The notes under the pieces: generated by a model | The model's database searches: none | What the model was told of the DNA's origin: nothing | What the model saw: the letters and a program-made list of their open reading frames with translations, nothing else | Translations under genes and position numbers: made by a program | Part shown: positions 1 to 64,000 of the stretch, piece by piece | How the letters are laid out: every line of letters starts with the position of its first letter | Numbering within the stretch: position 1 is the stretch's first letter | Assembly: GCA_035443945.1 (NCBI GenBank) | Contig: DAOMNQ010000004.1 | Location: forward strand, 2,877 to 66,876 | Direction: 5' to 3' | Source: Phycisphaerales bacterium | GTDB lineage: Bacteria > Planctomycetota > Phycisphaerae > Phycisphaerales > UBA1924 | Length of the DNA: 64,000 bases

Positions 1-261
1 CAGCAGCCGGGGGGCGCCCGGCTGGTTGCTGGTGAAGGACCCGTGCATGACCCGGTTCTTGTGCTTCTTGAACGCCTCGGCGCCGCCGGCGGCCTCGACG
101 TGACGCTCGAAGAGCGACTTGGCCGACGGCAGCGCTTCGCCGGCCGGCTGCCCCTGGGCCTGGGCCAAGGCCGGGGCGACCCCGAGCGGGGCGATCGCGG
201 CGGCGAGCGACAGGGCGCAGACTAAAACGAACGGAGCGAACATGCGACGCCAGGCGTTCAT
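1..261 (-). CDS. secreted hypothetical protein, N-terminal part (3' end lies outside window)
   Basis: Hand translation of the minus strand from ATG at 261 gives MNAWRRMFAPFVLVCALSLAAAIAPLGVAPALAQAQGQ... This has a basic n-region, a hydrophobic core and an AxA site, i.e. a signal peptide. GAGGAG (complement of 269-274) lies 7 nt upstream. The frame stays open to position 1. It is absent from the ORF track because no stop falls in the window. Confidence 0.45.
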   Translation of the reverse strand, partial: MNAWRRMFAPFVLVCALSLAAAIAPLGVAPALAQAQGQPAGEALPSAKSLFERHVEAAGGAEAFKKHKNRVMHGSFTSNQPGAPRLL

Positions 262-352
262 TCGAGACTCCTCGGCGCGGACGCGCCCCGGGAGTCAACC
301 GCCGACGGGACGCGGGGTTGCGATCTCCCGCCCGACGGCCCGACCCCCTCAA

Positions 353-426
353 TACGCCCGCCGCGACTCGAACGCGGAACCTCTGCCTTCGGAGGGCAGC
401 GCTCTATCCAATTGAGCTACGGGCGC
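353..426 (-). tRNA. tRNA-Arg (anticodon CCG)
   Basis: The reverse complement reads GCGCCCG TA GCTC AATTGGATA GAGC G CTGCC CTCCGAA GGCAG AGGTT CCGCG TTCGAGT CGCGG CGGGCGT A. This is a 74-nt cloverleaf with a 7-bp acceptor stem (G1-U72), a TTCGAGT T-loop and anticodon loop CU-CCG-AA. No CCA is encoded. Confidence 0.85.
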
Positions 427-515
427 ATCCATGGGGCACGAACGAACGCCCCGCACCCGGCATGGTACGATCACCCGCCCCACGCGGCAACAACGCACCG
501 ATTGTCCGCCAACAC

Positions 516-1820
516 ATGCACCCCTCCGCCACGCCGACCAACTCCGGCCGAACGCCCGTCTGCGCGCCCCTCTCGGCGGTGCTTGGGGTGACGTTCGTCA
601 ACAGCCTCGGCACGGGCATCGTCACGAACGGCGTCTTCTTCGTGGCGCGCGAGGGCTACGGCTTCGGTGCGGGGTCGAACTACGGACTGGGCCTCCTCCT
701 AGGCCTGTTCTACGTCGGCGGGGCGCTCGGGGTCAGCCCGCTTCTGTTCCGGCTCGCGGCGCGCCACAAGGCCGTCAGCACTCGCGCCGTGCTCGTCTGC
801 GTGACCGCCTCGCTGGGCGTGCTGTGCTTCCTGCCCGTGCTCGCCGACCGCTTCGACGCCGGCTCCTGGGTCATCTGGGTCTTCACCGGCTGCTACAGCG
901 CGCTCTCGGGGTCGCTCTGGCCGATGATCGAGAGTTACCTGAGCGGGGGCCGACGCGACAAGCCGCTCCGTTCCGCCCTCGGGCGGTTCAACGTCGTGTG
1001 GGGGGTCGCCGTGGTTGTCGCGTTTTGGATGATGGCCCCGCTGGTGAAGCCCTGGCCGCTGGGCATTATCGCGATTCTGGGCGTGCTGCATGTTGCCACG
1101 GCTGGGATCAGTTGGACGCTCGGCGCGGAGCCTGGCCGCCACATGGAGAGCCGCTGCGAGCCTCACTCGCCGGTCTATCGCTCCCTGCTGGGCGTCCTTC
1201 GCATCCTGCTCCCGACCAGTTACTTCATCGCCGCGGCGTGGCAGCCGTTCGCGCCGACTGCGGTCGAACGCATCGGCGTCGCCGTGGCATGGCAGACGCC
1301 ACTGGTCGCGACCTGGATGGCCAGCCGGGTTCTGGTCTTTTTCGTCATGGAACGGTGGCACGGCTGGCACGGTCGATGGGGAACACCGCTGGCGGGGGCG
1401 TTCCTGCTCGGCATCGGGTTCGCGGCCAGCGTTCTCGCTCCGCTCGCCGGGGAGGGCACCCCCGGGTTGGGCGCGATGATCGCGGGGCTGTCCACGCTGG
1501 GACTGGGCATGGGGATCATCTATTCCGCAGCCCTCTATTACGCGATGGAGGTCGGCGAGGCGGCGGTCTCCGCGGGCGGGAAGCACGAGGCTCTGATCGG
1601 CCTGGGTTTCACTCTCGGGCCGGTGTGCGGGCTTGCGGGAACCGTGGGCGTCGAGTCCGGCCTGCTTCGCGGCATGCCGGTGGAGGTGGCGGTGCTGTCG
1701 GCTGTGGGACTGGTGCTGGTTTCGGTCGGCGTGGTCGTCTGCCGGCTGGTTGTCCGGGGCGTGAGGGCGAATGCGGCAAACCTCCCAAACGGGGCAACCG
1801 TACAAGGGGATGACCGATAG
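516..1820 (+). CDS. multi-pass membrane transporter, MFS-like
   Basis: About 434 aa, very hydrophobic, with roughly 12 predicted helices (LGVTFVNSLGTGIVTNGVFFVA..., GLSTLGLGMGIIYSAALYYAMEV...). The track ORF 318..1820 overlaps the tRNA, so I start at ATG 516. The family assignment is by architecture only. Confidence 0.5.
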   Translation: MHPSATPTNSGRTPVCAPLSAVLGVTFVNSLGTGIVTNGVFFVAREGYGFGAGSNYGLGLLLGLFYVGGALGVSPLLFRLAARHKAVSTRAVLVCVTASLGVLCFLPVLADRFDAGSWVIWVFTGCYSALSGSLWPMIESYLSGGRRDKPLRSALGRFNVVWGVAVVVAFWMMAPLVKPWPLGIIAILGVLHVATAGISWTLGAEPGRHMESRCEPHSPVYRSLLGVLRILLPTSYFIAAAWQPFAPTAVERIGVAVAWQTPLVATWMASRVLVFFVMERWHGWHGRWGTPLAGAFLLGIGFAASVLAPLAGEGTPGLGAMIAGLSTLGLGMGIIYSAALYYAMEVGEAAVSAGGKHEALIGLGFTLGPVCGLAGTVGVESGLLRGMPVEVAVLSAVGLVLVSVGVVVCRLVVRGVRANAANLPNGATVQGDDR

Positions 1821-1927
1821 CATGGGGCGGCGGCCTGAGAGGGCGGCCCCCGCTGAACCGTCCCGAGCGGCGGGTCGATCTGGACGCGGCCGGACGCCGA
1901 AGGGGCGAATCTGGCCGATAACGCCGA

Positions 1928-4237
1928 GTGTGTGGAGCAACCATGAGCATCAGAGGCATGTCGGGCTGGCTGGCCGCGGGACTCGCCCTCGTTCTCACCG
2001 GCACGCTCTTCCCGACGCCCGTCGCGTTTGCGCAGCAGCAGCACACGCTTGCGGAGTCCCGCGCGACCGCGATTGACGACGCTTGGTCAGCGCGTGTGTG
2101 GGCACAGGCACGCGAGAAGGGCGAGGGCGCCCTGCTCGGCCTGGTCTCGGACATTCCGGCTGAGGGCGTCGAAGAGCCGATCGCCCGGCTTCGCGACTCG
2201 TTCGAACTCTTCGAGGCGAATCTCGGAAAGCGGAACGCGGAGCGCGTCGCGCGGATCGAGGCGGTCCGGTCGGAGATCGAGGCGGCGATCCGGCCCGCGG
2301 AGGGCGTTCCGACCGACCTGGACCTGAGCAAGGCGATGCGTCTTGCGGCGGAGTGGCAGATGCTGGTGGGCGACGCCGCGGCCGTGGTGCGTGAGCCGAT
2401 CGTCGCGGACCTGATTTCGATGGCGGCATCGGCCGCGCAGGGCGCGGAGGCCCGCGCCGACTGGCTCGTCTCCAGCGAGTTGTTCCACCGCCTCAACGTG
2501 CTGACCGAGGAGGTGGACGGGCGCTATTTGTCCGATCTTGACCGCCAGAACGACCGGCTGGCGATGATCCGTCTCTATGTCCCTGAGAAGTTGTGGGATC
2601 TCCGCAACGCGCGCCGCCTGATGGAACTGGACACGCCGCTACCCCCCTACAACGCGACGGCGGACGGCTGGTCGCAGAAACTGAACGGAATCAGCCGGTA
2701 CCTCGTGATCCGCGCCCTGCTCAAGGCTGCGCAATCGAACGTTGAAGGCGTCACGACGTCATCGCTGCTCGACGGCGGGCTTGAAGCCGTCCGAACCCTG
2801 GCCACGACGGAGTGCCTGAGCGACGCCTTCCCCGGCATCGCCGACCCGACGGCTCGCGAGGCGATGGTGAAGTTCGTCGACCAGACGCGAGTCGAACTGC
2901 GTCAGAGCAATCGTGCGCTCGGGGTCCGAGACATCACCGCGCTCATCGAGTCCCTGCTCTCGACAAACCAGTTGTCCGTGCGGATCCCGGAGGAGGCGCT
3001 GCTCCACGAGTTCGGCAACGGGGCGATGGGCCGGCTGGATGAGTACTCATCCATCATCTGGCCCGACGAGGTCCGCCGATTCCAGCGCAACACTCGCGGC
3101 TCGTTCGTCGGCATCGGCGTGCAGATCCACCTCGACGAGGCGCAGCGCCTCGCCGTCGTGACCCCGCTCGAGGGCACCCCCGCGCAACGGGCCGGCATCC
3201 GCGCGGGCGACGTCATCAGCAAGGTGGACGGCGTCTCGACCGTGGGGTTCTCGCTCGATCAGGCGGTGGACGTCATCACCGGTCCTCGCGGCACGAAGGT
3301 GACGCTCACCATCGAACGCGAGGCCGACGACCAGACGCAGGAGATCGAGTTCGTCATCACCCGCGACGTCATCGACGTGAAGAGCGTCAAGGGGTGGAAG
3401 CGGGGCGAGCGGGAGGACGACTGGGAGTGGTTCATCGACCGCGAGGCCGGGATCGGCTACGTTCGGCTCACGCAGTTCCAGGAGAACACGACGGCGGAAC
3501 TCGAGCGTGCCATCGTGCGGATGCGCGCCGACGGACTGCGCGGCCTCATCCTTGATCTGCGATTCAACCCCGGCGGGCTTCTGAACGAGGCGGTGGGCGT
3601 CGCGAGCCAGTTCATCGAGACGGGGCGAGTCGTCACCACCGAGGCCGCCGACGGCTCGGTCGCCGGGGTCGAGACCGCGCTGGGCGGCGCGACGCTCTCG
3701 GACATCCCTGTTGTGGTGCTCATCAACGAAGGCTCGGCCTCGGCCAGCGAGATCGTCGCCGGCGCGATCCAGGACTACGCCCGCGCCGGCACGATCGACG
3801 CCATGGTGGTCGGTGAGCGCTCTTTCGGCAAGGGAAGCGTCCAGAACGTCTGGCCGCTGCCGGTTCAGGCGGACGCGATGCTCAAACTGACCACGCAGTA
3901 CTACAAACTCCCGGCCGGTCGCCTTATCCACCGGCAGCGCCATCCCGGCGAGACGCGGTGGGGAATCGAACCGGACGTTACCGTGTCCATGCTCCCCTCA
4001 CAGATCGAGGCCTCGCTCCTCCTCCGCCAGAAGGCCGACCTGCTGGTACTCGACGAGAACGGCGCGGCCAAGCGTGACGACGCCGAGCCGCCTCCGGACC
4101 CTGACGACCTCCTCGCTGAGGGCATCGACCTCCAGCTCAACACCGCACTGGTTCTCCTTCAGAGCCGCACCCTGGCGCCGACCTCCTCGCGGACCACGAT
4201 GAAGCAGGTGGGCGAGCCGACCTCGGCCGTGCGCTGA
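1928..4237 (+). CDS. ctpA: S41 family C-terminal processing peptidase with PDZ domain
   Basis: PDZ segment GIGVQIHLDEAQRLAVVTPLEGTPAQRAGIRAGDVISKVDG. S41 core motifs LILDLRFNPGGLLNEAV, VVLINEGSASASEIVAGAIQD and GERSFGKGSVQ. N-terminal signal-like MSIRGMSGWLAAGLALVL, so an alternative start at 1943 is possible. Confidence 0.85.
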   Translation: MCGATMSIRGMSGWLAAGLALVLTGTLFPTPVAFAQQQHTLAESRATAIDDAWSARVWAQAREKGEGALLGLVSDIPAEGVEEPIARLRDSFELFEANLGKRNAERVARIEAVRSEIEAAIRPAEGVPTDLDLSKAMRLAAEWQMLVGDAAAVVREPIVADLISMAASAAQGAEARADWLVSSELFHRLNVLTEEVDGRYLSDLDRQNDRLAMIRLYVPEKLWDLRNARRLMELDTPLPPYNATADGWSQKLNGISRYLVIRALLKAAQSNVEGVTTSSLLDGGLEAVRTLATTECLSDAFPGIADPTAREAMVKFVDQTRVELRQSNRALGVRDITALIESLLSTNQLSVRIPEEALLHEFGNGAMGRLDEYSSIIWPDEVRRFQRNTRGSFVGIGVQIHLDEAQRLAVVTPLEGTPAQRAGIRAGDVISKVDGVSTVGFSLDQAVDVITGPRGTKVTLTIEREADDQTQEIEFVITRDVIDVKSVKGWKRGEREDDWEWFIDREAGIGYVRLTQFQENTTAELERAIVRMRADGLRGLILDLRFNPGGLLNEAVGVASQFIETGRVVTTEAADGSVAGVETALGGATLSDIPVVVLINEGSASASEIVAGAIQDYARAGTIDAMVVGERSFGKGSVQNVWPLPVQADAMLKLTTQYYKLPAGRLIHRQRHPGETRWGIEPDVTVSMLPSQIEASLLLRQKADLLVLDENGAAKRDDAEPPPDPDDLLAEGIDLQLNTALVLLQSRTLAPTSSRTTMKQVGEPTSAVR

Positions 4238-4355
4238 GGCAACACCGCGGCACTTCCCCTCAACGGCACCCACCCGGCTGTTCGTTGTCGGGTCGGGTGA
4301 GCTTCCCTACACTTGGCCGGCGAGTTCCTCGCACCCCGAACCAGGACGGGCTACG

Positions 4356-5477
4356 ATGTCCCAGACTTCTGAGAAAACCCCGCGCGCACACACGAAGGGC
4401 GGCCGTCCGTCGGATGCACTTCCCGACAAGACGGTGGTGAAGTGGCTGCACGACATGCAGTTGATCCGGGAGTTCGAGACCCGCACGATGCAGGCCTATC
4501 AGCAGGCCAGGATCGGCGGCTTCTGCCACATCTACTCGGGGCAGGAGGCCTGCGCCGTCGGAACGATCGCGGCTGTCGAGCGTGACGACCCCGTCATCCT
4601 GGCCTACCGCGACCACGGGCACGCCCTCGCACGCGGCATGGACCCGAAGGTCTGCATGGCGGAGATGTTCGGGAAGCAGGCGGGCTGCGCCAAGGGCAAG
4701 GGCGGCTCGATGCACATGTTCGACAAGCCGAACTGGCTGTTCGGCGGCCACGGCATCGTCGGCGCTCAGACGCCTCTGGGGGCGGGCCTCGCTTTCGCCG
4801 CACGCTACGAGTGGGAGGTGCTCGAGACGGGGAAGAAGAAGGTGTGCCTCTGCTACCTGGGTGACGGGGCGATCGACCAGGGGGCGTTCCACGAGGCGCT
4901 CAACCTCGCTTCGCTGTTCGGGCTGCCGGTCATTTACGTGATCGAGAACAACGGTTACTCGATGGGCACGGCCATTCACAGGCACACCGCCAATCACGAC
5001 CGCCTCACCATGCGCGGCGAGTCGTACGGCATCAAGAGTGTGGAGATCGACGGGTTCGACGTGCTGAACGTCTACGACCGGTTCCAGCCGCTCGCCGACG
5101 AGTGCCGAGACCTTCAGCGTCCGGCGTTCGTGGACTTGAAGACCTACCGCTACATGGGCCACTCGATGTCGGACCCGCAGAAGTACCGGACGAAGGAGGA
5201 GGTGGACGAGTGGAAGGAGCGCGATTCGATCGCTGCGCTGGCCTCACACCTGATGCGGAGCAAGGACGACGGGGGGCGGGCGTGCCTGACCGAGGACGAG
5301 TGGAAGGAGATGCAGCGCTCGATCCGCGAGGTTGTGAAGGAGGCGGTGGAGTTCGCGGAGTCGGCGGCGGCGCCGGACATTGAGTCCGAACTCTACAGCG
5401 ACGTGTTCATCAACCCCCTGCCGCAGTCCAGCCCGATCCGTGACTACGTCCACGGGGAGAAGAACCCGCTGCTGTAG
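4356..5477 (+). CDS. pdhA: pyruvate dehydrogenase E1 component, alpha subunit
   Basis: YRDHGHALARGMDPKVCMAEMFGKQAGCAKGKGGSMHMF, GGHGIVGAQTPLGAG and the GDGAIDQGAFHEALNLA TPP-binding motif. Followed by E1-beta and E2 genes. Confidence 0.92.
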   Translation: MSQTSEKTPRAHTKGGRPSDALPDKTVVKWLHDMQLIREFETRTMQAYQQARIGGFCHIYSGQEACAVGTIAAVERDDPVILAYRDHGHALARGMDPKVCMAEMFGKQAGCAKGKGGSMHMFDKPNWLFGGHGIVGAQTPLGAGLAFAARYEWEVLETGKKKVCLCYLGDGAIDQGAFHEALNLASLFGLPVIYVIENNGYSMGTAIHRHTANHDRLTMRGESYGIKSVEIDGFDVLNVYDRFQPLADECRDLQRPAFVDLKTYRYMGHSMSDPQKYRTKEEVDEWKERDSIAALASHLMRSKDDGGRACLTEDEWKEMQRSIREVVKEAVEFAESAAAPDIESELYSDVFINPLPQSSPIRDYVHGEKNPLL

Positions 5478-5513
5478 CACATTTGATGCCGAGACTCACC
5501 ACGAGGTTGCGAT

Positions 5514-5777
5514 ATGCCGGAGTGGCCGAACTGGTGGTCATGGGATCTGGAGTTCACGCCGCATGTACTCAAACGCATGATCGACCGCCAGTTCAGCGAC
5601 ACGGACTTGCGAGACATGATCGAGTCCACCACAGCCATCAGGATGGCCGAGGAATCAGGCCGATGGATTGCGGAGACAAAGTTCGAAGGCATGGACTGGA
5701 ATGTCGTTCTGGAACCCATCGATGACGAGCGACTCCTCCTTGTGATCACTGCGTATCGGGTGGAGCACACCGACTGA
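5514..5777 (+). CDS. DUF4258 domain protein (toxin-like partner of a putative type II TA pair)
   Basis: 87 aa with FTPHVLKRMIDRQFSDTDLRDMI ... LLLVITAYRVE, the H-x3-RM-x2-R ... VITAYR pattern I associate with DUF4258. GAGG lies 8 nt upstream of the ATG. Visibly lower GC than its neighbours. Confidence 0.7.
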   Translation: MPEWPNWWSWDLEFTPHVLKRMIDRQFSDTDLRDMIESTTAIRMAEESGRWIAETKFEGMDWNVVLEPIDDERLLLVITAYRVEHTD

Positions 5778-5786
5778 GGGCCGACA

Positions 5787-6053
5787 ATGAAGGCTAGATA
5801 CCTTGAAATCACGTTCCGGAAAGGGAAACCGATCGCGGCGTACTTCTATCTCCCACGAATGGAGGGCGACCGCAGCGCCAGGACAACCTCGCTCGGTGAT
5901 GGCCTCCTCGCGGACTTCAGCGCCGACGGACGGCCAATCGGCATCGAGATCACGTCTCCGTCCAGCACAACCGTTGAGACATTGAACCGGGCGCTCGCGG
6001 CCCTAAGCCAATCACCCGTCAGCGGTGCCGAGATCGCCCCACTGGCCGCCTGA
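5787..6053 (+). CDS. DUF2283 domain protein (antitoxin-like partner)
   Basis: 88 aa with MKARYLEITFRKGKPIAAYFYL ... LLADFSADGRPIGIEITSPS, the typical DUF2283 core. It starts 10 nt after the DUF4258 stop, with GAGGG 7 nt upstream. Confidence 0.7.
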   Translation: MKARYLEITFRKGKPIAAYFYLPRMEGDRSARTTSLGDGLLADFSADGRPIGIEITSPSSTTVETLNRALAALSQSPVSGAEIAPLAA

Positions 6054-6273
6054 ACCGCCCTGGGCGGCGAGTCCCCGAGGGGTAGATGGGTTTCTTGAAC
6101 GAAGGCCGAAGCGTCGGAACGCACCGCGAAGTAGATACCCACGTGAGCCTGATCCGATTGCCCGATGTACCCCACGGCCGTGAGGCCCTCAACGACCTGT
6201 TGATCCGCATCCGGAAGTGTGACTGGAAGCCCGTACCTTCGTGTGCTGTTCTCTTGACCTCGGAGCGTCCCGC

Positions 6274-7362
6274 ATGACCACCGCCACCGCACCCCTTCCC
6301 CCCAGCGCACGCCTTGTCGAGCATCCCGCGCTGCCCGGCGGGTTCGCCGTGCCGGACTTTGACGCGGAACTCCCGGCGCGAGAGGGCGACCGCGTCATCC
6401 AGTTCCGCGAGGCCCTGCGCGAGGCCATGTCGGAAGAGATGCGCCGCGATCCTCGCGTCTTCCTCATGGGCGAGGAGGTCGCGGAGTACAACGGCGCGTA
6501 CAAGGTTTCCCAGGGCATGCTGGACGAGTTCGGCCCGAAGCGCATCATCGACACGCCCATCTCCGAGAACGGGTTCGCGGGCCTGGGCATCGCCGCCGCC
6601 ATGTACGGTCTGCGCCCCATTATCGAGTTCATGTCGTGGTCCTTCAGCCTTGTGGCCGCGGACCAGATTCTGAACAACGCCCCGAAGATGCTGTACATGT
6701 CCGGCGGCCAATGGGGCTGCCCGGTCGTGTTTCGGGGCAACAACGGGGCGGGAGGGCAGCTCGGCTCGACCCATTCCTGGTGCGTCGAGGGCCTGTATGC
6801 CAACGTGCCGGGGATGAAGATCGCTGTCCCCAGCAACCCGTACGATGCCAAGGGGATGCTCAAGACCGCGATCCTCGACCCCGATCCGGTCTTCTTCCTT
6901 GAGTCGGAGCGTATGCTCGGGGACAAGGCGCACGTGCCGGAGGAGGAGTACTACATCCCGTTCGGCCGCGCCCGACTGGCCCGCGAGGGCGACGCCTGCA
7001 CGCTCGTCTCATTCGGGCGGCCGGTGAACTTCTGCCTTGAGGCCGCTGAGACGCTCGCCGCCGAGGGCGTCGAGTGCGACGTGCTCGACATGCGGACTGT
7101 CCGGCCGCTCGACCTTGAGTCCGTCGTCCGCAGCCTGCGCAGGACGAACCGGGTCGTCGTGGTGGACCAGTCGTGGCCCTTCGGCGGCGTGGCGAGCGAG
7201 GTCATCGCCCAGATCACGGAGAAGGCGTTCGACTGGCTCGATGCTCCCCCCGCCCGGGTGAACACCGACGACGTGCCGACGCCGTACGCGAAGAGCATGG
7301 AGGCGGCGTACCTGCCGAACGCGGAGAAGATTGCGGCGGCGGTAAAGAGGACACTGGCGTGA
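6274..7362 (+). CDS. pdhB: pyruvate dehydrogenase E1 component, beta subunit
   Basis: VIQFREALREAMSEEMRRDPRVFLMGEEVAEYNGAYKVSQGMLDEFGPKRIIDTPISENGFAGLGIAAAMYGLRPIIEFM, the classical E1-beta sequence. The start is uncertain: in-frame candidates are 6241, ATG 6274 and GTG 6349. Confidence 0.9.
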   Translation: MTTATAPLPPSARLVEHPALPGGFAVPDFDAELPAREGDRVIQFREALREAMSEEMRRDPRVFLMGEEVAEYNGAYKVSQGMLDEFGPKRIIDTPISENGFAGLGIAAAMYGLRPIIEFMSWSFSLVAADQILNNAPKMLYMSGGQWGCPVVFRGNNGAGGQLGSTHSWCVEGLYANVPGMKIAVPSNPYDAKGMLKTAILDPDPVFFLESERMLGDKAHVPEEEYYIPFGRARLAREGDACTLVSFGRPVNFCLEAAETLAAEGVECDVLDMRTVRPLDLESVVRSLRRTNRVVVVDQSWPFGGVASEVIAQITEKAFDWLDAPPARVNTDDVPTPYAKSMEAAYLPNAEKIAAAVKRTLA

Positions 7363-7796
7363 CTCATAGAGCAGCAGAGCAGCAGAGCGGAGAAGCAGCA
7401 GAGGCGTGCCGGGGCGCACCTGTCGCCAGGCGGTCGCGGCTCGATCCCGCCCTCATCGCCCGTGTTGAGGCCTTCTCGCATCGCGTCGCGGACGTCGCCG
7501 CGGCCCTCGATCATGACAGGCGACCTCGCCGGATCATCGACCAGGTGCTCGCCTCCGGCACATCCGTCGCTGCGAACGTATTTGAAGCGGACGAAGCCCT
7601 CAGCCGTGCCGACTTCTGCAAGACCCTTGGCATCGCCGTGAAGGAACTAAGCGAAACCCGTTACTGGATCAGGTTCACTGGCGCACGCGGCTGGATTGTC
7701 CCTGAACGGCTGGTCGGACTGGAAGACGAGTCCACCCGGTTGGGGCGTATCCTTGGGGCGATGAGCGCCCGCGTGCGCCGCAAGGACCGCACCTGA
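7359..7796 (+). CDS. four-helix-bundle protein (23S rRNA intervening-sequence protein family, TIGR02436/PF05635-like)
   Basis: IIDQVLASGTSVAANVFEADEALSRADFCKTLGIAVKELSETRYWIRF matches the family core (Q.L.S.TS..AN..EA....S..DF..K..IA.KE..ET.YW). The only canonical in-frame start after pdhB is GTG 7359, which overlaps the pdhB stop (GTGA). Confidence 0.7.
   Translation: MTHRAAEQQSGEAAEACRGAPVARRSRLDPALIARVEAFSHRVADVAAALDHDRRPRRIIDQVLASGTSVAANVFEADEALSRADFCKTLGIAVKELSETRYWIRFTGARGWIVPERLVGLEDESTRLGRILGAMSARVRRKDRT
7366..7405. repeat. 5' arm of inverted repeat: five tandem octamers, consensus GCAGAGCA
   Basis: Read directly from the sequence: ATAGAGCA GCAGAGCA GCAGAGCG GAGAAGCA GCAGAGGC. Confidence 0.85.
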
Positions 7797-7813
7797 ACCG
7801 GATTCGGCTCCAC

Positions 7814-7854
7814 CATCTGCTGCTCTGCTGCTTTGCTGATCTGCTGCTCTGAGG
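7814..7854. repeat. 3' arm of inverted repeat: five tandem octamers, consensus GCTCTGCT (complement of the 5' arm)
   Basis: Read directly from the sequence: CATCTGCT GCTCTGCT GCTTTGCT GATCTGCT GCTCTGAG G. Aligned by hand against the 5' arm, about 30 of 37 positions are complementary, with the outermost positions pairing. The arm ends 8 nt before the pdhC ATG. Confidence 0.85.
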
Positions 7855-7862
7855 CCCCTCCC

Positions 7863-9230
7863 ATGCCGATCGAGATCACCATGCCCCGTTTGTCGGACAC
7901 GATGGAGCAGGGCACCGTTGTGAAGTGGTACGTGAAGGAGGGCGACGCGGTCTCCTCCGGTGACGTGATCGCGGACATCGAGACCGACAAGGCCACGATG
8001 GAACTGCAGTCCTTCGACGAGGGCACGATCGCAAGGCTCTCGGTGGACGAAGGCAAGGCCGTCGCCGTCGGGACGGTCATCGCCTTGCTGGCGGGCGAGG
8101 GCGAGGATGCCGCGGCCGTCAAGGGGGACGAGAGTACAACCTCGAGCGCGAACGCTCGATCCTCCAAGTCCGCCGGTGCCGACGGTGAGCCTCCGTCGAG
8201 TGAAGGGTCGAAACGGGCCACCGCGACCGCGACCTCGGCCCCCGACTCGTCCCGCACCGATCGCAACGGCACCCGCGTCTTCGCCTCTCCGCTCGCCCGG
8301 AAGATCGCCGAGGAGCGCGGGGTGGACCTCGCGTCGATCGAAGGCACGGGGCCATCCGGGCGCATCACGCGCAAGGACGTTGAGGCTGCCACCCCGGCGG
8401 CGGCTCCCCGCCGTCCTGCCGCGGATGCTCAGGCCGAGCGGATGGTCGCGGCGAGGGTGCCTTCGGCGCCGCTCCCGGAACTCGCCGCGGCCCGTCTCGA
8501 GGACCGCACCGTCACGCTCTCGAACATGCGGGCCACGATCGCCCGCCGGCTTGTCGAGAGCAAGACGACCGTCCCCCACTACCAGGTCACGGTGAGCGCG
8601 CGCATGGATGCGTTGCTGTCGCTGCGCGAGCAACTCAACGAGCAACTGGAGCCGCAGGGCGTGAAACTGAGCGTGAACGACTTCCTCGTCCGCGCCTGCG
8701 CCCTCGCGATGCACCAGCACCCGTTCGTGAACGCCTCGTGGGTCGAGGCGAAGGGGGGCGATGCACCCGCGATCCGTCTGCATGGGCGTGTGAACGTCGG
8801 GGTCGCGATCGCGCTGCCGGCCGAGAGGGGGGGCGGCCTCGTCGTCGGTGTCATCCGCGACGCCGACCGAGTGGGTCTGCGCCAGATTTCCGACGAGACC
8901 CGCCGCCTGGCCTCCAAGGCGCGCGAGAAGGGTCTGAGCGTCGAGGAGATGAGCGACTCGACGTTCACCATTTCGAATCTGGGCATGTTCGGTGTGGATC
9001 ACTTCACGGCGATCATCAACCCACCGAACGCCGCCATCCTGGCCGTCGGACGCGCGATCGAACGCCCGGCCATCGAGCAGGACGATGACGGCGAGGCCCG
9101 CATCTCCGTGGTCCGTGAGATGGCCATGACGATGTCCAGCGACCATCGCATCATCGACGGCGCGATGGCGGCCCAGTATCTCGGCACGGTCAAGCAGATG
9201 CTCGAGCGCCCGGCCTCGCTGCTGGTCTGA
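7863..9230 (+). CDS. pdhC: dihydrolipoamide acetyltransferase (pyruvate dehydrogenase E2)
   Basis: Lipoyl domain MPIEITMPRLSDTMEQGTVVKWYVKEGDAVSSGDVIADIETDKATMEL. Subunit-binding domain ASPLARKIAEERGVDLASIEGTGPSGRITRKDV. Catalytic SSDHRIIDGAMAAQYL. I start at ATG 7863 rather than the track's 7833. Confidence 0.92.
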   Translation: MPIEITMPRLSDTMEQGTVVKWYVKEGDAVSSGDVIADIETDKATMELQSFDEGTIARLSVDEGKAVAVGTVIALLAGEGEDAAAVKGDESTTSSANARSSKSAGADGEPPSSEGSKRATATATSAPDSSRTDRNGTRVFASPLARKIAEERGVDLASIEGTGPSGRITRKDVEAATPAAAPRRPAADAQAERMVAARVPSAPLPELAAARLEDRTVTLSNMRATIARRLVESKTTVPHYQVTVSARMDALLSLREQLNEQLEPQGVKLSVNDFLVRACALAMHQHPFVNASWVEAKGGDAPAIRLHGRVNVGVAIALPAERGGGLVVGVIRDADRVGLRQISDETRRLASKAREKGLSVEEMSDSTFTISNLGMFGVDHFTAIINPPNAAILAVGRAIERPAIEQDDDGEARISVVREMAMTMSSDHRIIDGAMAAQYLGTVKQMLERPASLLV

Positions 9231-9242
9231 AGGCCGCCCGGC

Positions 9243-10061
9243 TCACGGCGAAGACGATGCAGGCGCGGCCGCCGGGGCCTTCGCGGGAGCATCCGCGTCC
9301 ACGCCCGCCGCCCAGCGGATGCCGCCGAGCAGGTGTTCGAGGAAGAGCGGCTCCTCGTAGGACTCGTTCGTGTGCCCGAGCGCGGTGTACCACGCTCGCC
9401 CGCCGCGGTACTCGTGGCACCACGCGATCGGGTGGTCGTCGCCCATGCCGCCGCCCTCGTAGGTCCGCTCATCGACGGACATGAGCACGTGGAGGCGCCC
9501 GCGCGGGCTGTCGCGGAAGGTGTACCACTCGTCCGTGCGCACCCAACGCTCCGGTAGCATCTTCGTCGAGGGGTGATCGCGATCATGCACGAGGATCGTC
9601 GCTTCCTGGATCGCCGGGTGGCCCTTGAAGTACGCCCCGACCAGCCCCGCGTACCAAGGCCAGTCGTACTCCGTGTCCGACGCCGAGTGCACGCCCACCC
9701 AGCCCCGACCCTTGGCGATGAACCGCTCGAACGCCGACTTCTGCTCCGCGTCGAGCACCGTGCCTGTGGTGTTCAGGAAGAGAACCACGGCATACCGGTC
9801 GAGGTTCTCGTCCGTGAACGCAGCGGGATCCTCGGTCGCGTCCACGGCGAACCCGTGCTTGTCGCCGAGTTTCGTCACCGACGCGATCCCCGCGGCGATC
9901 GACCCGTGGCGGAACCCGGCCGTGCGGCTGAAGAGCAGGACCCGAAACCCCTCTTCATTCGAGGCCGACCGTTCCGGGGATCCGAGGATCGACGCCCGGA
10001 CAGCCGTCAGCGGAAGAACGGCCAGGAACAGGACGATCGGGAGCAGCGCGAGGCGTGACAT
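9243..10061 (-). CDS. ThuA domain-containing protein (secreted)
   Basis: Signal peptide MSRLALLPIVLFLAVLPLTAVRA, then RVLLFSRTAGFRHGSI ... VVLFLNTTG ... WVGVHSASDTEYDWPWY ... GDDHPIAWCHEY ... AWYTALGH, which is ThuA-like. Confidence 0.75.
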   Translation of the reverse strand: MSRLALLPIVLFLAVLPLTAVRASILGSPERSASNEEGFRVLLFSRTAGFRHGSIAAGIASVTKLGDKHGFAVDATEDPAAFTDENLDRYAVVLFLNTTGTVLDAEQKSAFERFIAKGRGWVGVHSASDTEYDWPWYAGLVGAYFKGHPAIQEATILVHDRDHPSTKMLPERWVRTDEWYTFRDSPRGRLHVLMSVDERTYEGGGMGDDHPIAWCHEYRGGRAWYTALGHTNESYEEPLFLEHLLGGIRWAAGVDADAPAKAPAAAPASSSP

Positions 10062-10168
10062 GCGGGGGTCCTCCGGGCTGGCGTCATGATATCTGGCGCA
10101 CGAGGGCTTGGGCTGAAGGGCCTGCGATAACTACAGGAAAGCATCGTGGCATCGCGTGATGCGACAAC

Positions 10169-11107
10169 GTGGCCCTGTGCGAACCGCGGATATCACAGAC
10201 CAATCGGCACTATGCTCCTGGCGTGCGTGTGCCTCACGTCCAGGCTGGTGTCTGGCCCGATCGAGCCGCCGACCGGTTCGCGTCGCTCGTGCGAACGGAT
10301 CGGGCGGATGGGTGCCGCGTTGCGCTGCTGGGCATGCCGGACGATACGGGGGTGCGTCTGAATGGAGGTCGCGTCGGGGCGAAGGACGGGCCGACGGCGT
10401 TCCGAGCCGCGTTGGCGCGGCTGGGCACCGCAAGTCCCCATGGCTTTACGTGGCCGGGTGTGTTTGATGCCGGAGACGTGCGGCCGGCCGGTGACGACCT
10501 TGAAGAGACGCACCGGCGGGTGACGGTGGCCGCTGGTGTGTTGATCGATGCGGGGCTGCTTCCGGTCGGCATCGGCGGCGGCCACGACCTGACGTTCGCG
10601 TTCGTGCGGGCGGCGGCTGACCGACGACCGGGTTTGGCGGGCATTTCCTTCGATCCCCACCTCGACGTGCGCGCGCAGCCCGGCAGTGGAATGCCCATGC
10701 GGGCGTTGATCGAGCGATGCTCCGTCCGTCGCGTGGATCTGTTCGGCTATTCCCCAATCGTCAACAGCGCGGAGCATGCGCACTGGTTCGCCGAGCACGG
10801 TGGGCACACACGAGAACGGGCGGAGTTGCAATCCGTGCTGGCAGAGAGCGACGCGCCGGTGTTTGTCACGTTCGATCTGGACGTGATCGACATGGCGTAT
10901 GCGCCGGGCGTGAGCGCGATGAACCCGGCCGGATGGTCGGCTGCCGAGGCTGCCGAGGCTGTGCGCGAGGTCGGCCGCTGCCCGCGCGTCGTGTGCTTTG
11001 ATATCATGGAACTCAACCCCGCGACGGACGAGGGAGGACGAACCGCGAGGCTCGCGGCGTGGCTCCTTCTGGAGTTTCTGCGGGGCGTGGCGGAGCGGGA
11101 GCCGTGA
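10169..11107 (+). CDS. hutG: formimidoylglutamase / arginase-family hydrolase
   Basis: Ureohydrolase motifs GGGHDLTFAF, FDPHLDVR and FDLDVIDMAYAPGVS. The stop overlaps the start of hutI. The start is uncertain (GTG 10169, 10223 or 10229). Confidence 0.7.
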   Translation: MALCEPRISQTNRHYAPGVRVPHVQAGVWPDRAADRFASLVRTDRADGCRVALLGMPDDTGVRLNGGRVGAKDGPTAFRAALARLGTASPHGFTWPGVFDAGDVRPAGDDLEETHRRVTVAAGVLIDAGLLPVGIGGGHDLTFAFVRAAADRRPGLAGISFDPHLDVRAQPGSGMPMRALIERCSVRRVDLFGYSPIVNSAEHAHWFAEHGGHTRERAELQSVLAESDAPVFVTFDLDVIDMAYAPGVSAMNPAGWSAAEAAEAVREVGRCPRVVCFDIMELNPATDEGGRTARLAAWLLLEFLRGVAEREP

Positions 11108-12327
11108 GCCTGCTCATCCGCGATGCCCGAGTCGTGACGGTGGCGGGATCGCCCGGGTTGCGACGCGGCGTCGCGATGAGCGAGATCGGAATCATTGACC
11201 ACGCCGACGTGCTGGTACGCGGGGACTCGATCGAGGCGGTGGTTCACGGCGGCGAAACCGAGCCTCCCGCCAACGCGACGACGATCGAGGCCTGCGGGCG
11301 GGTGCTGTTGCCTGGCTTCGTCGATTGCCACACTCATGCCTGCTGGGCGGGCGACAGGCTCGACGAGTGGGAGACGAAACTCCGCGGCGAGACATACCTG
11401 GACACGCTCAGGCGGGGCGGCGGCATCATGGCGACGGTGCGGGCCGTCAGAGCGGCGGGCGAGTCGGAACTCGCCGAGCACCTCGCTGAGCGGCTGAGCC
11501 GGGCGATGCGATCCGGCACGACCACGATCGAGGTCAAGAGTGGCTACGGCCTGACCACGGCGGACGAGTTGAAGATGCTGCGGGCCATCCGGCACGCCGG
11601 CGACTCGTGGGATGGCACGGTGGTTCCGACCGCCTGCATCGGCCACGCGATCGACCCGGACGTGCCCCGCGACGCCTTCATCCGCCGGACGATCGAGGAG
11701 ACACTGCCGGCGGTCTCGGCGGAGTTTCCCGGCATCGCCATCGACGCCTACTGCGAGCGCGGGGCCTGGACCGTGGAGGAATGCGTGCGCCTGTTTGAGG
11801 CGGCGGCGCAGCGCGGGCACCCGTGCCGCGTCCACGCGGACCAGTTCTCGCGACTCGGCATGACAGCGGAGTCGGCGGCGCGCGGGTTCGTGAGCGTGGA
11901 TCATCTCGAGGCGAGCGACCCGGGCGAAGTCGGGGCGGTTGCCACGTCGCAGACGGCGGCCGTGCTGCTTCCCTGCTCGGGGTTCCACCTCGACGGCCGA
12001 TACGCGAACGGGCGTCAAATCATCGACGCCGGCGGCGCGGTCGCACTTGCGACGAACTGGAACCCCGGCAGCGCGCCCTGCGGCTCCGTGCCGATGGCGA
12101 TCGCCCTCGGGGTGCGGATGTGCGGACTGAACGTCGCCGAAGCGGTCTGCGCCGCGACCGTGAACGGCGCGGGCGTCCTCGGATTGCGCGATCGAGGCGT
12201 CATCGCGCCGGGGATGCGGGCGGACCTCGTGCTGCTGAGGCACACGGATGTACGGATGCTCGCGTGGGAGTTCGGCATGGATGCCATAGACCGCGTGATC
12301 AGCGGGGGACACGTGGTTTCGACGTGA
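11104..12327 (+). CDS. hutI: imidazolonepropionase
   Basis: LLPGFVDCHTHACWAGDRLDEWETKLRGETYLDTLRRGGGIMATVRAVR, with HADQF and TNWNPGS motifs. GTG 11104 overlaps the hutG stop (GTGA). Confidence 0.88.
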   Translation: MSLLIRDARVVTVAGSPGLRRGVAMSEIGIIDHADVLVRGDSIEAVVHGGETEPPANATTIEACGRVLLPGFVDCHTHACWAGDRLDEWETKLRGETYLDTLRRGGGIMATVRAVRAAGESELAEHLAERLSRAMRSGTTTIEVKSGYGLTTADELKMLRAIRHAGDSWDGTVVPTACIGHAIDPDVPRDAFIRRTIEETLPAVSAEFPGIAIDAYCERGAWTVEECVRLFEAAAQRGHPCRVHADQFSRLGMTAESAARGFVSVDHLEASDPGEVGAVATSQTAAVLLPCSGFHLDGRYANGRQIIDAGGAVALATNWNPGSAPCGSVPMAIALGVRMCGLNVAEAVCAATVNGAGVLGLRDRGVIAPGMRADLVLLRHTDVRMLAWEFGMDAIDRVISGGHVVST

Positions 12328-12344
12328 CCCTCTCGGCGCTGCAC

Positions 12345-13247
12345 TCATCTGGGCGCGAGGATCGAGATGGCCTTCGGTTCGACCGAGCATCGCCACACGA
12401 CCTCACCGGACGTCTGCGAAGGGATGCCGGCGGGGCCGGTCTCGCCGTCGATCTGGCATGGAGCGCCGGGGTCGTCGGTGGTCACTTCAACGACTCGCCC
12501 GCGCGCAAGCCGGCAGGACGGCAGTTTGAACTGAGCGCGGCATCGGGCGGCGAGCAACCAGGCGAGAGCGGCGACGGCTGTCGTCGTGGGGAAGCAGACG
12601 GCGTCGAGCACGCCGTCGGCGACGTAGGCCGCTGGGCAGGGATCGATCCGCAGTCCGTAGTGACGACTGTTGGCGATGACGACGAACCCTCGGCGTGCCT
12701 GGACGATGGGCCTTCCATCGACTGTTACGGTGAGCCGTGGCAGGTGCGGGCGGATCAACTCGGCCAGCACGGGGCGGACGTATGCGGCGTGCCCGACGGC
12801 TCGCGTGCGCAGGGCGTCGAGGCGGTGGATGACACCGGCATCGGGGCCGATGGAAGCCATGAGGGCGAAAGGTCGGCCGTTGCACCGGGCGAGGTCCATG
12901 CGGGCGAGGCGGCGGCGTTCAATCGCGGCAAGCAGGTGAGGAATGCGGGCACTCATGCCGAACTCGCGTGCGAACAGATTCTCGTTGCCGGTCGGCAGGT
13001 GGTAGAACGGGGCGTCGTGAGCCGCCAGGGTGTCGAGGAGGTGATTGACGGTCCCGTCACCGCCGACAACCACGGCGAGAGAGCAGGCGCGGATCGCACT
13101 CGCGGCATCGTGACCATCGCTCATCGGCCCGACCGGCACGAGGAGGACTTCGTGGCCGGCGCGGCTCAGGGCATCGGCAGCGGACGCGCCGAGGCGACCC
13201 GCGCGACCCCTGCCCGAACACGCGTTGACGAGAACTGCGACTCTCAC
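12345..13247 (-). CDS. diacylglycerol/lipid kinase family protein (YegS/BmrU-like)
   Basis: MRVAVLVNACSGRGRAG ... VVVGGDGTVNHLLDTL, the DAGK catalytic-domain signature. Confidence 0.75.
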   Translation of the reverse strand: MRVAVLVNACSGRGRAGRLGASAADALSRAGHEVLLVPVGPMSDGHDAASAIRACSLAVVVGGDGTVNHLLDTLAAHDAPFYHLPTGNENLFAREFGMSARIPHLLAAIERRRLARMDLARCNGRPFALMASIGPDAGVIHRLDALRTRAVGHAAYVRPVLAELIRPHLPRLTVTVDGRPIVQARRGFVVIANSRHYGLRIDPCPAAYVADGVLDAVCFPTTTAVAALAWLLAARCRAQFKLPSCRLARGRVVEVTTDDPGAPCQIDGETGPAGIPSQTSGEVVWRCSVEPKAISILAPR

Positions 13248-13294
13248 GCGGGAATGAGCGTAGCGGGCCGGGACAAGCCGCTACCATTGCGGCC

Positions 13295-14116
13295 ATGCCA
13301 CGGGCGACCATCGTCACCGAGCACGACGCCGAACTCGCCCTTGCGGCGGCGCAGTGCGTCGTGGAGGCGCACCGCCGGCTGGCCGAGTTCCTGCGCCGGG
13401 GGCAGACGCTCGCGGAGATCGACCGCTTCGTCGCCCGCACGCTGGAGGATCTGCGTTGCCGGTCGTGCTTCCTGCACTACAAGGTGCCGAAGACGCCGCC
13501 CTTCCCGTCGCACGCCTGCCTGAGCGTGAACGATTGCATCGTCCACGGCACCGCCGGCTACCTCACACGCCCCCTGACAGACGGCGATCTGCTCAAGGTC
13601 GACGTCGGCGTCGTCCACCGCGGGTGGATCGGAGATGCCGCGTGGACGTACTCGTTCGGGCCGCCCACGGACGAGGTTCGGCGGCTCATGGCGTGCGGCA
13701 AGGAGTCGATCCGGCGGGGCGTGGCTGAACTTCGGCCCGGCAACACGTACCTTGCCTGGGCACGAACCGTGCAGGAGTATGTCGAAGGCGAGTGCGGCTT
13801 TCACCTGGTCCGCGGCCTGGGAGGGCACGGGTACGGGCGTCGGTTGCACGAGCCGCCGTTTGTGTCCAACGTCGTTCCCGGCTCGCCCTTCGAGTGGCCG
13901 GACGGCGGCGAGCCGTGCCGGGCGGGAACGCTCGTCGCGGTCGAGCCGATGATCGCAGTCGGGACCGGCCGCACCAGGCAGGCGAGGCACGAGTGGCCGA
14001 TTTTCACCGAGGACGGCTCGATGAGCGTGCACTACGAGCACGATGTCCTCATCAGCGAGTCAGGCCCGCGCGTCCTCACCGAGGGGCTTGAGTCGCTGCC
14101 CGACGTCGTCGGCTGA
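13295..14116 (+). CDS. map: type I methionyl aminopeptidase
   Basis: VHGTAGYLTRPLTDGDLLKVDVGVVHRGWIGDAAWTY, GHGYGRRLHEPPFV, VEPMIAVGT and HYEHDVLI. All metal-ligand blocks are present. Confidence 0.9.
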   Translation: MPRATIVTEHDAELALAAAQCVVEAHRRLAEFLRRGQTLAEIDRFVARTLEDLRCRSCFLHYKVPKTPPFPSHACLSVNDCIVHGTAGYLTRPLTDGDLLKVDVGVVHRGWIGDAAWTYSFGPPTDEVRRLMACGKESIRRGVAELRPGNTYLAWARTVQEYVEGECGFHLVRGLGGHGYGRRLHEPPFVSNVVPGSPFEWPDGGEPCRAGTLVAVEPMIAVGTGRTRQARHEWPIFTEDGSMSVHYEHDVLISESGPRVLTEGLESLPDVVG

Positions 14117-14127
14117 TCGCACGAGAA

Positions 14128-14155
14128 AGGGGCCGGCCCCTTCGGACCGGCCCCT
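14128..14155. terminator. GC-rich hairpin between convergent map and S8 peptidase genes
   Basis: AGGGGCCGG (14128-14136) pairs perfectly with CCGGCCCCT (14147-14155) across the loop CCCCTTCGGA. It lies between two convergent stops. Confidence 0.55.
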
Positions 14156-14179
14156 GTGGATTGCCAGCGGGATTCCGTG

Positions 14180-16381
14180 TCAGTTATCGATGGCCGCGGA
14201 CCAGGGCGACCAGGTGCTGTTGCGCCCGTCGCAGAGGGTGCGGACGCGGTAGCGGTAGCGCCCCGAGGGCGGGCTGTCGGAGGTGCCGGTGACGTTTGCG
14301 CCGACGGTTCCGATCACGGTCGTATTGGTCCAGGTGTTGCCGACGCGCTGCTGGCGCTGAATCTCGAAGCCAGATTCAATGCCGGAGGGGTCGTTCCAAG
14401 CGATGAAGATTGTGCCGCCCGTCGCGGAGCCTGTCGGCTTGGCGGGCGTCGCGGCCCGGAGAACGATCCATGCCGACCAGGATGAATCGCCGCCGGTCCC
14501 GTTGGCGCGCACCCTGTAGCGCCATCCGCCCTGTCCGACGTTGTCGCTGAACGTGGTCACGTTCGCGCCGACCGAGCCGACGATCGTGCCGTTCTTCCAC
14601 TGGCCGGACACCTTCTCCTGTCGCTGGACCTGGAACCCGGTCTCGTTGTTGGAGTTGTCGGTCCAGACGACGACGGCCTGACCCGGCGCGCCTTCTTCGC
14701 CAGAGACGATGGTGGGAACGACCGGGATGCTCGCTTGAACGATCGAGATGCTGAAGAAGTCATCATCGCTGAGACCGCCCGAATCGGTCACGGTCGGCGT
14801 CATGTAGTGCACGCCGAGCGAGAGCGAAGACGTCGTCACGTTGGCGCCGACGCCGATGACACCGTCCACGTGCGACACCCAGACGATCTGGCTGGAGATG
14901 TCGCCGTCCTCGGGGTCGATCGCGGTGCCCGAGAACGTGACGGGCGAGCCTTGCAGGAACTGCGAACCATTCGAGGGAGAGAGGACGGTGAGCACGGGGG
15001 GCTGGTTGGGGGTGTAGCCGATCGCGGCGGCCGCGTTGACCACGCCGCCGGTGACCGTGTTGTTCTGGAGCGCGGTGATCGGGCGCGTCGTGCTCATCAC
15101 CTGCTGGTAGATCGAGGACCACGGCGAGTTGGGGTTCTTGCCGTAGACGAGCGCCACGACGCCCGCAGCGTGCGGCGAAGCCATCGACGTGCCGTCCATG
15201 TACGCATACCCGCTGGTGCCGTAGGTGCTGTAGATGTTCGCGCCCGGCGCTCCCATGTCGACGGACGTCTTGCCGTAGTTCGACCAGCTCGGCTTTGTGT
15301 CATTGCTGGTCGTCGCCGCGACGGCGAGCAGATTGGTGTTCGTGTACGAGGCCGGGTAGAAGGGGCTGGAGTCGTTGTTCGAGCCGTTGTTGCCCGCGGC
15401 GCAGACGTAGATGTGCCCGACGGCCTTGGAGTTCTCGATGGCGTTGAAGAGAGAGGATGAGTAGCCGCCGCCGCCCCACGAGTTGTTGGAGACCTTGACC
15501 TGCTTGTTGACGGCGTACTGGAGACTGTTGATGGCGCCGGAGATGGTTCCTCCGCCGGAACCGAGGAATCGGAGGGCCATGAGTTTGCACTGCCAGTTGA
15601 CGCCGACGACGCCCGTGCCGTTGTTGCCGACCGCGCCGACGGTGCCGGCGACGTGCGTGCCGTGGCCGGTGTCGTATGGGTTGTTGTCGTTGCTGTAGAA
15701 GTCGTAGCCGTAGATGTCGTCGATGTACCCGTTCCCGTCGTCGTCGATGCCGTTGTTGGGGATTTCGCCGGGATTCACCCAGCGATTGGCCGCCAGGTCA
15801 GGGTGGTTGTAGTTCATCCCCGTGTCGATGATGGCCACGACGAAGTTCGGGTTGCCCTTGTAGACGTCCCAGGCCTCGGGGCCGTCAATGTCGGCGTCGA
15901 CCTTGCCGTTGACCCCGTTGACGTTCTGGCCCGTGTTGTGCATGCCCCACAGGCGGGAGAAGTGCGTGTCGTTCGGGATGACGCAGGTGCGAACGATGTA
16001 GTCCGGCTCGGCGTAGACCACCGCGGCCGAAAGCGCGGGACTCGAGAGCGTCGCGATCGCATTGTTCACGCTCACGCCGCCGCCAAGACTCAGGTGCACG
16101 AGGTCCGGAACCAGCGTGAACCGGTCCAGCACCCGCCCGCCGACGATCGCAGCGACGGCCTCCGCCGGCGTCCCCGGCGTGAGTTGCACGAGAATCGTGA
16201 ACGGGTCGTAATCGAGACGAATCGTCGGATCTTCGAGCAGCGAGTGCAGCGCCGCCCGGGGGTTCTCGGGCGCCACGCCCGCCATGTGCAGCGACAGCGC
16301 GTCATCCGACGCGGAGGACGCTCCGGCGAACGCCATGAGCGCGCCAAGACAGAGTGCGATCCGATCGCGTGCCCACTTCAT
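14180..16381 (-). CDS. secreted S8 (subtilisin) family serine peptidase with two C-terminal Fn3-like repeats
   Basis: Catalytic triad blocks AIIDTGMNYNHPDL, HGTHVAGTVGAVGNNGTGVVG and GTSMASPHAAGVVALV. Signal peptide MKWARDRIALCLGALMAFAGASSA, so I start at ATG 16381 rather than 16576. Two similar ~95-aa C-terminal modules (…WTDNSNNETGFQVQRQ… and …WNDPSGIESGFEIQRQ…). Confidence 0.88.
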   Translation of the reverse strand: MKWARDRIALCLGALMAFAGASSASDDALSLHMAGVAPENPRAALHSLLEDPTIRLDYDPFTILVQLTPGTPAEAVAAIVGGRVLDRFTLVPDLVHLSLGGGVSVNNAIATLSSPALSAAVVYAEPDYIVRTCVIPNDTHFSRLWGMHNTGQNVNGVNGKVDADIDGPEAWDVYKGNPNFVVAIIDTGMNYNHPDLAANRWVNPGEIPNNGIDDDGNGYIDDIYGYDFYSNDNNPYDTGHGTHVAGTVGAVGNNGTGVVGVNWQCKLMALRFLGSGGGTISGAINSLQYAVNKQVKVSNNSWGGGGYSSSLFNAIENSKAVGHIYVCAAGNNGSNNDSSPFYPASYTNTNLLAVAATTSNDTKPSWSNYGKTSVDMGAPGANIYSTYGTSGYAYMDGTSMASPHAAGVVALVYGKNPNSPWSSIYQQVMSTTRPITALQNNTVTGGVVNAAAAIGYTPNQPPVLTVLSPSNGSQFLQGSPVTFSGTAIDPEDGDISSQIVWVSHVDGVIGVGANVTTSSLSLGVHYMTPTVTDSGGLSDDDFFSISIVQASIPVVPTIVSGEEGAPGQAVVVWTDNSNNETGFQVQRQEKVSGQWKNGTIVGSVGANVTTFSDNVGQGGWRYRVRANGTGGDSSWSAWIVLRAATPAKPTGSATGGTIFIAWNDPSGIESGFEIQRQQRVGNTWTNTTVIGTVGANVTGTSDSPPSGRYRYRVRTLCDGRNSTWSPWSAAIDN

Positions 16382-16647
16382 GCCTCGTTCCTTTCTTCGC
16401 ATGTGCCCGTCCGGGCGGGACTTCCGCCCGGCGTTCTCTCCGACGGCCCATCCGGCAACGCCAAAGCGCGAACCGCGCCTCTTGAGCATGGCGGCACCGG
16501 CACCGAAACCCCCAAGAGTATCCGCAAATGCCCCCTTTCCGGGGCCACATTTTTTTGAAAGTACTTCAAAGGGCATCCCCCGTCAAGAGTCGAGGGGATC
16601 GGTCCTCGGTCGACCGAGGCTCCTGCGAGGCACTACGCTCTGCGGCC

Positions 16648-17457
16648 ATGAACCGAGTCGATCGTGCTTTTGAGGAGGCTCGCAGGTCTCAGCGGCGCCT
16701 GCTGATGCCCTTCATCTGCGGTGGATTCCCCAGGCCCGGACTGACGGGGCCGCTCTTGGCGGCCTTGGAACGGGGAGGCGCGTCCATCGTCGAAGTCGGC
16801 ATCCCGTTTTCCGATCCAATCGCGGACGGACCCGTCATCGCCGGTGCGATGCACAGGGCGATCGAGGCAGGTACAACGCCCGAGAGCATCTTCGAAGAGG
16901 TCGGTGCTGTTAGGGACACGATCGGGATCGGCATGGTGGCCATGGTCAGTGTGACGATCGTCCATCGCCTCGGAGGTCGAGAGGGCTTCATCGAACGGGC
17001 CTCGGAAGTCGGGTTCGACGGCCTGATCATCCCCGATTTGCCGTTGGAGGACAGTGGAGCGTACCGAGAGCGCTGCTCGGAGATCGGCATGACGTTCTCC
17101 CACCTCGTGGCTCCGACAACCCCCCGTGACCGCGCCACGTCTCTCGCGAAAGGCTCCACGGGGTTCGTGTACCTGCTTGCACGCACCGGGATTACGGGTG
17201 AAAGGACGGACGCCCCGGACGTGGCGGAGCGCGTCGCCGGCCTCCGTCGATCGACCGACCTTCCGATCGCGTGCGGCTTCGGCGTCTCAACCCCTGAGCA
17301 CGTACGGGCGGTGGTTGCTCACGCCGACGCAGCCATTGTGGGGAGCGCGGTGGTTCGGCGGCTCGATCGGGCGATCGAGTCGGGCGGAGATCCGGTTGAA
17401 GCGGCTGAGGCCTTCACCCGCGAACTGGCGACGGGGCTTGCCGGCCCGCCGGGTTGA
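16648..17457 (+). CDS. trpA: tryptophan synthase alpha chain
   Basis: [30 protein letters not shown] ... [21 protein letters not shown] ... [13 protein letters not shown] ... [10 protein letters not shown]. There is no trpB next to it. Confidence 0.88.
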
Positions 17458-17620
17458 GGCTCGGGAGGGTGGCAGCACAAAATATTGTGGGGGATCGCCG
17501 CGCGGCCTTGCGAACTCCGCCGGGGATGCAACAATCTCGGCGTCGGGTCCGGCGCGGGTCCGACTCCGCACGGCGGCACGTCGGAGACTCGCCGCCCAGG
17601 GTTGCGAGGAGCAGGCAAGC

Positions 17621-19828
17621 ATGGTCCGGCGAGAGCTGAACGGCAATGGTGCGCGCACCGCGTACGTCGGCACGACGGAGCGCAACGGCACGGAGGACAC
17701 CGCCATGACACGGTGGGAGGACGTGGAAGCGACCTTCTCGTGCGACGTGTTCACCGAGCGCGTGATGCAGCAGCGCCTGCCGAAGGACGTGTTCCGGCGC
17801 CTGCTTCGCACCATTCACCACGGCGACCCGCTCGAGATCGAGGTCGCGGACGTGATCGCCGCCGCCATGAAGGACTGGGCGGTCGAGAACGGCGCGACGC
17901 ACTACACGCACTGGTTCCAGCCCCTCACCGGCCTGACCGCCGAGAAGCACGACACGTTCCTGACGCCTGACGGGCACGGCGGGGTGATCAGCGAGTTCAC
18001 GGGGTCGATGCTGGTGCAGGGCGAGCCGGACGCTTCGAGTTTCCCGTCCGGTGGGCTGCGGGCGACGTTCGAGGCGCGTGGATACACGGCGTGGGACGCG
18101 ACCAGCCCGGTGTTCCTGATGCGCGGTCCGAACTACGCCACACTGTGCATCCCGACGGCGTTCGTGTCGTGGAACGGCGAGGCGCTGGACAAGAAGACCC
18201 CGCTGCTGCGGTCGATGGACGCGCTGTCCGCCGCCGCGCTGCGGGTGCTGCGCATCTTCGGGAGCGACACGGGCGTGCGCCGGGTGTACGCGACGGTCGG
18301 CGCGGAGCAGGAGTACTTCCTGATCGACCAGTCGCTGTTCTACTCGCGTCCCGACCTCTCGACGTGCGACCGGACGCTGTTCGGCGCCCGTCCGCCGAAA
18401 GGGCAGCAGTTGGAGGACCACTACTTCGGCTCGATCCCGCCGCGGGTGCTGGCGTTCATGGCCGAGTGCGAGCGTGAGTTGTACCGGCTGGGCGTGCCGG
18501 TCAAGACGAGGCACAACGAGGTCGCGCCCGGGCAGTTCGAACTGGCCGCGCACTACGAGACGGCGAACGTGGCGTGCGACCACCAGATGATCGTGATGGA
18601 GACGCTCAAGCGCGTCGCGCCCCGCTACGGCCTGCGCTGCGTCCTCTCGGAGAAGCCCTTCGCGGGCATCAACGGCTCTGGCAAGCACCTGAACTGGTCG
18701 ATGGCGACCGACACGGGCGAGAACCTGCTCGACCCGCAGGACGACACGCACTCGAACATGGAGTTCCTGACGTTCCTGTGCGCCGTGATACGTGCCGTGG
18801 ACCTGAACGCGGACCTGCTGCGGGCTTCGGTGGCGAGCGCGGGGAACGACCACCGCCTGGGCGCCAACGAGGCGCCGCCCGCGATCATCTCGATCTTTCT
18901 GGGCGACATGCTGACGGACATCATCGAGCAGTTGGCCGCGGGCGCGCCAAAGAAGACCATGCGCGGCGGGAAACTCGACCTCGGGGCGGCGACGCTGCCG
19001 CAGATCCCCCGGCACACGGGGGACCGGAACCGGACCTCGCCGTTCGCGTTCACGGGCAACAAGTTTGAGTTTCGAGCGGTGGGCTCGTCGGCGAGCGTCG
19101 CCTGGCCGACGACGGTGCTGAACACGATCGTCACCGATTCCCTGCATCACCTGGCGGACGAACTCGAGAAGGCCGCCGGCGCGAACCCGACCCCTCAGAA
19201 ACTGGAAACCTCGGTATGGAAGGTGCTGCAGGGCGTGGTCAAGGAGCACCGCCGCGTGATCTTCAACGGCGACGGGTACGACGCCGCGTGGCACGCGGAG
19301 GCCGAGAAGCGCGGCTTGCCGAACCTGCGGGACACGGTGGATGCGCTGCCGGTGCTGAAGTCGAAGAAGGCGACGGACCTTTTCAAGCGGCACAAGGTGC
19401 TGAGCAAGCCGGAACTGGAGAGCCGGGCGTACATCTTTGTGGAGAAGTACATCAAGCAGGTGACGATCGAGGCCGAGACGATCGCGTCGATGGCACGCAC
19501 GATCATCCTGCCCGCGGCCCTGCGCCAGCAGGCTGAGATCGCCGAGACGATCGCGGCGACCGAGGCGGCAGACGTGGATGCCGGCGACGCTCGGGCCGCG
19601 CTGGAGGAGTTCGTTGATCTGGTGACGCGTTTCCGAGCGGCGCTCGGTCGCGTCGAGGCTGCGCTCCGGCACGAGTCGTCAAACCCGGACAAGCACGCGG
19701 AGCACGTCAAGCGTGCGGTTCGGCCGGCGATGGCTGACTTGCGTGAGTTGGGCGACGAACTGGAGATGCACGTTGCGGACGATCTTTGGACTCTCCCCAA
19801 GTACCGGGAGATGCTGGCGATCCGATGA
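17621..19828 (+). CDS. glnN: type III glutamine synthetase
   Basis: [75 protein letters not shown], plus [11 protein letters not shown] and GSGKHLNWS. About 700+ aa, which is GSIII size. Start is ATG 17621 or ATG 17705; the track's 17126 start overlaps trpA. Confidence 0.9.
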
Positions 19829-19928
19829 GACGCATGACAGACGATGTCCCAGCCACTCGTCCGCTCCGGCCGCTCCGTCCGCGGGAGGGCGCGAAACGGG
19901 TCTCCGGCTTCCGGTATGATGCCCCGAA

Positions 19929-20001
19929 GGCCCTGTAGCTCAGCGGTCAGAGCAGGCGACTCATAATCGCTCGGTCCCCGGTTCGAATCCGGGCGGGGCC
20001 A
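19929..20001 (+). tRNA. tRNA with anticodon CAT, most likely tRNA-Ile2 (lysidine-modified) rather than elongator Met
   Basis: GGCCCTG TA GCTC AGCGGTCA GAGC A GGCGA CTCATAA TCGCT CGGTC CCCGG TTCGAAT CCGGG CGGGGCC A, 73 nt. The GGCCC acceptor start and the GGCGA-CTCATAA-TCGCT anticodon arm match my memory of E. coli ileX. No CCA is encoded. Confidence 0.8.
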
Positions 20002-20020
20002 CGTGGTCGTTGGAAGGGGC

Positions 20021-20048
20021 TTGTGCGGTGGGGTGGGAATGCTATACT
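20021..20048 (+). promoter_or_regulatory. candidate sigma-70 promoter (extended -10) for the pseudopilin/two-component operon
   Basis: TTGTGC (20021-20026), a 16-nt spacer ending in TG-C, then TATACT (20043-20048), i.e. TGcTATACT. It lies 60 nt upstream of ATG 20108 in an otherwise GC-rich context. Confidence 0.4.
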
Positions 20049-20107
20049 GGCGAGGTCCGGATTTCGGGGCCGGGCGAGGAGTGGCCCGATCGGGCTGGGC
20101 GTTCGTG

Positions 20108-20920
20108 ATGCATCCCAGAGGCCATCGCGTGGGCGGGCGTCGCGTCGGCGCGGGCGTTGCCCTGCGCACACCGCGTGCCTTCACGCTGCTGGAACTCCTC
20201 GTCAGCATTGCGATCGTGGCGGTGCTGCTCGGGCTGGTCGTTCCCGGGCTGGCGATGTCGATGAAGTCTGCGCGAGGGTTTCGGTGCCAGATGTCGCTGC
20301 GCAGCGTCGCGTTCGACTTTGCTGTCTTCGCCGACGACACACTGCACGGCGACCGCGGCGACGACGCGGCGTGGGGCAACCGCTTCCGGCTGAGCACGTT
20401 CCAGGAAAGCCAGTACGGCATCGACGAGTTCTGGCGCTGGGATGGCGAAGATTCCCACACGGTGCCCGACGAATCTCGCTACGACCCGATGCGTTGCTCG
20501 GAGGTCAAGGGGCCGCTGACGCTCCGCAGGGACCTGCCCTGCGGCAAGCCCGGTGCGATCTCTCCTCCCGAGAACGTGTCGTTCGGCTTCAACGCGCGGT
20601 TGCACCGGGCAGAAGTCGTGAGCGGCGACGGCAAGGTGAAAGCGGTGTACGTGATGCTGACGCAGGACATCCTTTCGCAGACCGACGTGCCGCTGGCGTG
20701 GGACGTGGACGGCGCGCTCGCGGCACAGAAAGGGGTCGAGCCGGTGTATTCCGCGCCATCGCTCGACAGCCAAGGCCCGTACGCCGGCGACGCGTACTGG
20801 TTCCCCGGCCTTCGGCACAACGGATCGGCCAACTTCGCGTTCATGGACGGGAGGGTGGAGTCGTCGCGAGTTCCGCTGGACGAGGACGGCTGGCGCTGGG
20901 GCTACCAGCCTGTCCGCTAG
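20108..20920 (+). CDS. prepilin-type N-terminal cleavage/methylation domain protein, DUF1559 (H-X9-DG) family
   Basis: RAFTLLELLVSIAIVAVLLGLVVPGL is a class III signal/pseudopilin helix. The C-terminal GLRHNGSANFAFMDGRVES is the H-X9-DG motif typical of planctomycetal DUF1559 proteins. Confidence 0.8.
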   Translation: MHPRGHRVGGRRVGAGVALRTPRAFTLLELLVSIAIVAVLLGLVVPGLAMSMKSARGFRCQMSLRSVAFDFAVFADDTLHGDRGDDAAWGNRFRLSTFQESQYGIDEFWRWDGEDSHTVPDESRYDPMRCSEVKGPLTLRRDLPCGKPGAISPPENVSFGFNARLHRAEVVSGDGKVKAVYVMLTQDILSQTDVPLAWDVDGALAAQKGVEPVYSAPSLDSQGPYAGDAYWFPGLRHNGSANFAFMDGRVESSRVPLDEDGWRWGYQPVR

Positions 20921-20932
20921 CCGCGCCCAGCC

Positions 20933-22474
20933 ATGACGCTGCAACGAAAGTTCGCGGTGCTGCTCGTGCTGCTGGGGCTGACGGTGGCGGCGAATCTCGG
21001 CGCGGCGGTCTGGGTCGTGAACATGCTCGACCGCGAGCAGCGTGAGCCGATCGAGGGGCTGACGCGCGTGCTGAGCGGAATGAGCCGCCTGAAGCGATCC
21101 CTCTGGGATCAGGCCGAGATGCTCGACCTGCCGGTGCTGGAAGGGCGCGAGTCGGAGGACGAGAACGCCGCCCCGGACCCCAACGGCACACTGCAACGCT
21201 TCGAGGCGTCCATTGACCGCGTGCAGCGCGAGATCGACCTTCTTGAATCCGGCGGTTCGTACGTGGTGCGCTCGGGCATCAGCACCACGAGGAACCTGCG
21301 AGCGCGGATCGAACTGACCGCCGACGAGGTTGCCAAGTGGCTCGGACAACGCGACGACGACGCGAGAGGGCGAGCCAGAAGGAACCTGTACGAACTGCAC
21401 GAGTTGATCGAACGCATCGAGGGCAGGTTGCTCGCGGATGCGCGGATTGCGGCCGAGTACGGGGCGGACCTGCGGCGAAGGCTGTCGTTCGTGCTCGGGG
21501 CTTCGCTCGTTGTGGTTGTCCTCTCCGCGTGGCTTGCGGTGGTGCTCTTCCGGCGATGGGTGCTGCGGCCGGTCGGGCTGCTGCGCGTCGCAGCGGACGA
21601 GATCGCGCGCGGGAACTTCGAGCATCGCGTGCCCGAACTGGCCCGCGATGAACTTGGCCTGTTGAGCCGCGAGGTCAACGACATGGCGCAGACGATCTCC
21701 CGAATGCAGTCTGAACGGATCGAGCGGGAGCGGCTGGCGGCCGTGGGCGAGATGGCGCAGAGCGTGGCGCACAACATCCGCAACCCGCTGGGCGGCATCC
21801 GCGCTCTCGCCGAACTCTCCGCCGACGAACTGCCGCCCGACTCTCCCATCCGTGAGAATCAGGCGAGGATCGTCCGTACCGTGGATCGCTTCACCGCCTG
21901 GCTGAACGGGCTTCTTCACGCGACGACGCCCCTCGAACTGCACCCCGTTGAAGGCGAGGTCGCGGCATGGCTGGAAGGCATCGTGGAGACGCATCGCGCT
22001 TCGGCCCAGTCGCGCGGCGTCCGCCTGGAACTCGACGCGGGCGCGGCCCCGGGAGGCGCGGTCTTTGATCGCCGGCACTTGGAACAGGCCGTGGTCGCTC
22101 TGCTGACCAACGCGATCGAGGCCTCGAGGGCCGGCGGGCGGGTGCAGGTCCGGGCGTTCTCGGACGACTCGTGGTGGGGCGTTGTGGTGGAGGACGAGGG
22201 GGGTGGAGTGCCGGAAGAGTTGCGAGAGCGAGTATTCGCCCCATACTTCACCACGAAGCCCGAAGGCTCTGGCATAGGTCTTGCCAGTGTGAGGCGTGTC
22301 GTTGGACAGCACGGCGGGCGCGTCTGGGTCGAAAACCGCTCCGACGGGTCGGGCGCGGCGGGCTGGACCGGGCCGGGGGCCGTGTTCACGCTCAGGCTGC
22401 CGCTGGGAGTGGCGGCAGGTACGGCCAGTGGTGGCCAGACAGGACCACGCCATGGCGAGAGTGCTGATCATTGA
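20933..22474 (+). CDS. sensor histidine kinase with HAMP domain
   Basis: Two TM segments flank a periplasmic region. HAMP (LRPVGLLRVAADEIARGNFEHRVPELARDELGLLSREVNDMAQTISRM), H-box (GEMAQSVAHNIRNPLGGI), and ATPase N and G boxes (LLTNAIEAS, VEDEGGGVP, GSGIGLASV). Confidence 0.88.
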   Translation: MTLQRKFAVLLVLLGLTVAANLGAAVWVVNMLDREQREPIEGLTRVLSGMSRLKRSLWDQAEMLDLPVLEGRESEDENAAPDPNGTLQRFEASIDRVQREIDLLESGGSYVVRSGISTTRNLRARIELTADEVAKWLGQRDDDARGRARRNLYELHELIERIEGRLLADARIAAEYGADLRRRLSFVLGASLVVVVLSAWLAVVLFRRWVLRPVGLLRVAADEIARGNFEHRVPELARDELGLLSREVNDMAQTISRMQSERIERERLAAVGEMAQSVAHNIRNPLGGIRALAELSADELPPDSPIRENQARIVRTVDRFTAWLNGLLHATTPLELHPVEGEVAAWLEGIVETHRASAQSRGVRLELDAGAAPGGAVFDRRHLEQAVVALLTNAIEASRAGGRVQVRAFSDDSWWGVVVEDEGGGVPEELRERVFAPYFTTKPEGSGIGLASVRRVVGQHGGRVWVENRSDGSGAAGWTGPGAVFTLRLPLGVAAGTASGGQTGPRHGESADH

Positions 22475-23900
22475 GGACGAGGAGAACCTGAGGTTTTCGA
22501 TGCGCCGTGCGCTCGAGCGGGCCGGGCACCAGGTCGAGGAATCGGCCACCGCGTCGGAAGGCCTGTCCGCCGCGGAGGAGGGCGTGTTCGACGCTCTCAT
22601 CACGGATGTGAACCTCGGAGCCGGGTCGGATGGGCTGTCGGTCGTCCAGCAGGTCCGTGAGCGTGGGTTCGAGGGCGCGATCGTTGTTGTGACCGGGTAC
22701 GGCAGTGTCGAGGGCGCGGTGTCCGCGATGAAACAGGGTGCGGACGACTACCTGCTCAAGCCCGTGAGCCTGGAGGAACTGGGCCTGCTTCTGGAGCGCC
22801 TGCTTGAGGAGCGTCGGGCACGGACCCGTCTCCGGCTCTACCAGCGGCTGGAGTCCGCCCGCGATTCGCAGCGAGAACTGCTCGGCGAAAGCCCCGCGTG
22901 GCGCGAGACGGTGAGGCTTGCCGAGAGGCTCGCGAAGTTGCCGCTTCCGAAGGCCGAGGGCGTGTCGTTGCCGACGGTGCTTCTGCTCGGCGAGACGGGG
23001 ACGGGCAAGGGCCTGCTCGCGCGGCACGTGCACCGCTCGTCGGAGTCGCCGGATGCGCCGTTTGTCCACGTCAACTGCACTGCGCTGCCTGCCAACCTCG
23101 TGGAGTCGGAGTTGTTCGGGCACGAGCGCGGGGCGTTCAACGATGCCAAGACGGCCCGCGAGGGCCTCTTCGAAATGGCCGACGGCGGCACGATCTTCCT
23201 CGACGAGATCGGCGACATGCCGGCGGACTTGCAGGCGAAACTGCTGACGGTGCTGGAGGAGGGGGCGTTCCGACGGGTCGGCGGGTCGAAGCCGCGCCGG
23301 GTGAAGGCCCGTGTGATCGCGGCGACGAACCTCAATCTCGCCGAGCGCGTGGAGCGTGGCGAGTTCCGACGGGACCTGTTCTACCGGCTCAACGCCTTTA
23401 CCGTGACGATTCCCGCGCTGCGTGATCGCAACGATGACGCGGTGCTGATCGGGCGCGAGATGGCGGCGCGGTTCGGGAAGCAGTTCGGTCGCGTAGGACT
23501 GCGGCTCTCTCCGGAGGCCGAGGCCGCGGTGCGCGGGCATGGCTGGCCCGGGAACGTGAGGGAACTGATCAACGCCCTGCAGCGGGCAGCGCTGCTGTGC
23601 GACGGAGAGGAGATCGGCCCGGGCGTACTCGGCCTTGCGGGTGTGCGCACCGGCCCGATCAAGGCGAGGCCCATCCCCTCGCAGGCGCCGGCTCCGAAGC
23701 CCGATGGACTGGTCTTTGACTTCGATCAGGGCGTCCACACGGCCGAAGAAGTCGAAAAGCAACTCATCATTCAGGCGCTGGCGCGCACGCGGGGCAACGT
23801 CTCGCGTGCGGCGAGACTCATCTCCATGCAGCGGAGCAGCCTGCGCTACCGGATCGAACGCTACAACCTCCACGAGTTCGTGCAGGAGTTGACGCGATGA
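22452..23900 (+). CDS. NtrC-family response regulator (receiver + AAA+ sigma-54-interaction domain + Fis-type HTH)
   Basis: Receiver [14 protein letters not shown]...ALITDVNLG...LLKP. Walker [31 protein letters not shown], a non-canonical GAFTGA position. Walker [11 protein letters not shown]-finger [38 protein letters not shown]. The start overlaps the kinase gene end by 23 nt. Confidence 0.88.
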
Positions 23901-25375
23901 GGCGCTGCACCTGGAGTACGTGCCTGCTGGCCGTCGTGAGCGGGCTTCCCGCCGTCGCATTCGCGCTCAGCGGAGACTGCGTCTCCTGGGTCGACCCGCG
24001 CGGCGACGCCGTGATCCGCCGCACCGATCCCGGCAATGACGGCCCGATCATGCCCGGCGCGACCCTGCCCGACGTGGTCCGGGTCAGTCTCTGCGCCTGG
24101 CAGCCCACCGACCCGGTCGCCGATCCGTACACCGGCACGTCGATCGATCCGGACGACGCGCACTTGTTCAGGCTCGACGTGGTCTTCGCGGGCGTCGTAA
24201 ATCCGCCCGGACCGCTGGGGTTTTACGGGCAGCCCTACGACCCCTTCCGGCACGGCCCCAGCCCCGTCATCGGCTACCTCGACATCGACGTGGACTCAAA
24301 GAACACGGGGGGCGAACTCGGCTCCGCAGCCCGATCGCGGTACCTCGCGAACGTCGCTCGATTCGGGAGGCTCCCCTACGGCTCGATCTCCGAGCGAGTC
24401 GCCACGTCCGCGTTCGACTACGACTGGAACTTCGGCACGCCGCCGCAGTACGAACGGACGGGCGCGGACTTCGCGCTGGTCTTCTGCGGGTGCTGGGGAC
24501 TCACGGTCGTCAGCGAAGGGGGCAACGGGAACGGCGTGTTCGACGAGGGTGAGACGTGGATCGTGCGAGGCAGGCTGTTTCAGCGCACCAACGGCTACCA
24601 GGAGGCGAGTTCCGCGTGGGGCGGGAGCGGGTTCGGAACCTACGACCCGCACGTCAACGTGAGGTTTTCGCACGACATAGACACCAATGAAACGGCCGTC
24701 ACGCTGGTCTTTGCGCTCGACATGACCGGCGCAGCCATGCTCGCGGGGCAGCCGGAGCAGCCGATCAACTACAACGTCGGCGACCACGCCAGCATCGTCG
24801 AGGCGCTGTCCGACGTCATCGACGGCGCGGACGCCGGCGGCTTGAGCGAGCCTGCCTGGGAACTCATCAAGGGCTGGAGAGGGCGCAACCCGTTCGACTA
24901 CCTCGACCCGACCGACTGGGAAGTGACGGCGCTCTTCGGGATGCCCTACGCGGAGCAGCAGCCGGACGCGATCTTCGTGTGGACCGACTCGGGCATGGGA
25001 GAGTGCCACGGCGACCTGAACGCGAACGGGTACGCGACCGCGGCGGACAAGGGACTGTTGCGCCAAGCGGTCTACGACCTTGACGGGGGCGAGCAGGATG
25101 CCGACGGCGCCATCAACGGGCGGGTTGTGGTCGTGGATCCTGGCCCGAACTTCAGCCTGTTCGATCTCAACGGCGACACCGTCGTCAACCTCGACGATTT
25201 CCGGGTGTACGGCAAGCCCGCCGACTTCGACGGCAACGGCGCCGTCAACACCCTGGACTTCATCGCGTTCCTCAACGCGTGGGTCGCGGGCGATCCCGCG
25301 GCGGACTTCGACCTCAATCAGGTCGTGAACACGCTGGACTTCATCGCGTTCCTGAACGAGTGGGTCCAGGGCTGA
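23897..25375 (+). CDS. secreted protein of unknown function with C-terminal dockerin/EF-hand-like repeats
   Basis: The ATG overlaps the regulator's stop (ATGA). Signal peptide [27 protein letters not shown] do not recognise the ~400-aa N-terminal region. C-terminal repeats are DLNANGYATAADKGLL, DLNGDTVVNLDDF, ADFDGNGAVNTLDFIAFLNAWVAGDP and ADFDLNQVVNTLDFIAFLNEWVQG. Confidence 0.7.
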   Translation: MRRCTWSTCLLAVVSGLPAVAFALSGDCVSWVDPRGDAVIRRTDPGNDGPIMPGATLPDVVRVSLCAWQPTDPVADPYTGTSIDPDDAHLFRLDVVFAGVVNPPGPLGFYGQPYDPFRHGPSPVIGYLDIDVDSKNTGGELGSAARSRYLANVARFGRLPYGSISERVATSAFDYDWNFGTPPQYERTGADFALVFCGCWGLTVVSEGGNGNGVFDEGETWIVRGRLFQRTNGYQEASSAWGGSGFGTYDPHVNVRFSHDIDTNETAVTLVFALDMTGAAMLAGQPEQPINYNVGDHASIVEALSDVIDGADAGGLSEPAWELIKGWRGRNPFDYLDPTDWEVTALFGMPYAEQQPDAIFVWTDSGMGECHGDLNANGYATAADKGLLRQAVYDLDGGEQDADGAINGRVVVVDPGPNFSLFDLNGDTVVNLDDFRVYGKPADFDGNGAVNTLDFIAFLNAWVAGDPAADFDLNQVVNTLDFIAFLNEWVQG

Positions 25376-25477
25376 CCGAACGCGCCGCACTGGCCGCGAC
25401 GGTCGCCAGACCTGGCCAATCCGCATCAACGCGCCTGTGAAGCCCGCCCGCGTGCATGGAAAGCGGCATTCAACGGC

Positions 25478-25493
25478 TGGCACGCGCGCTGCA
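25478..25493 (+). promoter_or_regulatory. sigma-54 (-24/-12) promoter candidate
   Basis: TGGCACGCGCGCTGCA matches TGGCAC-N5-TTGC, with GG and GC at exact consensus spacing and only T to C at the first T of TTGC. It is intergenic, 60 nt upstream of ATG 25554, and lies directly downstream of an NtrC-family activator operon. Confidence 0.6.
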
Positions 25494-25553
25494 TAGCGAG
25501 TCGGTGGCGGCATCGTGGCCGCGACTCATACACCGAATGGCAGGAGGTTCCAG

Positions 25554-26837
25554 ATGAATGCTCGAAGGTCCGCGCTCGGCGCGGCGGTTGTCGGTGCGCT
25601 CGTGCAGGGCGCGATGGCCCAGTTCAGTTTCAACGCCGGTGTCGGCTACCCGGCCCCCGATCGCCCCGACGGCGTGGCCGCGGCCGACTTCAACGGCGAC
25701 GGGTTTGCCGATCTCGCCGTCGCCACCGAGAACCCGAACAAGGTGTCGTTTCTCTTCAACAACGGCAACGGCACGTTCGCCGCTCCGGTCAACGTGCTCA
25801 CCGGCGGGGGCACCGGGCCCGGCTTCGTGGCGGCGGGTGACATCGACGGCGACGGCGACCTCGACGTGGTGGTTGCCCTCAAGAACATCGGTGTCGTCCG
25901 CGTCTACGTCAACAACGCGGGCGCGTTCGCTGCCGGCAGCAGCACGACAGTGGGCGACGAGCCTCGATGGATCGCCACCGGCGACCTCGACGGCGACGGC
26001 GACCTCGACATGGTGGTCGTCAACCGGGGCTCCAACTCTGTGAGCGTGCTGCTCAACGACGGGACAGGCTCCTTCACCACGTCAACCGTGGCGGTCGGCG
26101 CGGACCCGCGATCCGCCGCCATCGGGGACTTCGACCGCGACGGACACCCGGACATCGCCGTCACGAACCACGACGACCGCACCATCAGCATCCTCGCGAA
26201 CAACGGCGCCGGCGGCTTCACACTCGCGGCCACGCTCTCCGTCGGCGCGCAACTCCGTCCCGACGGCCTCCTCGCGACCGACCTCACGGGCGATGGCCAC
26301 GCCGATCTCGCCGCCGCGACCTCGGGCAACGGCCTGAACTTCGCCAGCGTGTTCGTCAACACAGCCGGCGGCCTGACCGGCCCGACCAACTACGCCGTGG
26401 GCGGGGCCAACCCCATCTCCATCGCCGCGGGCGATTTCGACGGCGACGGCGACGCCGACCTGGTGACCGTCAACCAGGACTCCGCCAATGTTTCACTGCT
26501 CGCCAACAACGGCGCGGGCTCGTTCGGCGCGTTGATGCAACTCGCCGTCGGCGCGACGCCCCAGCACGTCGCCGTGCGAGACCTCACCGGCAACGGCACG
26601 CCGGACATCGCCGTCTCCAACCGTGACAGCAACTCCGTCACTGTCCTGCTGAACGCGGCTGCTCCGCCCTGTCCCGCGGACTTCAACGGCGACACGGTGG
26701 TCAACTCGCTGGACGTGCTCGCCTTCCTGAACGCCTACACGAGCGGCGACCCGTCGGCCGACATCAATGGCGACACGATCATCAACTCCCTCGACGTGCT
26801 CGCGTTCCTGAACCTGTACACCGCCGGCTGCGTGTGA
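25554..26837 (+). CDS. FG-GAP/VCBS repeat (7-bladed propeller-like) secreted protein with C-terminal GC-type dockerin tail
   Basis: AGGAGG lies 7 nt upstream of ATG 25554. Signal peptide MNARRSALGAAVVGALVQGAMAQ. Seven D-x-[DN/T]-G-D-G-x-x-D-[LIV] blades (DFNGDGFADLAV, DIDGDGDLDVVV, DLDGDGDLDMVV, DFDRDGHPDIAV, DLTGDGHADLAA, DFDGDGDADLVT, DLTGNGTPDIAV). Tail CPADFNGDTVVNSLDVLAFLNAYTSGDPSADINGDTIINSLDVLAFLNLYTAGCV. Confidence 0.8.
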   Translation: MNARRSALGAAVVGALVQGAMAQFSFNAGVGYPAPDRPDGVAAADFNGDGFADLAVATENPNKVSFLFNNGNGTFAAPVNVLTGGGTGPGFVAAGDIDGDGDLDVVVALKNIGVVRVYVNNAGAFAAGSSTTVGDEPRWIATGDLDGDGDLDMVVVNRGSNSVSVLLNDGTGSFTTSTVAVGADPRSAAIGDFDRDGHPDIAVTNHDDRTISILANNGAGGFTLAATLSVGAQLRPDGLLATDLTGDGHADLAAATSGNGLNFASVFVNTAGGLTGPTNYAVGGANPISIAAGDFDGDGDADLVTVNQDSANVSLLANNGAGSFGALMQLAVGATPQHVAVRDLTGNGTPDIAVSNRDSNSVTVLLNAAAPPCPADFNGDTVVNSLDVLAFLNAYTSGDPSADINGDTIINSLDVLAFLNLYTAGCV

Positions 26838-26951
26838 TCGCAACGCCGGACGCACCCTCCCCCGGCAGGTCGAAAGGCCGGCCGGGGCGTTTCCCGTCAC
26901 TCTCGGCCGGTCGCTCGCTCCCCCGGCGGGCGGCCGGCATTCCCCGCCGGA

Positions 26952-28115
26952 TCATCCTCCGCCAGACCGTCGGGACCGCCGCGCCTGCACGCCAGGGTCG
27001 GCGTTCACGATCCGCTCGACGACTTCGGGCGTCAACGGGTCTCCCGTGTCGAGCGGGTAGCCCTGCCAACGCACAACCCCGTCGCTGCTGATGACCAGCA
27101 CGTGCGGGATGCCCTCGACGCCGATCGCCTTCGACATCCGCTTCTGCGTGTCGATCGCCTGCGGGTAGTACATGTCGTTGGCGGCCATGAACTCGCGGAC
27201 CTTCTCCGCAGGCTCGTCGCTGACGCCGATAACGACCACGTCGTGACGGAACTTCGCCTGAATCTCGTTCAGTTCGGGGATCGCCTTCCTGCACGGGCCG
27301 CACCACGTCGCCCAGAAGTCGATGATGACCACCTTCTCCTTGGTGTCGGGCTGGTTGGTCAGCCACTCCTCGACGACGAAGTCCGGCGCGGGCTTTCCAC
27401 GGAAGTCCTGGCCGTACAACTTCTTCTCGACGGGCGCGGGCCAGCCGCCTTCGAGCGTCCGCGCCCCGGGCGCGTCGTACGGCTCGGAGAGCAGTGCGTT
27501 GACAATCTCCTCCAGTTTATTCCGGTCCGCGCCCGCGACCCTCATCACGCCGTTGCGGTCGATCACGAAGTAACTGGGGATGAACTTGACGTCCAGTTGC
27601 GCGGAGAGTTTCCGCTGCGGGTCCGCGGCGAACGCCCACGGGAGTTGCTCCTTCTGGACGAAGGCGTCCATCTGCTCCCAGCCGCGGGCGGAGTGAACGC
27701 CGAGGATGACCAGGCCTCGATCCTCGTACTTGGCGTGCATCTCACGGAGTTTGGGCAGCGCGGCCCGGCACGGCCCGCACCAGGTCGCCCAGTAGTCGAG
27801 GAGCACGACCTTGCCGCGCAGGTCGGCCCATGATCGAGCGTCGGTGTTGATCCAAGTGGTCAGGCCGTCGAGGGCGGAGGCGGGCCTGCCTTCGAGCGTG
27901 TCCCAGTGGCGGCGTGATGGCGCGTCGCTTCGATCACGCCACGCAGCGGGACCGGGATCGGGGGCGTTCGCCTGCTGCGCGGGCTGCTGACGCTGAGAGC
28001 CACCGGTCTGTGCGCTCGCCAGACCGACGGGAACGAGAACGACGGCCGCGAGAGCAGCCACAACCATGGATCGAATCTGCACGGCGATCCTCCTTCGAGC
28101 AGGGCCAACGTCCAC
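26952..28115 (-). CDS. secreted tandem thioredoxin-fold (TlpA/redoxin-like) thiol-disulfide oxidoreductase
   Basis: Two complete redoxin domains, each with WATWCGPC (VVLLDYWATWCGPCRAALPKL and VVIIDFWATWCGPCRKAIPEL). N-terminal signal-like segment. Start is GTG 28115 or ATG 28067. Confidence 0.8.
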   Translation of the reverse strand: MDVGPARRRIAVQIRSMVVAALAAVVLVPVGLASAQTGGSQRQQPAQQANAPDPGPAAWRDRSDAPSRRHWDTLEGRPASALDGLTTWINTDARSWADLRGKVVLLDYWATWCGPCRAALPKLREMHAKYEDRGLVILGVHSARGWEQMDAFVQKEQLPWAFAADPQRKLSAQLDVKFIPSYFVIDRNGVMRVAGADRNKLEEIVNALLSEPYDAPGARTLEGGWPAPVEKKLYGQDFRGKPAPDFVVEEWLTNQPDTKEKVVIIDFWATWCGPCRKAIPELNEIQAKFRHDVVVIGVSDEPAEKVREFMAANDMYYPQAIDTQKRMSKAIGVEGIPHVLVISSDGVVRWQGYPLDTGDPLTPEVVERIVNADPGVQARRSRRSGGG

Positions 28116-28145
28116 GATACCGACGATCCGTCGATCGGCGGTATC
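28116..28145. promoter_or_regulatory. 30-bp imperfect palindrome in the divergent promoter region (candidate operator)
   Basis: GATACCGACGATCCG|TCGATCGGCGGTATC: 12 of 15 positions are symmetric by hand. Further GGTATC copies occur at about 28166 and 28193. It lies between the redoxin gene and the P-type ATPase gene. Confidence 0.3.
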
Positions 28146-28208
28146 ATAGTCCGTAACTGAGATTTGGTATCAATCGACTTTGATGGCCGACAAGGTATCG
28201 TCCCTGCG

Positions 28209-30185
28209 ATGCCACCCGAGGCAACAGCCATCAAGGGCGTGGAAGGCGGCGTCTCTGCTCCGAGGGCTGCCGCGCCGACCTGGCCTTGGACGCCGCGCGT
28301 GGAACTGTGGGCGTCGATCGTGGCCGGGATGCTGCTGGGCGCGGCCGTGGGCGGTGAGCACCTCGCCGGCTTTGCGGATGCCGTGGTCCTGGCGTGGATG
28401 AGCCTCGCGATTGGAATGGTCTACGGCGTGCGGGCGGCGATGATCGCGCTCTCCGATCGGCGTGTGGACATCGACGTGCTCATGGTGCTCGGGGCGGGGC
28501 TGGCAGCGGGCATCGGCCACCCCGAGGAAGGGGCGCTGCTGCTCTTCCTGTTCGTGCTCGCCGGCGCGCTGGAAAAACTGGCCATGCAGCGCACTCGGCG
28601 TGAGATCGAGGCGCTTCACGCGCTCATGCCGACCGAAGCCCTCGTGTGGCGCGACGGCGCATGGCAGGCGTGCGAGCCGGAGGCACTCCGGGCGGGCGAT
28701 CGTGTTCGTGTACGGCCCGGCGACCGCGTGCCTGCCGACGCTCGCATCGTCGAGGGGTCGTCGGCTGTCGATGAATCGCTGCTCACCGGCGAGAGCGTGC
28801 CCCGCTCGGTCGGCGTGGGCGATGAGGTGTTCACCGGAACGATCAACGGCGAGGGCGTGCTGGTCGCCGAGGTTGAGCGACCGGTCTCCGAGTCGAGCCT
28901 GCGCCGCGTGCTGGAACTGGTCACCGTCGCCCGCGAGCAGCGCGAGCCGCTCCAGCGGGCGATCGATCGCATCGGACAGCCGTACACCCTCGGCGTCATC
29001 ACGTCGAGCCTTGCCGTTTTCGTGGTGTGGTGGCTCGGCTTCGGCGATGAGCCTGCCCGCGCCGCCTACGTCGCCATCACGCTGCTCATCGTGGCGTCGC
29101 CCTGCGCGCTCGTGATCTCGACGCCGACCGCCACGCTCGCGGCGATCGCACGCGGCGCGCGGGCAGGGGTGCTCTTCAAGGGAGGAGAGTCGATCGATCG
29201 GCTGAGCCGCACGGGTGCGGTCTGCTTCGACAAGACTGGTACACTGACGCGTGGGCGCCCCACGGTGACCGAGGTCATCACCCTCGACGGGTTGGACCAC
29301 GAGAGCGCCCTCGGATCAGCCGCGGCGCTCGAAGCGGACTCGACCCATCCGACGGCCGCGGCGATCGTGTCCGCGGCACAGGCAGAAGGCATCGCGCTCC
29401 CCCGTGTGGACGAGCCGAGGGCGGTCATCGGGCGCGGCATGACCGGGCAAGTCAACGGGCACGAAGCCCGCGTCGGAAGTCTCGCGCACATGGAGGGCCT
29501 GCTCTCGCCGGGCGACGCGGCGCACGTCCGTTCGATCCTCGACGAGGCGCGAACCGCGGGGATGCTCGGTGTGGTCGTGGCCGTGGGAAGCCGCGCGGCG
29601 GTCATCCTGCTGCGCGACGAGGTTCGGCCGGGCGCCAAGGGATTGGTCGATCGACTTCACGCGCTGGGCATCCGCCCTGTGCGGATGCTCACGGGCGACG
29701 ACCGGATCGTCGCTGAGCGAGTGGCCAACGAACTGGGCCTCGACCGATGGGACGCCTCGCTGCTGCCGGAGGACAAGGTGGCCGCGGTGGAGGAGATGAA
29801 GAGCGAAAGGCGAAGAGGGAAGAGCGAACAAGCCGTTGCGGTCATCGGGGACGGCGTGAACGACGCCCCCGCGCTCGCCGCCGCCGACGTATCGATCGCC
29901 ATCGGGTCGATCGGCTCGGACGCGGCGATGGAATCGGCGGACATCGTGCTCCTGGGCGAGGACCTCGAACGGGTGCCCTGGGCGATCCGCCTGGCGCAGC
30001 GCACGCGGGCGACCGTGAAGGCGAACATCGCGTTCGCGCTCTCCGTCATTGTGGTCATGGGCCTGGTCACGCTGATCGGTTCCCGAACCGGACTCCAGGT
30101 TCCCCTCTCGGTTGGCGTCCTCGCCCACGAGGGCGGCACCCTGCTCGTCGTCCTCAACTCGCTCAGGCTGCTCTGGTTCCGGTGA
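28209..30185 (+). CDS. heavy-metal P1B-type ATPase, P1B-4-like (SPC / HEGGT; Co/Zn-type), no N-terminal metal-binding domain
   Basis: TGES, IVASPCALVISTP (SPC in the TM metal site), DKTGTLT, STHPTA, GDGVNDAPALAAADVSIAIG and HEGGTLLVVLNSL in the last TM. The start is moved to ATG 28209 (the track uses TTG 28164). Confidence 0.85.
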   Translation: MPPEATAIKGVEGGVSAPRAAAPTWPWTPRVELWASIVAGMLLGAAVGGEHLAGFADAVVLAWMSLAIGMVYGVRAAMIALSDRRVDIDVLMVLGAGLAAGIGHPEEGALLLFLFVLAGALEKLAMQRTRREIEALHALMPTEALVWRDGAWQACEPEALRAGDRVRVRPGDRVPADARIVEGSSAVDESLLTGESVPRSVGVGDEVFTGTINGEGVLVAEVERPVSESSLRRVLELVTVAREQREPLQRAIDRIGQPYTLGVITSSLAVFVVWWLGFGDEPARAAYVAITLLIVASPCALVISTPTATLAAIARGARAGVLFKGGESIDRLSRTGAVCFDKTGTLTRGRPTVTEVITLDGLDHESALGSAAALEADSTHPTAAAIVSAAQAEGIALPRVDEPRAVIGRGMTGQVNGHEARVGSLAHMEGLLSPGDAAHVRSILDEARTAGMLGVVVAVGSRAAVILLRDEVRPGAKGLVDRLHALGIRPVRMLTGDDRIVAERVANELGLDRWDASLLPEDKVAAVEEMKSERRRGKSEQAVAVIGDGVNDAPALAAADVSIAIGSIGSDAAMESADIVLLGEDLERVPWAIRLAQRTRATVKANIAFALSVIVVMGLVTLIGSRTGLQVPLSVGVLAHEGGTLLVVLNSLRLLWFR

Positions 30186-30254
30186 GCGGTTGCGGAATCC
30201 TTCCGGCGGCGTCAGAATCGGCCCGCGGCATCGACCGCGACCGGAGGCGAACGG

Positions 30255-31358
30255 ATGAACGCAGCGTGGTTCGGCGGGCTGGACCTGGCCCGCCTCTCGT
30301 CGGCCAGGAGCCGGTCGATCTCAGCCGAGAACCCGACGGGGGCAAAGGGGGCGGGGGCGCAGACGTCCCCGGGCGACGATCCCCACTGCTCGGACGCCGG
30401 GCGCGACCTCGGTCGCGGCTGGAAGATCAGGCCCTGCATGCGAAACTTTGAGCCGGGACAGACGCTCACGCTCGCCGAGATCGAGGGGCCGGGAGTCATC
30501 CGGCACGTCTGGTGCACCGTGCTGCACGCCGTACACCGTTGGGTGCGGCTGCGGGTGTACTACGACGGGAGCGACCGGCCCTCCATTGATGTGCCGCTCG
30601 GCGACTTCTTCGCCAACGGCCTCGACGGCGCAGCGCTTGTCAACTCGCTGCCGGTCGCCGTCAACCCCAAGGGCGGGATGAACTGCTACTGGCCGATGCC
30701 CTTTCGCAAGAGCGTGCGCGTCGAGGTGACGAACGACGGGCGCGAACGCATCAGCGAGTTCTTCTACCAGATTGACTACACGCTCGAGGATGTTCCGGAC
30801 GACGCCGCGTGTCTGCACGCCTGCTGGCGCCGGAGCATGACGACGCGCGAGCGGCCCGAGCACGTGATCCTTGACGGCGTGCGCGGGCGCGGGCACTACG
30901 TCGGCACGTACCTCGTGTGGAACCAACTCTCGACCGGCTGGTGGGGCGAGGGCGAAGTCAAGTTCTTCATCGACGGCGACGCCGCTGACGGCCCGACCGT
31001 CTGCGGCACCGGCACGGAGGACTACTTCGGGGGCGCATGGGGGTTCGTGATGGACCACGCCGCGGACCTGCGCCCGACGACCTACTCGACGGCGTTCCTC
31101 GGCTACCCGCAGGCGGTGTACGAAGCGACGCCGCGCGTTGGGCCGCGCCCGCCCGCGCACGCCCTCTACCGCTGGCACGTCCCGGACCCGGTGCGGTTCG
31201 AGCGCGATCTTCGCGTGACGGTGCAGGCGCTGGGGTGGTGGCCGAGCGGACGGTACCAGCCGCTGACCGACGACATCGCTTCGACCGCGTTCTGGTATCA
31301 GTCCCCTGCGGCGGGCGTGCCGCCTCTGGCGGGGCTGGACGAGCGGCTGCCGCGGTGA
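30255..31358 (+). CDS. DUF2961 / glycoside hydrolase family 172-like protein
   Basis: ISAENPTGAKG, LAEIEGPGVIRHVW, RVYYDGSDRPSIDVPLGDFF, NCYWPMPFRKS, FYQIDY, GHYVG, WWGEGEVKFFIDGD and GTGTEDYFGGAWGF. This is the characteristic DUF2961 block order. Confidence 0.8.
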   Translation: MNAAWFGGLDLARLSSARSRSISAENPTGAKGAGAQTSPGDDPHCSDAGRDLGRGWKIRPCMRNFEPGQTLTLAEIEGPGVIRHVWCTVLHAVHRWVRLRVYYDGSDRPSIDVPLGDFFANGLDGAALVNSLPVAVNPKGGMNCYWPMPFRKSVRVEVTNDGRERISEFFYQIDYTLEDVPDDAACLHACWRRSMTTRERPEHVILDGVRGRGHYVGTYLVWNQLSTGWWGEGEVKFFIDGDAADGPTVCGTGTEDYFGGAWGFVMDHAADLRPTTYSTAFLGYPQAVYEATPRVGPRPPAHALYRWHVPDPVRFERDLRVTVQALGWWPSGRYQPLTDDIASTAFWYQSPAAGVPPLAGLDERLPR

Positions 31359-31471
31359 GGCGCGCCGGGACAAGCCCGACACTTTTTGTGATTTCGTGAG
31401 TGAGCGACGAGGCCGGCTCTCGTTTCTCCCTTGGCGGGTTCCATGCGAGCTCAGCCACAAGGAGAACGACC

Positions 31472-32011
31472 GTGAGGACGAACATCCGTGAGGCCTCGCT
31501 GGCGACTTCCGCGTGCATCGCCATGGCGTGTGCGGCGCACGCGCAACCGACGCTCTCAACCGAGCACGACGGCAATGACAAGTTCCCCGTCATAACCTGG
31601 ACCGTCGTTGTCCCCGTGGACGATCCGATCTCGAGCCTTCACATCAAGGGGCCGTACGCTGCGGAGATCATCAAGACCGTGGAGCCGAAGGGCTGGAAGT
31701 GGACGGGCAAGAACACGCCCGGCGACAGCGGGCAGTACGAGTGGCAGAGCGACAGCAACGTGTCGGGAACCTTCACTTTCTCGATCCAGATGGGGGCGCA
31801 CAGCCCCCTCGCGGACAAGTCGACGTTCGTGCAATACGACGTGCTGGACACGGACGACGAGGGCGAGACCTGGCGGTACTACTACGACTTCACCAAGCCC
31901 GCGGTCCCCGACAAGGGCAACTGGGCGTTCGTGCCCGTGCCGACTCCCGGATCGCTCACGCTCCTGGGCACGGCCGGGCTGGTGGCGGCGCGGCGCCGAC
32001 GCGGACGGTGA
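31472..32011 (+). CDS. PEP-CTERM sorting-domain protein
   Basis: GTG 31472 has AAGGAG 8 nt upstream. Signal peptide VRTNIREASLATSACIAMACAAHAQ. C-terminus VPVPTPGSLTLLGTAGLVAARRRRGR is the P-[ET]-P motif, a TM helix and an Arg cluster. I do not recognise the body. Confidence 0.7.
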   Translation: MRTNIREASLATSACIAMACAAHAQPTLSTEHDGNDKFPVITWTVVVPVDDPISSLHIKGPYAAEIIKTVEPKGWKWTGKNTPGDSGQYEWQSDSNVSGTFTFSIQMGAHSPLADKSTFVQYDVLDTDDEGETWRYYYDFTKPAVPDKGNWAFVPVPTPGSLTLLGTAGLVAARRRRGR

Positions 32012-32036
32012 CACGGACCTGCCGCCCGGCTCAAGG

Positions 32037-32068
32037 GCCGGGGTCTGCCGACACGCAGGCCCCGGCCG
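32037..32068 (+). terminator. strong GC hairpin after the PEP-CTERM gene
   Basis: GGCCGGGGTCTGC (32037-32049) pairs with GCAGGCCCCGGCC (32056-32068). That is 12 Watson-Crick pairs plus one G-U, with loop CGACAC. There is no obvious U-tract. Confidence 0.5.
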
Positions 32069-32086
32069 ACCCGTATGCTGTGCGCG

Positions 32087-32959
32087 ATGCATCGTGGACA
32101 GACGCTTCCCGCCTACGGCTTCATTGCCTTCCCGTTGGCCGCGCTGTTCCTGTTCACGCTGGCGCCGACCATCGCCGGGCTTGGGCTGAGCCTGTTCGCC
32201 TGGGACGGCGGGGGCGTGCCGCGGTTCGTCGGATTGAGCAACTTCGCGGACCTGTGGGCGGACGCGAAGTTCCGCCCCGCGATCCGGAACACGCTGCTCT
32301 TCGTCGCGTTGAGCGTGCCGCCGACCGTCGTCATCGGCTTCCTGCTCGCCATCGCCGTGCATGCGCGCTGGTTCGTCGGCAGGACGGCGGCGCGCACGGC
32401 GTTCTTCCTGCCCACGATCCTCTCTATCGTCGCGATCGGCTTCGTCTGGCGGTGGCTGCTCGACTCCGAGGCCGGGCTGGTGAACTGGGCCTTGCGCGGC
32501 TTCGGCGTGGAGCGGCCGCCGGACTGGCTGAACGACGGCTGGTGGCCGATGGCGTCGATCGTGCTGGTCTCGGTCTGGCGCGGCGTCGGCTTCTGCATGG
32601 TGCTTTATCTCGCCTCGCTGGGGTCCATCAGCCGGTCGCTCTACGAGGCCGCCGAGGTGGACGGCGCGAGCGGTTGGGCGGTCGTTCGTCACGTGACCTG
32701 GCCGCAGGTCGCGCCGACGACTGCGTTCCTGCTCATCACGGGCGTCATCGGCGCGTTGCAGGTCTTTGACATCGTGTTCGTCATGACCGGCCAGGTCGAG
32801 AGCGACCGCACCAACGTGCTGAACCTGTACGTCTACCGCCAGTTCAGTTACGGGCAACTCGGCTACGCCTCCGCCATCGGCGTCGTCATCTTCACCATCA
32901 CCCTCCTGGCGACGCTCGCGCAACTCGCGTGGTACGGCGTGCGAAAGAGGGGGGTGTAG
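32087..32959 (+). CDS. carbohydrate ABC transporter permease (MalF/UgpA-like)
   Basis: Six TM helices, LAPTIAGLGLSLFAWDG, and the EAA loop YEAAEVDGASGWAVVRHVTWPQVAP. Confidence 0.85.
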   Translation: MHRGQTLPAYGFIAFPLAALFLFTLAPTIAGLGLSLFAWDGGGVPRFVGLSNFADLWADAKFRPAIRNTLLFVALSVPPTVVIGFLLAIAVHARWFVGRTAARTAFFLPTILSIVAIGFVWRWLLDSEAGLVNWALRGFGVERPPDWLNDGWWPMASIVLVSVWRGVGFCMVLYLASLGSISRSLYEAAEVDGASGWAVVRHVTWPQVAPTTAFLLITGVIGALQVFDIVFVMTGQVESDRTNVLNLYVYRQFSYGQLGYASAIGVVIFTITLLATLAQLAWYGVRKRGV

Positions 32960-32960
32960 C

Positions 32961-33815
32961 GTGGGCGCGATCGGACGCCACCGCAGGCCGCCGCTGGCGA
33001 TCGTGCTGCTCGTGCACGCGTTGGTCTACGCGGGGGTGGCCATGATGGCGCTCCCGCTCCTCTGGATGGTCCTCACGTCGCTCAAGACCGAGGCCGAGGC
33101 CGGGACTTCGCCGACGTTCGCCACCCTGCTGCCCGATGCGCCGCAGTGGGCGAACTACGCCCGCGCCTTCGAGTCCGCGCGCCTCGAGCGGTACTACCTG
33201 AACTCGACGCTCGCCGCGGTGCTGACGACCGTGCTCGCCGTCGCCCACAACGCCCTGGCCGGGTACGCCTTTGCGAAACTCCGGTTCCGGGGCCGCCGCG
33301 TGCTGCTCGGCCTCGCGCTGGCGACCATGATGGCGCCCGTGCAGGTCTACTTCATCTTCATGTACCTGCTCTGCACCTGGCTGGGGTACGTGGACAGCGT
33401 GCAGGCTCTGGTGGTCCCTTTCCTCGCGTCCGGCTTCGGCATCTTCTACATGCGCCAGGCAACGCTCGCCGTCCCCGACTCCCTGCTCGAAGCCGGCCGG
33501 CTCGACGGCATGTCCGAGTTCGATCTCTTCTGGCACGTCGTGCGCCCCACAGTCTGGCCCGCCATGAGCGCCCTGGGCATCTTCACCTTCGTCTTCAGTT
33601 GGAACAACTTCTTCTGGCCGCTGATCGTCGTCGACTCGGAACGCGCGAAGACCCTCCCCCTCGCCCTTGCCGACCTCTCCGCCGGGCTGTACGTAGACTC
33701 ATGGCCGGTGCAGATGGCGGCGGCGACAATCATGGTCGTGCCGATGGTGGTCGTCTATCTCGTGCTGCAGCGGGCCTTTGTGCGTGGCGTCGCCTTGACC
33801 GGCATGAAGGAATAG
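32961..33815 (+). CDS. carbohydrate ABC transporter permease (MalG/UgpE-like)
   Basis: The GTG start is 2 nt after the previous stop. EAA loop LEAGRLDGMSEFDLFWHVVRPTVWPA, and WNNFFWPLIV. Confidence 0.85.
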   Translation: MGAIGRHRRPPLAIVLLVHALVYAGVAMMALPLLWMVLTSLKTEAEAGTSPTFATLLPDAPQWANYARAFESARLERYYLNSTLAAVLTTVLAVAHNALAGYAFAKLRFRGRRVLLGLALATMMAPVQVYFIFMYLLCTWLGYVDSVQALVVPFLASGFGIFYMRQATLAVPDSLLEAGRLDGMSEFDLFWHVVRPTVWPAMSALGIFTFVFSWNNFFWPLIVVDSERAKTLPLALADLSAGLYVDSWPVQMAAATIMVVPMVVVYLVLQRAFVRGVALTGMKE

Positions 33816-33832
33816 TCACCGAGGAGGCGGGC

Positions 33833-35287
33833 GTGCGTTCATCGGCTGTCGTGCTCTTCGGCATCGCGGCGGGCACGGCGGCCGTCGTCGCCCCGGTCGC
33901 CCTGCTCACGCACGACGGCGGCGGGACGGCGCGCTCGCGCGAGATACTGTTCACCGTCTGGGGCATGCCCTTCGAGGACCGCCTGTTCGAGGACGGCTAC
34001 GCACGCGGCTTCGAGGCCGAGGAGCCGGGCGTTCGCGTCGAATACCGTCGTTTTCCAGATGTGACCGCGAAGTACACGGCCTGGCACGCGCGCGGCATCG
34101 GCGCGGAGGTCATGCGAGTTCAGGTCACTGATTACCACCAGATGGTCGAACGCGGCATGTTGGAGCCGCTCGACGCCTACATCGACGATCCCGCGGACGG
34201 CATGAGCGAGGCCGCCATCGCCGCAATCCCACCCGAGATGCTCGACGCCCTCCGTGTCGGCGGCAGCCTGTACGCCCTGCCGCAGGACATGGCCCAGATC
34301 GGCCTCTACTACAACCGCGCCATCTTCGACGCATGGAACGCAGCCAACCCCGGCGATCCCGTGGAGTACCCGCGCGAGGGATGGACCTGGGACGACCTGC
34401 GAGACACCGCCCGCAAACTCGCGCGGCGCGACGGCGGGCGCGTCGAGGTCTACGGCTTCGACATGTTCATCTGGCAGTGGCCCTTCATGAACTTCTTCGC
34501 GCAGGCGGGCGGCACGCTCTGGAGCGACGACGGGCTGACCACACTGATCGACTCACCGGCCGGCGTGGAGGCGATCGCGCTCTTTCGGGGCATGGTGTTC
34601 GAGGACGGTTCGTTCATGCCCGCGTTCGGCGAGCAGCAGGCGACCGGGCCGCACTCGCGCTTCGCCGAGGGGCGCACCGCTATGTTCCTGGACGGCTCAT
34701 GGATGGCGCCGAGTTTCCAGTTGCGCAACCCCTCGCTGGACTTCGCGGTCGCGCCCGTGCCGCGCGGCCGCGTCGAGGCGGTGTGCGCCGGGGCGTGCCT
34801 GTGGGGCATCTCCGTCCACGCCAAGCACAAGCGCGACGCCTGGCGGATGATCCGGTGGCTGGTGGATGAGCCGCAGGCGCTGCGGTACTGGGACACGCTC
34901 CGCGTCGCGCCGCCTGCGAACCTCGCCGTTGTCAACTCGGATGCGTTCAGGCGAACCTCCGGCATCGCCTCCGATCGCGAGCCGGGGCGTTACCTCGTGC
35001 CGCCGATGCGCGAGGATGAGTTTGCCCGCTACGCCGAGTGGCTGCGCTACGGCATGACGCCGCGGGGCGAATCCGGAGATGCGCCGGCCTTCATCCCGGT
35101 GTCGCTCTACCAGCGGGCGCTGGAGAACGAGATCACCGCGCTTCTGCACGACATTCTGCGGCACCCGACGCAGCCCTCGGCGGAGGACGCGCTGGCACGC
35201 GCCGCCAAGTCCGTGCATGACGTCATCGACCGCGACAGGGCGGCCAAGGGACTGCCACGGGTCGATCGAGGATCGAAAGCGGACTGA
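33833..35287 (+). CDS. extracellular solute-binding protein (family 1, sugar ABC)
   Basis: GTG 33833 has GAGGAGG 6 nt upstream. Signal/anchor SSAVVLFGIAAGTAAVVAPVALL, then ILFTVWGMPFEDRLFE ... ALPQDMAQIGLYYNRAIFD ... AMFLDGSWM. The track's 33146 start is an out-of-frame overlap with the permease. Confidence 0.75.
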   Translation: MRSSAVVLFGIAAGTAAVVAPVALLTHDGGGTARSREILFTVWGMPFEDRLFEDGYARGFEAEEPGVRVEYRRFPDVTAKYTAWHARGIGAEVMRVQVTDYHQMVERGMLEPLDAYIDDPADGMSEAAIAAIPPEMLDALRVGGSLYALPQDMAQIGLYYNRAIFDAWNAANPGDPVEYPREGWTWDDLRDTARKLARRDGGRVEVYGFDMFIWQWPFMNFFAQAGGTLWSDDGLTTLIDSPAGVEAIALFRGMVFEDGSFMPAFGEQQATGPHSRFAEGRTAMFLDGSWMAPSFQLRNPSLDFAVAPVPRGRVEAVCAGACLWGISVHAKHKRDAWRMIRWLVDEPQALRYWDTLRVAPPANLAVVNSDAFRRTSGIASDREPGRYLVPPMREDEFARYAEWLRYGMTPRGESGDAPAFIPVSLYQRALENEITALLHDILRHPTQPSAEDALARAAKSVHDVIDRDRAAKGLPRVDRGSKAD

Positions 35288-35298
35288 GAGAATCCGAG

Positions 35299-35319
35299 CG
35301 AGCGGCGCACGAAGCCGCT
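35299..35319. terminator. hairpin between convergent binding-protein and GH2 genes
   Basis: GAGCGGC (35299-35305), loop GCACGAA, then GCCGCTC (35313-35319). Confidence 0.45.
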
Positions 35320-35322
35320 CCC

Positions 35323-38136
35323 TTACGGTTGCGTCTGGTTGGGCGTGTTCGCCCATGCCGAGACCGTGCCGGCCTCGATCGACCCGCGCACCGACGCCGG
35401 CGCGCCGTCGGCAGCAAGCCATGCGATCGTCCGATGAAGCAGGTACATCCCCGCCGGGCCGGCGTGGTCGAGCGTGGACACCACCAAGAGGCCTGCCCCA
35501 ACTCTCGCGGCGAGGACCTGGTCGAACGGCTCCGGCCCGCCACGATCGTGCGTGAACACCAGACGGACGATCGGCTCGACACTCTCGTCCAGGCCAAGGC
35601 GCGCCGTCGGCACGGCGCGGCAGACCCGGCGATTCAGGTCGTGGAGCAAACAGTCCGAGATCCACTCGCCGTCGCCCGGCGCGAGGAGTCCGCCCGGCCG
35701 ACTATCGATGACGAGCGGGATCTGGCCGTAGAGATTGACCGGCTCGTTCGGCGGCGAGCCGGCGGCCTTCGAGACGAGCAAGAGCACACGCCCGCCGGAC
35801 TCCATCGCGCGAACGACCTCCGGCGTGAGCCGATGTGCGACCAGCACGCTCCACCCACCCGAGCCGACCCGAGCCGGCGCGACAGGCTCGGCATCGGGCA
35901 AGAGGGCCGCCGTGTCCGGCAGCGCGGGCCGCCACGACCGGCACGGGAGCGCCCACCCGCTGCTGTACGCCCGCTCCTCGAACGCCGGCTCTCGCTCGGC
36001 ATCGGTGAACGGCAGCCCGTGGAGCCGGGCCACGCCGCGCGGCAATGGCGGCGACTCCGGAATCACCCACAGATCCCATCCGTTCGACTCCATGCCCTCG
36101 GACTCGGCGCGGATCGAGAGCCGCGTCGGCTTGTCGACCGTCGGCACAGGCACATCGACCGACGCGAACGCCACCTCGGCCCGTGCGACCCGCATCCGCA
36201 CCGTGGAGACCGCCTGCTCTTCATGATCCTCGTCGAGGGAGGTGATCCGGAGGTCCGAATCCAGATCGCGGTCGGAGAAGTTGCTGATGCCCGCCTCGAG
36301 CCGCAGCGTCGCGCCGGAAGTCACCCCCGTCATCCGGTCGGGCGTGCGCAGCAGCAGCGCGGCGTCCTCGAGCCAGGGTCGCGTCTGTCCCGGCGCGAAC
36401 CGCCAGCGTCCGAGGTCGTCCTCGAAACCGCACTGGCAGACCGGCACGTCGCGCAGGTGGTTCATCACCCAGCCCGCGTGCGACGGATCCTCGCGGAAGA
36501 CCTCCGACTGCCACTTGCGGAGCAGCAGATTGAAGCGGTCGCCGGTGCGCCGCAGCACGGCGGCCGCGTCGATGCCGAACCGCTGGCTCGTGCGCCGCTC
36601 GAACTCGGCGAAGCGGTCGAGTTGTTTCGGCAACCACCATGGGCGTGACGCCCCGACCTCCGCCAGCAGCCCCGCCGTATCCGGCCACGACGTGCCGATG
36701 ATCGTCTCGCCCATCACAAACGGCCTCGGCTGCATCTGGCCGAGCGCGGCGCGCAGGTCGTCGAAGTACGCGCCCCAGCGGCCGGGATTGTCGTAGGTGT
36801 GCTCGTCGTGCAGGTCGGTCAGCGATCCGTCGCTCCAGTTGAGGAATCCGGTTTGTACCTGGAGCAACCGCCCGGGCAGTTCGGCGCGGGCCGTCTCCCA
36901 CCACCACGCCGCAAGAGCGGGATGAAACCGCTCGTGCTCGCAGGTCGCGCTCACGATCACGACCGACGGGTGGCGCCGGTCCCGCCGCATGAAGGCCGCG
37001 AGCAGCCGGCGGTACTCCGGGAGCAGCCGCTCGTGCATGTCGGCCTTCCAGACCGGGTGGATCTGCCAGAGCATCATCCCCGTCTCGTCCGCGATGTCGT
37101 AGAACAAGCGCGGGGCGTACCACATGCACATGCACACGGCGTTGAAGCCCATCTCGCGCAGCCGCGCGAAACGCTCGCGCACCTCGTCGGGATCCGGTGC
37201 GGGCGTGAGGTGCTTCGGCTCATGCCCCCAGTCGAGCACGCCGCGGATCAGCAGCGGGTGGCCGTTGAGGAGAACTCGCGTATTGCCCGGTCCGCCCGTC
37301 TCGATTTCGCGAAAGGCGAACCGAACGCGGTCAAGGTCCGGCGGGCCGGGTGTCCGTCCCCGAACAAGCGCGACGGCCTCGCCGAGTTGGGGATCGGCGG
37401 GCGACCATCGAACAACGCGAGCCACGCGCACGCTCGCCTCAACCGTCTCCTGCTCCGGGTCGAACCGGACCTCCCTCTCGATGGCCTCGCCCGTGCCCGG
37501 CGCACGTACCCGGAACACCACCCGTCCCCTATCGTGCCCCGGTTCGAGATCGACACGCAGCCGGACCTCACCGGACGCCGGATCCGCGAACACCGCCAGC
37601 CCGTCCGGCCGGATCGCGGGCGGCCCTGTCTGCCGGACCGACACGCCACCCCAGATGCCCCCGTGCTGGAGGCTGATGACGTCGTGGAAGCCCTTGGTGA
37701 TGTGGCCGATCCACGGCTGCTCCCCGACCCGCTCTGGCCGACTGCCGACCACTTGATCCACGCGGCAGACGATCTCGACCCGCTCGCTCCCCCCGAGGGC
37801 ATCGGTGATGTCGAACTGGAAGGGCAGATAGTCCCCCGAGTGCGAGCCGACCTCGACGCCGTTCAGCCAGACGCGGCAGTCCGTGGCGACGGCCTCGAAC
37901 CGCAGCCGCACGCGCCGACCGGGCGCGAGCCATCGCGCCGGCAGTCGCGCACGTCGGCGGTACCACGCGACGCCGGTCGTGGCCTCACCGAGCGCGACCT
38001 GCCAGGGTTCGTCCGTTCTGGTCGAGACCCAGCCCTCGCGCGGCGGCACTTCCCACCATCGCTCCCGTAGGCCGGCATCGTCGGGGTCGTGACGAACGGA
38101 CCATCGGCGCAACAGGTCGAGAGAGTCGGCGGGCAT
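35323..38136 (-). CDS. glycoside hydrolase family 2-like protein
   Basis: N-terminal sugar-binding-domain pattern GVAWYRRRARLPARWLAPGRRVRLRFEAVATDCRVWLNGVEVGSHSGDYLPFQFDITDAL. It is followed by an Ig-like region and a TIM-barrel region (GFNAVCMCMWYAPRLFYDIADETGMMLWQ). I do not recognise the long C-terminal extension. Confidence 0.65.
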   Translation of the reverse strand: MPADSLDLLRRWSVRHDPDDAGLRERWWEVPPREGWVSTRTDEPWQVALGEATTGVAWYRRRARLPARWLAPGRRVRLRFEAVATDCRVWLNGVEVGSHSGDYLPFQFDITDALGGSERVEIVCRVDQVVGSRPERVGEQPWIGHITKGFHDVISLQHGGIWGGVSVRQTGPPAIRPDGLAVFADPASGEVRLRVDLEPGHDRGRVVFRVRAPGTGEAIEREVRFDPEQETVEASVRVARVVRWSPADPQLGEAVALVRGRTPGPPDLDRVRFAFREIETGGPGNTRVLLNGHPLLIRGVLDWGHEPKHLTPAPDPDEVRERFARLREMGFNAVCMCMWYAPRLFYDIADETGMMLWQIHPVWKADMHERLLPEYRRLLAAFMRRDRRHPSVVIVSATCEHERFHPALAAWWWETARAELPGRLLQVQTGFLNWSDGSLTDLHDEHTYDNPGRWGAYFDDLRAALGQMQPRPFVMGETIIGTSWPDTAGLLAEVGASRPWWLPKQLDRFAEFERRTSQRFGIDAAAVLRRTGDRFNLLLRKWQSEVFREDPSHAGWVMNHLRDVPVCQCGFEDDLGRWRFAPGQTRPWLEDAALLLRTPDRMTGVTSGATLRLEAGISNFSDRDLDSDLRITSLDEDHEEQAVSTVRMRVARAEVAFASVDVPVPTVDKPTRLSIRAESEGMESNGWDLWVIPESPPLPRGVARLHGLPFTDAEREPAFEERAYSSGWALPCRSWRPALPDTAALLPDAEPVAPARVGSGGWSVLVAHRLTPEVVRAMESGGRVLLLVSKAAGSPPNEPVNLYGQIPLVIDSRPGGLLAPGDGEWISDCLLHDLNRRVCRAVPTARLGLDESVEPIVRLVFTHDRGGPEPFDQVLAARVGAGLLVVSTLDHAGPAGMYLLHRTIAWLAADGAPASVRGSIEAGTVSAWANTPNQTQP

Positions 38137-38166
38137 GGGGCGAACTGTAGCGTCGGGCGTCGCGGC

Positions 38167-38979
38167 CTACTCCGCGCGGGCACGGCGCGCCGCCTCGACC
38201 ATCGCCCGGCACCGGTCCGCATCGGGCGGATTCGACCAGATGCCCTCGCGCTTGATCCACGAGCCGACGATCACGGCGCCCGCGTGCTGGTACAGCGCGG
38301 CGAGCGACTCGGGCGTCGCGCCGGACCCCACCCACACCGGAAGCCGCGTCGCGCCCCTGGCCTCGGCAAGGTCGCCCGGCGCGACCGCCTCGCCCGTGAA
38401 CCGACCCGTGACGACCAACCCATCCGCCCCGAAAAACTCCGTCGTGTGGCATGCCTCCGCCAGCGACACATCCGCCGTGATGGCGTGGGATGCGTGCTTC
38501 TTCTTCACGTCGCACATGACAGCGATCGCCTCCGCGCCGATCGAACGCCTGTACCGAAGCAGCGGCCCTGCCGCCGCCTCCGGAAGCAGGCCCTCGTCTG
38601 CAACGTGCGCAAAGACGAAGTTCTCGCAGCGGATGAACCGCGCCCCCGCCGCGAGTGCGACCGCCAGCGCCTCGCGTTCGCCACCCGAGAGCACCTGCAC
38701 GCCGAGCGGCAGGTCCGTGGCGTCCGCGACCTCGAGGGCGATGCGGGTCATCGCGGCCGTGACCTCCGGTCCATGCCGACCGTGCACGTACGGGCGGTCG
38801 TGCATGTTCTCGATGATGATGCCGTCGAACCCGGCCTCCGCGAGCAGACTTGCCTCGCCCGCCGCCTGCACCGCCAGCATCTCGACCGAAGTCTCGTTGA
38901 ACGGCGTCCCCGGCAGCGCGCCGACGTGGACCATCCCGATGAGCGCCTTCGGCCGCAGCGGCCACCAGCCGTTTGCCAT
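38167..38979 (-). CDS. BtpA/SgcQ family TIM-barrel protein
   Basis: LIGMVHVGALPGTP ... GFDGIIIENMHDRPY ... GVQVL ... ARFIRCENF ... DVKKKHASH ... VVTGRFTG ... VWVGSGATPES ... VIVGSWIK follows the BtpA family block order. Confidence 0.7.
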   Translation of the reverse strand: MANGWWPLRPKALIGMVHVGALPGTPFNETSVEMLAVQAAGEASLLAEAGFDGIIIENMHDRPYVHGRHGPEVTAAMTRIALEVADATDLPLGVQVLSGGEREALAVALAAGARFIRCENFVFAHVADEGLLPEAAAGPLLRYRRSIGAEAIAVMCDVKKKHASHAITADVSLAEACHTTEFFGADGLVVTGRFTGEAVAPGDLAEARGATRLPVWVGSGATPESLAALYQHAGAVIVGSWIKREGIWSNPPDADRCRAMVEAARRARAE

Positions 38980-39053
38980 CCCCGGTCCCTCCGATGGACG
39001 CCCCGCGAGCGTGCGGGAAGTCTATGCAGCCCTTCGCGTGTTACACTCCCTCC

Positions 39054-39632
39054 ATGACGCCCGCCGAGGCCCGCGCCCTGCTGCATGAGTGGACGCAGTC
39101 CCCTTCGCTCCGCACCCACATGGAGTGCGTCGCAGCGTGCATGGCCGCGTACGCCCGCCTGCTCGACCCCCGCGACGAGGAACGATGGACCGTCACGGGC
39201 CTGCTGCACGACTTCGACTACGAACGCCACCCGACGAAGGAGGAGCATCCGTTCGTCGGCGTGCGACACCTCGAATCGCTCGGCGTCGATGGGGAGGTCC
39301 GCGACGCGATCCTCGGGCATGCCGAGTACTCGGGCGTGCCGAGGCGGACCCCCATGGCTCGTGCCCTCTTTGCCGTTGACGAACTGGCAGGATTCCTCGT
39401 GGCGTGCGCGAAGGTGAGGCCGGACGGCTTCGCCAGCCTGGAGCCCAGGAGCGTCCGCAAGAAACTGAAGGACAGAGCCTTCGCCGCCGCCGTCAACCGC
39501 GACGACGTCCGCATCGGCTTCGAGGAGCTCAGCCCTCTTCTGCCCGAGGGATTCGACGAATCAACCCACTATCAGACGTGCATCGAGGCGATCCGGACAC
39601 GCGTGCCGGAGTTCTCCGCCTCGACCGCGTAA
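39054..39632 (+). CDS. HD-domain metal-dependent phosphohydrolase
   Basis: LRTHMECVAACMAAYA ... TGLLHDFDYERHP ... HPFVGVRHLE ... ILGHAEYSG, the H...HD...H...H pattern. Confidence 0.7.
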   Translation: MTPAEARALLHEWTQSPSLRTHMECVAACMAAYARLLDPRDEERWTVTGLLHDFDYERHPTKEEHPFVGVRHLESLGVDGEVRDAILGHAEYSGVPRRTPMARALFAVDELAGFLVACAKVRPDGFASLEPRSVRKKLKDRAFAAAVNRDDVRIGFEELSPLLPEGFDESTHYQTCIEAIRTRVPEFSASTA

Positions 39633-39646
39633 CCCGGAGGAACGTG

Positions 39647-41572
39647 ATGCGACATGGGCCGACGATGATGATGGCCGTGCTCCTGCACACGAGTTTGTGG
39701 CTCGCGGGGTGCGCCACCGCCCAGCCGATCGGGGCCGACGATGCCGGAGCATGGGCCGAGCGCGTGCGCACGGAGTACGTCGTTTCGCTCGCCCAAGCCC
39801 ATGCCCAGTCGGTGGAGATCACGGTCATCCTCGACCGCGTTGACTCCCCGACGCTCGACCTCCACCTGCCCGTCTGGCGGCCGGGTCGCTACGCGGTCAA
39901 CGACCATGCCGGAACGGTGCGCCGCGTGCGGGCGGAGGACAGCCGGAATCGCCCGCTCGAGATCGAGAAGACCGCGAAGTCGACATGGCGAGTGAGGACC
40001 GCCGGGGCAGAGACCGTCCGTGTTCACTACGACCTGTACGCCAACTCGCTCGCCGACCGCACGCGCCACGCCGACGACACCCACGCCTTTCTGAGCGGGT
40101 CGTCGGTCTTCATGTACGCGGAGGAGCGGCGTGCGGAGCCGGTTCGCGTGACCATCGACGCGCCGGACGGCTGGCGCGTCGCCACCGGCCTCGACCCCGA
40201 CCCACACCTCGACCGCTCGTGGATCGCCCGCGACTACGACGTGCTCGTGGACTCGCCGATCGAAGTCGGCCTGCACCACATGGTCGAGTTTGACGTGGAC
40301 GGCGTGCCGCACGAGATCGTCATCTGGGGCCGGTGCGAACCCGCGACCGACAAACTCCGCGACGACTTCGCGAAGATCGTCGCCACGCAGCGCGACATCT
40401 TCGGGGACCTGCCCTACGGCCGCTACGTGTTCCTCATCCACGCCTACCCCGGCGGCAGCGGCGGCACCGAGCACCTGAACTCGACCATCATGCAGACGAC
40501 GCCCGCGGCCGTGGAGGGAGGTGATTCGTACCGTCGGCTGCTGGGCCTGGCGTCGCACGAGTTCTTCCACACCTGGAACGTGAAGCGGCTCCGGCCCGCC
40601 GGCCTGGTGCCCTACGACTACCTGCGCGAGAACTACACGGACCTGCTCTGGGTCGCCGAGGGAACGACGGTCTACTACACCGACGTGACGCTTGTTCGTG
40701 CGGGCTTGGTCAAGCCGGACGACTACCTGCGCGACATGGCCGGGCGCGCGGCGAGCGAGCGGGCACGCCCCGGGATCGGCGTCCAGAGCCTGGCCGAGTC
40801 GTCCTTCGACGCGTGGATCAAGTTCAACCGCTCGACGCCGGACTCGGTGAACGCGACGGTCTCGTTCTACTCGAAGGGGTCGCTCGTCAGCCTGATGCTC
40901 GACATGGAGGTCCGGCGGTTGACGAACAACGCGGCCTCGCTCGACGGCGTGATGGCCGACCTGTACCGGCGCCACACCGTCGAGTCCGGCGGTTTCACGA
41001 CCGGGGACATGCTCGCCTCGCTCGAACGGCACACGGGGACGAGTTTCGACGAGTTCTTCGAGCGGTACGTCTCGGGGGTCGAGCCGCTCGACCTCGAGGC
41101 CGCTTACGCCGTCGCGGGCCTGACACTCGAACCACGCAAGCCGCGCGAGGATGACCCGAGGTCGTACCTCGGGCTTGACCTGCGCCAGGAGGGCGACTTC
41201 GCCGTGGTCGCCGCGGCCCGCGCCGACGGGCCGGGCTACGCCGCCGGGCTGATCGCGGGAGACCAGATCGTCGCGCTCGACGGAATGCGTCTGCGTGCCG
41301 CCGATCTCGACCGACGGCTGCGCCGGATTGATCCGGGGCAGGACGTGCTTGTCACCTTTATCCGCCGCGACGAACTCCGGGAGACGCGCTTCAAGGCCGC
41401 GGCGCCGAAGCCGAGCGGGTACACGCTCACGCGTGTCAAGGAGCCGACGGACCTCCAGGTCGCCGTGTACGAATCGTGGCTGGGCCAGAAATGGCCGGGA
41501 CGATCAGCGGACAGGGCGCCTTCGTCCGGTCCGGTCGAGGCCGACGATCCGCACGCGGAATCCGGTTCGTAG
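39647..41572 (+). CDS. M61 family glycyl aminopeptidase with C-terminal PDZ domain
   Basis: GGAGG lies 6 nt upstream. Lipoprotein-like signal MRHGPTMMMAVLLHTSLWLAGC. Zinc site ASHEFFHTWNVKRLRP and the downstream WVAEGTTVYY. PDZ YLGLDLRQEGDFAVVAAARADGPGYAAGLIAGDQIVALDG. Confidence 0.8.
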   Translation: MRHGPTMMMAVLLHTSLWLAGCATAQPIGADDAGAWAERVRTEYVVSLAQAHAQSVEITVILDRVDSPTLDLHLPVWRPGRYAVNDHAGTVRRVRAEDSRNRPLEIEKTAKSTWRVRTAGAETVRVHYDLYANSLADRTRHADDTHAFLSGSSVFMYAEERRAEPVRVTIDAPDGWRVATGLDPDPHLDRSWIARDYDVLVDSPIEVGLHHMVEFDVDGVPHEIVIWGRCEPATDKLRDDFAKIVATQRDIFGDLPYGRYVFLIHAYPGGSGGTEHLNSTIMQTTPAAVEGGDSYRRLLGLASHEFFHTWNVKRLRPAGLVPYDYLRENYTDLLWVAEGTTVYYTDVTLVRAGLVKPDDYLRDMAGRAASERARPGIGVQSLAESSFDAWIKFNRSTPDSVNATVSFYSKGSLVSLMLDMEVRRLTNNAASLDGVMADLYRRHTVESGGFTTGDMLASLERHTGTSFDEFFERYVSGVEPLDLEAAYAVAGLTLEPRKPREDDPRSYLGLDLRQEGDFAVVAAARADGPGYAAGLIAGDQIVALDGMRLRAADLDRRLRRIDPGQDVLVTFIRRDELRETRFKAAAPKPSGYTLTRVKEPTDLQVAVYESWLGQKWPGRSADRAPSSGPVEADDPHAESGS

Positions 41573-41578
41573 CCAGGC

Positions 41579-42940
41579 TCAGGCCTTCACGATCCGCGCC
41601 CGGGACGGACGCGCCCGCGACATGGCGTCGCGGGTGTCCACCACCAGGCGCGCGTGATCGGCCACCATCTGCCAGTCGATTGCGTCGTGGTGCGTGACCA
41701 CGAGCACGCAGTCGGCGCGGGCGAGCCGCTCCGGCGTCAGCGGCTCCGACGCCATCTCGAACCGGTACCGCCGCATCCGCGGGAACACCGGCACGTGCGG
41801 GTCGTGGTAGGACACGCGGGCGCCCCGGTCCGACAGCAGCCTGATGATCTCTGCCGCTGGCGTCTCGCGTACGTCGTCCACATTCGGCTTGTATGCGAGG
41901 CCGAGCACGAGCACGTCCGCGCCGCGCAACTCCCGTCCATCGTCGCGCAAGGCGGCCTCGGTGTGCTCGACGACGCGCTCCGGCATCCGGCTGTTGACCT
42001 CGCCCGCAAGTTCGATGAATCGCGTGCGCTCGCCGACCTGCCGCGCCTTCCACGCGAGGTAGAACGGGTCGATCGGGATGCAGTGCCCTCCCAGCCCCGG
42101 ACCCGGGTAGAACGGCTGGAAGCCGAAGGGCTTGGTGGCCGCGGCGCGAACGACCTGCCACACGTCGATCCCCATCGCCGCCAGAACGGGCTTGAGTTCG
42201 TTCACGAGGGCGATGTTGACGGCGCGGTAGACGTTTTCCAGCAGTTTCGCGGCCTCGGCTACCTCGGCGGACTCCACGGGAATGACCCGCTCCAGCGCGA
42301 CCGAGTAGAGCGCGACCCCCACGGCCGTCGAAACCGGATCGACGCCACCGACAAGCCGGGGAATCGTCCGCGTCGAGTGCGTCGCGCTTCCCGGGTCTTC
42401 GCGTTCGGGGCTGAAGGTGAGGAACCAGTCCCACCCGCACTCGAGGCCTCGTTGCTTCGCCGTCCGCTCGATGATCGGCAGGCAGACCTCGCGCGTCGTG
42501 CCGGGGTAACTCGTCGATTCGAGGCTCACCAGCGTCCCAGCCCGAACGCACGTCGCCGCCAACTCCGTTGACCGCTCTACGAACGACAGGTCCGGCTCCC
42601 GCCCCGGCCCGAGCGGCGTGGGCACGCACAGCACGATCGCATCCACCCCCGCAATAACGGCCGCGTCATCGGTCGCCTCGAAACGCTCCGACACAGCCAG
42701 GTCGCGCACGAAGCCCTCGCCGAGGTGCTTCAGATACGCCTCCCCCCGCCGCAGCATGGCGATCTTGGCCGCATCCACGTCGAACCCGACGACGCGAAAG
42801 CCCGCGTCGTGCATCGCCCGCACGAGCGGCAGTCCGACGTACCCAAGCCCCACGACGGCGACCGTCGCGGACCGATCGTTGAACCGGCCGATGGTCGAGC
42901 GTGCGTGCGGTGGGAGCGTGTTGTCCGGCTCGGCCGTCAT
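41579..42940 (-). CDS. nucleotide-sugar dehydrogenase (UDP-N-acetyl-hexosamine 6-dehydrogenase-like)
   Basis: Rossmann VAVVGLGYVGLPLVRAM, and the catalytic Cys block PGPGLGGHCIPIDPFYLAWKA. The size and block order resemble the WecC/TviB/Cap5O group. Confidence 0.8.
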   Translation of the reverse strand: MTAEPDNTLPPHARSTIGRFNDRSATVAVVGLGYVGLPLVRAMHDAGFRVVGFDVDAAKIAMLRRGEAYLKHLGEGFVRDLAVSERFEATDDAAVIAGVDAIVLCVPTPLGPGREPDLSFVERSTELAATCVRAGTLVSLESTSYPGTTREVCLPIIERTAKQRGLECGWDWFLTFSPEREDPGSATHSTRTIPRLVGGVDPVSTAVGVALYSVALERVIPVESAEVAEAAKLLENVYRAVNIALVNELKPVLAAMGIDVWQVVRAAATKPFGFQPFYPGPGLGGHCIPIDPFYLAWKARQVGERTRFIELAGEVNSRMPERVVEHTEAALRDDGRELRGADVLVLGLAYKPNVDDVRETPAAEIIRLLSDRGARVSYHDPHVPVFPRMRRYRFEMASEPLTPERLARADCVLVVTHHDAIDWQMVADHARLVVDTRDAMSRARPSRARIVKA

Positions 42941-43023
42941 GAATGGAGGCGTCCCCGAGGCGAGTGCTACCGTTGGGCCGCCGCACTGTACCCCGCGGAA
43001 GTGGCGGACGCGAGAACGGCCCG

Positions 43024-44250
43024 ATGCTCATTGCAGGAACGCTGCTGCTGCCTGACGATCGCGTGGGTGGGTCGGGCGTCCGCCTGGCAACCGGCACCGT
43101 GCTCGTCCGAGACGGCCTCATCGTGGCCGTGCGCGAGGGCGTCTCGGCCGACAAACCGGATCTCGGCGGCGACGACGCCCTCATTCTGCCCGGCTTCATC
43201 GACGCCCACCTGCATCTGCCGCAGTTCGATTCGATCGGCGCGGACGGCATGGACCTGCTCCGGTGGCTCGACCGCGTGATCTACCCCGCCGAGGCCCGGT
43301 GGGCCGATCCGGACTTCGCCGGCGCGATGTCGCAGCGGGCCTGCCGACAGTTGGCCTCTTTCGGCACGACCGGCATCGCCGCGTATCTGACCGTGCATCA
43401 CGAAGGCTCGCTTGCGGCCGCCCGCGCTGTCGAGTCCTTCGGGCTGCGGTCGATCCTCGGCCAGACGCTCACCGACCGCGAGGCCCCGCAGGAACTCACC
43501 CGCCCGCCGCTGCAACTCCTGGCCGAGACGGAGGCTTTCCTCGACTCGCTCCGCGGGAACCCGCGCATCCAAGGTGCCGTGACGCCACGCTTCGCGGTCG
43601 CCTGCACACCCGAACTGCTGGCGGGCGCTGGCGCGCTGGCGAGGCGGAAGGGCGCCCCCGTCCAGACGCACCTCGCGGAAACCGAGGCCGAGTGCAGACG
43701 GGTCGAGGAACTCTTCAACGGCACGCCCTACACCGACATCTACGAGCGAGCCGGCCTGCTCGGCGAGCGGACGATCCTCGGCCACGGCATCTGGCTCGAT
43801 GCGGCGCAGCGCGCCACGCTGGCGCGCACCCGAAGCGTCATCGCCCACTGCCCCACCGCCAACACCTTCCTCCGCGCGGGCAGCATGGACCGCGCCGCAC
43901 TGCGGCGCGACGGCGTGCGCCTCGCCCTCGGCAGCGACGTTGCGGGCGGACCGGACCGCTCCATGGTTCGCGTGGCCCGCGCTATGATCGAAACCGCGAA
44001 AGCACGCGGCGACACCCCTCCCACCGCCGCGGACTGCTGGCGGCAGATCACGACGGGCAACGCGGATGCCCTCGGGTGGGGGGACACCGGCCGCATCGCG
44101 CCGACGGCGTGGGCCGATCTCGTCGTCGCCGCGCCCGACGTGCCGTGGCGCGACGCGCCCGATCCGCTCGCCCGGCTGCTCTACGCCTGGGACGACCGCT
44201 GGATCACCGCCACCCTCGCGGCGGGAAAGATCGTCCACCAACGCGCCTGA
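43024..44250 (+). CDS. amidohydrolase-superfamily deaminase, guanine-deaminase-like
   Basis: LILPGFIDAHLHLPQ (the HxHxPQ start typical of guanine deaminase), HLAETEAE, GHGIWL and LGSDVAGG. Confidence 0.6.
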   Translation: MLIAGTLLLPDDRVGGSGVRLATGTVLVRDGLIVAVREGVSADKPDLGGDDALILPGFIDAHLHLPQFDSIGADGMDLLRWLDRVIYPAEARWADPDFAGAMSQRACRQLASFGTTGIAAYLTVHHEGSLAAARAVESFGLRSILGQTLTDREAPQELTRPPLQLLAETEAFLDSLRGNPRIQGAVTPRFAVACTPELLAGAGALARRKGAPVQTHLAETEAECRRVEELFNGTPYTDIYERAGLLGERTILGHGIWLDAAQRATLARTRSVIAHCPTANTFLRAGSMDRAALRRDGVRLALGSDVAGGPDRSMVRVARAMIETAKARGDTPPTAADCWRQITTGNADALGWGDTGRIAPTAWADLVVAAPDVPWRDAPDPLARLLYAWDDRWITATLAAGKIVHQRA

Positions 44251-44254
44251 CCAC

Positions 44255-45979
44255 TCAGTGCCCGGCCGTGTACACCAGCGGCCCGCCCGGCCCGAGGTTG
44301 AACCCAACGCCCATCCACAGCAGCAGCATGGCGAGCCACACGATCGTGAACGTGATCGTGTACGGAAGCATCATTGAGATCAGCGACCCCATCCCGGCTC
44401 TCGGCGCGTACTTCTGCATCACCACCAGGATGATGACCAGATAGGCGTTCAGCGGCGTGATGATGTTCGTCGTCGAGTCTCCGATCCGGTACGCCGCCTG
44501 CGTCAGTTCCGGGCTGATCCCGATGATCATGAACATCGGCACGAAGATCGGCGCGAACATCGCGTACTTCGCGCTCATCGAGCCGACGAACAGGTTGAAC
44601 ACCGCCGTCAGCAGCACGAACGCGACCATGAGCACCGCGGGACTGAGATTCGCCCCCGCAAGGAACTCGCCGCCCGTGTAGGCGAGCATCTTGTCCAGGT
44701 TCGAGTACTTGAAGTACTCGATGAACTGGGCCGCGAAGAACGCGAGCACGATGATCGGCGCCATGCCCGCCATGGACTCGACCATCAGGCGAGCCGCGTC
44801 GGTGCTGTTTCGGACCGTCTTGACGACCACCCCGTACACGACCCCCGGCAGCAGGAACAGGATGAACAGCAGCGGCACGATCGCCTCGACCCAGCGGTCG
44901 AAGTGGTCCCCCGCGCGGTTCAGCCCGGGGATCGCCCCCATGCGTCCGCGAGCGTCGTCGAACGGCCAGCCGGGGATCAGTTTGAAGCACACGAACAGCA
45001 GCGTCGCCGCGGCCAGCACGCCGAACGCCCAGAACAGGCCGCGGATCTCCTCGGGGCGAAGACGCTGCGCCGCCGCGTCCTCCGCGGTCACCGGCGAAGG
45101 CCCGCCCTCCGCCGCCGCCTTTCCGGCGTAGCGGGGCTCGACCAGGAAGTCGCTGGTGATCCAGCCGACGCCCGTGATGACGATGGTGGACGCGATCATG
45201 AACCACCAGTTGCAGGTCGGGGCCACGTTGTAGCCAGGATCGATGACCTGCGCCCCGGCCGTGCTGAATCCCGCCAGCAGCGGGTCCAGGCTCGTCACCA
45301 GCAGGTTGGCGTTGAACCCCGCCGACACGCCCGCGAAGACCGCCGCGATGCCGGCGAGCGGCGAGCGGCCGACCGACTTGTACAGCGCCGCGGCGACCGG
45401 CGGCAGGACCACGTAGCCCGCGTCCGTTCCCAGCGACGACATGATGCCGAGGAAGATCATCGTGGGCGTGAGCAGTTGCTTCGGGACCACGACCATCATG
45501 GCCTTCAACGCCGCGCCGATGAACCCCGACCGCTCCGAAAGCCCGATCCCCAGCATCCCCACCAGTACCACCCCCAGCGGCGGGAAGTTCACGAAGTTGT
45601 CGACCATGCTCGAGATCGCGTAGTACAGCCCGTCCGCCGAGAGCAGGTTGCGCGTGCGGAAGGGCTGGCCGTCGTTGCGGCTCAGGTCATCAACGAGTTC
45701 CAGCACCGGCCGGCTCTGCTCGTCGAGCGCAGCCCGCGTCACCGGCCGCCCCGTCTCCACGTCCAGCACCGGCCTGCCCTCGTCGTCGAGCACCGTCTCG
45801 ACCACGGGCCGCAGCATCTTCGGCTGCACCGCCCACCCGGCGTAGTGCCCGACGGCCGACAGGGCCATAACCAGCACGGCCCCGAAGACGAAAATGAAGG
45901 CCGGGTCGGGCAGTTTGTTGCCGACCCACTCGATGAGGTCGAGCAGGCCCTTGCGGCGGTCGGCGGCGGCGTCGGACAT
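44255..45979 (-). CDS. AbgT family (p-aminobenzoyl-glutamate-type) transporter
   Basis: GLLDLIEWVGNKLPDPAFIFVFGAVLVMALS ... many TM helices, about 570 aa. AGGAGG lies 6 nt upstream of the ATG. Confidence 0.8.
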   Translation of the reverse strand: MSDAAADRRKGLLDLIEWVGNKLPDPAFIFVFGAVLVMALSAVGHYAGWAVQPKMLRPVVETVLDDEGRPVLDVETGRPVTRAALDEQSRPVLELVDDLSRNDGQPFRTRNLLSADGLYYAISSMVDNFVNFPPLGVVLVGMLGIGLSERSGFIGAALKAMMVVVPKQLLTPTMIFLGIMSSLGTDAGYVVLPPVAAALYKSVGRSPLAGIAAVFAGVSAGFNANLLVTSLDPLLAGFSTAGAQVIDPGYNVAPTCNWWFMIASTIVITGVGWITSDFLVEPRYAGKAAAEGGPSPVTAEDAAAQRLRPEEIRGLFWAFGVLAAATLLFVCFKLIPGWPFDDARGRMGAIPGLNRAGDHFDRWVEAIVPLLFILFLLPGVVYGVVVKTVRNSTDAARLMVESMAGMAPIIVLAFFAAQFIEYFKYSNLDKMLAYTGGEFLAGANLSPAVLMVAFVLLTAVFNLFVGSMSAKYAMFAPIFVPMFMIIGISPELTQAAYRIGDSTTNIITPLNAYLVIILVVMQKYAPRAGMGSLISMMLPYTITFTIVWLAMLLLWMGVGFNLGPGGPLVYTAGH

Positions 45980-46108
45980 CGGGTTCCTCCTGCGGCTCGG
46001 GACGGGCAGTCAAGGTACGCCCTCCCGCCGCCCGTCACAAGTCGCGGCGTGCCGGAAGACGATCCGCTATCCTCCCCGCCGCCGCACCCGAAGCCGGAAG
46101 GGAAACCG

Positions 46109-47755
46109 ATGGCCTCCGCCAAGTACCGCTCGTCGCCCGACCAGACCCGCACGACGATGCCCCCCGGTGTCCCCTACATCATCGGCAACGAACTCGCCGA
46201 GCGGTTTTCGTTCTACGGCATGAAGACGATCCTGACGGTCTTCATGACCAAGCACCTGCTCGACTCTGCCGGACAGCCCGCCTTCATGTCCGACGAGCAG
46301 GCGAAGCAGTGGTATCACCTCTTCAGCGCGGCGGCGTACTTCTTCCCGATCCTCGGTGCGATCGTCTCGGACATCCTTTGGGGCAAGTACCGCACCATCC
46401 TGCTCATCTCGCTGATGTACTGCGTTGGGCACGGGTGCCTCGCCCTCATGGACCTGGGACCGATCACCGGCGCATGGGACATGAAGCCTCTCCTTTTCGC
46501 GGGCCTCATCCTCATCGCCATCGGCGCGGGCGGCATCAAACCCTGCGTTTCCGCCCACGTCGGCGACCAGTTCGGCAAGGGCAACAAGCGGCTGCTCACC
46601 CAGGTCTACAACTGGTTCTACTTCTCGATCAACCTCGGCGCGACCGCGAGTTCCCTGCTGACTCCCGTCTTTCTCGCGGGCATCCCGCTGGAGAGGGACC
46701 CCGCGACCGGCGAAGTGCTGCGCACGTTCGGCGGACCGTGGCTCGCCTTCGGCGTCCCGGGCGTGCTGATGGGCATCGCGACCTTCGTCTTCTGGCTCGG
46801 ACGCAAGCGGTTCGTTCACATCGCGCCCGCGGGGTGGGTACGGTTCCGAGAGGAGACGTTCAGTCCTGACGGACGGCGCGCCATCTCCAATCTTGCGCCG
46901 CTCTTCCTCGTCTTCGTCCCCATGTTCTGGTGCATCTTCGACCAGACCGGCTCGGCGTGGGTTCTCCAGGCAAGGGCGATGGACCTCAAGTTCTTCGGCG
47001 TGACCTGGCTCGAGTCTCAGGTGCAGGCCGTCAATCCGATCCTCATTCTCATCCTCATCCCGACCTTCACCTACGGCGTGTATCCGCTGATGGGCAGGTT
47101 CTTCGAGCCGACTCCTCTCCGCAAGATCGGCATCGGGCTTGCCCTCACAGCGTTCTCGTTCGTCATCTCGGCGTGGATCGAGATGGGCATCCAGGAGCGG
47201 GCGCCCGAGGCCGCCGCCGCGCTCTGGGCCGCGCTGAACGAGGCCGGGATCGCGGGCGCCGGCGACGTGAACGCCGCGCTGCGCGCCGCGGCCGAGGCGG
47301 GCTGGCACGACAACCGCGTTCAACAGTACATGGGCGACATGCCGAACATCGGCTGGCAGTTCCTCGCCTACATCGTGCTCACTTCCGCCGAGGTCATGGT
47401 CTCGATCGTCTGTCTTGAGTTCGCCTACACCCAGGCGCCCGCCCGCATGAAGTCGTTCATCATGGGCATCTACTTCCTCGGCGTCTCGCTCGGCAATCTT
47501 GTGACGGCTGCGGTCAACAAGATCATTGAGATTCCCGAAGTCCGCGACTCGGCGACCAACGATGTGATCACTGCAGCGGGTTCCAGGCTCGGACCAGTGG
47601 ACTACTACTGGTTCTTCGCGGCGATGATGGCCGCCACCTCCGTCGTGTACGTCGTCTTCGCGAAGTTCTTCTACCGCGGCAAGACGTTCATCCAGGGCCT
47701 GCCGCCGGACGATGCCTCGTCGATGGCGGAAGCGGAAGCGCCGGACGCTCGCTGA
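46109..47755 (+). CDS. POT/PTR2 family proton-dependent oligopeptide transporter
   Basis: GNELAERFSFYGMKTILTVFMT (the ExxERFxYYG-type PTR2 motif), GAGGIKPCVSAHVGDQF and FYFSINLGA. Divergent from abgT. The track's 44903 start is antisense overlap with abgT. Confidence 0.85.
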   Translation: MASAKYRSSPDQTRTTMPPGVPYIIGNELAERFSFYGMKTILTVFMTKHLLDSAGQPAFMSDEQAKQWYHLFSAAAYFFPILGAIVSDILWGKYRTILLISLMYCVGHGCLALMDLGPITGAWDMKPLLFAGLILIAIGAGGIKPCVSAHVGDQFGKGNKRLLTQVYNWFYFSINLGATASSLLTPVFLAGIPLERDPATGEVLRTFGGPWLAFGVPGVLMGIATFVFWLGRKRFVHIAPAGWVRFREETFSPDGRRAISNLAPLFLVFVPMFWCIFDQTGSAWVLQARAMDLKFFGVTWLESQVQAVNPILILILIPTFTYGVYPLMGRFFEPTPLRKIGIGLALTAFSFVISAWIEMGIQERAPEAAAALWAALNEAGIAGAGDVNAALRAAAEAGWHDNRVQQYMGDMPNIGWQFLAYIVLTSAEVMVSIVCLEFAYTQAPARMKSFIMGIYFLGVSLGNLVTAAVNKIIEIPEVRDSATNDVITAAGSRLGPVDYYWFFAAMMAATSVVYVVFAKFFYRGKTFIQGLPPDDASSMAEAEAPDAR

Positions 47756-47762
47756 ACCGCCT

Positions 47763-48470
47763 TCACCCCGCCACGGGCCTCAGCGCCCCGCTCAGCAGCC
47801 CCCCCGCCGCCACCGCCAGCCACAGCCCGAAGTGGCACGCCATCAGGATCAGCGTCTCGCGCGGCGGCAGACGGAAGAACGACCACACGACGCCCGCGTA
47901 CGCCACGGCCGCCAGCGCGAACTCGTCGATGCGCCCCGGGATCGGGACGTTCAGGTTCACCACCAGCGCGAACGCCGACACCGCCAGGAACATCCGCCCC
48001 GCGGCCTGCTCGAACCGAGAAAACCGACGCTCGGTCAGGAGCGAGGCGACCATGACGGCCGCCACTCCGGTCCCCGTGTGCATGAGCGTCTCGTACAGCG
48101 TCTTGACGACCGACAGGGCAGTTGGACGGAACGGCGTGTTCAGGCCGTTGAAGACCAGCGCGGCCACCAGCGCAACCGCGCCCAGAATCGCCGGCAGTTT
48201 CCACCCTCCGGGCATCGGCAGCACGAAGTCCAGCCGTTCCTTCGGCTTTTCGTCCTCCGGTCTCGCCTTCGCCGTCTTCGGCCTGCCCTTGATCGCCGCC
48301 TCGACCTCGGGATCGCTCAGCAGGTCCGCGTCCTCATCGAACTCGTCCAGCAGCCCCTCCTTGAACGGCACGGGCTTCGGCCGCTCAGGCTCGGGACCAA
48401 GCGGGATCGGTCCCGACTCGTCGGGCCTGGCCTTGCTCGATTCGCTGGCGTCACTCATGGAGGCTCCCAT
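47763..48470 (-). CDS. hypothetical membrane protein (acidic disordered N-terminus + ~4 TM helices)
   Basis: Coding-like composition, with TM segments (LPAILGAVALVAALVF, GVAAVMVASLL, MFLAVSAFALVV, LMACHFGLWLAVAAGGLL). I do not recognise any family. Confidence 0.45.
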   Translation of the reverse strand: MGASMSDASESSKARPDESGPIPLGPEPERPKPVPFKEGLLDEFDEDADLLSDPEVEAAIKGRPKTAKARPEDEKPKERLDFVLPMPGGWKLPAILGAVALVAALVFNGLNTPFRPTALSVVKTLYETLMHTGTGVAAVMVASLLTERRFSRFEQAAGRMFLAVSAFALVVNLNVPIPGRIDEFALAAVAYAGVVWSFFRLPPRETLILMACHFGLWLAVAAGGLLSGALRPVAG

Positions 48471-48550
48471 CCGTTGTTGGGATACCAGAGGATAGCCGTT
48501 CGGCTATCGTGCCCCGCCGGGCGCAGGCCCGCGCGAAGAGGAGCGACGAG

Positions 48551-49582
48551 ATGACCTTCGACCCAGACGCGGCGGTCGCGCCGGGCGCAGGCGTGTTCGG
48601 CCTGCCTACCGCACGCGAAGACGCCCGCATCGTCCTCATCCCCGTACCCTTCGAAGCGACGACCTCCTACGGCGGCGGCACCGAGCGCGGCCCGGAGGCG
48701 ATCCGCGCCGCCTCCGCCCAGGTCGACCTCCACGACCGCCGATTCGGACCCGTCTGGCGCCAGGGCATCTTCATGGAGGACGAGGACGCCCGGTTCCGCC
48801 TGTGGGGACGCGAGGCCCGTGAGCACGCACGCCGCATCATCGAGCGCGGCGGCGCGGGGCCGGGCGATGAGGAAGCCGTCGGCAAGGTGGACACGGCCGG
48901 CTCGCAAATGAACGCTCTTGTCGCCGAGCGGGTGTTCGCCGCCTTGGACGAGGGTCGGGTGCCCGGCGTCATCGGCGGGGAGCACAGCGTCTCGTACGGC
49001 GCGATCCGCGCGTGCGCCGAACGCTGGGGCGACATCGGCGTCCTCCAAATCGACGCCCACATGGACCTGCGCGACCGCTTCGAGGGCTTCCGGTGGTCGC
49101 ACGCCTCCGTCATGTTCAACGTGCTGGAGGACGAACAGCGCGTGAAGCGCGTGGTGCAGGTCGGCATCCGCGACTTCGGCGAACGGGAGGAGGAGTACGC
49201 GAACCGACGAGCCGGGGACGAACGCCGCGTCATCGTCCACTATGACGACGACCTCTTCGACCGCCTCGCCGCCGGCCGCTCCTTCGCCAAACGCTGCCGA
49301 CGCATCGTCGAGGCCCTGCCCGAGCGTGTCTACGTCACCTTCGACATCGACGGCCTCGACCCCGGCCTCTGCCCGCACACCGGGACACCCGTCCCCGGCG
49401 GCCTCTCCTGGCGTGAGGTCTCCCTCCTGCTGGGCACGCTCGCGGCGTCGGGCAGGCAGTTCGTCGGGTTCGATCTCGTCGAAGTCGCGCCCGGCCCGGA
49501 AGGCGACCAATGGGACGCCAATGTCGGTGCCAGAGTCCTCTACCGGCTCTGCGGCCTCGTCGGGCAGTCGGCCGCTCGGTAG
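48551..49582 (+). CDS. speB: agmatinase / ureohydrolase family protein
   Basis: IGGEHSVSYGAI, QIDAHMDLRD, GIRDF and TFDIDGLDPGLCPHTGTPVPGGLSWRE. All Mn-ligand blocks are present. Confidence 0.8.
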   Translation: MTFDPDAAVAPGAGVFGLPTAREDARIVLIPVPFEATTSYGGGTERGPEAIRAASAQVDLHDRRFGPVWRQGIFMEDEDARFRLWGREAREHARRIIERGGAGPGDEEAVGKVDTAGSQMNALVAERVFAALDEGRVPGVIGGEHSVSYGAIRACAERWGDIGVLQIDAHMDLRDRFEGFRWSHASVMFNVLEDEQRVKRVVQVGIRDFGEREEEYANRRAGDERRVIVHYDDDLFDRLAAGRSFAKRCRRIVEALPERVYVTFDIDGLDPGLCPHTGTPVPGGLSWREVSLLLGTLAASGRQFVGFDLVEVAPGPEGDQWDANVGARVLYRLCGLVGQSAAR

Positions 49583-49589
49583 ATGCGGG

Positions 49590-50321
49590 TCAGCCGCCGC
49601 TCGCGGGAGAATCCCCCGGCCCCGGGGGAGGGAATCGCCCAGCCGTGCGACGGCGCAGTTCCGCTCGCAGTTCAAGCCGCATCGTGTCGATCTCCCGCCG
49701 CAGCCTGTCGAGCGCAGCGTCCGGCCCGTCGCGGAGCAGTTCGTCGTGCGGGATCGGCTCGCCGTAGCGGACTGCGACGCGGCATCCGAAGAGACGAGGC
49801 CACTTGGCGGAACGGGGCCAGGCGTCGAACACCCCCTCGATCGCCACCGGCATGACCGGGCACGATGACCGGCGGACCAGTACGGCGACGCCGCGCTTGA
49901 ACTCCTGCAACGCCCCGTCCGACGTGCGTGAGCCTTCCGGGAAGATGAGCACCCCCCGCCCCGCTTCGAGGCGACGGAGAATCTCGCGGATCGCGGCCGC
50001 GTCGGCCCCCTCCTCGCTGATGGGGATCGAGTTCAAGGCCCGGATCAGGCCGCCGAAGACGGGGGACGCGAACAGCCCTGCCCTGGCGACATAATCCAGA
50101 TGCCTCTTTGTGACGGCAAACCCGATCACCGGGGGGTCGAGGAATGACTGATGATTGGCGGCGAGCAGAACCGGCCCTGTCAGCGGCACGCGCCCAAGTT
50201 CCTGCACGACAGGCCGGTACAGCACACGGACGATGAGCGAGAGGAGCCGCCGCATCCCCTCGTAGACGAGCAGGTTGCCGAGTGTGGTTCCCGGGCGTCT
50301 GGCCCGCAGCCGTGCGAACAT
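49590..50321 (-). CDS. plsC: 1-acyl-sn-glycerol-3-phosphate acyltransferase
   Basis: LLAANHQSFLDPPV (NHxxxxD), ARAGLF, IFPEGSRTSDG and PVMPVAI. The start is set at ATG 50321; the longer track ORF overlaps cmk. Confidence 0.85.
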   Translation of the reverse strand: MFARLRARRPGTTLGNLLVYEGMRRLLSLIVRVLYRPVVQELGRVPLTGPVLLAANHQSFLDPPVIGFAVTKRHLDYVARAGLFASPVFGGLIRALNSIPISEEGADAAAIREILRRLEAGRGVLIFPEGSRTSDGALQEFKRGVAVLVRRSSCPVMPVAIEGVFDAWPRSAKWPRLFGCRVAVRYGEPIPHDELLRDGPDAALDRLRREIDTMRLELRAELRRRTAGRFPPPGPGDSPASGG

Positions 50322-50367
50322 GAGCGGAGGGTACCGTCCGGGCGTTTCCCGCGCCTCAGCAACGCCG

Positions 50368-51111
50368 TCAGAGCAGGGCGGCGATCCTCGTCCGGACCGC
50401 GTCCTCCAGCCGATCCACAACCTCTTCAAACAACAATCGGGTCGTGTCCACGCGGACGGCATCCGGCGGGCAGACCAGCGGCCCAACCGGCCGGGTCGAG
50501 TCCGAGCGGTCTCGTTCGACGATGTCACGAAGCAAGCGGGCTTCATCCGCAGGCAGGCCGGCCGCACGCAGTTGGTCGGCCCGGCGTCGGGCACGCTCGG
50601 CGGGGTCGGCGTCGAGGTAGAACTTCACGGCGGCGTCCGGGAAGACCACCGACCCCTGGTCCCGCCCCTCGGAAACAAGCCTCGGATGCTGGTGCCAGAT
50701 GATGCGCTGCTTCTGCACCATGTGGGCCCGAAGTTCCGGGATCGCGGAGATGGGCGAGACGATCGCCGTCACGTCCGGCTCCCGGATGCGGCCGTTGATG
50801 GGCCGGTCCCAGGCGAGCATCGCGGGTGGGTCGCTCGACCAGTCGAAGTGCAGGTCCGCGCTGCGGACTTTTTCGACGATGGCTCTGTGGTCGTCGTGAG
50901 AGATGCCGTGGTCGATGACGATGGCCGCGGCGGCCCGGTACATCGCTCCCGTGTCGAGAAAGTCCAGTCCCAGCCGCGCCGCGAGGGCGCGCGCGACGGA
51001 AGACTTGCCCGTTCCGGCGGGGCCGTCGATCGTGATGATGATGGGCAGGTCGGGAGGCACGACGATCTGGGGACGAGGCCGGGTAGGGATCGTTGCGCCG
51101 CGTGATTCCAT
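50368..51111 (-). CDS. cmk: (d)CMP kinase
   Basis: IIITIDGPAGTGKSSVARALAARLGLDFLDTGAMYRA. The cmk-plsC order is common. The start is uncertain (51123, 51111 or GTG 51069). Confidence 0.88.
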   Translation of the reverse strand: MESRGATIPTRPRPQIVVPPDLPIIITIDGPAGTGKSSVARALAARLGLDFLDTGAMYRAAAAIVIDHGISHDDHRAIVEKVRSADLHFDWSSDPPAMLAWDRPINGRIREPDVTAIVSPISAIPELRAHMVQKQRIIWHQHPRLVSEGRDQGSVVFPDAAVKFYLDADPAERARRRADQLRAAGLPADEARLLRDIVERDRSDSTRPVGPLVCPPDAVRVDTTRLLFEEVVDRLEDAVRTRIAALL

Positions 51112-51141
51112 CGCTCGGCCCAACCCCCGGCCGCACAGGCG

Positions 51142-52005
51142 TTACGCCTCGACGGCCCGGCGGATCGCATCCACCAACGCCGCTCGGCTCATCTTCACGC
51201 CCAGTGTAGCGTCTCCTCCGCCACGGTACTCCACCGCCAGATTGCCGTCGAACCCCACCGACAGCACAGCCCGAACCATCGGCTCCAGCGCGTACGCGGT
51301 GTGCTCGGGCGGTGGAGGCTCCTCCGGGATATCTGGCTCCGGCTGGGCATTCTTGCGGGGCTTGGAGGCGGTCGGCACAGCAAACGTCACCGTCGAGGCG
51401 GAGACGGCCGCGGCATACGGCGTGAGGCGACGCAGGTAGGAAACCGCGTCGCCGGACGCGACGGCCGTCTGGAAATCGGGCATGGTGCCGATCCGGAAGC
51501 CCCCGACCGACTTGATGAGTTCGGTGAGGCGAACAGGCTCGGCCGTCAGGCCGGGAGCGGGGGCGAGCGCCAGGTTGATCTCGAGTTTCTCCGCTCGCTC
51601 GACGACAGGCCGAAGCCGCTCGGCCACGACCTCCTCGCTCTCTTCCGACGCGTCCGACTGGATGCAGACGGAAACGGCGTTGCAGCCGAGGAACGCGCCC
51701 GCCTGGAGCACCCGCTTCGCCCGTTCCACGACTTTCTCCCCCTCATCCTCGTTGAGGCTTGCGAAGGCCAGGGGACGGGGTTCGATCAACACCAGGCACG
51801 AGCAGCGGGCCTTGTCCGCGCTGTCGCGAAGACGCTCGAGGTCGCGGGCCTCAGCGCCAACAAGGAGGCCGGTGGAGAGGTTCAATCCGTGCAGTCCCAG
51901 ATCGCCGCCAACGATCGCCGGCAGGGCGTGCAGGTCCGGCTTGCCGGATGAACGCCGTGTGGCAAGGAAGGGTCGCGCATCGGTCACTGTGAGCGTCAGC
52001 AGCAT
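51142..52005 (-). CDS. xylose-isomerase-like TIM-barrel protein (sugar phosphate isomerase/epimerase family)
   Basis: GLNLSTGLL ... CSCLVLIEP ... AGAFLGCNAVSVCIQ ... INLALAPAPG ... GFDGNLAVEYRGGGD resembles the AP-endonuclease-2/XylA-like TIM family. Moderate confidence only. Confidence 0.5.
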   Translation of the reverse strand: MLLTLTVTDARPFLATRRSSGKPDLHALPAIVGGDLGLHGLNLSTGLLVGAEARDLERLRDSADKARCSCLVLIEPRPLAFASLNEDEGEKVVERAKRVLQAGAFLGCNAVSVCIQSDASEESEEVVAERLRPVVERAEKLEINLALAPAPGLTAEPVRLTELIKSVGGFRIGTMPDFQTAVASGDAVSYLRRLTPYAAAVSASTVTFAVPTASKPRKNAQPEPDIPEEPPPPEHTAYALEPMVRAVLSVGFDGNLAVEYRGGGDATLGVKMSRAALVDAIRRAVEA

Positions 52006-52318
52006 GTCCGTGGATACCCCTCCGGCCAGCAGACTCTACCCGTGCAACCCCTGAGCCGCCACGGAAAGCCGGACAGGCAGGGTACGACAAAGAAAGACGG
52101 TCGGGCCGTGAGGCACCGACCGTCCGGAGGGGAGAGACAGGTGAGAAGTGGCCACAATAGCGGAATCGTTCAAGCCATGTCAAGCCGCCTTTGGCAAGGG
52201 GGGCAGACTTGGGGTTTCCACTTGAGGAACAGGCTCATACCATTCCGCCCGCTCTGGATGGCTCAGGCCATCGAATGAAGCGACAAGGCCGAACCTGTCA
52301 GCACCCTCTTCCGAAGGA

Positions 52319-52705
52319 ATGCCCATGGCCAGCCCGTCCGACCGCCGCTACTCCGACTCGCACGAATGGCACAAGATCGAAGGCGAAACGCTCACGCTCG
52401 GGCTGACGCGGTTCGCCGTCGATCAACTCACGGACGTCACCTACGTCGAGATGAAGAAGCCCGGTTTCGCGTTCCGCGCCGGCGACTCGGTGGGCGAGGT
52501 CGAGAGCGTGAAGACGACGAGCGATGTGTATTGCGCGTGCGCGGGCGAGGTGCTCGAGGCCAACCCGGCTGTCGCCGAAGACCCGAGCCTGCTCAACAGC
52601 GACCCCTACGGCGCGGGCTGGCTCGTGAAGATCACGATCAAGGACGCGGCGGGGCTGGACGGGCTGATGGACGCGGCCGCCTACGACGCCAAGTACGGCA
52701 CGTGA
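52319..52705 (+). CDS. gcvH: glycine cleavage system H protein (lipoyl carrier)
   Basis: YSDSHEWHKIEGETLTLGLTRFAVDQLTDVTYVEM, lipoyl-lysine block GEVESVKTTSDVY, and DPYGAGWLVKI. Confidence 0.9.
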   Translation: MPMASPSDRRYSDSHEWHKIEGETLTLGLTRFAVDQLTDVTYVEMKKPGFAFRAGDSVGEVESVKTTSDVYCACAGEVLEANPAVAEDPSLLNSDPYGAGWLVKITIKDAAGLDGLMDAAAYDAKYGT

Positions 52706-52754
52706 GCCGACGAACTCCCAGCATCGAACGGCGCGGGACACGGGCGGTGCCCGC

Positions 52755-53489
52755 ATGATCCGGTGCGTCGGCGTCCACAAGGCGTACCAGACCGGGACGC
52801 AGCGCGTCGAGGCCCTGCGCGGCGTCGATCTGCACGTCCCCGAACCCGGCTTCTACGCCATCATGGGGCAGTCCGGCAGCGGCAAGAGCACGCTCCTCCA
52901 TCTCCTGGGCGCGCTCGACCGGCCCGATGCCGGGGAGGTCTGGCACGGCGAGCGAGCGCTGCACACCCTCGGCGAACGGGCCGCGACGGAGTTCCGGCGG
53001 CGGGGCATCGGCATCGTCTTCCAGCAGTTCAACCTCATCCCGACGCTGACGGCCCGCGAGAACGTCGAGTTGCCCGGCTTGCTGGCGGGGGAGCCGGCGC
53101 GGTCACTCGCGCGGCGCAGCACGGAACTGCTCGCTGAACTGGGCGTGGCGCACCTTGCCGAGCGCCGCCCCGATGCCATCTCCGGCGGTGAGCAGCAGCG
53201 TGTTGCGATCGCCCGGGCGCTGCTCTTCTCACCGCCCGTGCTGCTGGCGGACGAGCCGACCGGTGCGCTCGACTCCGCCAACGCAGACCGGCTCTGGGGG
53301 CTGCTCGCCTCGCTCGCGTCTCAGCGGTCGATGACGGTCGTGATGGTGACCCACGAGCCGGCCGCGGCGACGCACTGCCGGCGTGTGTACGTTCTCCGCG
53401 ACGGGCGGGTCGAGGGGGAGATCGATACGGAGGGACTCGATGCGTCCGGCGTGGCGGCTCGCTACCAGCAGTTTGTCCGGGCGGCGTAG
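52755..53489 (+). CDS. ABC transporter ATP-binding protein (MacB/LolD/FtsE-type)
   Basis: GQSGSGKSTLLHLLGALDRP, Q-loop FQQFNL, signature ISGGEQQRVAIARAL, Walker B LLADEPTGALD and H-loop VTHE. Confidence 0.9.
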   Translation: MIRCVGVHKAYQTGTQRVEALRGVDLHVPEPGFYAIMGQSGSGKSTLLHLLGALDRPDAGEVWHGERALHTLGERAATEFRRRGIGIVFQQFNLIPTLTARENVELPGLLAGEPARSLARRSTELLAELGVAHLAERRPDAISGGEQQRVAIARALLFSPPVLLADEPTGALDSANADRLWGLLASLASQRSMTVVMVTHEPAAATHCRRVYVLRDGRVEGEIDTEGLDASGVAARYQQFVRAA

Positions 53490-56187
53490 GCGTACGGCGC
53501 TCCTTGTCGCCGCCGTCGCCCTCTCGGCCGCGCTCATCGCCGCGGTTTCCTGCGCGATGGCCTCGATCAACGAGTCGGTGCGCATGCGCCTCGACGCAGC
53601 CGTGGGGCGCGCCGACCTTCAGATTCGACCTACCGGGACGGGCCAGACCTTCGATGCCGCGCTCCTGGATGCGGTGCGCTCGTGGCCGGAGACGAAGGCG
53701 GCAGCCGGGCGCTTGCAGGACACGGTCTCGATCGTCTTTGCGACGCCGTTCCTGGCGAGTGCGAACGACGGACACGCAGCAGCGACGCTCACGCTCAGAG
53801 CCTCCGCCCTCGCCCTGGGCGTATCGTTCGAGGACGAGCGGCCGGTCCGCCCGGTCACCATCCTCGCGGGGCGAGAGCCGCGTCACTCCGGCGAGATCGT
53901 CATCGACGCCGCGCTCGCGGAGCGGCTGTCCTGGCTGGCCGCGCGGGATGCCGAAGCCTCGCTGGGCGGATTCGCACTGGTGGCAGGTCCCGGGGTGTGG
54001 GAGGTGCCTGCGCCCGTAGTCCCCGATCGCGCGGGCGACGCGCGAGAGGCGGAGGAGATCAACCGGCGCGTAGGCGTGCGCATCGGCGACGAGGTCGAGA
54101 TCGTGCGTCTGCTGCGCCGACCTGTCCGCCTCACCGTCGTCGGCATCGCCGCCCAGCCGCCGCTCGGCGGGCGACCGCAGGCCTACATGACGCTCGACGG
54201 CCTCGCCTCCATCACCGGCAGCGCGGGCAGGCTGGGCGAGATCGACGCCGTGCTGCGCGAGCCGGACCGCGCGGAAGAGATCGTCGAGGCACGCCGTTCC
54301 GAGATGCCGCGCGGCCTCGTCCTCCAGACCAGCGCCCGAGTCACCTCCGGCGTCGAGCGCAGCGTCGCCTCCACGCAACTCGGCCTCGCCCTCGCCACGT
54401 TCCTCGCGTTCCTCACCGCGACGTTCATCACTTTCACCGGCATGATGACCGACGCCGTCGAACGCGAACGAGAACTCGCCGTTCTGCGCTGCATAGGCGC
54501 CTCGCGGGGTCAGCTCGGCGGGGCGCAGTTGCTCGTCGGGGTGATCGTCGGCGGCCTCGGCGGACTGATCGGCGTCCCGCTTGGGCTGCTGGTCGCGGGC
54601 TCGCTTGTCGCCGCGTTCCCCGAGCAGGTGCCCGCCGGCCCGCGCGTGCAGCCGCTCGGTGTATGGCTCGCTTTCACCGGGGCGTTGGCGAGCGGCGTGG
54701 CAGGCGCGCTCGCCCCCGCATGGCGAGCCTCGCGCACCAGCCCGCTCCGCGCCCTCGCCGCGCGCGCGCGCCAACCCACACGGCGATCCGTCGTGGCCGT
54801 CACGATCGCCGGGCTGATCGGCGTCGCCACGCATGCCGTCGTGATCGGCACGCCTGACGACGGCCAGACCGCCTTTTGGCTGTATGTCACGCTCGGTCTG
54901 CCCGCCATGCTCACGGGCTACTTCCTCCTCGGTGTCTCGGCGGTGCTGCTCGTGTCGGCCGCGTGTGGCCCCGCGGTCTCCGGCGCGCTGGGTCTGCCGC
55001 GCCGGCTCCTGGGGCGGACTGTGCGCGCCACACCTTTCCGCTACGGCTTCACAGCGGGTGCGATGATGGCCGGCCTCGCCCTGATGGTCGCGCTGTGGAC
55101 GCAGGGCGGCGCGGTCCTCCGCGACTGGTTCGGCAAACTCAGGTTCCCCGACGCCTTCGTGACCGGCCTCGCCCTCACCGACGAGAGCGTCCGCGCCCTC
55201 GACGCTCTCCCCTTCGTCACCAACACCTGCGCCATCACACTCCACCCCGTCGACACCGACGCCTTCGGCGTGCGTGCCCTGCAACGCTACCGCACCACCT
55301 TCATCGCCTTCGAGCCTGAGCCGTTCTTCCGCATGTCCAACCTCACCTGGGTCGAGGGCGACCCCGCCACGGCCCAACGACGCCTCGAAGAAGGCGGCGC
55401 GGTGATCGTCGCCCGCGAGTTCAAGGTCGCCCAGGGCATGGGCGTCGGCGACCTCTTTCGCTGCGAGGACAACGGCGTCCAGCACGAGTTCGAGATCGTC
55501 GGCGTCGTCACCAGCCCCGGACTCGACGTCGTCAGCAAGTTCTTCAACGTCGGCGACGAGTACCTCCAGCAGGCTGTGCACGCGGTGTTCGGCAGCCGGC
55601 GCGACCTGCGCGATCGCTTCGGCTCCGACGCGATCAACATGATCCAGATCGACCTGGCCGACAACGCCGACGACGCCGAGGCCATCCGCACCATCCGGCG
55701 CGAACTCTTCGCTGCGGGCATCCTCGACGCGGGCAGCGGGCGGATGATCCGCCGCGAGATCGAGGAGTTCATCCGCGGCACGCTGCTCGCCGTGAGCGTG
55801 CTCGCGGTCCTCAGCATGTTCATCGCCTGCTTCGGCGTGGCGAACGTGATCGTCGCGGGCGTGGAGGCTCGCCAGTTCGAGTTCGGCGTGCTGCGGGCCG
55901 TCGGCGCGCAGCGCGGCCTTCTGCTCCGACTCATCGTCGGGGAGGCACTCCTCATCGCTCTCGCCGCGTGCATGCTCGGAACCCTCATGGGCATGCAGGG
56001 CGCGTGGGGCGGCACACGCCTGAACGCCCTGCTCCTCGGCCTTTCGCTCACGCCCCGCCCGCCCCTCCTGCCCATCGCCGCAGGGTGGGGGTTCGTGCTG
56101 GTGATGTGCCTCGGGGCTGCCGCGCCGTCGATCACACGCCTGAACCGGCAACGGCCTCGGGAGTTGCTGGCCGCGGTGCGTGGCTGA
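53440..56187 (+). CDS. ABC transporter permease with two FtsX-like (MacB-type) modules
   Basis: About 915 aa. N-terminal TM MRPAWRLATSSLSGRRRRTALLVAAVALSAALIAAV, a large extracytoplasmic domain, then a 3-TM FtsX block (ERERELAVLRCIGASRGQL). This is repeated in the second half (RQFEFGVLRAVGAQRGLL). It overlaps the ATPase gene by 50 nt. Confidence 0.8.
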   Translation: MRPAWRLATSSLSGRRRRTALLVAAVALSAALIAAVSCAMASINESVRMRLDAAVGRADLQIRPTGTGQTFDAALLDAVRSWPETKAAAGRLQDTVSIVFATPFLASANDGHAAATLTLRASALALGVSFEDERPVRPVTILAGREPRHSGEIVIDAALAERLSWLAARDAEASLGGFALVAGPGVWEVPAPVVPDRAGDAREAEEINRRVGVRIGDEVEIVRLLRRPVRLTVVGIAAQPPLGGRPQAYMTLDGLASITGSAGRLGEIDAVLREPDRAEEIVEARRSEMPRGLVLQTSARVTSGVERSVASTQLGLALATFLAFLTATFITFTGMMTDAVERERELAVLRCIGASRGQLGGAQLLVGVIVGGLGGLIGVPLGLLVAGSLVAAFPEQVPAGPRVQPLGVWLAFTGALASGVAGALAPAWRASRTSPLRALAARARQPTRRSVVAVTIAGLIGVATHAVVIGTPDDGQTAFWLYVTLGLPAMLTGYFLLGVSAVLLVSAACGPAVSGALGLPRRLLGRTVRATPFRYGFTAGAMMAGLALMVALWTQGGAVLRDWFGKLRFPDAFVTGLALTDESVRALDALPFVTNTCAITLHPVDTDAFGVRALQRYRTTFIAFEPEPFFRMSNLTWVEGDPATAQRRLEEGGAVIVAREFKVAQGMGVGDLFRCEDNGVQHEFEIVGVVTSPGLDVVSKFFNVGDEYLQQAVHAVFGSRRDLRDRFGSDAINMIQIDLADNADDAEAIRTIRRELFAAGILDAGSGRMIRREIEEFIRGTLLAVSVLAVLSMFIACFGVANVIVAGVEARQFEFGVLRAVGAQRGLLLRLIVGEALLIALAACMLGTLMGMQGAWGGTRLNALLLGLSLTPRPPLLPIAAGWGFVLVMCLGAAAPSITRLNRQRPRELLAAVRG

Positions 56188-56217
56188 TGCAGCAACCACG
56201 GGCGGGTATGCTGCCTT

Positions 56218-57255
56218 ATGATGCCACGCTCACCGGTTGACGATCGCGGCGTGCCGTACCAGCCGGTCGCCCTGGCGGAACTTGCCCTCCGGGCCGATTC
56301 GCAGGCGGAGCGCGATGCGGCACGCAACCTGCAACGGGATTTGAAGCGAGTGCGCGACGAAGCCTCGCGCCGATGGTCGATGCATCGATTCCTGCTCGCG
56401 GCACCCGCCACGCTCGTCGTTCTGGTGGTTGTCTTCCCTACGCTGCTCTGGTTGTTCGGTGGTCGTGTCGGTTTGATCGGCGGCGTGCTCGCCGCGCTGG
56501 TCGCGTTCGCTGTGACGCAGCAAATCGAACGATCGCTGGCCATGCGCAGAATCCAGCGGGGGATCGGGGCAACGCTCTCGGCGCACGGTTTCTGCGCACG
56601 GTGCGGCTACACACTCCGGGGGCTTGAACGGCAGGCCGACGGCACAGCCATCTGCTCCGAGTGCGGCACGGCGTGGTCTGTCTCCCGTGTTACCCGCCCT
56701 CACTGGGAAGGCACACAGCCACCCCTGACGGAGAAACCGCCGGTTGTCCTCCGGGTGTTGCTGCTCAATCCGCCGATCGTCAACGACGACCGCGGAGTCC
56801 TCGTTCGGCGGACCGATACCTGGTTGATCGGCGTCGGAAGGTCGCGTCGACAATCGCTCGGGGAGGATCGCATTCGGTCACTCCGGCACGCACTGCGGGT
56901 CGAAGGGCGTTGGATCCGCTGGCCCCTCACCGCAGTACTCGGCGCATCGACGCTCTCGGCTTTGTTCCAGTTCACCAGGATCGGGAGTCTCGAAGGCGCT
57001 GACTGGATCATCGCGGTCGTTGGCATCGTCGCACTGTCGCTCGCGCTCGGTCTCGGCACGTTCAGCACCCTGACCGGCGAACTCGGCATCACACCGCGAC
57101 GGTTCGGGGCCGCGACCACAGAACGCGGCCTCTGCGCAGCATGCCTCGGCGAACTCCGACCCCCGGACCCAGAGGGCTACCGCGTCTGCATCGCCTGCGG
57201 CGCAACCTGGCAGGCGCCGACCGAGCCGGGGCAGCGCAGGCATCCCCCCGCGTAG
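56218..57255 (+). CDS. hypothetical membrane protein with two CxxC-N-CxxC zinc-ribbon motifs
   Basis: FCARCGYTLRGLERQADGTAICSECGTAW and LCAACLGELRPPDPEGYRVCIACGATW, separated by and preceded by TM helices (FLLAAPATLVVLVVVFPTLLWLF, LIGGVLAALVAFAV, WIIAVVGIVALSLALGLGTF). I do not recognise any family. Confidence 0.5.
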   Translation: MMPRSPVDDRGVPYQPVALAELALRADSQAERDAARNLQRDLKRVRDEASRRWSMHRFLLAAPATLVVLVVVFPTLLWLFGGRVGLIGGVLAALVAFAVTQQIERSLAMRRIQRGIGATLSAHGFCARCGYTLRGLERQADGTAICSECGTAWSVSRVTRPHWEGTQPPLTEKPPVVLRVLLLNPPIVNDDRGVLVRRTDTWLIGVGRSRRQSLGEDRIRSLRHALRVEGRWIRWPLTAVLGASTLSALFQFTRIGSLEGADWIIAVVGIVALSLALGLGTFSTLTGELGITPRRFGAATTERGLCAACLGELRPPDPEGYRVCIACGATWQAPTEPGQRRHPPA

Positions 57256-57263
57256 AATGTCGC

Positions 57264-59552
57264 ATGACCGCGCCCGCCGGCTTCGAACTCGTCAGCGATT
57301 TCGCGCCGACGGGCGATCAGCCCGGCGCGATCGAGGGCGTCTGCCGCGACCTCCGCGCCGGCTCGCGCCACGTCTGCCTGCTCGGCGCGACCGGCACCGG
57401 CAAGACCTTCACCATGGCGAACGTCATCGCTGCGCTTCAACGACCCACGCTCATCATCAGCCACAACAAGACCCTCGCGGCGCAGTTGTACGAGGAACTG
57501 CGCCAGTTTTTCCCCCGCAACAGCGTAAACTATTTCGTCTCGTACTACGACTTCTACCAGCCCGAGGCCTACATCCCCGCCCGCGACATCTACATCGAGA
57601 AGGACGCCAGCCGCAACGACGACCTCGACATGCTGCGCCTGGCCGCCACCAGCAGCATCCTCAGCCGGCGCGACACCATCGTCGTCGCGTCGGTCTCCTG
57701 CATCTTCGGCCTTGGGTCGCCCGAGGCGTACGCGCAGCGGGTGCTGACGATCACCCGCGGCAGCCGCATCAACCGGCGCGACTTCTTCCTCGCCCTCAAC
57801 GCCATGCAGTACCAGCGCGTCGACGTCGAGTTCAAACGCGGCTCGTACCGCGTCCGAGGCGACGCCGTCGAGGTCTGGCCCGCCTACGAGCGCTTCGCCG
57901 TCCGCGTCGAACTCTTCGGCGACGAGATCGACCGCGTGGACCTGATCGACCCGACCGGCGGCGAACTGCTCGCCCAGGAGCGGCAGTTCTTCCTGTATCC
58001 CGCCGTTCACTATGTGATGCCCGAGGAGGAGATCAAGCCCATCCTCGACTCGATCCGGGCCGACCTCGACGACCGCGTGCTCGAACTGCGTTCGCAGGGC
58101 AGACTCCTCGAAGCCCAGCGCCTGCTCGCCCGCACCAAGTACGACCTCGAGATGATCGAGGAGGTCGGCTATTGCTCCGGCATCGAGAACTACTCCCGCT
58201 ACTTCGACGGCCGCGCCCCCGGCGAGCGCCCGTTCACGCTGCTCGACTACTTCGAGCGGGCACCGCGGCGGGATGGAGAGTGGCGAAGTGGCAAAGCGGC
58301 AGAGTGGCAAAGCGATACCGCGAACATCGCCGCCGAGCCCCACTCCGCCACTCTGCCACCCTGCCACTCTGCCACTTCTGCTTCAAGCGACTGGCTCCTC
58401 ATCATCGACGAATCGCACGTTACCGTCCCGCAGGTGCGGGCGATGTTCAATGGCGACCGCGCCCGCAAGGAAGTGCTCGTCGAGCACGGTTTCCGCCTTC
58501 CCGCCGCCCTCGACAACCGTCCGCTGCGGTTCGAGGAGTTCGAGTCGATGATTCCCCAGGTCGTGTTCGTCAGCGCGACGCCGGGGCCGTACGAACTCGG
58601 CCTGACCGGCGGCGCGGTGCACGAGCAGGTCATCCGCCCGACCGGCCTGCTCGACCCCGAGATCGAGGTCCGCCCCGCCTCGAACCAGGTGCAGGACCTG
58701 CTCGGACGCTGCCGCGAGCGTGCCGCCTCGGGGGAGCGTGTGCTCATCACCGCCCTCACCAAGCGCCTCTGCGAGGACCTCACGGGCTACCTCGACCAGC
58801 AGGGCCTGCGCGTGCGCTACCTGCACAGCGAGATCGACACGCTCGAGCGTGTGGGCATCCTCACCGACCTGCGGCTGGGCGAGTTCGACGTGCTCGTCGG
58901 CGTGAACCTGCTGCGCGAGGGCTTGGACCTGCCCGAGGTCTCGCTCGTGTGCATCCTTGACGCCGACAAGGAGGGCTTCCTCCGCTCAGCCACGAGCCTC
59001 ATCCAGCAGATGGGCCGCGCCGCCCGCAACGTGAACGCGAAGGTCGTTATGTACGCCGACTCCGTTACACCCGCCATGCAGGCCGCCATCGACGAGACCG
59101 AACGCCGCCGCGCCAGGCAGATCGCCTTCAACCGCGAACACGGCGTCACTCCGACCACCATCCGCAAGGCCATCCGCCGCGGGCTGGAGAGCGAACTCAA
59201 GGCGAGGCGCACGGCCCGCGAGGCCGCCCTCACCAGCGAGCGGCCCCTCGACGCCGCCACGCTGCTCGCCGAGATCGAAGGCGAGATGCGCGAAGCGGCC
59301 GAGTCGCTGAACTTCGAGCGCGCCGCCGAACTGCGCGACCAGGCCGCCACCGTGCGACGACTCATCGAGGAGCACGGCGGGCACGCCCCGGGACTGCCGA
59401 CCGGCGACGGACCGGACGAACCGCTTCTGCTCCGACGCGCCGAGGTCGAGGAAGCCCTGCGGGCGAAGGGCGGCACGCGACGGCGCAAGCCCGGCATGGC
59501 CGGCGTGCACCCGCGCGCGAAGGAACGCCGCACGCGCCGCAAGCCCCGCTGA
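57264..59552 (+). CDS. uvrB: excinuclease ABC subunit B (carrying a 44-codon in-frame insertion)
   Basis: FELVSDFAPTGDQPGAI, GATGTGKTFTMANVI, FVSYYDFYQPEAYIP, IIDESHVTVPQ, GFRLPAALDNRPL, DADKEGFLRS and the UVR domain LNFERAAELRDQ. Compared with my memory of E. coli UvrB (FDYLPADGLLVVDESH), there is extra sequence between YFE and DWLLIIDESH. Confidence 0.93.
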   Translation: MTAPAGFELVSDFAPTGDQPGAIEGVCRDLRAGSRHVCLLGATGTGKTFTMANVIAALQRPTLIISHNKTLAAQLYEELRQFFPRNSVNYFVSYYDFYQPEAYIPARDIYIEKDASRNDDLDMLRLAATSSILSRRDTIVVASVSCIFGLGSPEAYAQRVLTITRGSRINRRDFFLALNAMQYQRVDVEFKRGSYRVRGDAVEVWPAYERFAVRVELFGDEIDRVDLIDPTGGELLAQERQFFLYPAVHYVMPEEEIKPILDSIRADLDDRVLELRSQGRLLEAQRLLARTKYDLEMIEEVGYCSGIENYSRYFDGRAPGERPFTLLDYFERAPRRDGEWRSGKAAEWQSDTANIAAEPHSATLPPCHSATSASSDWLLIIDESHVTVPQVRAMFNGDRARKEVLVEHGFRLPAALDNRPLRFEEFESMIPQVVFVSATPGPYELGLTGGAVHEQVIRPTGLLDPEIEVRPASNQVQDLLGRCRERAASGERVLITALTKRLCEDLTGYLDQQGLRVRYLHSEIDTLERVGILTDLRLGEFDVLVGVNLLREGLDLPEVSLVCILDADKEGFLRSATSLIQQMGRAARNVNAKVVMYADSVTPAMQAAIDETERRRARQIAFNREHGVTPTTIRKAIRRGLESELKARRTAREAALTSERPLDAATLLAEIEGEMREAAESLNFERAAELRDQAATVRRLIEEHGGHAPGLPTGDGPDEPLLLRRAEVEEALRAKGGTRRRKPGMAGVHPRAKERRTRRKPR
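58275..58381. repeat. palindromic element inside uvrB: five GCAGAGTG-type octamers, 26-nt loop, five complementary CACTCTGC-type octamers
   Basis: 5' arm 58275-58314: GGAGAGTG GCGAAGTG GCAAAGCG GCAGAGTG GCAAAGCG. Loop ATACCGCGAACATCGCCGCCGAGCCC. 3' arm 58341-58381: CACTCCGC CACTCTGC CACCCTGC CACTCTGC CACTTCTGC. About 30 of 40 positions are complementary by hand alignment. Confidence 0.85.
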
Positions 59553-59571
59553 CCCGCACCTACCATCGACC

Positions 59572-59754
59572 GTGAACCCCGTCGCACCGCGAACTCCGCC
59601 CCCTCGACGCAAGGCCGAGTTCCCGCGCCGCCTCGGTCTGTACCTGCTCGGCGTGGCGATCGGCCTCCTCATGCTGGGGTTGATCCAGCGTGCCAAGAAG
59701 GCCGCGACATCGCCCCAGCCTCAGCCACCCACCCCCGCAGAGACCAGCCCGTAA
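59572..59754 (+). CDS. small hypothetical single-pass membrane protein
   Basis: GTG start. 60 aa with a basic N-terminus, one TM helice (LGLYLLGVAIGLLMLGLI) and a Pro/Gln-rich tail. It fills the uvrB-uvrA gap on the same strand. There is no other support. Confidence 0.3.
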   Translation: MNPVAPRTPPPRRKAEFPRRLGLYLLGVAIGLLMLGLIQRAKKAATSPQPQPPTPAETSP

Positions 59755-59792
59755 CGCGGACGACCTACGATCGCATCCACGGAGGGAGACGG

Positions 59793-62906
<3,114 letters not shown>

Positions 62907-62946
62907 GCGGCGCGTCGGCTGCCTGCTCGCCCTATCATTCCCGCGC

Positions 62947-63348
62947 ATGAGCCGCGAACCCGATCAACGGGACAGCATCTTCATCATCGGGCCCGGCGTC
63001 GATCCCGCTCGGCTCTCCGATGAGCCGTGCTGCGCCGACCCGCGGGCCTACTCCGCCGCGGGGGACGAGGAGCACAACCGCCGCGAAGGACGCCGGCTGG
63101 TGCTCCGCCTCATCGTCGCCTTCGCTCTCGTGATCACACTCGGCTTCGTCTGCTTCGTCGTGCTGCCCGGCTTCGGCGTCCACCTGCCGCCGGTCGTGCC
63201 GCTGGTGGCCTTCGCGGCCATCGTTGTCGGCTCGCTCCTGACCGCGAAGGCCGAGGGCCACTTCCCTCCCCCGCAGCGCAGGAAGGAAGACGAAGGCCGC
63301 CCCATCGGCTGCTGCCCCGGCCCGCGCCCGCCGCGCAGCCTGCGGTAG
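62947..63348 (+). CDS. hypothetical membrane protein
   Basis: 133 aa with two TM helices (LVLRLIVAFALVITLGFVCFVVL, PVVPLVAFAAIVVGSLL). Same strand, immediately after uvrA. No family recognised. Confidence 0.4.
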   Translation: MSREPDQRDSIFIIGPGVDPARLSDEPCCADPRAYSAAGDEEHNRREGRRLVLRLIVAFALVITLGFVCFVVLPGFGVHLPPVVPLVAFAAIVVGSLLTAKAEGHFPPPQRRKEDEGRPIGCCPGPRPPRSLR

Positions 63349-63365
63349 CCGGCCGCTGTCGCCGC

Positions 63366-64000
63366 CTACGCCCCCACCCCAGTCCTCTCCTTCTCCGCGC
63401 GTCGGCGCTTCAGTTCCGAGTCGACGAACGGCTCCAGGTACCCCTGTAGCACCTTCTCGTAGTTGCTCTCTTCGTACCCGGTGCGGTGGTCCTTCACGCG
63501 GTTGTCGTAGAAGACGTAACTGCGGATCTGCGTCCCCCAGCCGCGGCCCATCTCGGCCCCCTTGGCCTCGGCCAGTTCGCGCTCGCGCTTCTCCTCCTCC
63601 AACTGCTCGAGTTTCGCCGTCAGCAGCGTCATCGCCTGGTGCTTGTTCTGCGGCTGGTCGCGGTAGGTGCTCGCCACCACCATGATGCCGGTCGGCTTGT
63701 GGACGATCCGGCACGCCGACGCCACCTTGTTCACGTTCTGCCCACCAGGCCCGCTCGAACGCGCGAAGTACGTGATCTCCAGTTCCTTGTCCGGGATCTC
63801 CAGCGCGACGTCCTCGAACTCCGGCGTGACATCCACGCTGGCGAAACTCGTCTGCCGCTTCCCCTGCGAGTTGAACGGCGACACGCGCGCCAGCCGGTGC
63901 GTGCCGCGTTCGCAACTCAGGTACCCGAAGGCGTACGGCCCCTTGACGTGCAGCGTCACGTGGTCGATGCCCACCTCCGTGCCGAACGTCTTGGAGATCT
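63366..64000 (-). CDS. prfB: peptide chain release factor 2, C-terminal ~210 codons (5' end outside window)
   Basis: RVSPFNSQGKRQTSFASV (the SPF tripeptide of RF2), SGPGGQNVNKV (GGQ), RIVHKPTGIMV and IRSYVF. The frame stays open upstream of the track's GTG to position 64000 (...ISKTFGTEVGIDH). Confidence 0.9.
   Translation of the reverse strand, partial: ISKTFGTEVGIDHVTLHVKGPYAFGYLSCERGTHRLARVSPFNSQGKRQTSFASVDVTPEFEDVALEIPDKELEITYFARSSGPGGQNVNKVASACRIVHKPTGIMVVASTYRDQPQNKHQAMTLLTAKLEQLEEEKRERELAEAKGAEMGRGWGTQIRSYVFYDNRVKDHRTGYEESNYEKVLQGYLEPFVDSELKRRRAEKERTGVGA

Follow-up and report, generated by a model that had tools for sequence, protein, structure and literature searches.

The segment 7359-7854 of the analysed window, a stretch of 64,000 nt from a Phycisphaerales bacterium, is probably a resident selfish cassette of the intervening sequence (IVS) type, transcribed together with its host operon. 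Such a cassette would consist of one S23p/23S_rRNA_IVP/Avd-like gene, coding for a four-helix-bundle (4HB) protein, with an array of about five units of 7-8 nt on either side, the two arrays being complementary to each other; the whole would be wedged in where two genes of a highly expressed operon follow one another in the same orientation. The design of a gene within inverted arrays was found again in about 130 other loci, and members of the protein family from different phyla show the array-ORF-array architecture as a general trait.

The host genes, like the other features of the window given with coordinates, are on the forward strand: pdhB (E1 beta), upstream, is listed as an ORF at 6241-7362 and contains Transket_pyr and Transketolase_C domains, and pdhC (E2), downstream, occupies positions 7863-9230, with Biotin_lipoyl, E3_binding and 2-oxoacid_dh domains. 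The pdhB stop codon (TGA, 7360-7362) overlaps a GTG at 7359, which opens a frame of 145 codons running to 7796. Both the overlap and the frame, pointed out by an earlier note on this DNA, were confirmed: the NCBI annotation includes the identical protein of 145 aa. One gene caller annotated only a fragment of 83 aa. The assignment of the protein to the four-helix-bundle, or 23S-IVS, family, also proposed in the note, rests now on matches to PF05635 (E 9e-14, residues 38-133, 52 bits against a cut-off of 33.8) and to TIGR02436 (E 3.5e-17, 62.6 bits against a cut-off of 24); the corresponding core coding region, stop codon included, is located at 7440-7796. In the alignment of family members the canonical start reads MGRL; the window copy reads RSRL there, the canonical ATG having been lost, and the first 27 codons (7359-7439, from the GTG onwards) are therefore a lineage-specific N-terminal extension, which crosses the 5' arm described below. 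The 64-kb window contains no further 4HB gene.

An ortholog with 87% identity (L002) has the pdhB|pdhC junction, the GTGA overlap and the arrays in common with the window copy, the number of octamers being different. Compared with this ortholog, the 4HB core shows a dN/dS of 0.13, at a dS of 0.41, and the N-terminal extension a dN/dS of 0.91, at a dS of 0.21: the 4HB protein of the window is under purifying selection. The AlphaFold model (pLDDT 91.2) features four helices, at residues 30-52, 57-78, 83-109 and 115-142; in the extension, pLDDT is about 61-64 at residues 1-20 and rises to about 80 at residues 21-30. When the model was searched with Foldseek, the best match was 2RLD (TM 0.92, rmsd 1.1), followed by 2GSC (TM 0.84) and by Avd (4DWL).

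The 5' arm (7366-7405, pairing core 7368-7402) is composed of five tandem octamers, ATAGAGCA GCAGAGCA GCAGAGCG GAGAAGCA GCAGAGGC, and the 3' arm (7814-7854, pairing core 7816-7850) of five tandem octamers complementary to them. Five units per arm, as originally claimed, are also obtained by a chain count of the core motif, while TRF describes each arm as a period-8 array of 4.5 copies. Complementarity, estimated by hand at about 30 of 37 positions, is 83% over 35 nt in an inverted-repeat search (7368-7402 with 7816-7850) and 31 of 36 in a gapped alignment; this arm pair, the longest inverted repeat at close range in the 64-kb window, heads the list of the 32 found there with arms at most 2.5 kb apart. 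Allowing three mismatches or fewer, GCAGAGNNGCAGAGNNGCAGAG is matched 10 times, against 0.12 expected, and none of 100 shuffles produced as many matches. Folding of 7340-7880 places the suggested arm-arm helix around the ORF both in the minimum-free-energy (MFE) and in the centroid structure (-251.9 kcal/mol, z -3.7). At its outer end the 3' arm includes a GAGG (7851-7854), 8 nt before the pdhC ATG at 7863, and this is indeed, as the note had it, the sole Shine-Dalgarno-like motif available to pdhC in the gap. Other short, purine-rich arrays of 7-8 nt are present in coding loops of the window.

Paralogs are bracketed in the same way. Flanking inverted arrays, with an SW score of at least 30, are found in 68 of the 80 Phycisphaerales loci, and heptamer arrays at 58 of the 64 Bacteroidota-like loci, including the 100%-identical BT_0352/PDB 2RLD locus. 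Members with 37% identity, flanked by ABC ATPase and permease genes, feature (AATGACCA)x5 / (TGGTCATT)x4-5 arrays. Cultured isolates are also represented, by Nostoc punctiforme (pNPUN01), Gloeocapsa PCC 7428, Treponema saccharophilum and Ca. Chlorohelix, whose array-bearing copies all sit on plasmids; in one locus (L133), the cassette is located in a hairpin loop of 23S rRNA (helix 45, LSU model positions about 1206-1226). The long-range arm helix is part of the MFE structure in 62 of 68 Phycisphaerales and 52 of 58 Bacteroidota-like loci. The most frequent number of units per arm in the Phycisphaerales set is 5; arrays of period 7 and period 8 have equal copy number (4.4 each, p 0.48) and different lengths (31 vs 34 nt, p 0.014).

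Within a cassette the two arms correspond to one another; between cassettes, even those of one genome, the units differ. In the 68 Phycisphaerales loci, cognate arm pairs reach a mean score of 46, versus 18 for non-cognate ones, and in 34 of these loci the highest-scoring partner is the cognate arm; arm identity is 0.90 in register and drops to 0.60-0.64 after a shift of one unit, in 45 loci out of 45. Units vary by lineage, the forms TGACAAT, TGGCAAA, GGTCGGA, GATTTTA and GGAAAGTG being found. A universal unit core, TGRCA, holds only for the units of Bacteroidota, Phycisphaerales, L093/L094 and Coxiella; it is absent from Nostoc (GGTCGGA), Gloeocapsa/Chlorohelix (GATTTTA) and Treponema (GGAAAGTG), and was therefore dropped as a general rule. 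A second candidate rule, by which the A-rich arm is the 5' one, is broken by the cyanobacterial copies. Mismatches between arms are mostly transversions, with no excess of G:U over A:C (58 vs 46, p 0.28). They carry, therefore, no RNA-specific signature, and selection for an RNA helix is neither supported nor excluded; the likeness of the arms could equally be explained by maintenance at the DNA level, for instance by gene conversion between them.

Cassettes fit flush between co-oriented genes. The upstream gene has the same orientation as the 4HB gene in about 71 of 77 Phycisphaerales loci (about 92%) and in 38 of the 44 Bacteroidota-like loci that could be resolved. Only a few nt separate the upstream stop codon from the 5' arm; the median distance is 16 nt from the end of this arm to the ATG, and 6 nt from the stop codon to the start of the 3' arm. 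The neighbouring genes are diverse, forming 49 clusters among 80 loci, with junctions such as pdhB|pdhC, sucC|sucD, iscS|iscU, ABC ATPase|permease and cmr3|cmr2. It is solely from this diversity of context that mobility is inferred: no filled-versus-empty site polymorphism was recovered, no flanking direct repeat of at least 2 nt is found at 80 of 89 loci, and no transposase or recombinase lies in or adjoining the cassettes, among the neighbours of the window copy and of related loci. The cassette has resided at pdhB|pdhC since a dS of about 0.4. As a weak test of vertical co-inheritance at E1beta|E2 loci in general, 4HB identity is uncorrelated with E2 identity (rho 0.05) and weakly correlated with E1beta identity (rho 0.29), in clusters that mix paralogous 2-oxoacid dehydrogenase operons. 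Close relatives occur in 2 of 50,697 phage records; the family is therefore not phage-borne.

Arrays may also be found without a gene. The search for further octamer arrays beyond the pdh cassette, recommended in the earlier note, revealed a member of the repeat family within uvrB, in the same window: repeat search, TRF and alignment to PDB sequences define an in-frame insertion of 132 nt (44 codons), at 58254-58385, replacing a single residue of B. caldotenax UvrB. Its inverted octamer arrays, at 58279-58312 (units TGGCAAA / CGGCAGA) and 58340-58381, are about 28 nt apart, and its RNA is predicted to fold at -74.2 kcal/mol (z -4.25). Judging from the available homologs, the insertion is lineage-specific: 16 of 18 have nothing inserted there, and two close UvrB relatives feature at the same site a loop of 25-45 aa, devoid of arrays. 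The homolog search yielded mostly fragments, and neither a clean empty site nor a footprint could be defined among them. Cutting at such a hairpin within uvrB would be deleterious, and efficient cleavage can therefore not apply to all copies, a point that counts against the favoured reading. Further cargo-less hairpins are present at an E1beta|E2 junction (L043) and upstream of the Treponema copy.

Among known systems, the closest is the ORF-bearing IVS of 23S rRNA (Leptospira, Coxiella burnetii, Xanthomonas/Brucella type), which has in common with the window cassette the S23p/PF05635 protein and a stem of terminal inverted repeats enclosing the ORF. In Coxiella, RNase III cleaves the stem of the IVS in vitro, in mid-stem, with ends mapped by RACE, and the ORF of this IVS is decaying and probably untranslated (PMC4990558). 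The window protein, in contrast, is selected and apparently coupled to pdhB in translation; excision by RNase III has been demonstrated for rRNA IVSs alone, that of Coxiella among them, and for the window cassette it is inferred. The sites also differ: rRNA IVSs occupy helix 25 or 45, the window copy separates pdhB from pdhC, and no rRNA is detected in the window by Rfam; insertion into helix 45 is instead a property of the related locus L133. The view of the earlier note, that an IVS-style, helix-closed cassette sits here in an mRNA, is supported by this locus, by the match with the Coxiella IVS and by the recurrence of the design at about 130 loci. Of the four refuting conditions listed in the note, three were examined and did not hold: arrays recur in uvrB, paralogs are bracketed alike, and folding favours the helix. 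Its further suggestions, RNase III processing or translational control in the pdh mRNA, and mobility, have the standing of inferences. The note knew of no description of octamer arms for these genes; some record of repeat arrays beside them does exist, in the heptamers of the Coxiella IVS (Warrier et al. 2016; PMC4990558), though merely as a local feature, varying in number between strains, much as octamer number varies between the window copy and L002. Literature searches under the family names and with literal repeat strings returned no other description of the arrays; a survey of the HEPN superfamily does not mention 4HB/IVS proteins, and the Bacteroides FopS sRNA family, considered as a possible prior description, is unrelated.

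Correia (CREE), ERIC/IRU and MITE-like repeats are likewise small inverted repeats, located between co-transcribed genes and forming long hairpins in mRNA. Correia hairpins are cut by RNase III, with effects on the expression of neighbouring genes. The resemblance is closest for the cargo-less hairpins, such as those in uvrB and at the L043 E1beta|E2 junction, which alone are short and non-coding; the cassettes, in contrast, lack target-site duplications, have arms made of tandem units of 7-8 nt, mostly carry a protein gene (in the window copy, a selected ORF), and do not form a homogeneous repeat family, since arm sequence varies within a genome. The uvrB element is also similar to the Rickettsia palindromic elements (RPE), being palindromic, in frame, translated through and placed in a loop at the surface of a protein that is essential and conserved; RPE, however, are unrelated to it in sequence, are not composed of short tandem units and have no cognate protein gene. 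Integron gene cassettes differ in having a single attC and an integrase/attI system, where the window cassette has two symmetric arms; no integrase is encoded by the genes next to the window copy or to related loci.

On the protein side, the accessory protein Avd of diversity-generating retroelements (DGR) shares fold and pentameric family with the 4HB proteins (PMC10053308; Foldseek matches 4DWL and 8UBE). The RNA bound by Avd is a stem-loop, and in DGR RNA the template is flanked by a long-range duplex; the window gene, only about 20% identical, has no adjoining reverse transcriptase, template or variable repeat. TRAP, which recognizes 11 GAG/UAG repeats, provides an analogy only: it is a ring-shaped homo-oligomer whose protomer number matches the repeat number, as five would match about five for 4HB, but its fold is unrelated and binding of the arrays by 4HB proteins has not been shown.

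Four other explanations were weighed against the IVS-type cassette. The arms might be terminal inverted repeats acting at the DNA level, their units serving as subterminal sites at which a trans-acting transposase or recombinase would bind, with the RNA helix as a by-product and the solo hairpins as MITE-like derivatives. The variety of junctions, the spread over several phyla, plasmids and rRNA, the cargo-less hairpins and the lack of G:U bias among mismatches are all in keeping with such an element; yet the absence of target-site duplications argues against ordinary DDE-type transposition, no enzyme is encoded in or beside the cassettes, and a single trans-acting one would not recognize units that differ within one genome. 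Strong co-orientation and flush placement are also unexpected of random transposition, although selection could filter insertions, and the pdh copy has been stable; the explanation is thus unlikely, without being negligible. Somewhat less credit still is given to the arrays being primarily a cis-regulatory operator, of RNA or DNA, for translational autoregulation of the 4HB protein, rather than an RNase III site, with arm complementarity as a secondary trait. About five units per arm would suit the pentameric homologs, copy number is conserved where length is not, the 5' arm ends beside the ribosome-binding region, and the homolog Avd binds a stem-loop. An operator, however, leaves unexplained both the near-constant second array after the stop codon, inverted and pairing in register with the first, and the hairpins without a gene, and no binding data are available.

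Inverted repeats of about 35 bp around a segment of about 450 bp are a geometry known from invertons, in which a recombinase would flip the segment, thereby turning the 4HB gene, or the host gene downstream, on or off. This was rejected as very improbable: in about 92% of Phycisphaerales loci, and nearly as often in Bacteroidota-like ones, the gene points the same way as its upstream neighbour, whereas frequent flipping would leave both orientations in assemblies; no recombinase gene is nearby, and the design works also inside rRNA, where inversion would be lethal. There remains the suspicion that the arms are a chance, low-complexity likeness and the ORF a decaying pseudogene, as the lost ATG, the fragment annotated by one gene caller and the other purine-rich arrays in coding loops may suggest. 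It hardly deserves credence, being refuted by the shuffles, by recurrence across the family and by the dN/dS of the core; the confident four-helix-bundle model speaks against it as well.

The favoured reading, that of a resident IVS-type cassette, may be developed as follows. The cassette is inferred to lack a promoter of its own and to be transcribed within the pdhABC mRNA, where the arms would join in a helix of some 35 bp that seals the ORF, in the manner of rRNA IVSs. This helix would probably be cut by RNase III, although no transcript data are available, giving separate pdhAB, 4HB and pdhC messages; the host operon would thus be kept functional, which would explain why insertions are tolerated. 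With the cassette ATG lost in the window lineage, translation is presumed to occur by coupling to pdhB, through the GTGA overlap, and ribosomes crossing the 5' arm would open the helix, exposing the GAGG of pdhC. More speculatively, in the absence of binding data, the arrays might be bound by the protein of the cassette itself, presumed from its homologs to form a homopentameric ring, one unit per protomer, in a TRAP-like manner: this would explain why it is the number of units (about five), rather than helix length, that is constant. Pentameric homologs are 2RLD (5 chains), 2GSC and Avd (4DWL); on the opposite side, the pI of 2RLD is 6.5, hence not basic, versus a median of 9.4 for Phycisphaerales members. 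Since unit sequence is not universal, recognition by the protein would have to co-evolve cassette by cassette. A broader hypothesis, possible but more doubtful than the cassette itself and again without binding data, envisages a self-recognizing RNA-protein module, in which the pentamer reads its own five-unit array on the helix-closed transcript, controlling RNase III processing or even spread through an RNA intermediate; Avd, which positions RNA for a reverse transcriptase, would be a parallel. rRNA IVSs with an ORF, ORF-less rRNA IVS hairpins (the Salmonella and Campylobacter kind) and in-frame palindromes such as that in uvrB would then form one ancient, pan-bacterial class of selfish elements, riding unbroken, highly expressed operons.

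The function of the 23S rRNA IVS protein and the origin of IVSs have been in question since the early 1990s. The family, parent to the Avd of DGRs, is annotated merely as "four helix bundle protein", and its two solved pentameric structures have no known ligand. A stereotyped cassette (an array of about 5 units of 7-8 nt, the ORF and the inverted array), found in essentially every member examined, now offers a candidate nucleic acid partner, which, although binding data are lacking, can be tested directly; Bacteroides thetaiotaomicron VPI-5482 (BT_0352 and its paralogs) and Nostoc punctiforme PCC 73102 (NPUN_RS34315) are tractable carriers of the design. Arms, solo hairpins and in-frame insertions such as that in uvrB are missed or mis-called by gene callers. 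The design also suggests a route by which polycistronic mRNAs may be split with the host unharmed. Residence of cassettes between operon genes explains the puzzling "associations" of 4HB genes with CRISPR and other loci, and rRNA IVSs become a special case of elements that live between the genes of operons.

Between pdhB (6241-7362, stop TGA 7360-7362) and pdhC of the window, a GTG at 7359, overlapped by the pdhB stop, opens a frame of 145 codons, running to 7796. Its product matches PF05635 (E 9e-14) and also TIGR02436, the four-helix-bundle protein family of 23S rRNA intervening sequences (IVSs); an identical 145-aa product is annotated by NCBI in a Phycisphaerales MAG (P0001). The gene is enclosed by two mutually inverted arrays, or arms (7368-7402 and 7816-7850, 35 nt each, 83% complementary), in an arrangement here called a cassette. 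Each arm is a tandem array of period 8, with 4.5 copies according to TRF and five core units by chain count. The pair heads the list of 32 inverted repeats found in the window whose arms are no more than 2.5 kb apart, and a degenerate triple-octamer pattern occurs 10 times versus 0.12 expected. When 7340-7880 is folded, the arm-arm helix appears in the MFE structure as well as in the centroid structure (z -3.7). The pdhC ATG (7863) is preceded by a single Shine-Dalgarno-like motif, GAGG 7851-7854, on the outer edge of the 3' arm; in the predicted fold this motif is sequestered at the helix base. The earlier note had described the overlapping frame, the protein family, the five-octamer inverted arms and the lone GAGG, and had proposed that the arms pair: on all these points the analysis agrees with it.

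The earlier note had also asked whether relatives of the gene are bracketed likewise, and most of them are. Arms were detected by aligning each upstream flank to the reverse complement of its own downstream flank, at loci picked by protein similarity; many of these are MAG or metagenome contigs, and arm boundaries are uncertain by a few nt. Of 80 genomic loci with a gene for a relative, almost all of them taken from Phycisphaerales MAGs, 68 have a clear inverted pair, each arm being made of tandem 7- or 8-nt units. Two more distant relatives (37% identity), located between an ABC ATPase gene and its permease gene, have (AATGACCA)x5 on the upstream side and (TGGTCATT)x4-5 on the downstream side. 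Scanning metagenomes with the 2RLD sequence produced a Bacteroidota-like set of 80 loci, 64 of them scorable: heptamer arrays (AATTGAC, AATTGAT, AATGGAT, AATTGAA) bracket the gene in 58, including loci 100% identical to BT_0352. The same design is found on completely sequenced plasmids of cultured isolates, with arm units (A/G)GTCGGA in Nostoc punctiforme PCC 73102 pNPUN01 (NC_010631.1 162595-163050), GATTTTA in both Gloeocapsa PCC 7428 (NC_019759.1 12242-12610) and Ca. Chlorohelix, and GGAAAGTG / GGAGAGCG in Treponema saccharophilum pTS1. On the Ca. Chlorohelix and Gloeocapsa plasmids (L179 and L180), from two different phyla, the GATTTTA-armed cassette lies between DUF1156 and Swt1-family HEPN genes; this three-gene block, defence-related in appearance, was apparently transferred horizontally as a whole, cassette included. 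A divergent type is seen in two further loci (L020, 296-777; L054, 238-727), with GGGACGRA octamer arms ~390-440 nt apart; the L020 cargo gives a weak four-helix-bundle profile match (E 7e-6), that of L054 none at E 1e-3, and a more distant protein subfamily may be packaged in the same way here.

Cognate arms score 46 on average, versus 18 for non-cognate ones, and in 34 of the 68 loci an arm finds its best partner in the cognate one. Arm identity is 0.90 in register and falls to 0.60-0.64 when the alignment is moved by one unit: the arms match in their register and do not merely share a common unit. Unit sequence varies between cassettes, even inside one genome, and no universal unit emerges when the Nostoc, Gloeocapsa, Ca. 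Chlorohelix and Treponema copies are compared; no G:U bias was found in arm mismatches. The MFE structure includes the long-range helix at 62 of the 68 Phycisphaerales loci with arms and at 52 of the 58 Bacteroidota-like ones. Arms are ~31-34 nt long; the commonest unit count is 5 for Phycisphaerales and 5-6 for the AT-rich set, and arrays of period 7 and period 8 agree in copy number but differ in length. One locus, L048, features extra T-rich arrays without a local partner (2198-2245 and 4770-4832); the array following the gene for E2 (the pdhC product) is complementary to the 5' arm of the cassette upstream of it, which allows, as a possibility read from sequence, an alternative, much longer-range helix enclosing cassette and E2.

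Family members are ~120 aa long, with MGRL at the N-terminus. The window copy reads RSRL at this position and has no start codon between 7359 and the bundle; hence its first 27 codons, within which the entire 5' arm lies, are an addition. At the pdhB-pdhC junction of a related genome (L002, GCA_023384195.1), a comparison suggested in the earlier note, an ortholog with 87% identity (P0002) shows the same GTGA overlap and arrays, its 3' arm being one octamer shorter. Between the two, dN/dS is 0.13 for the bundle (codons 28-145, dS 0.41) and 0.91 for the extension (dS 0.21). It follows that the protein is functional and has to be translated from upstream, for which coupling to pdhB is, to judge from sequence alone, the simplest route; on the same grounds, the extension is unconstrained as protein and constrained as nucleotide sequence. 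The AlphaFold model is a four-helix bundle of high confidence (pLDDT 91) whose N-terminus has low confidence. Foldseek ranks 2RLD (BT_0352, TM 0.92) and 2GSC (Xcc0516) before Avd (4DWL) and DGR RNP structures, all pentameric by our reading of the cited literature.

Median distances are 16 nt from the end of the 5' arm to the ATG and 6 nt from the stop codon to the start of the 3' arm. The upstream host gene, co-oriented in ~92% of loci, stops a few nt from the 5' arm, and ~3-12 nt separate the 3' arm from the downstream ATG. Among the host junctions are E1beta|E2 (26 loci; E1beta is the pdhB product), E1alpha|E1beta of a paralogous operon, M50-like|secA and, by their appearance, sucC|sucD and iscS|iscU, neighbour-gene calls being approximate in GC-rich DNA; cmr3|cmr2 is a further one, from the literature (PMC3936711). 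In one locus (L021), cassettes flank E1beta on both sides.

In L133, a locus of the Bacteroidota-like set, the same cassette lies within a hairpin loop at LSU model positions ~1206-1226. The site is helix 45, the classical IVS site, making this copy a true rRNA IVS. The Coxiella IVS, with a 28-bp terminal stem, cut mid-stem by RNase III, and three or four tandem GACAGAT heptamers in its 5' region (PMC4990558), resembles window-type cassettes in combining short tandem units and a terminal stem. The L133 copy and the family-wide arrays support the view, put forward in the earlier note, of an IVS-style helix-closed cassette in an mRNA context. That the cassette is an inverton is contradicted by its orientation bias and by the rRNA copy. 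Its reading as a DNA-level transposon is weakened, not excluded: no target-site duplication is found at the loci examined for an insertion footprint, there is no enzyme gene, and units are cassette-specific. Chance and pseudogene readings were excluded.

Relatives of the IVS-like cassette may lack the gene. The search for further arrays, called for in the earlier note, finds a second inverted pair of the window in uvrB (58279-58312 and 58340-58381, ~28 nt between arms), built of TGGCAAA / CGGCAGA, the commonest Phycisphaerales unit. The arrays form a 132-nt in-frame insertion, where B. caldotenax UvrB has one residue, and fold strongly (z -4.25); 16 of 18 UvrB homologs have no insertion at this site, which in two close relatives is occupied by an unrelated loop of 25-45 aa. 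Many products in the UvrB homolog list are only 166-360 aa long on 0.4-2.8 Mb contigs (e.g. P0099, P0143, P0207), with C-termini out of frame in alignment; frameshifts or interruptions of uvrB may be common in these assemblies. Solo hairpins, arrays without a gene, are found in the E1beta|E2 gap of L043, which has a full cassette in E1alpha|E1beta, and immediately upstream of the Treponema copy. At the same E1beta|E2 junction another locus (L076, 4100-4745) carries an unrelated ORF of ~200 codons, without arrays, another sign that operon junctions with such inserts are insertion hot spots.

The pdhA-pdhB gap of the window (5514-6053) holds a DUF4258 (5514-5777) and DUF2283 (5787-6053) pair, which looks like a toxin-antitoxin module; both pdh intergenic gaps therefore hold small selfish-looking inserts. 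The corresponding gap in L002 holds a different module (small ORF, MNT-type nucleotidyltransferase and HepT). Arrays without an inverted partner are also observed. In uvrA (60696-60724), four tandem heptamers (CAGGACT CAAGACT CAGGACT CAGGACT) code for a portion of a loop that exceeds its counterpart in solved UvrA structures by ~8 aa. In a P-type ATPase gene (29798-29828), a purine-rich period-7/8 array (GAAGAGC GAAAGGC GAAGAGG GAAGAGC GAA) lies just ahead of the GDGxNDxP motif, with no inverted partner within 1 kb. Separately, TRF flags a short period-8 array at 1348-1373 (TGGCACGG x3.1).

IVS elements, their stems and ORFs were already known, as were heptamers for Coxiella; the earlier note was not aware of octamer-array arms being described for these genes, and the Coxiella heptamers show that such repeat arrays are not wholly undescribed. 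No description was found, in the searchable literature, of periodic inverted arrays as a near-universal TIGR02436 trait, of most copies sitting between protein-coding genes rather than in rRNA, or of cargo-less and in-frame derivatives.

All functional steps past architecture and selection are inference, made without transcript data. The cassette would depend on read-through transcription, with its arms pairing within the transcript; ribosomes coupled from pdhB, reading through the 5' arm, could open the helix base that holds the pdhC GAGG. With about five in each arm, the regular 7-8-nt units might, tentatively, be contacts for the pentameric protein, because unit number is conserved and helix length is not, which a plain helix does not explain. 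Against the proposed mechanism stand the missing G:U bias, the non-universal unit sequence and the cost that a cleavable hairpin within uvrB would have.

Periodic inverted arrays are near-universal in the TIGR02436 family, across the five phyla sampled and the published Coxiella IVS. What the data show is a gene that is conserved and under selection, carried in a stereotyped cassette that closes into a helix, is embedded in an operon and is homologous to ORF-bearing rRNA IVSs. RNase III is inferred to cut the stem, as it does in rRNA IVSs; the message of the four-helix-bundle protein would thereby be freed and both host halves left translatable, which would explain the tolerance of the cassette in essential operons and in rRNA.

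Follow-up and report, generated by a model that had tools for sequence, protein, structure and literature searches.

The 64,000-nt stretch of Phycisphaerales DNA analysed here (the window) carries two loci at which inverted arrays of short tandem units enclose a loop. One is an in-frame insert within uvrB with a loop that holds no ORF, and the other is a cassette between pdhB and the E2 gene with a loop that encodes a four-helix-bundle (4HB) protein. The features of the two loci, in window coordinates, are as follows.

57261-59552, plus strand: uvrB coding sequence (ORF list), with its likely start at ATG 57261 and the frame open back to 57141.
58257-58388, plus strand: 44-codon in-frame insert RAPRRDGEWRSGKAAEWQSDTANIAAEPHSATLPPCHSATSASS, an ORF-less hairpin element (unaligned to PDB UvrB; AlphaFold2).
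58273-58312, plus strand: 5' arm of the uvrB hairpin, five purine-rich tandem octamers, ATGGAGAG TGGCGAAG TGGCAAAG CGGCAGAG TGGCAAAG (Tandem Repeats Finder, period 8).
58313-58339, plus strand: loop of 27 nt with a small internal hairpin (fold and sequence).
58340-58381, plus strand: 3' arm of the uvrB hairpin, five pyrimidine-rich tandem octamers, CCACTCCG CCACTCTG CCACCCTG CCACTCTG CCACTTCT GC, complementary to the 5' arm (Tandem Repeats Finder).
7359-7796, plus strand: 4HB ORF (TIGR02436, E = 2.7e-17; PF05635 homologues).
7363-7403, plus strand: 5' arm of the pdh cassette, AGAGCAGC units (Tandem Repeats Finder), beginning 1 nt past the pdhB stop codon TGA at 7360-7362.
7814-7852, plus strand: 3' arm of the pdh cassette, TCTGCTGC units (Tandem Repeats Finder), ending at the GAGG ribosome-binding site of the E2 gene (ATG 7863).

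The host gene of the insert matches PDB UvrB at E = 6e-242 and has 120 homologues at 64-94% identity, and its product is identical to NCBI HRQ71691.1. Aligned with Bacillus caldotenax UvrB (PDB 2FDC), residues 332-375 (44 aa) of the window protein find no counterpart and take the place of one residue between F329 and D331; the insert lies between LLDYF and LIIDESH. We confirmed that its 132 nt (58257-58388) contain no stop codon and keep the uvrB frame, as a first-pass annotation of this DNA had stated. The octamer periodicity described there, about five tandem octamers followed by about five complementary ones, also holds computationally. Tandem Repeats Finder reports a period of 8 at both 58279-58312 (AGTGGCAA, 4.2 copies) and 58340-58381 (CCACTCTG, 5.1 copies), and period-8 autocorrelation reaches at least 26/32 at two places only in the 64 kb, the uvrB insert and the pdh cassette 3' arm (7816-7855). 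Allowing up to 3 mismatches, a dimer of the uvrB unit matches the window seven times, always within 58274-58373, compared with 0.25 matches expected from shuffled sequence and seven matches reached in 0 of 100 shuffles. The arms pair over 31 nt at 81% and 28 nt at 86% complementarity in an inverted-repeat search, and the loop between them is present as annotated, its length being 27 nt as delimited here instead of 26 nt. As RNA, the hairpin folds at -68.8 kcal/mol (z = -3.75). For the encoded peptide, which includes the stretches DGEWR and SGKAAEWQSDTANIAAEPHSATLPPCHSATSASSDWL, AlphaFold2 predicts a disordered loop without secondary structure (pLDDT 27-31).

At the pdh locus, the sole in-frame start of the 4HB ORF is GTG 7359, which overlaps the pdhB stop codon and reads through the 5' arm; the part with homology to other proteins begins at about 7431. 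The folded cassette RNA closes a long-range stem over a loop of about 400 nt (z = -4.1). A 145-aa protein, P0121, is 100% identical to the window 4HB protein, no defence-system model in PADLOC matched it, and no phage record was found to encode a relative.

The pdh cassette belongs to a widespread family. Inverted tandem arrays of 7- or 8-mers, called where flanking inverted arrays scored 33 or more, bracket 67 of 77 related 4HB (PF05635/TIGR02436) genes versus 3 of 231 shifted controls, with a period of 7 in 40 loci and 8 in 25. Cassette sites include pdh, RNR and cas10-cmr3 operons, and at 26 pdh-site loci, the window's among them, the arrays span the whole interval that separates the stop codon of the preceding gene from the ribosome-binding site of the following one, giving spacers of 443-507 nt. 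Loop lengths are bimodal, either 13-63 nt (empty) or 376-470 nt (4HB), and at one locus (L063) an empty intergenic hairpin shares the GGAAAGT unit with a 4HB cassette about 900 nt away. Such arrays also accompany 4HB genes in other phyla, at 5 of 5 cyanobacterial and Gemmatimonadota plasmid loci and at 2 metagenome loci. We rejected a tie between unit type and genomic site, as different sites have units in common and one site hosts many units.

The uvrB site is occupied throughout the Phycisphaerales. All 116 orthologues in which the site could be delimited carry an insert of 25-106 aa, stop-free and in frame in every case and hypervariable in length and sequence. Among the matches listed, metagenome UvrBs from outside the Phycisphaerales with a readable site, a sample of mostly distant proteins used as an outgroup for the short loop, nearly all have exactly 5 residues (PxDFL), bearing out the roughly five residues that the first-pass annotation had given for E. 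coli UvrB. Occupancy of the same site in 116 of 116 orthologues contradicts the MITE-like derivative or excision scar proposed there, in the sense of a recent insertion or fresh scar in this genome. Sequence inspection revealed no direct repeat indicative of a target-site duplication at 58257/58388 or at the pdh cassette junctions, and the 64-kb window contains no second copy of the uvrB unit. Palindromic DNA is not universal among the inserts: tandem-octamer inverted arms occur in 9 of 11 orthologues read as DNA, which were chosen partly for palindromic-looking peptides, and a degenerate back-translation test of limited sensitivity, in which DNA-confirmed hairpins scored as low as z = 1.5-2.6, finds about a quarter of the inserts able to encode a palindrome.

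The units themselves differ among orthologues (GGCAGAGT, GGCGAAGT, GCGACGAA, GAGACGAA, GGCACCGA, GGGACGAA, GGGATCAA). A small set of unit families recurs across distant UvrB clades, the GGCAGAGT unit among them, and within a single clade of 95-97% core identity there are about three different alleles that cannot be aligned with one another. Among the sampled loci, the dimer of the window unit occurs only in uvrB inserts and at one other place. The relative L001 lacks three 3'-arm units present in the window, leaving 5+2 units with the frame kept, and P0227 carries the same short allele. This difference of exactly 3 units (24 nt), together with the disordered loop predicted by AlphaFold2, supports the earlier proposal that the element is tolerated because it is in frame. 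In one relative, L006, a Y1 transposase gene adjoins uvrB on its upstream side.

Homology between arms connects the uvrB inserts directly to the 4HB cassettes. The uvrB arm of L010 matches the arm of a class-B cassette, L060, at 41 of 47 nt, non-repeat ends included (z = 21.8), and the uvrB arms of L007, L008 and L004 match cassette arms at z = 19.6, 17.2 and 8.9, respectively. This direct link exists only for alleles in other genomes; the window allele is unmatched, its GGCAGAGT unit finding no cassette with matching arms in the sample (z = 0.4-3.1). Array-bracketing of 67 of 77 4HB genes, bimodal loop lengths and the 41/47-nt arm homology support the first-pass view that an empty uvrB copy and an ORF-bearing pdh copy represent one kind of element. 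This support does not come from the GCAGAG hexamer common to both window arm sets, which the first-pass annotation had pointed out and which is weak evidence alone (local alignment z = 3.1).

Cassettes at a fixed site are exchanged as wholes. Close same-site pairs are bimodal, having either all of the cassette in common or all of it different: L066 and L069 have flanks 86-91% identical and 4HB proteins 100% identical, whereas between the window and L069, which has the closest pdh flanks sampled, flanks are 93% identical, 4HB proteins only 52% identical and arms unrelated. The genome with these closest flanks nevertheless has the same uvrB unit as the window, so the two window loci are not a matched pair, and the GCAGAG hexamer is rejected as a sign of one. 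Whole-cassette replacement at fixed sites indicates that the cassettes are probably mobile, to judge from sequence comparison, and replacement could proceed by homologous exchange through the conserved flanks rather than by transposition; no transposase was seen beside the elements. The first-pass interpretation is partly supported overall. Hallmarks of transposition are absent.

We conclude that the uvrB segment is probably an ORF-less member of a hairpin family resembling intervening sequences (IVSs), carried as a tolerated passenger. In this family, an arm is made of tandem units of 7 or 8 nt, 4-5 in number, and is the reverse complement of its partner. The full form holds a PF05635/TIGR02436 4HB gene inside the loop and, as at pdhB-pdhC, exactly fills the operon gap that separates the stop codon of one gene from the ribosome-binding site of its successor; by analogy with IVSs, its transcript may be processed by RNase III. 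The empty hairpin in uvrB occupies, in frame, a permissive junction immediately ahead of the strand bearing helicase motif II (DESH), where it would be transcribed and, judging from the sequence, probably translated into a disordered, hydrophilic surface loop of roughly 44 residues. Extra sequence has probably been present at this site since the ancestor of this Phycisphaerales clade, and hairpin alleles turn over there by three routes: gains or losses of units, which survive only three at a time (24 nt); concerted change of the unit itself; and replacement by alleles with arms homologous to 4HB-cassette arms elsewhere. UvrB itself would not need the hairpin, which may persist as a DNA-level passenger while its sense-strand RNA pairing erodes. 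Its dispensability is suggested by the small share of palindrome-capable inserts (22-30 of 116), by the unbalanced 5+2 units of L001, and by the inserts of L002 and L003, which fold no better than shuffled sequence.

We consider it unlikely that the segment is instead an ordinary lineage-specific, low-complexity surface loop. Under this explanation, with extra sequence already present at the permissive point, replication slippage made the octamers and template switching within the quasi-palindrome kept the arms complementary; likeness to the cassettes then stems from a common mutational process and common constraints (no stop in any of the three frames, a purine-rich sense strand) and owes nothing to descent or transfer. 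Occupancy of the site in every delimited orthologue, its hypervariability, the clean 3-unit indel between the window and L001 and the lack of palindromic potential in about three quarters of orthologue inserts all agree with such a loop. So do several arrays that change in place or have no partner: one arm of the L002 insert is partly homogenised to a new unit, a heptamer array in uvrA (60693-60728) switches unit between close relatives without a partner arm, and SMC and uppP genes contain in-frame octamer arrays without partners. The L002 and uvrA cases imply that in-place evolution could explain part of the turnover, and the swapping of old alleles by homologous recombination fits the presence of GGCAGAGT in distant clades as well as mobility does. 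However, the identity between L010 and L060 reaches the non-repeat arm ends, which is hard to obtain by convergence, and the short-loop hairpins are tied to the cassettes by the bimodal loop lengths. The recurrence of unit families in distant clades, the unalignable alleles within the 95-97% clade and the L063 empty hairpin with the unit of its neighbouring cassette also argue against an ordinary loop.

A nucleic-acid structure selected within uvrB, with the peptide as a by-product, appears quite improbable to us, whether as an RNase III or ribosome-pausing hairpin tuning expression, as an antisense RNA or as a DNA hairpin acting in replication or repair. Such selection would accord with arm complementarity that is kept in many lineages despite differing units, resembling covariation, with fold z-scores between -3 and -8 for the sense strand and as low as -10.5 for the antisense strand, which folds better in 9 of 11 uvrB inserts, and with the related hairpin or cassette found directly 5' of uvrB in L005 and L132. 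Yet most orthologues, among them the near relatives L001, L002 and L003, lack the hairpin or have it in decayed form, and its sense-strand mismatches are mainly disruptive A.C, not G.U (28 versus 6 in uvrB, compared with 51 versus 61 in intergenic cassettes; Fisher p = 1.5e-4). This bias is consistent with translation of the insert and would be expected if T-rich hydrophobic codons, or a stable stem in the mRNA, were selected against. G.U wobble as a sign of sense-RNA selection was rejected, as the 4HB cassettes have no strand bias in arm mismatches and the uvrB bias is opposite. An Rfam scan of the whole window at the gathering threshold returned two tRNAs only, with no rRNA and no family at the hairpin, and reading of the sequence around the hairpin revealed neither a run of T nor a promoter context for a terminator or antisense gene.

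We give almost no credence to removal of the segment before or during protein synthesis, by translational bypassing or in an intein- or intron-like manner, to leave a mature UvrB with the ancestral short loop: although the stem would juxtapose the ancestral flanks (...P and DWL...) and the window insert has Asp codons close to each end, orthologues do not conserve matching codons at the flanks, the insert has no intein or intron splicing motifs and no stop codon after a take-off site, its 44-aa low-complexity peptide matched no NCBIfam family, and frame and stop-free state, neither of which would be needed were the segment skipped, are kept in 116 of 116 delimited orthologues through length changes that preserve the frame.

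Among known systems, the IVS-like family finds its closest counterpart in the IVSs of 23S rRNA, including those of Coxiella burnetii and the Leptospira helix-45 IVS with an S23p ORF (PMC4990558). In these too, the insertion is looped out of the host RNA by a long stem between inverted repeats at its termini, sizes are similar (428-444 nt in Coxiella, compared with 443-507 nt for the pdh-site spacers), and occurrence is sporadic, at fixed sites and with evidence of horizontal exchange (PMC4990558). The loop ORFs belong to the same protein family, PF05635, and a long enclosing stem is formed both by the uvrB arms and by the pdh cassette, the latter carrying the optional PF05635/S23p ORF. Short IVS forms without an ORF exist (Salmonella-type IVS), and the 27-nt uvrB loop is ORF-less like some IVSs. 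Unlike IVSs in helix 9, 25 or 45 of 23S rRNA, the elements described here reside in mRNA, in the pdhB-E2 operon spacer and in the uvrB coding sequence, their stems are tandem 7/8-nt units that vary in sequence by locus, and the uvrB copy would have to be translated.

Rickettsia palindromic elements (RPEs), of about 100-150 nt, lie in frame in essential genes and are tolerated as translated surface segments. The uvrB insert is likewise an in-frame palindrome in a protein-coding gene and is probably retained in the product. RPEs differ in forming many dispersed copies of a few consensus sequences per genome, whereas here the unit differs from locus to locus and the 64-kb window holds one copy; in addition, RPE arms lack the tandem-array structure, no ORF-bearing form of RPE is known, and the host phylum is different. 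MITEs and REP/BIME sequences (RAYT Y1-mobilised) are short non-coding inverted-repeat elements without their own transposase, and REP/BIMEs lie in operon spacers, forming mRNA stem-loops. Inverted arms are also present here, but as tandem arrays, with neither target-site duplications nor near-identical dispersed copies, and the uvrB copy lies inside a coding sequence. Integron cassettes combine a small promoterless ORF with a palindrome (attC) conserved in structure and variable in sequence, and are exchanged at fixed sites. In contrast, the cassettes described here have inverted repeats on both sides of the ORF and occur one per site, between housekeeping genes; no integron integrase or attI site was seen.

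The short tandem heptamer repeats (STRR) of heterocystous cyanobacteria and the TAACTGA repeats of Beggiatoaceae, Cyanobacteria and Bacteroidetes resemble the arms in their 2-6 tandem 7-nt units, mostly intergenic and many ending just 5' of a start codon, and in a distribution that is patchy across phyla, by a mechanism that is not known (PMC4679880). They are described as direct repeats, essentially without an inverted partner, and have not been linked to 4HB genes (PMC4679880), whereas the arrays described here are paired in inverted orientation and enclose either a 4HB ORF or a short loop. Array-bracketed 4HB genes are nevertheless present on Nostoc, Trichormus and Picosynechococcus plasmids, so part of the STRR phenomenon may be this architecture. 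Between PF05635 and Avd, a protein of diversity-generating retroelements, the resemblance is at family level only (PMC10053308); the window 4HB gene has pdhB and the E2 gene as its immediate neighbours, and the pdh cassette holds no reverse-transcriptase ORF. Avd is pentameric, and the arms described here have 4-5 units.

We tentatively propose, as possible rather than probable, a multi-phylum class of 'looped-out cassettes', in which an Avd/IVS-type 4HB gene within a tandem-unit hairpin would lie between the stop codon and ribosome-binding site of housekeeping operons and would be exchanged whole, arms and ORF, at fixed sites by a structure-directed mechanism. The ORF-less hairpin would colonise coding sequences in frame, as in uvrB, and 23S rRNA IVSs and part of the cyanobacterial STRR heptamers would be special cases. 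The class is apparently undescribed: the literature searched, which covered few subscription journals, yielded no account of inverted tandem arrays on either side of 4HB genes.

If this architecture holds, ORF-bearing 23S rRNA IVSs, the abundant functionless PF05635 'four helix bundle protein' genes and unexplained tandem heptamers, until now treated separately, are one kind of element. Annotation is affected as well: 4HB ORFs predicted by gene callers run on through the arms, and assemblies seem to break at 4HB cassettes. The 'IVS protein' appears CRISPR-associated in large screens, for which one explanation may be the cassette lying between cas10 and cmr3. The uvrB and pdhB-pdhC sites, conserved and with several alleles in close relatives, are usable loci for studying the exchange mechanism. 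Alongside the Rickettsia palindromic elements, the uvrB insert would provide a second, independent example of an essential enzyme gaining residues from structured selfish DNA.

We confirmed that uvrB is interrupted in frame by an octamer-array palindrome, as the first-pass annotation had proposed. The source genome is a metagenome-assembled Phycisphaerales genome of 68% G+C, and NCBI HRQ71691.1, from a 78,043-bp contig, is identical to the window UvrB.

57261-59552, + strand: uvrB, with uvrA next downstream
58257-58388, + strand: 44 extra codons in uvrB, bounded by ...TLLDYFE and DWLLIIDESH

Tandem Repeats Finder placed period-8 arrays at 58279-58312 and 58340-58381, an inverted-repeat search recovered arms of 28-31 nt with 81-86% complementarity, and the insert RNA folded at -68.8 kcal/mol (z = -3.75). 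Alignment to solved structures agreed, with UvrB residues 332-375 forming an insertion in place of one residue between F329 and D331 of B. caldotenax UvrB. The octamer periodicity also held in an autocorrelation scan of the whole window, where period 8 peaked at two places only, the uvrB insert and the pdh cassette, and all seven matches in the window to a dimer of the uvrB-insert unit (<=3 mismatches; 0.25 expected) lay within the insert. The figure of about five residues given for E. coli UvrB was borne out for ordinary UvrBs: among the matches listed, nearly all unrelated metagenome UvrB genes with a readable site have exactly five, PxDFL.

An insert of 25-106 aa occupies this site in all 116 orthologues with a delimitable site among the best 120 homologues (Phycisphaerales or Planctomycetota MAG proteins, 64-94% identity), usually bounded by D[YF]APP...RPN[YF]RDWL. 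The ORF-less copy is therefore not a recent MITE-type insertion; its site has tolerated extra sequence ever since the clade arose. We read the DNA of ten orthologues, a selection biased to palindromic-looking peptides. Nine of 11 loci including the window share a layout of purine-rich tandem-octamer 5' arm, short loop and complementary 3' arm, with units that differ by locus.

Units of the uvrB hairpin in the window and its orthologues (L handles)
Window, L001: GGCAGAGT
L005: GGCAAAGT
L006: GGCGAAGT
L007: GCGACGAA
L008: GAGACGAA; 4+4 units, almost perfect
L009: GGCACCGA
L010: GGGACGAA / GGCACGAA
L004: GGGATCAR
L002, L003: decayed

Because of this bias, we asked for all 116 inserts whether any back-translation could form an inverted repeat, and obtained z >= 3 in 22 and z >= 2 in 30. 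Judged from sequence, roughly a quarter of lineages would carry the hairpin; this is a minimum, since several hairpins confirmed as DNA escape the test. Compared with the window, L001 (UvrB 94% identical) has a clean 24-nt gap that removes three 3'-arm units and leaves 5+2, a short allele also found in a second relative. Unit types are scattered on the UvrB tree (insert masked), with distant clades sharing a type, and the window's own clade (95-97% core identity) holds about three alleles that cannot be aligned with one another, between flanks that remain ~90-95% identical as far as ERAP and DWL. At L006, which has a strong uvrB hairpin, a Y1 transposase gene (IS200/IS605- or RAYT-type, PF01797; 4846-5289) adjoins uvrB upstream.

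The pdh cassette encloses, between arrays at 7363-7403 and 7814-7852, an ORF for a four-helix-bundle (4HB) protein (TIGR02436 / PF05635). A profile search of species-representative genomes with this protein yielded 80 loci, nearly all from Phycisphaerales, Phycisphaeraceae or Planctomycetota MAGs. An inverted repeat scoring >= 33 spans the 4HB gene in 67 of the 77 loci with enough flank (shifted-position controls, 3/231), with an arm period of 7 in 40 loci and 8 in 25. The 5' arm is A-rich on the sense strand (42% A, against a background of 67% G+C), and arm units vary by locus (AAATGGC, AAAGCTC, AAAGCGA, ACATGGC, AGATGGCC, AAATCAGC, GGAAAGT, GACAGTG and others). About half of the loci share the window's place between pdhB and the E2 gene; across 26 of these, window included, the 5' arm starts at the pdhB stop codon or overlaps it (TAAagcgaaaagcg...), the 3' arm terminates at the E2 ribosome-binding site (...ctttGAGGtttcctATG) and the spacer measures 443-507 nt. 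Folded at minimum energy, the window cassette closes the long-range stem between its arms. At its 5' end (7359-7440) the window's 4HB ORF lacks ATG, GTG or TTG at the conserved start position, where relatives read MGRL...; the sole in-frame candidate is GTG 7359, overlapping the pdhB stop (GTGA), so translation would be coupled to pdhB and run through the 5' octamer arm, which the NCBI annotation (145 aa) likewise includes. Alternatively, the gene is decaying. In the homologue match table, most close 4HB homologues lie on contigs of only ~0.7-2 kb, as expected if assemblies break at repetitive or polymorphic cassettes.

Empty and ORF-bearing forms fall into two loop classes. In 708 kb of Phycisphaerales sequence, inverted 7/8-mer array pairs have loops of 13-63 nt (10 pairs) or 376-470 nt (33 pairs), with only two outside both ranges; the short-loop cases are the uvrB inserts, a hairpin just 5' of uvrB in L005, one at L079 and an intergenic one at L063, whose GGAAAGT unit is that of a 4HB cassette ~900 nt off. 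This 1.5-kb stretch (L063 2910-4415) also includes a uppP-like gene whose reading frame carries an octamer array (CCATCMAG, 3824-3856); the empty hairpin directly follows the stop codon of this gene. Another conserved site (L060, L019, L016) is occupied by class B, a second type of 4HB protein that is closer to classical IVS proteins; its cassettes have arm units GGGACGAA / GGCACGAA or GGGATCAA / GGGGTCAA, the same families as uvrB units. Between the L010 uvrB 5' arm and the cassette arm of L060, 41/47 positions agree (z = 21.8), including non-repeat sequence at both arm ends, and the uvrB arms of L007 (z = 19.6), L008 (z = 17.2) and L004 (z = 8.9) also match cassette arms. For the window's uvrB allele the sample contained no such cassette partner, the best match being its own pdh arms (z = 3.1). 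The idea that the uvrB and pdh loci belong to one family stands on comparative grounds, through loops and arm homology elsewhere, and falls as a matched pair within the window. We regard the uvrB insert as probably, though far from certainly, an ORF-less member of an IVS-like, hairpin-bounded family with tandem-unit stems.

The main rival is that the uvrB hairpin arose in place through slippage and template switching. These processes certainly contribute, as seen in L002 and in a heptamer array of uvrA, but they do not account for uvrB arms that are homologous to arms of cassettes elsewhere. The uvrA array is in frame, with ~4 copies of CAGGACT and no complementary arm (window 60693-60728); it recurs in relatives with the same unit (L003 13393-13430) or with CCCCAAG/CCTCAAG (L001 13398-13432, L004 5205-5246), a change of unit among genomes with UvrB identities of 94-97%. 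The SMC C-terminal tail likewise carries ~11 in-frame tandem octamers without a partner arm (L008 8740-8827, L009 6960-7044), with units GGCACGGA / GGCACGAA of a family common to some uvrB hairpins.

Cassettes at fixed sites are replaced as wholes. L069, on the same contig as L001 and with the flanks closest to the window's among the sampled loci, carries heptamer AAAGCGA arms at the pdhB-E2 position (2949-3459), compared with octamer AGAGCAGC in the window (7360-7863); L066 has more distant flanks, yet its 4HB protein is identical to that of L069.

Pairs of cassettes at the pdh site
Window vs L069: flank DNA 93%, identical up to CTGAGGCCCCTCCCATG; 4HB 52%; unrelated heptamer arms
L066 vs L069: flank DNA 86-91%; 4HB 100%; similar arms

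Among same-site pairs with flanks >= 85% identical, cassettes are either wholly shared (similar arms, 4HB 78-100%) or wholly different (dissimilar arms, 4HB ~52%); an ORF therefore moves along with its arms, and several old alleles persist at a site. The nearest 4HB relative is at the same site in 46/81 cases (23 ± 4 by chance), and median 4HB identity, 52.7%, is equal within and between sites. Exchange would proceed either by homologous recombination through conserved flanks or by a structure-directed mechanism.

The insert is stop-free and in frame in 116/116 delimitable orthologues and keeps frame through length changes, a pattern that points to conventional translation. AlphaFold2 (UvrB mean pLDDT 73; insert 27-31, without secondary structure) predicts a disordered loop right before the motif II strand, at what we take to be the junction of UvrB domains 1b and 1a. 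Arm mismatches in uvrB are mostly a 5'-arm A opposite a 3'-arm C (28 vs 6 G.U), for which reason 9/11 hairpins fold better as the antisense strand than as mRNA; intergenic cassettes lack this bias (51 A.C vs 61 G.U; Fisher p = 1.5e-4). Selection for RNA structure is a less simple account of this pattern, and the simplest reading is a coding-strand filter against T-rich hydrophobic codons and/or a stable mRNA stem. Since most orthologues either lack the hairpin or have it in decayed form, it would be a tolerated passenger.

The architecture extends beyond Phycisphaerales: heptamer arms accompany the 4HB genes of two metagenome loci from outside the order, one of them with its cassette immediately 5' of uvrB, and inverted tandem 7/8-mers flank on both sides all five 4HB genes inspected on plasmids (Nostoc punctiforme, Trichormus variabilis, Nostoc edaphicum, Picosynechococcus and Gemmatirosa), filling the gaps to neighbours that include hypothetical genes, RNR subunits, and cas10 and cmr3. 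On the N. edaphicum plasmid (L175) the cassette lies between two ribonucleotide reductase subunit genes, and on that of Picosynechococcus sp. PCC 7003 (L173) between cas10/cmr2 and cmr3 of a type III-B CRISPR operon. In an unrelated bacterium (L132 1835-2260) a 4HB cassette sits directly 5' of the uvrB start codon, the position of the empty AGAGAAC heptamer hairpin of L005 (9859-9975); uvrB seems to attract such elements repeatedly, or this is coincidence.

In size, layout and ORF family, the pdh cassette resembles the Coxiella 23S rRNA intervening sequence (IVS), an element of 428-444 nt that RNase III excises and that combines an S23p ORF with a terminal stem of 28 bp (PMC4990558). Intergenic tandem heptamers of unexplained origin occur in Beggiatoaceae, Cyanobacteria and Bacteroidetes (PMC4679880), and PF05635 has been described as Avd-like (PMC10053308) and as CRISPR-associated (PMC10910872); a link between 4HB genes and inverted arrays was not found in the literature searched. 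The uvrB hairpin is akin to rRNA intervening sequences and Rickettsia-type in-frame palindromes, and its interest lies in the wider cassette architecture that it exposes. The cassette within a CRISPR operon may be one reason that the '23S rRNA IVS protein' scores as CRISPR-associated in large screens.
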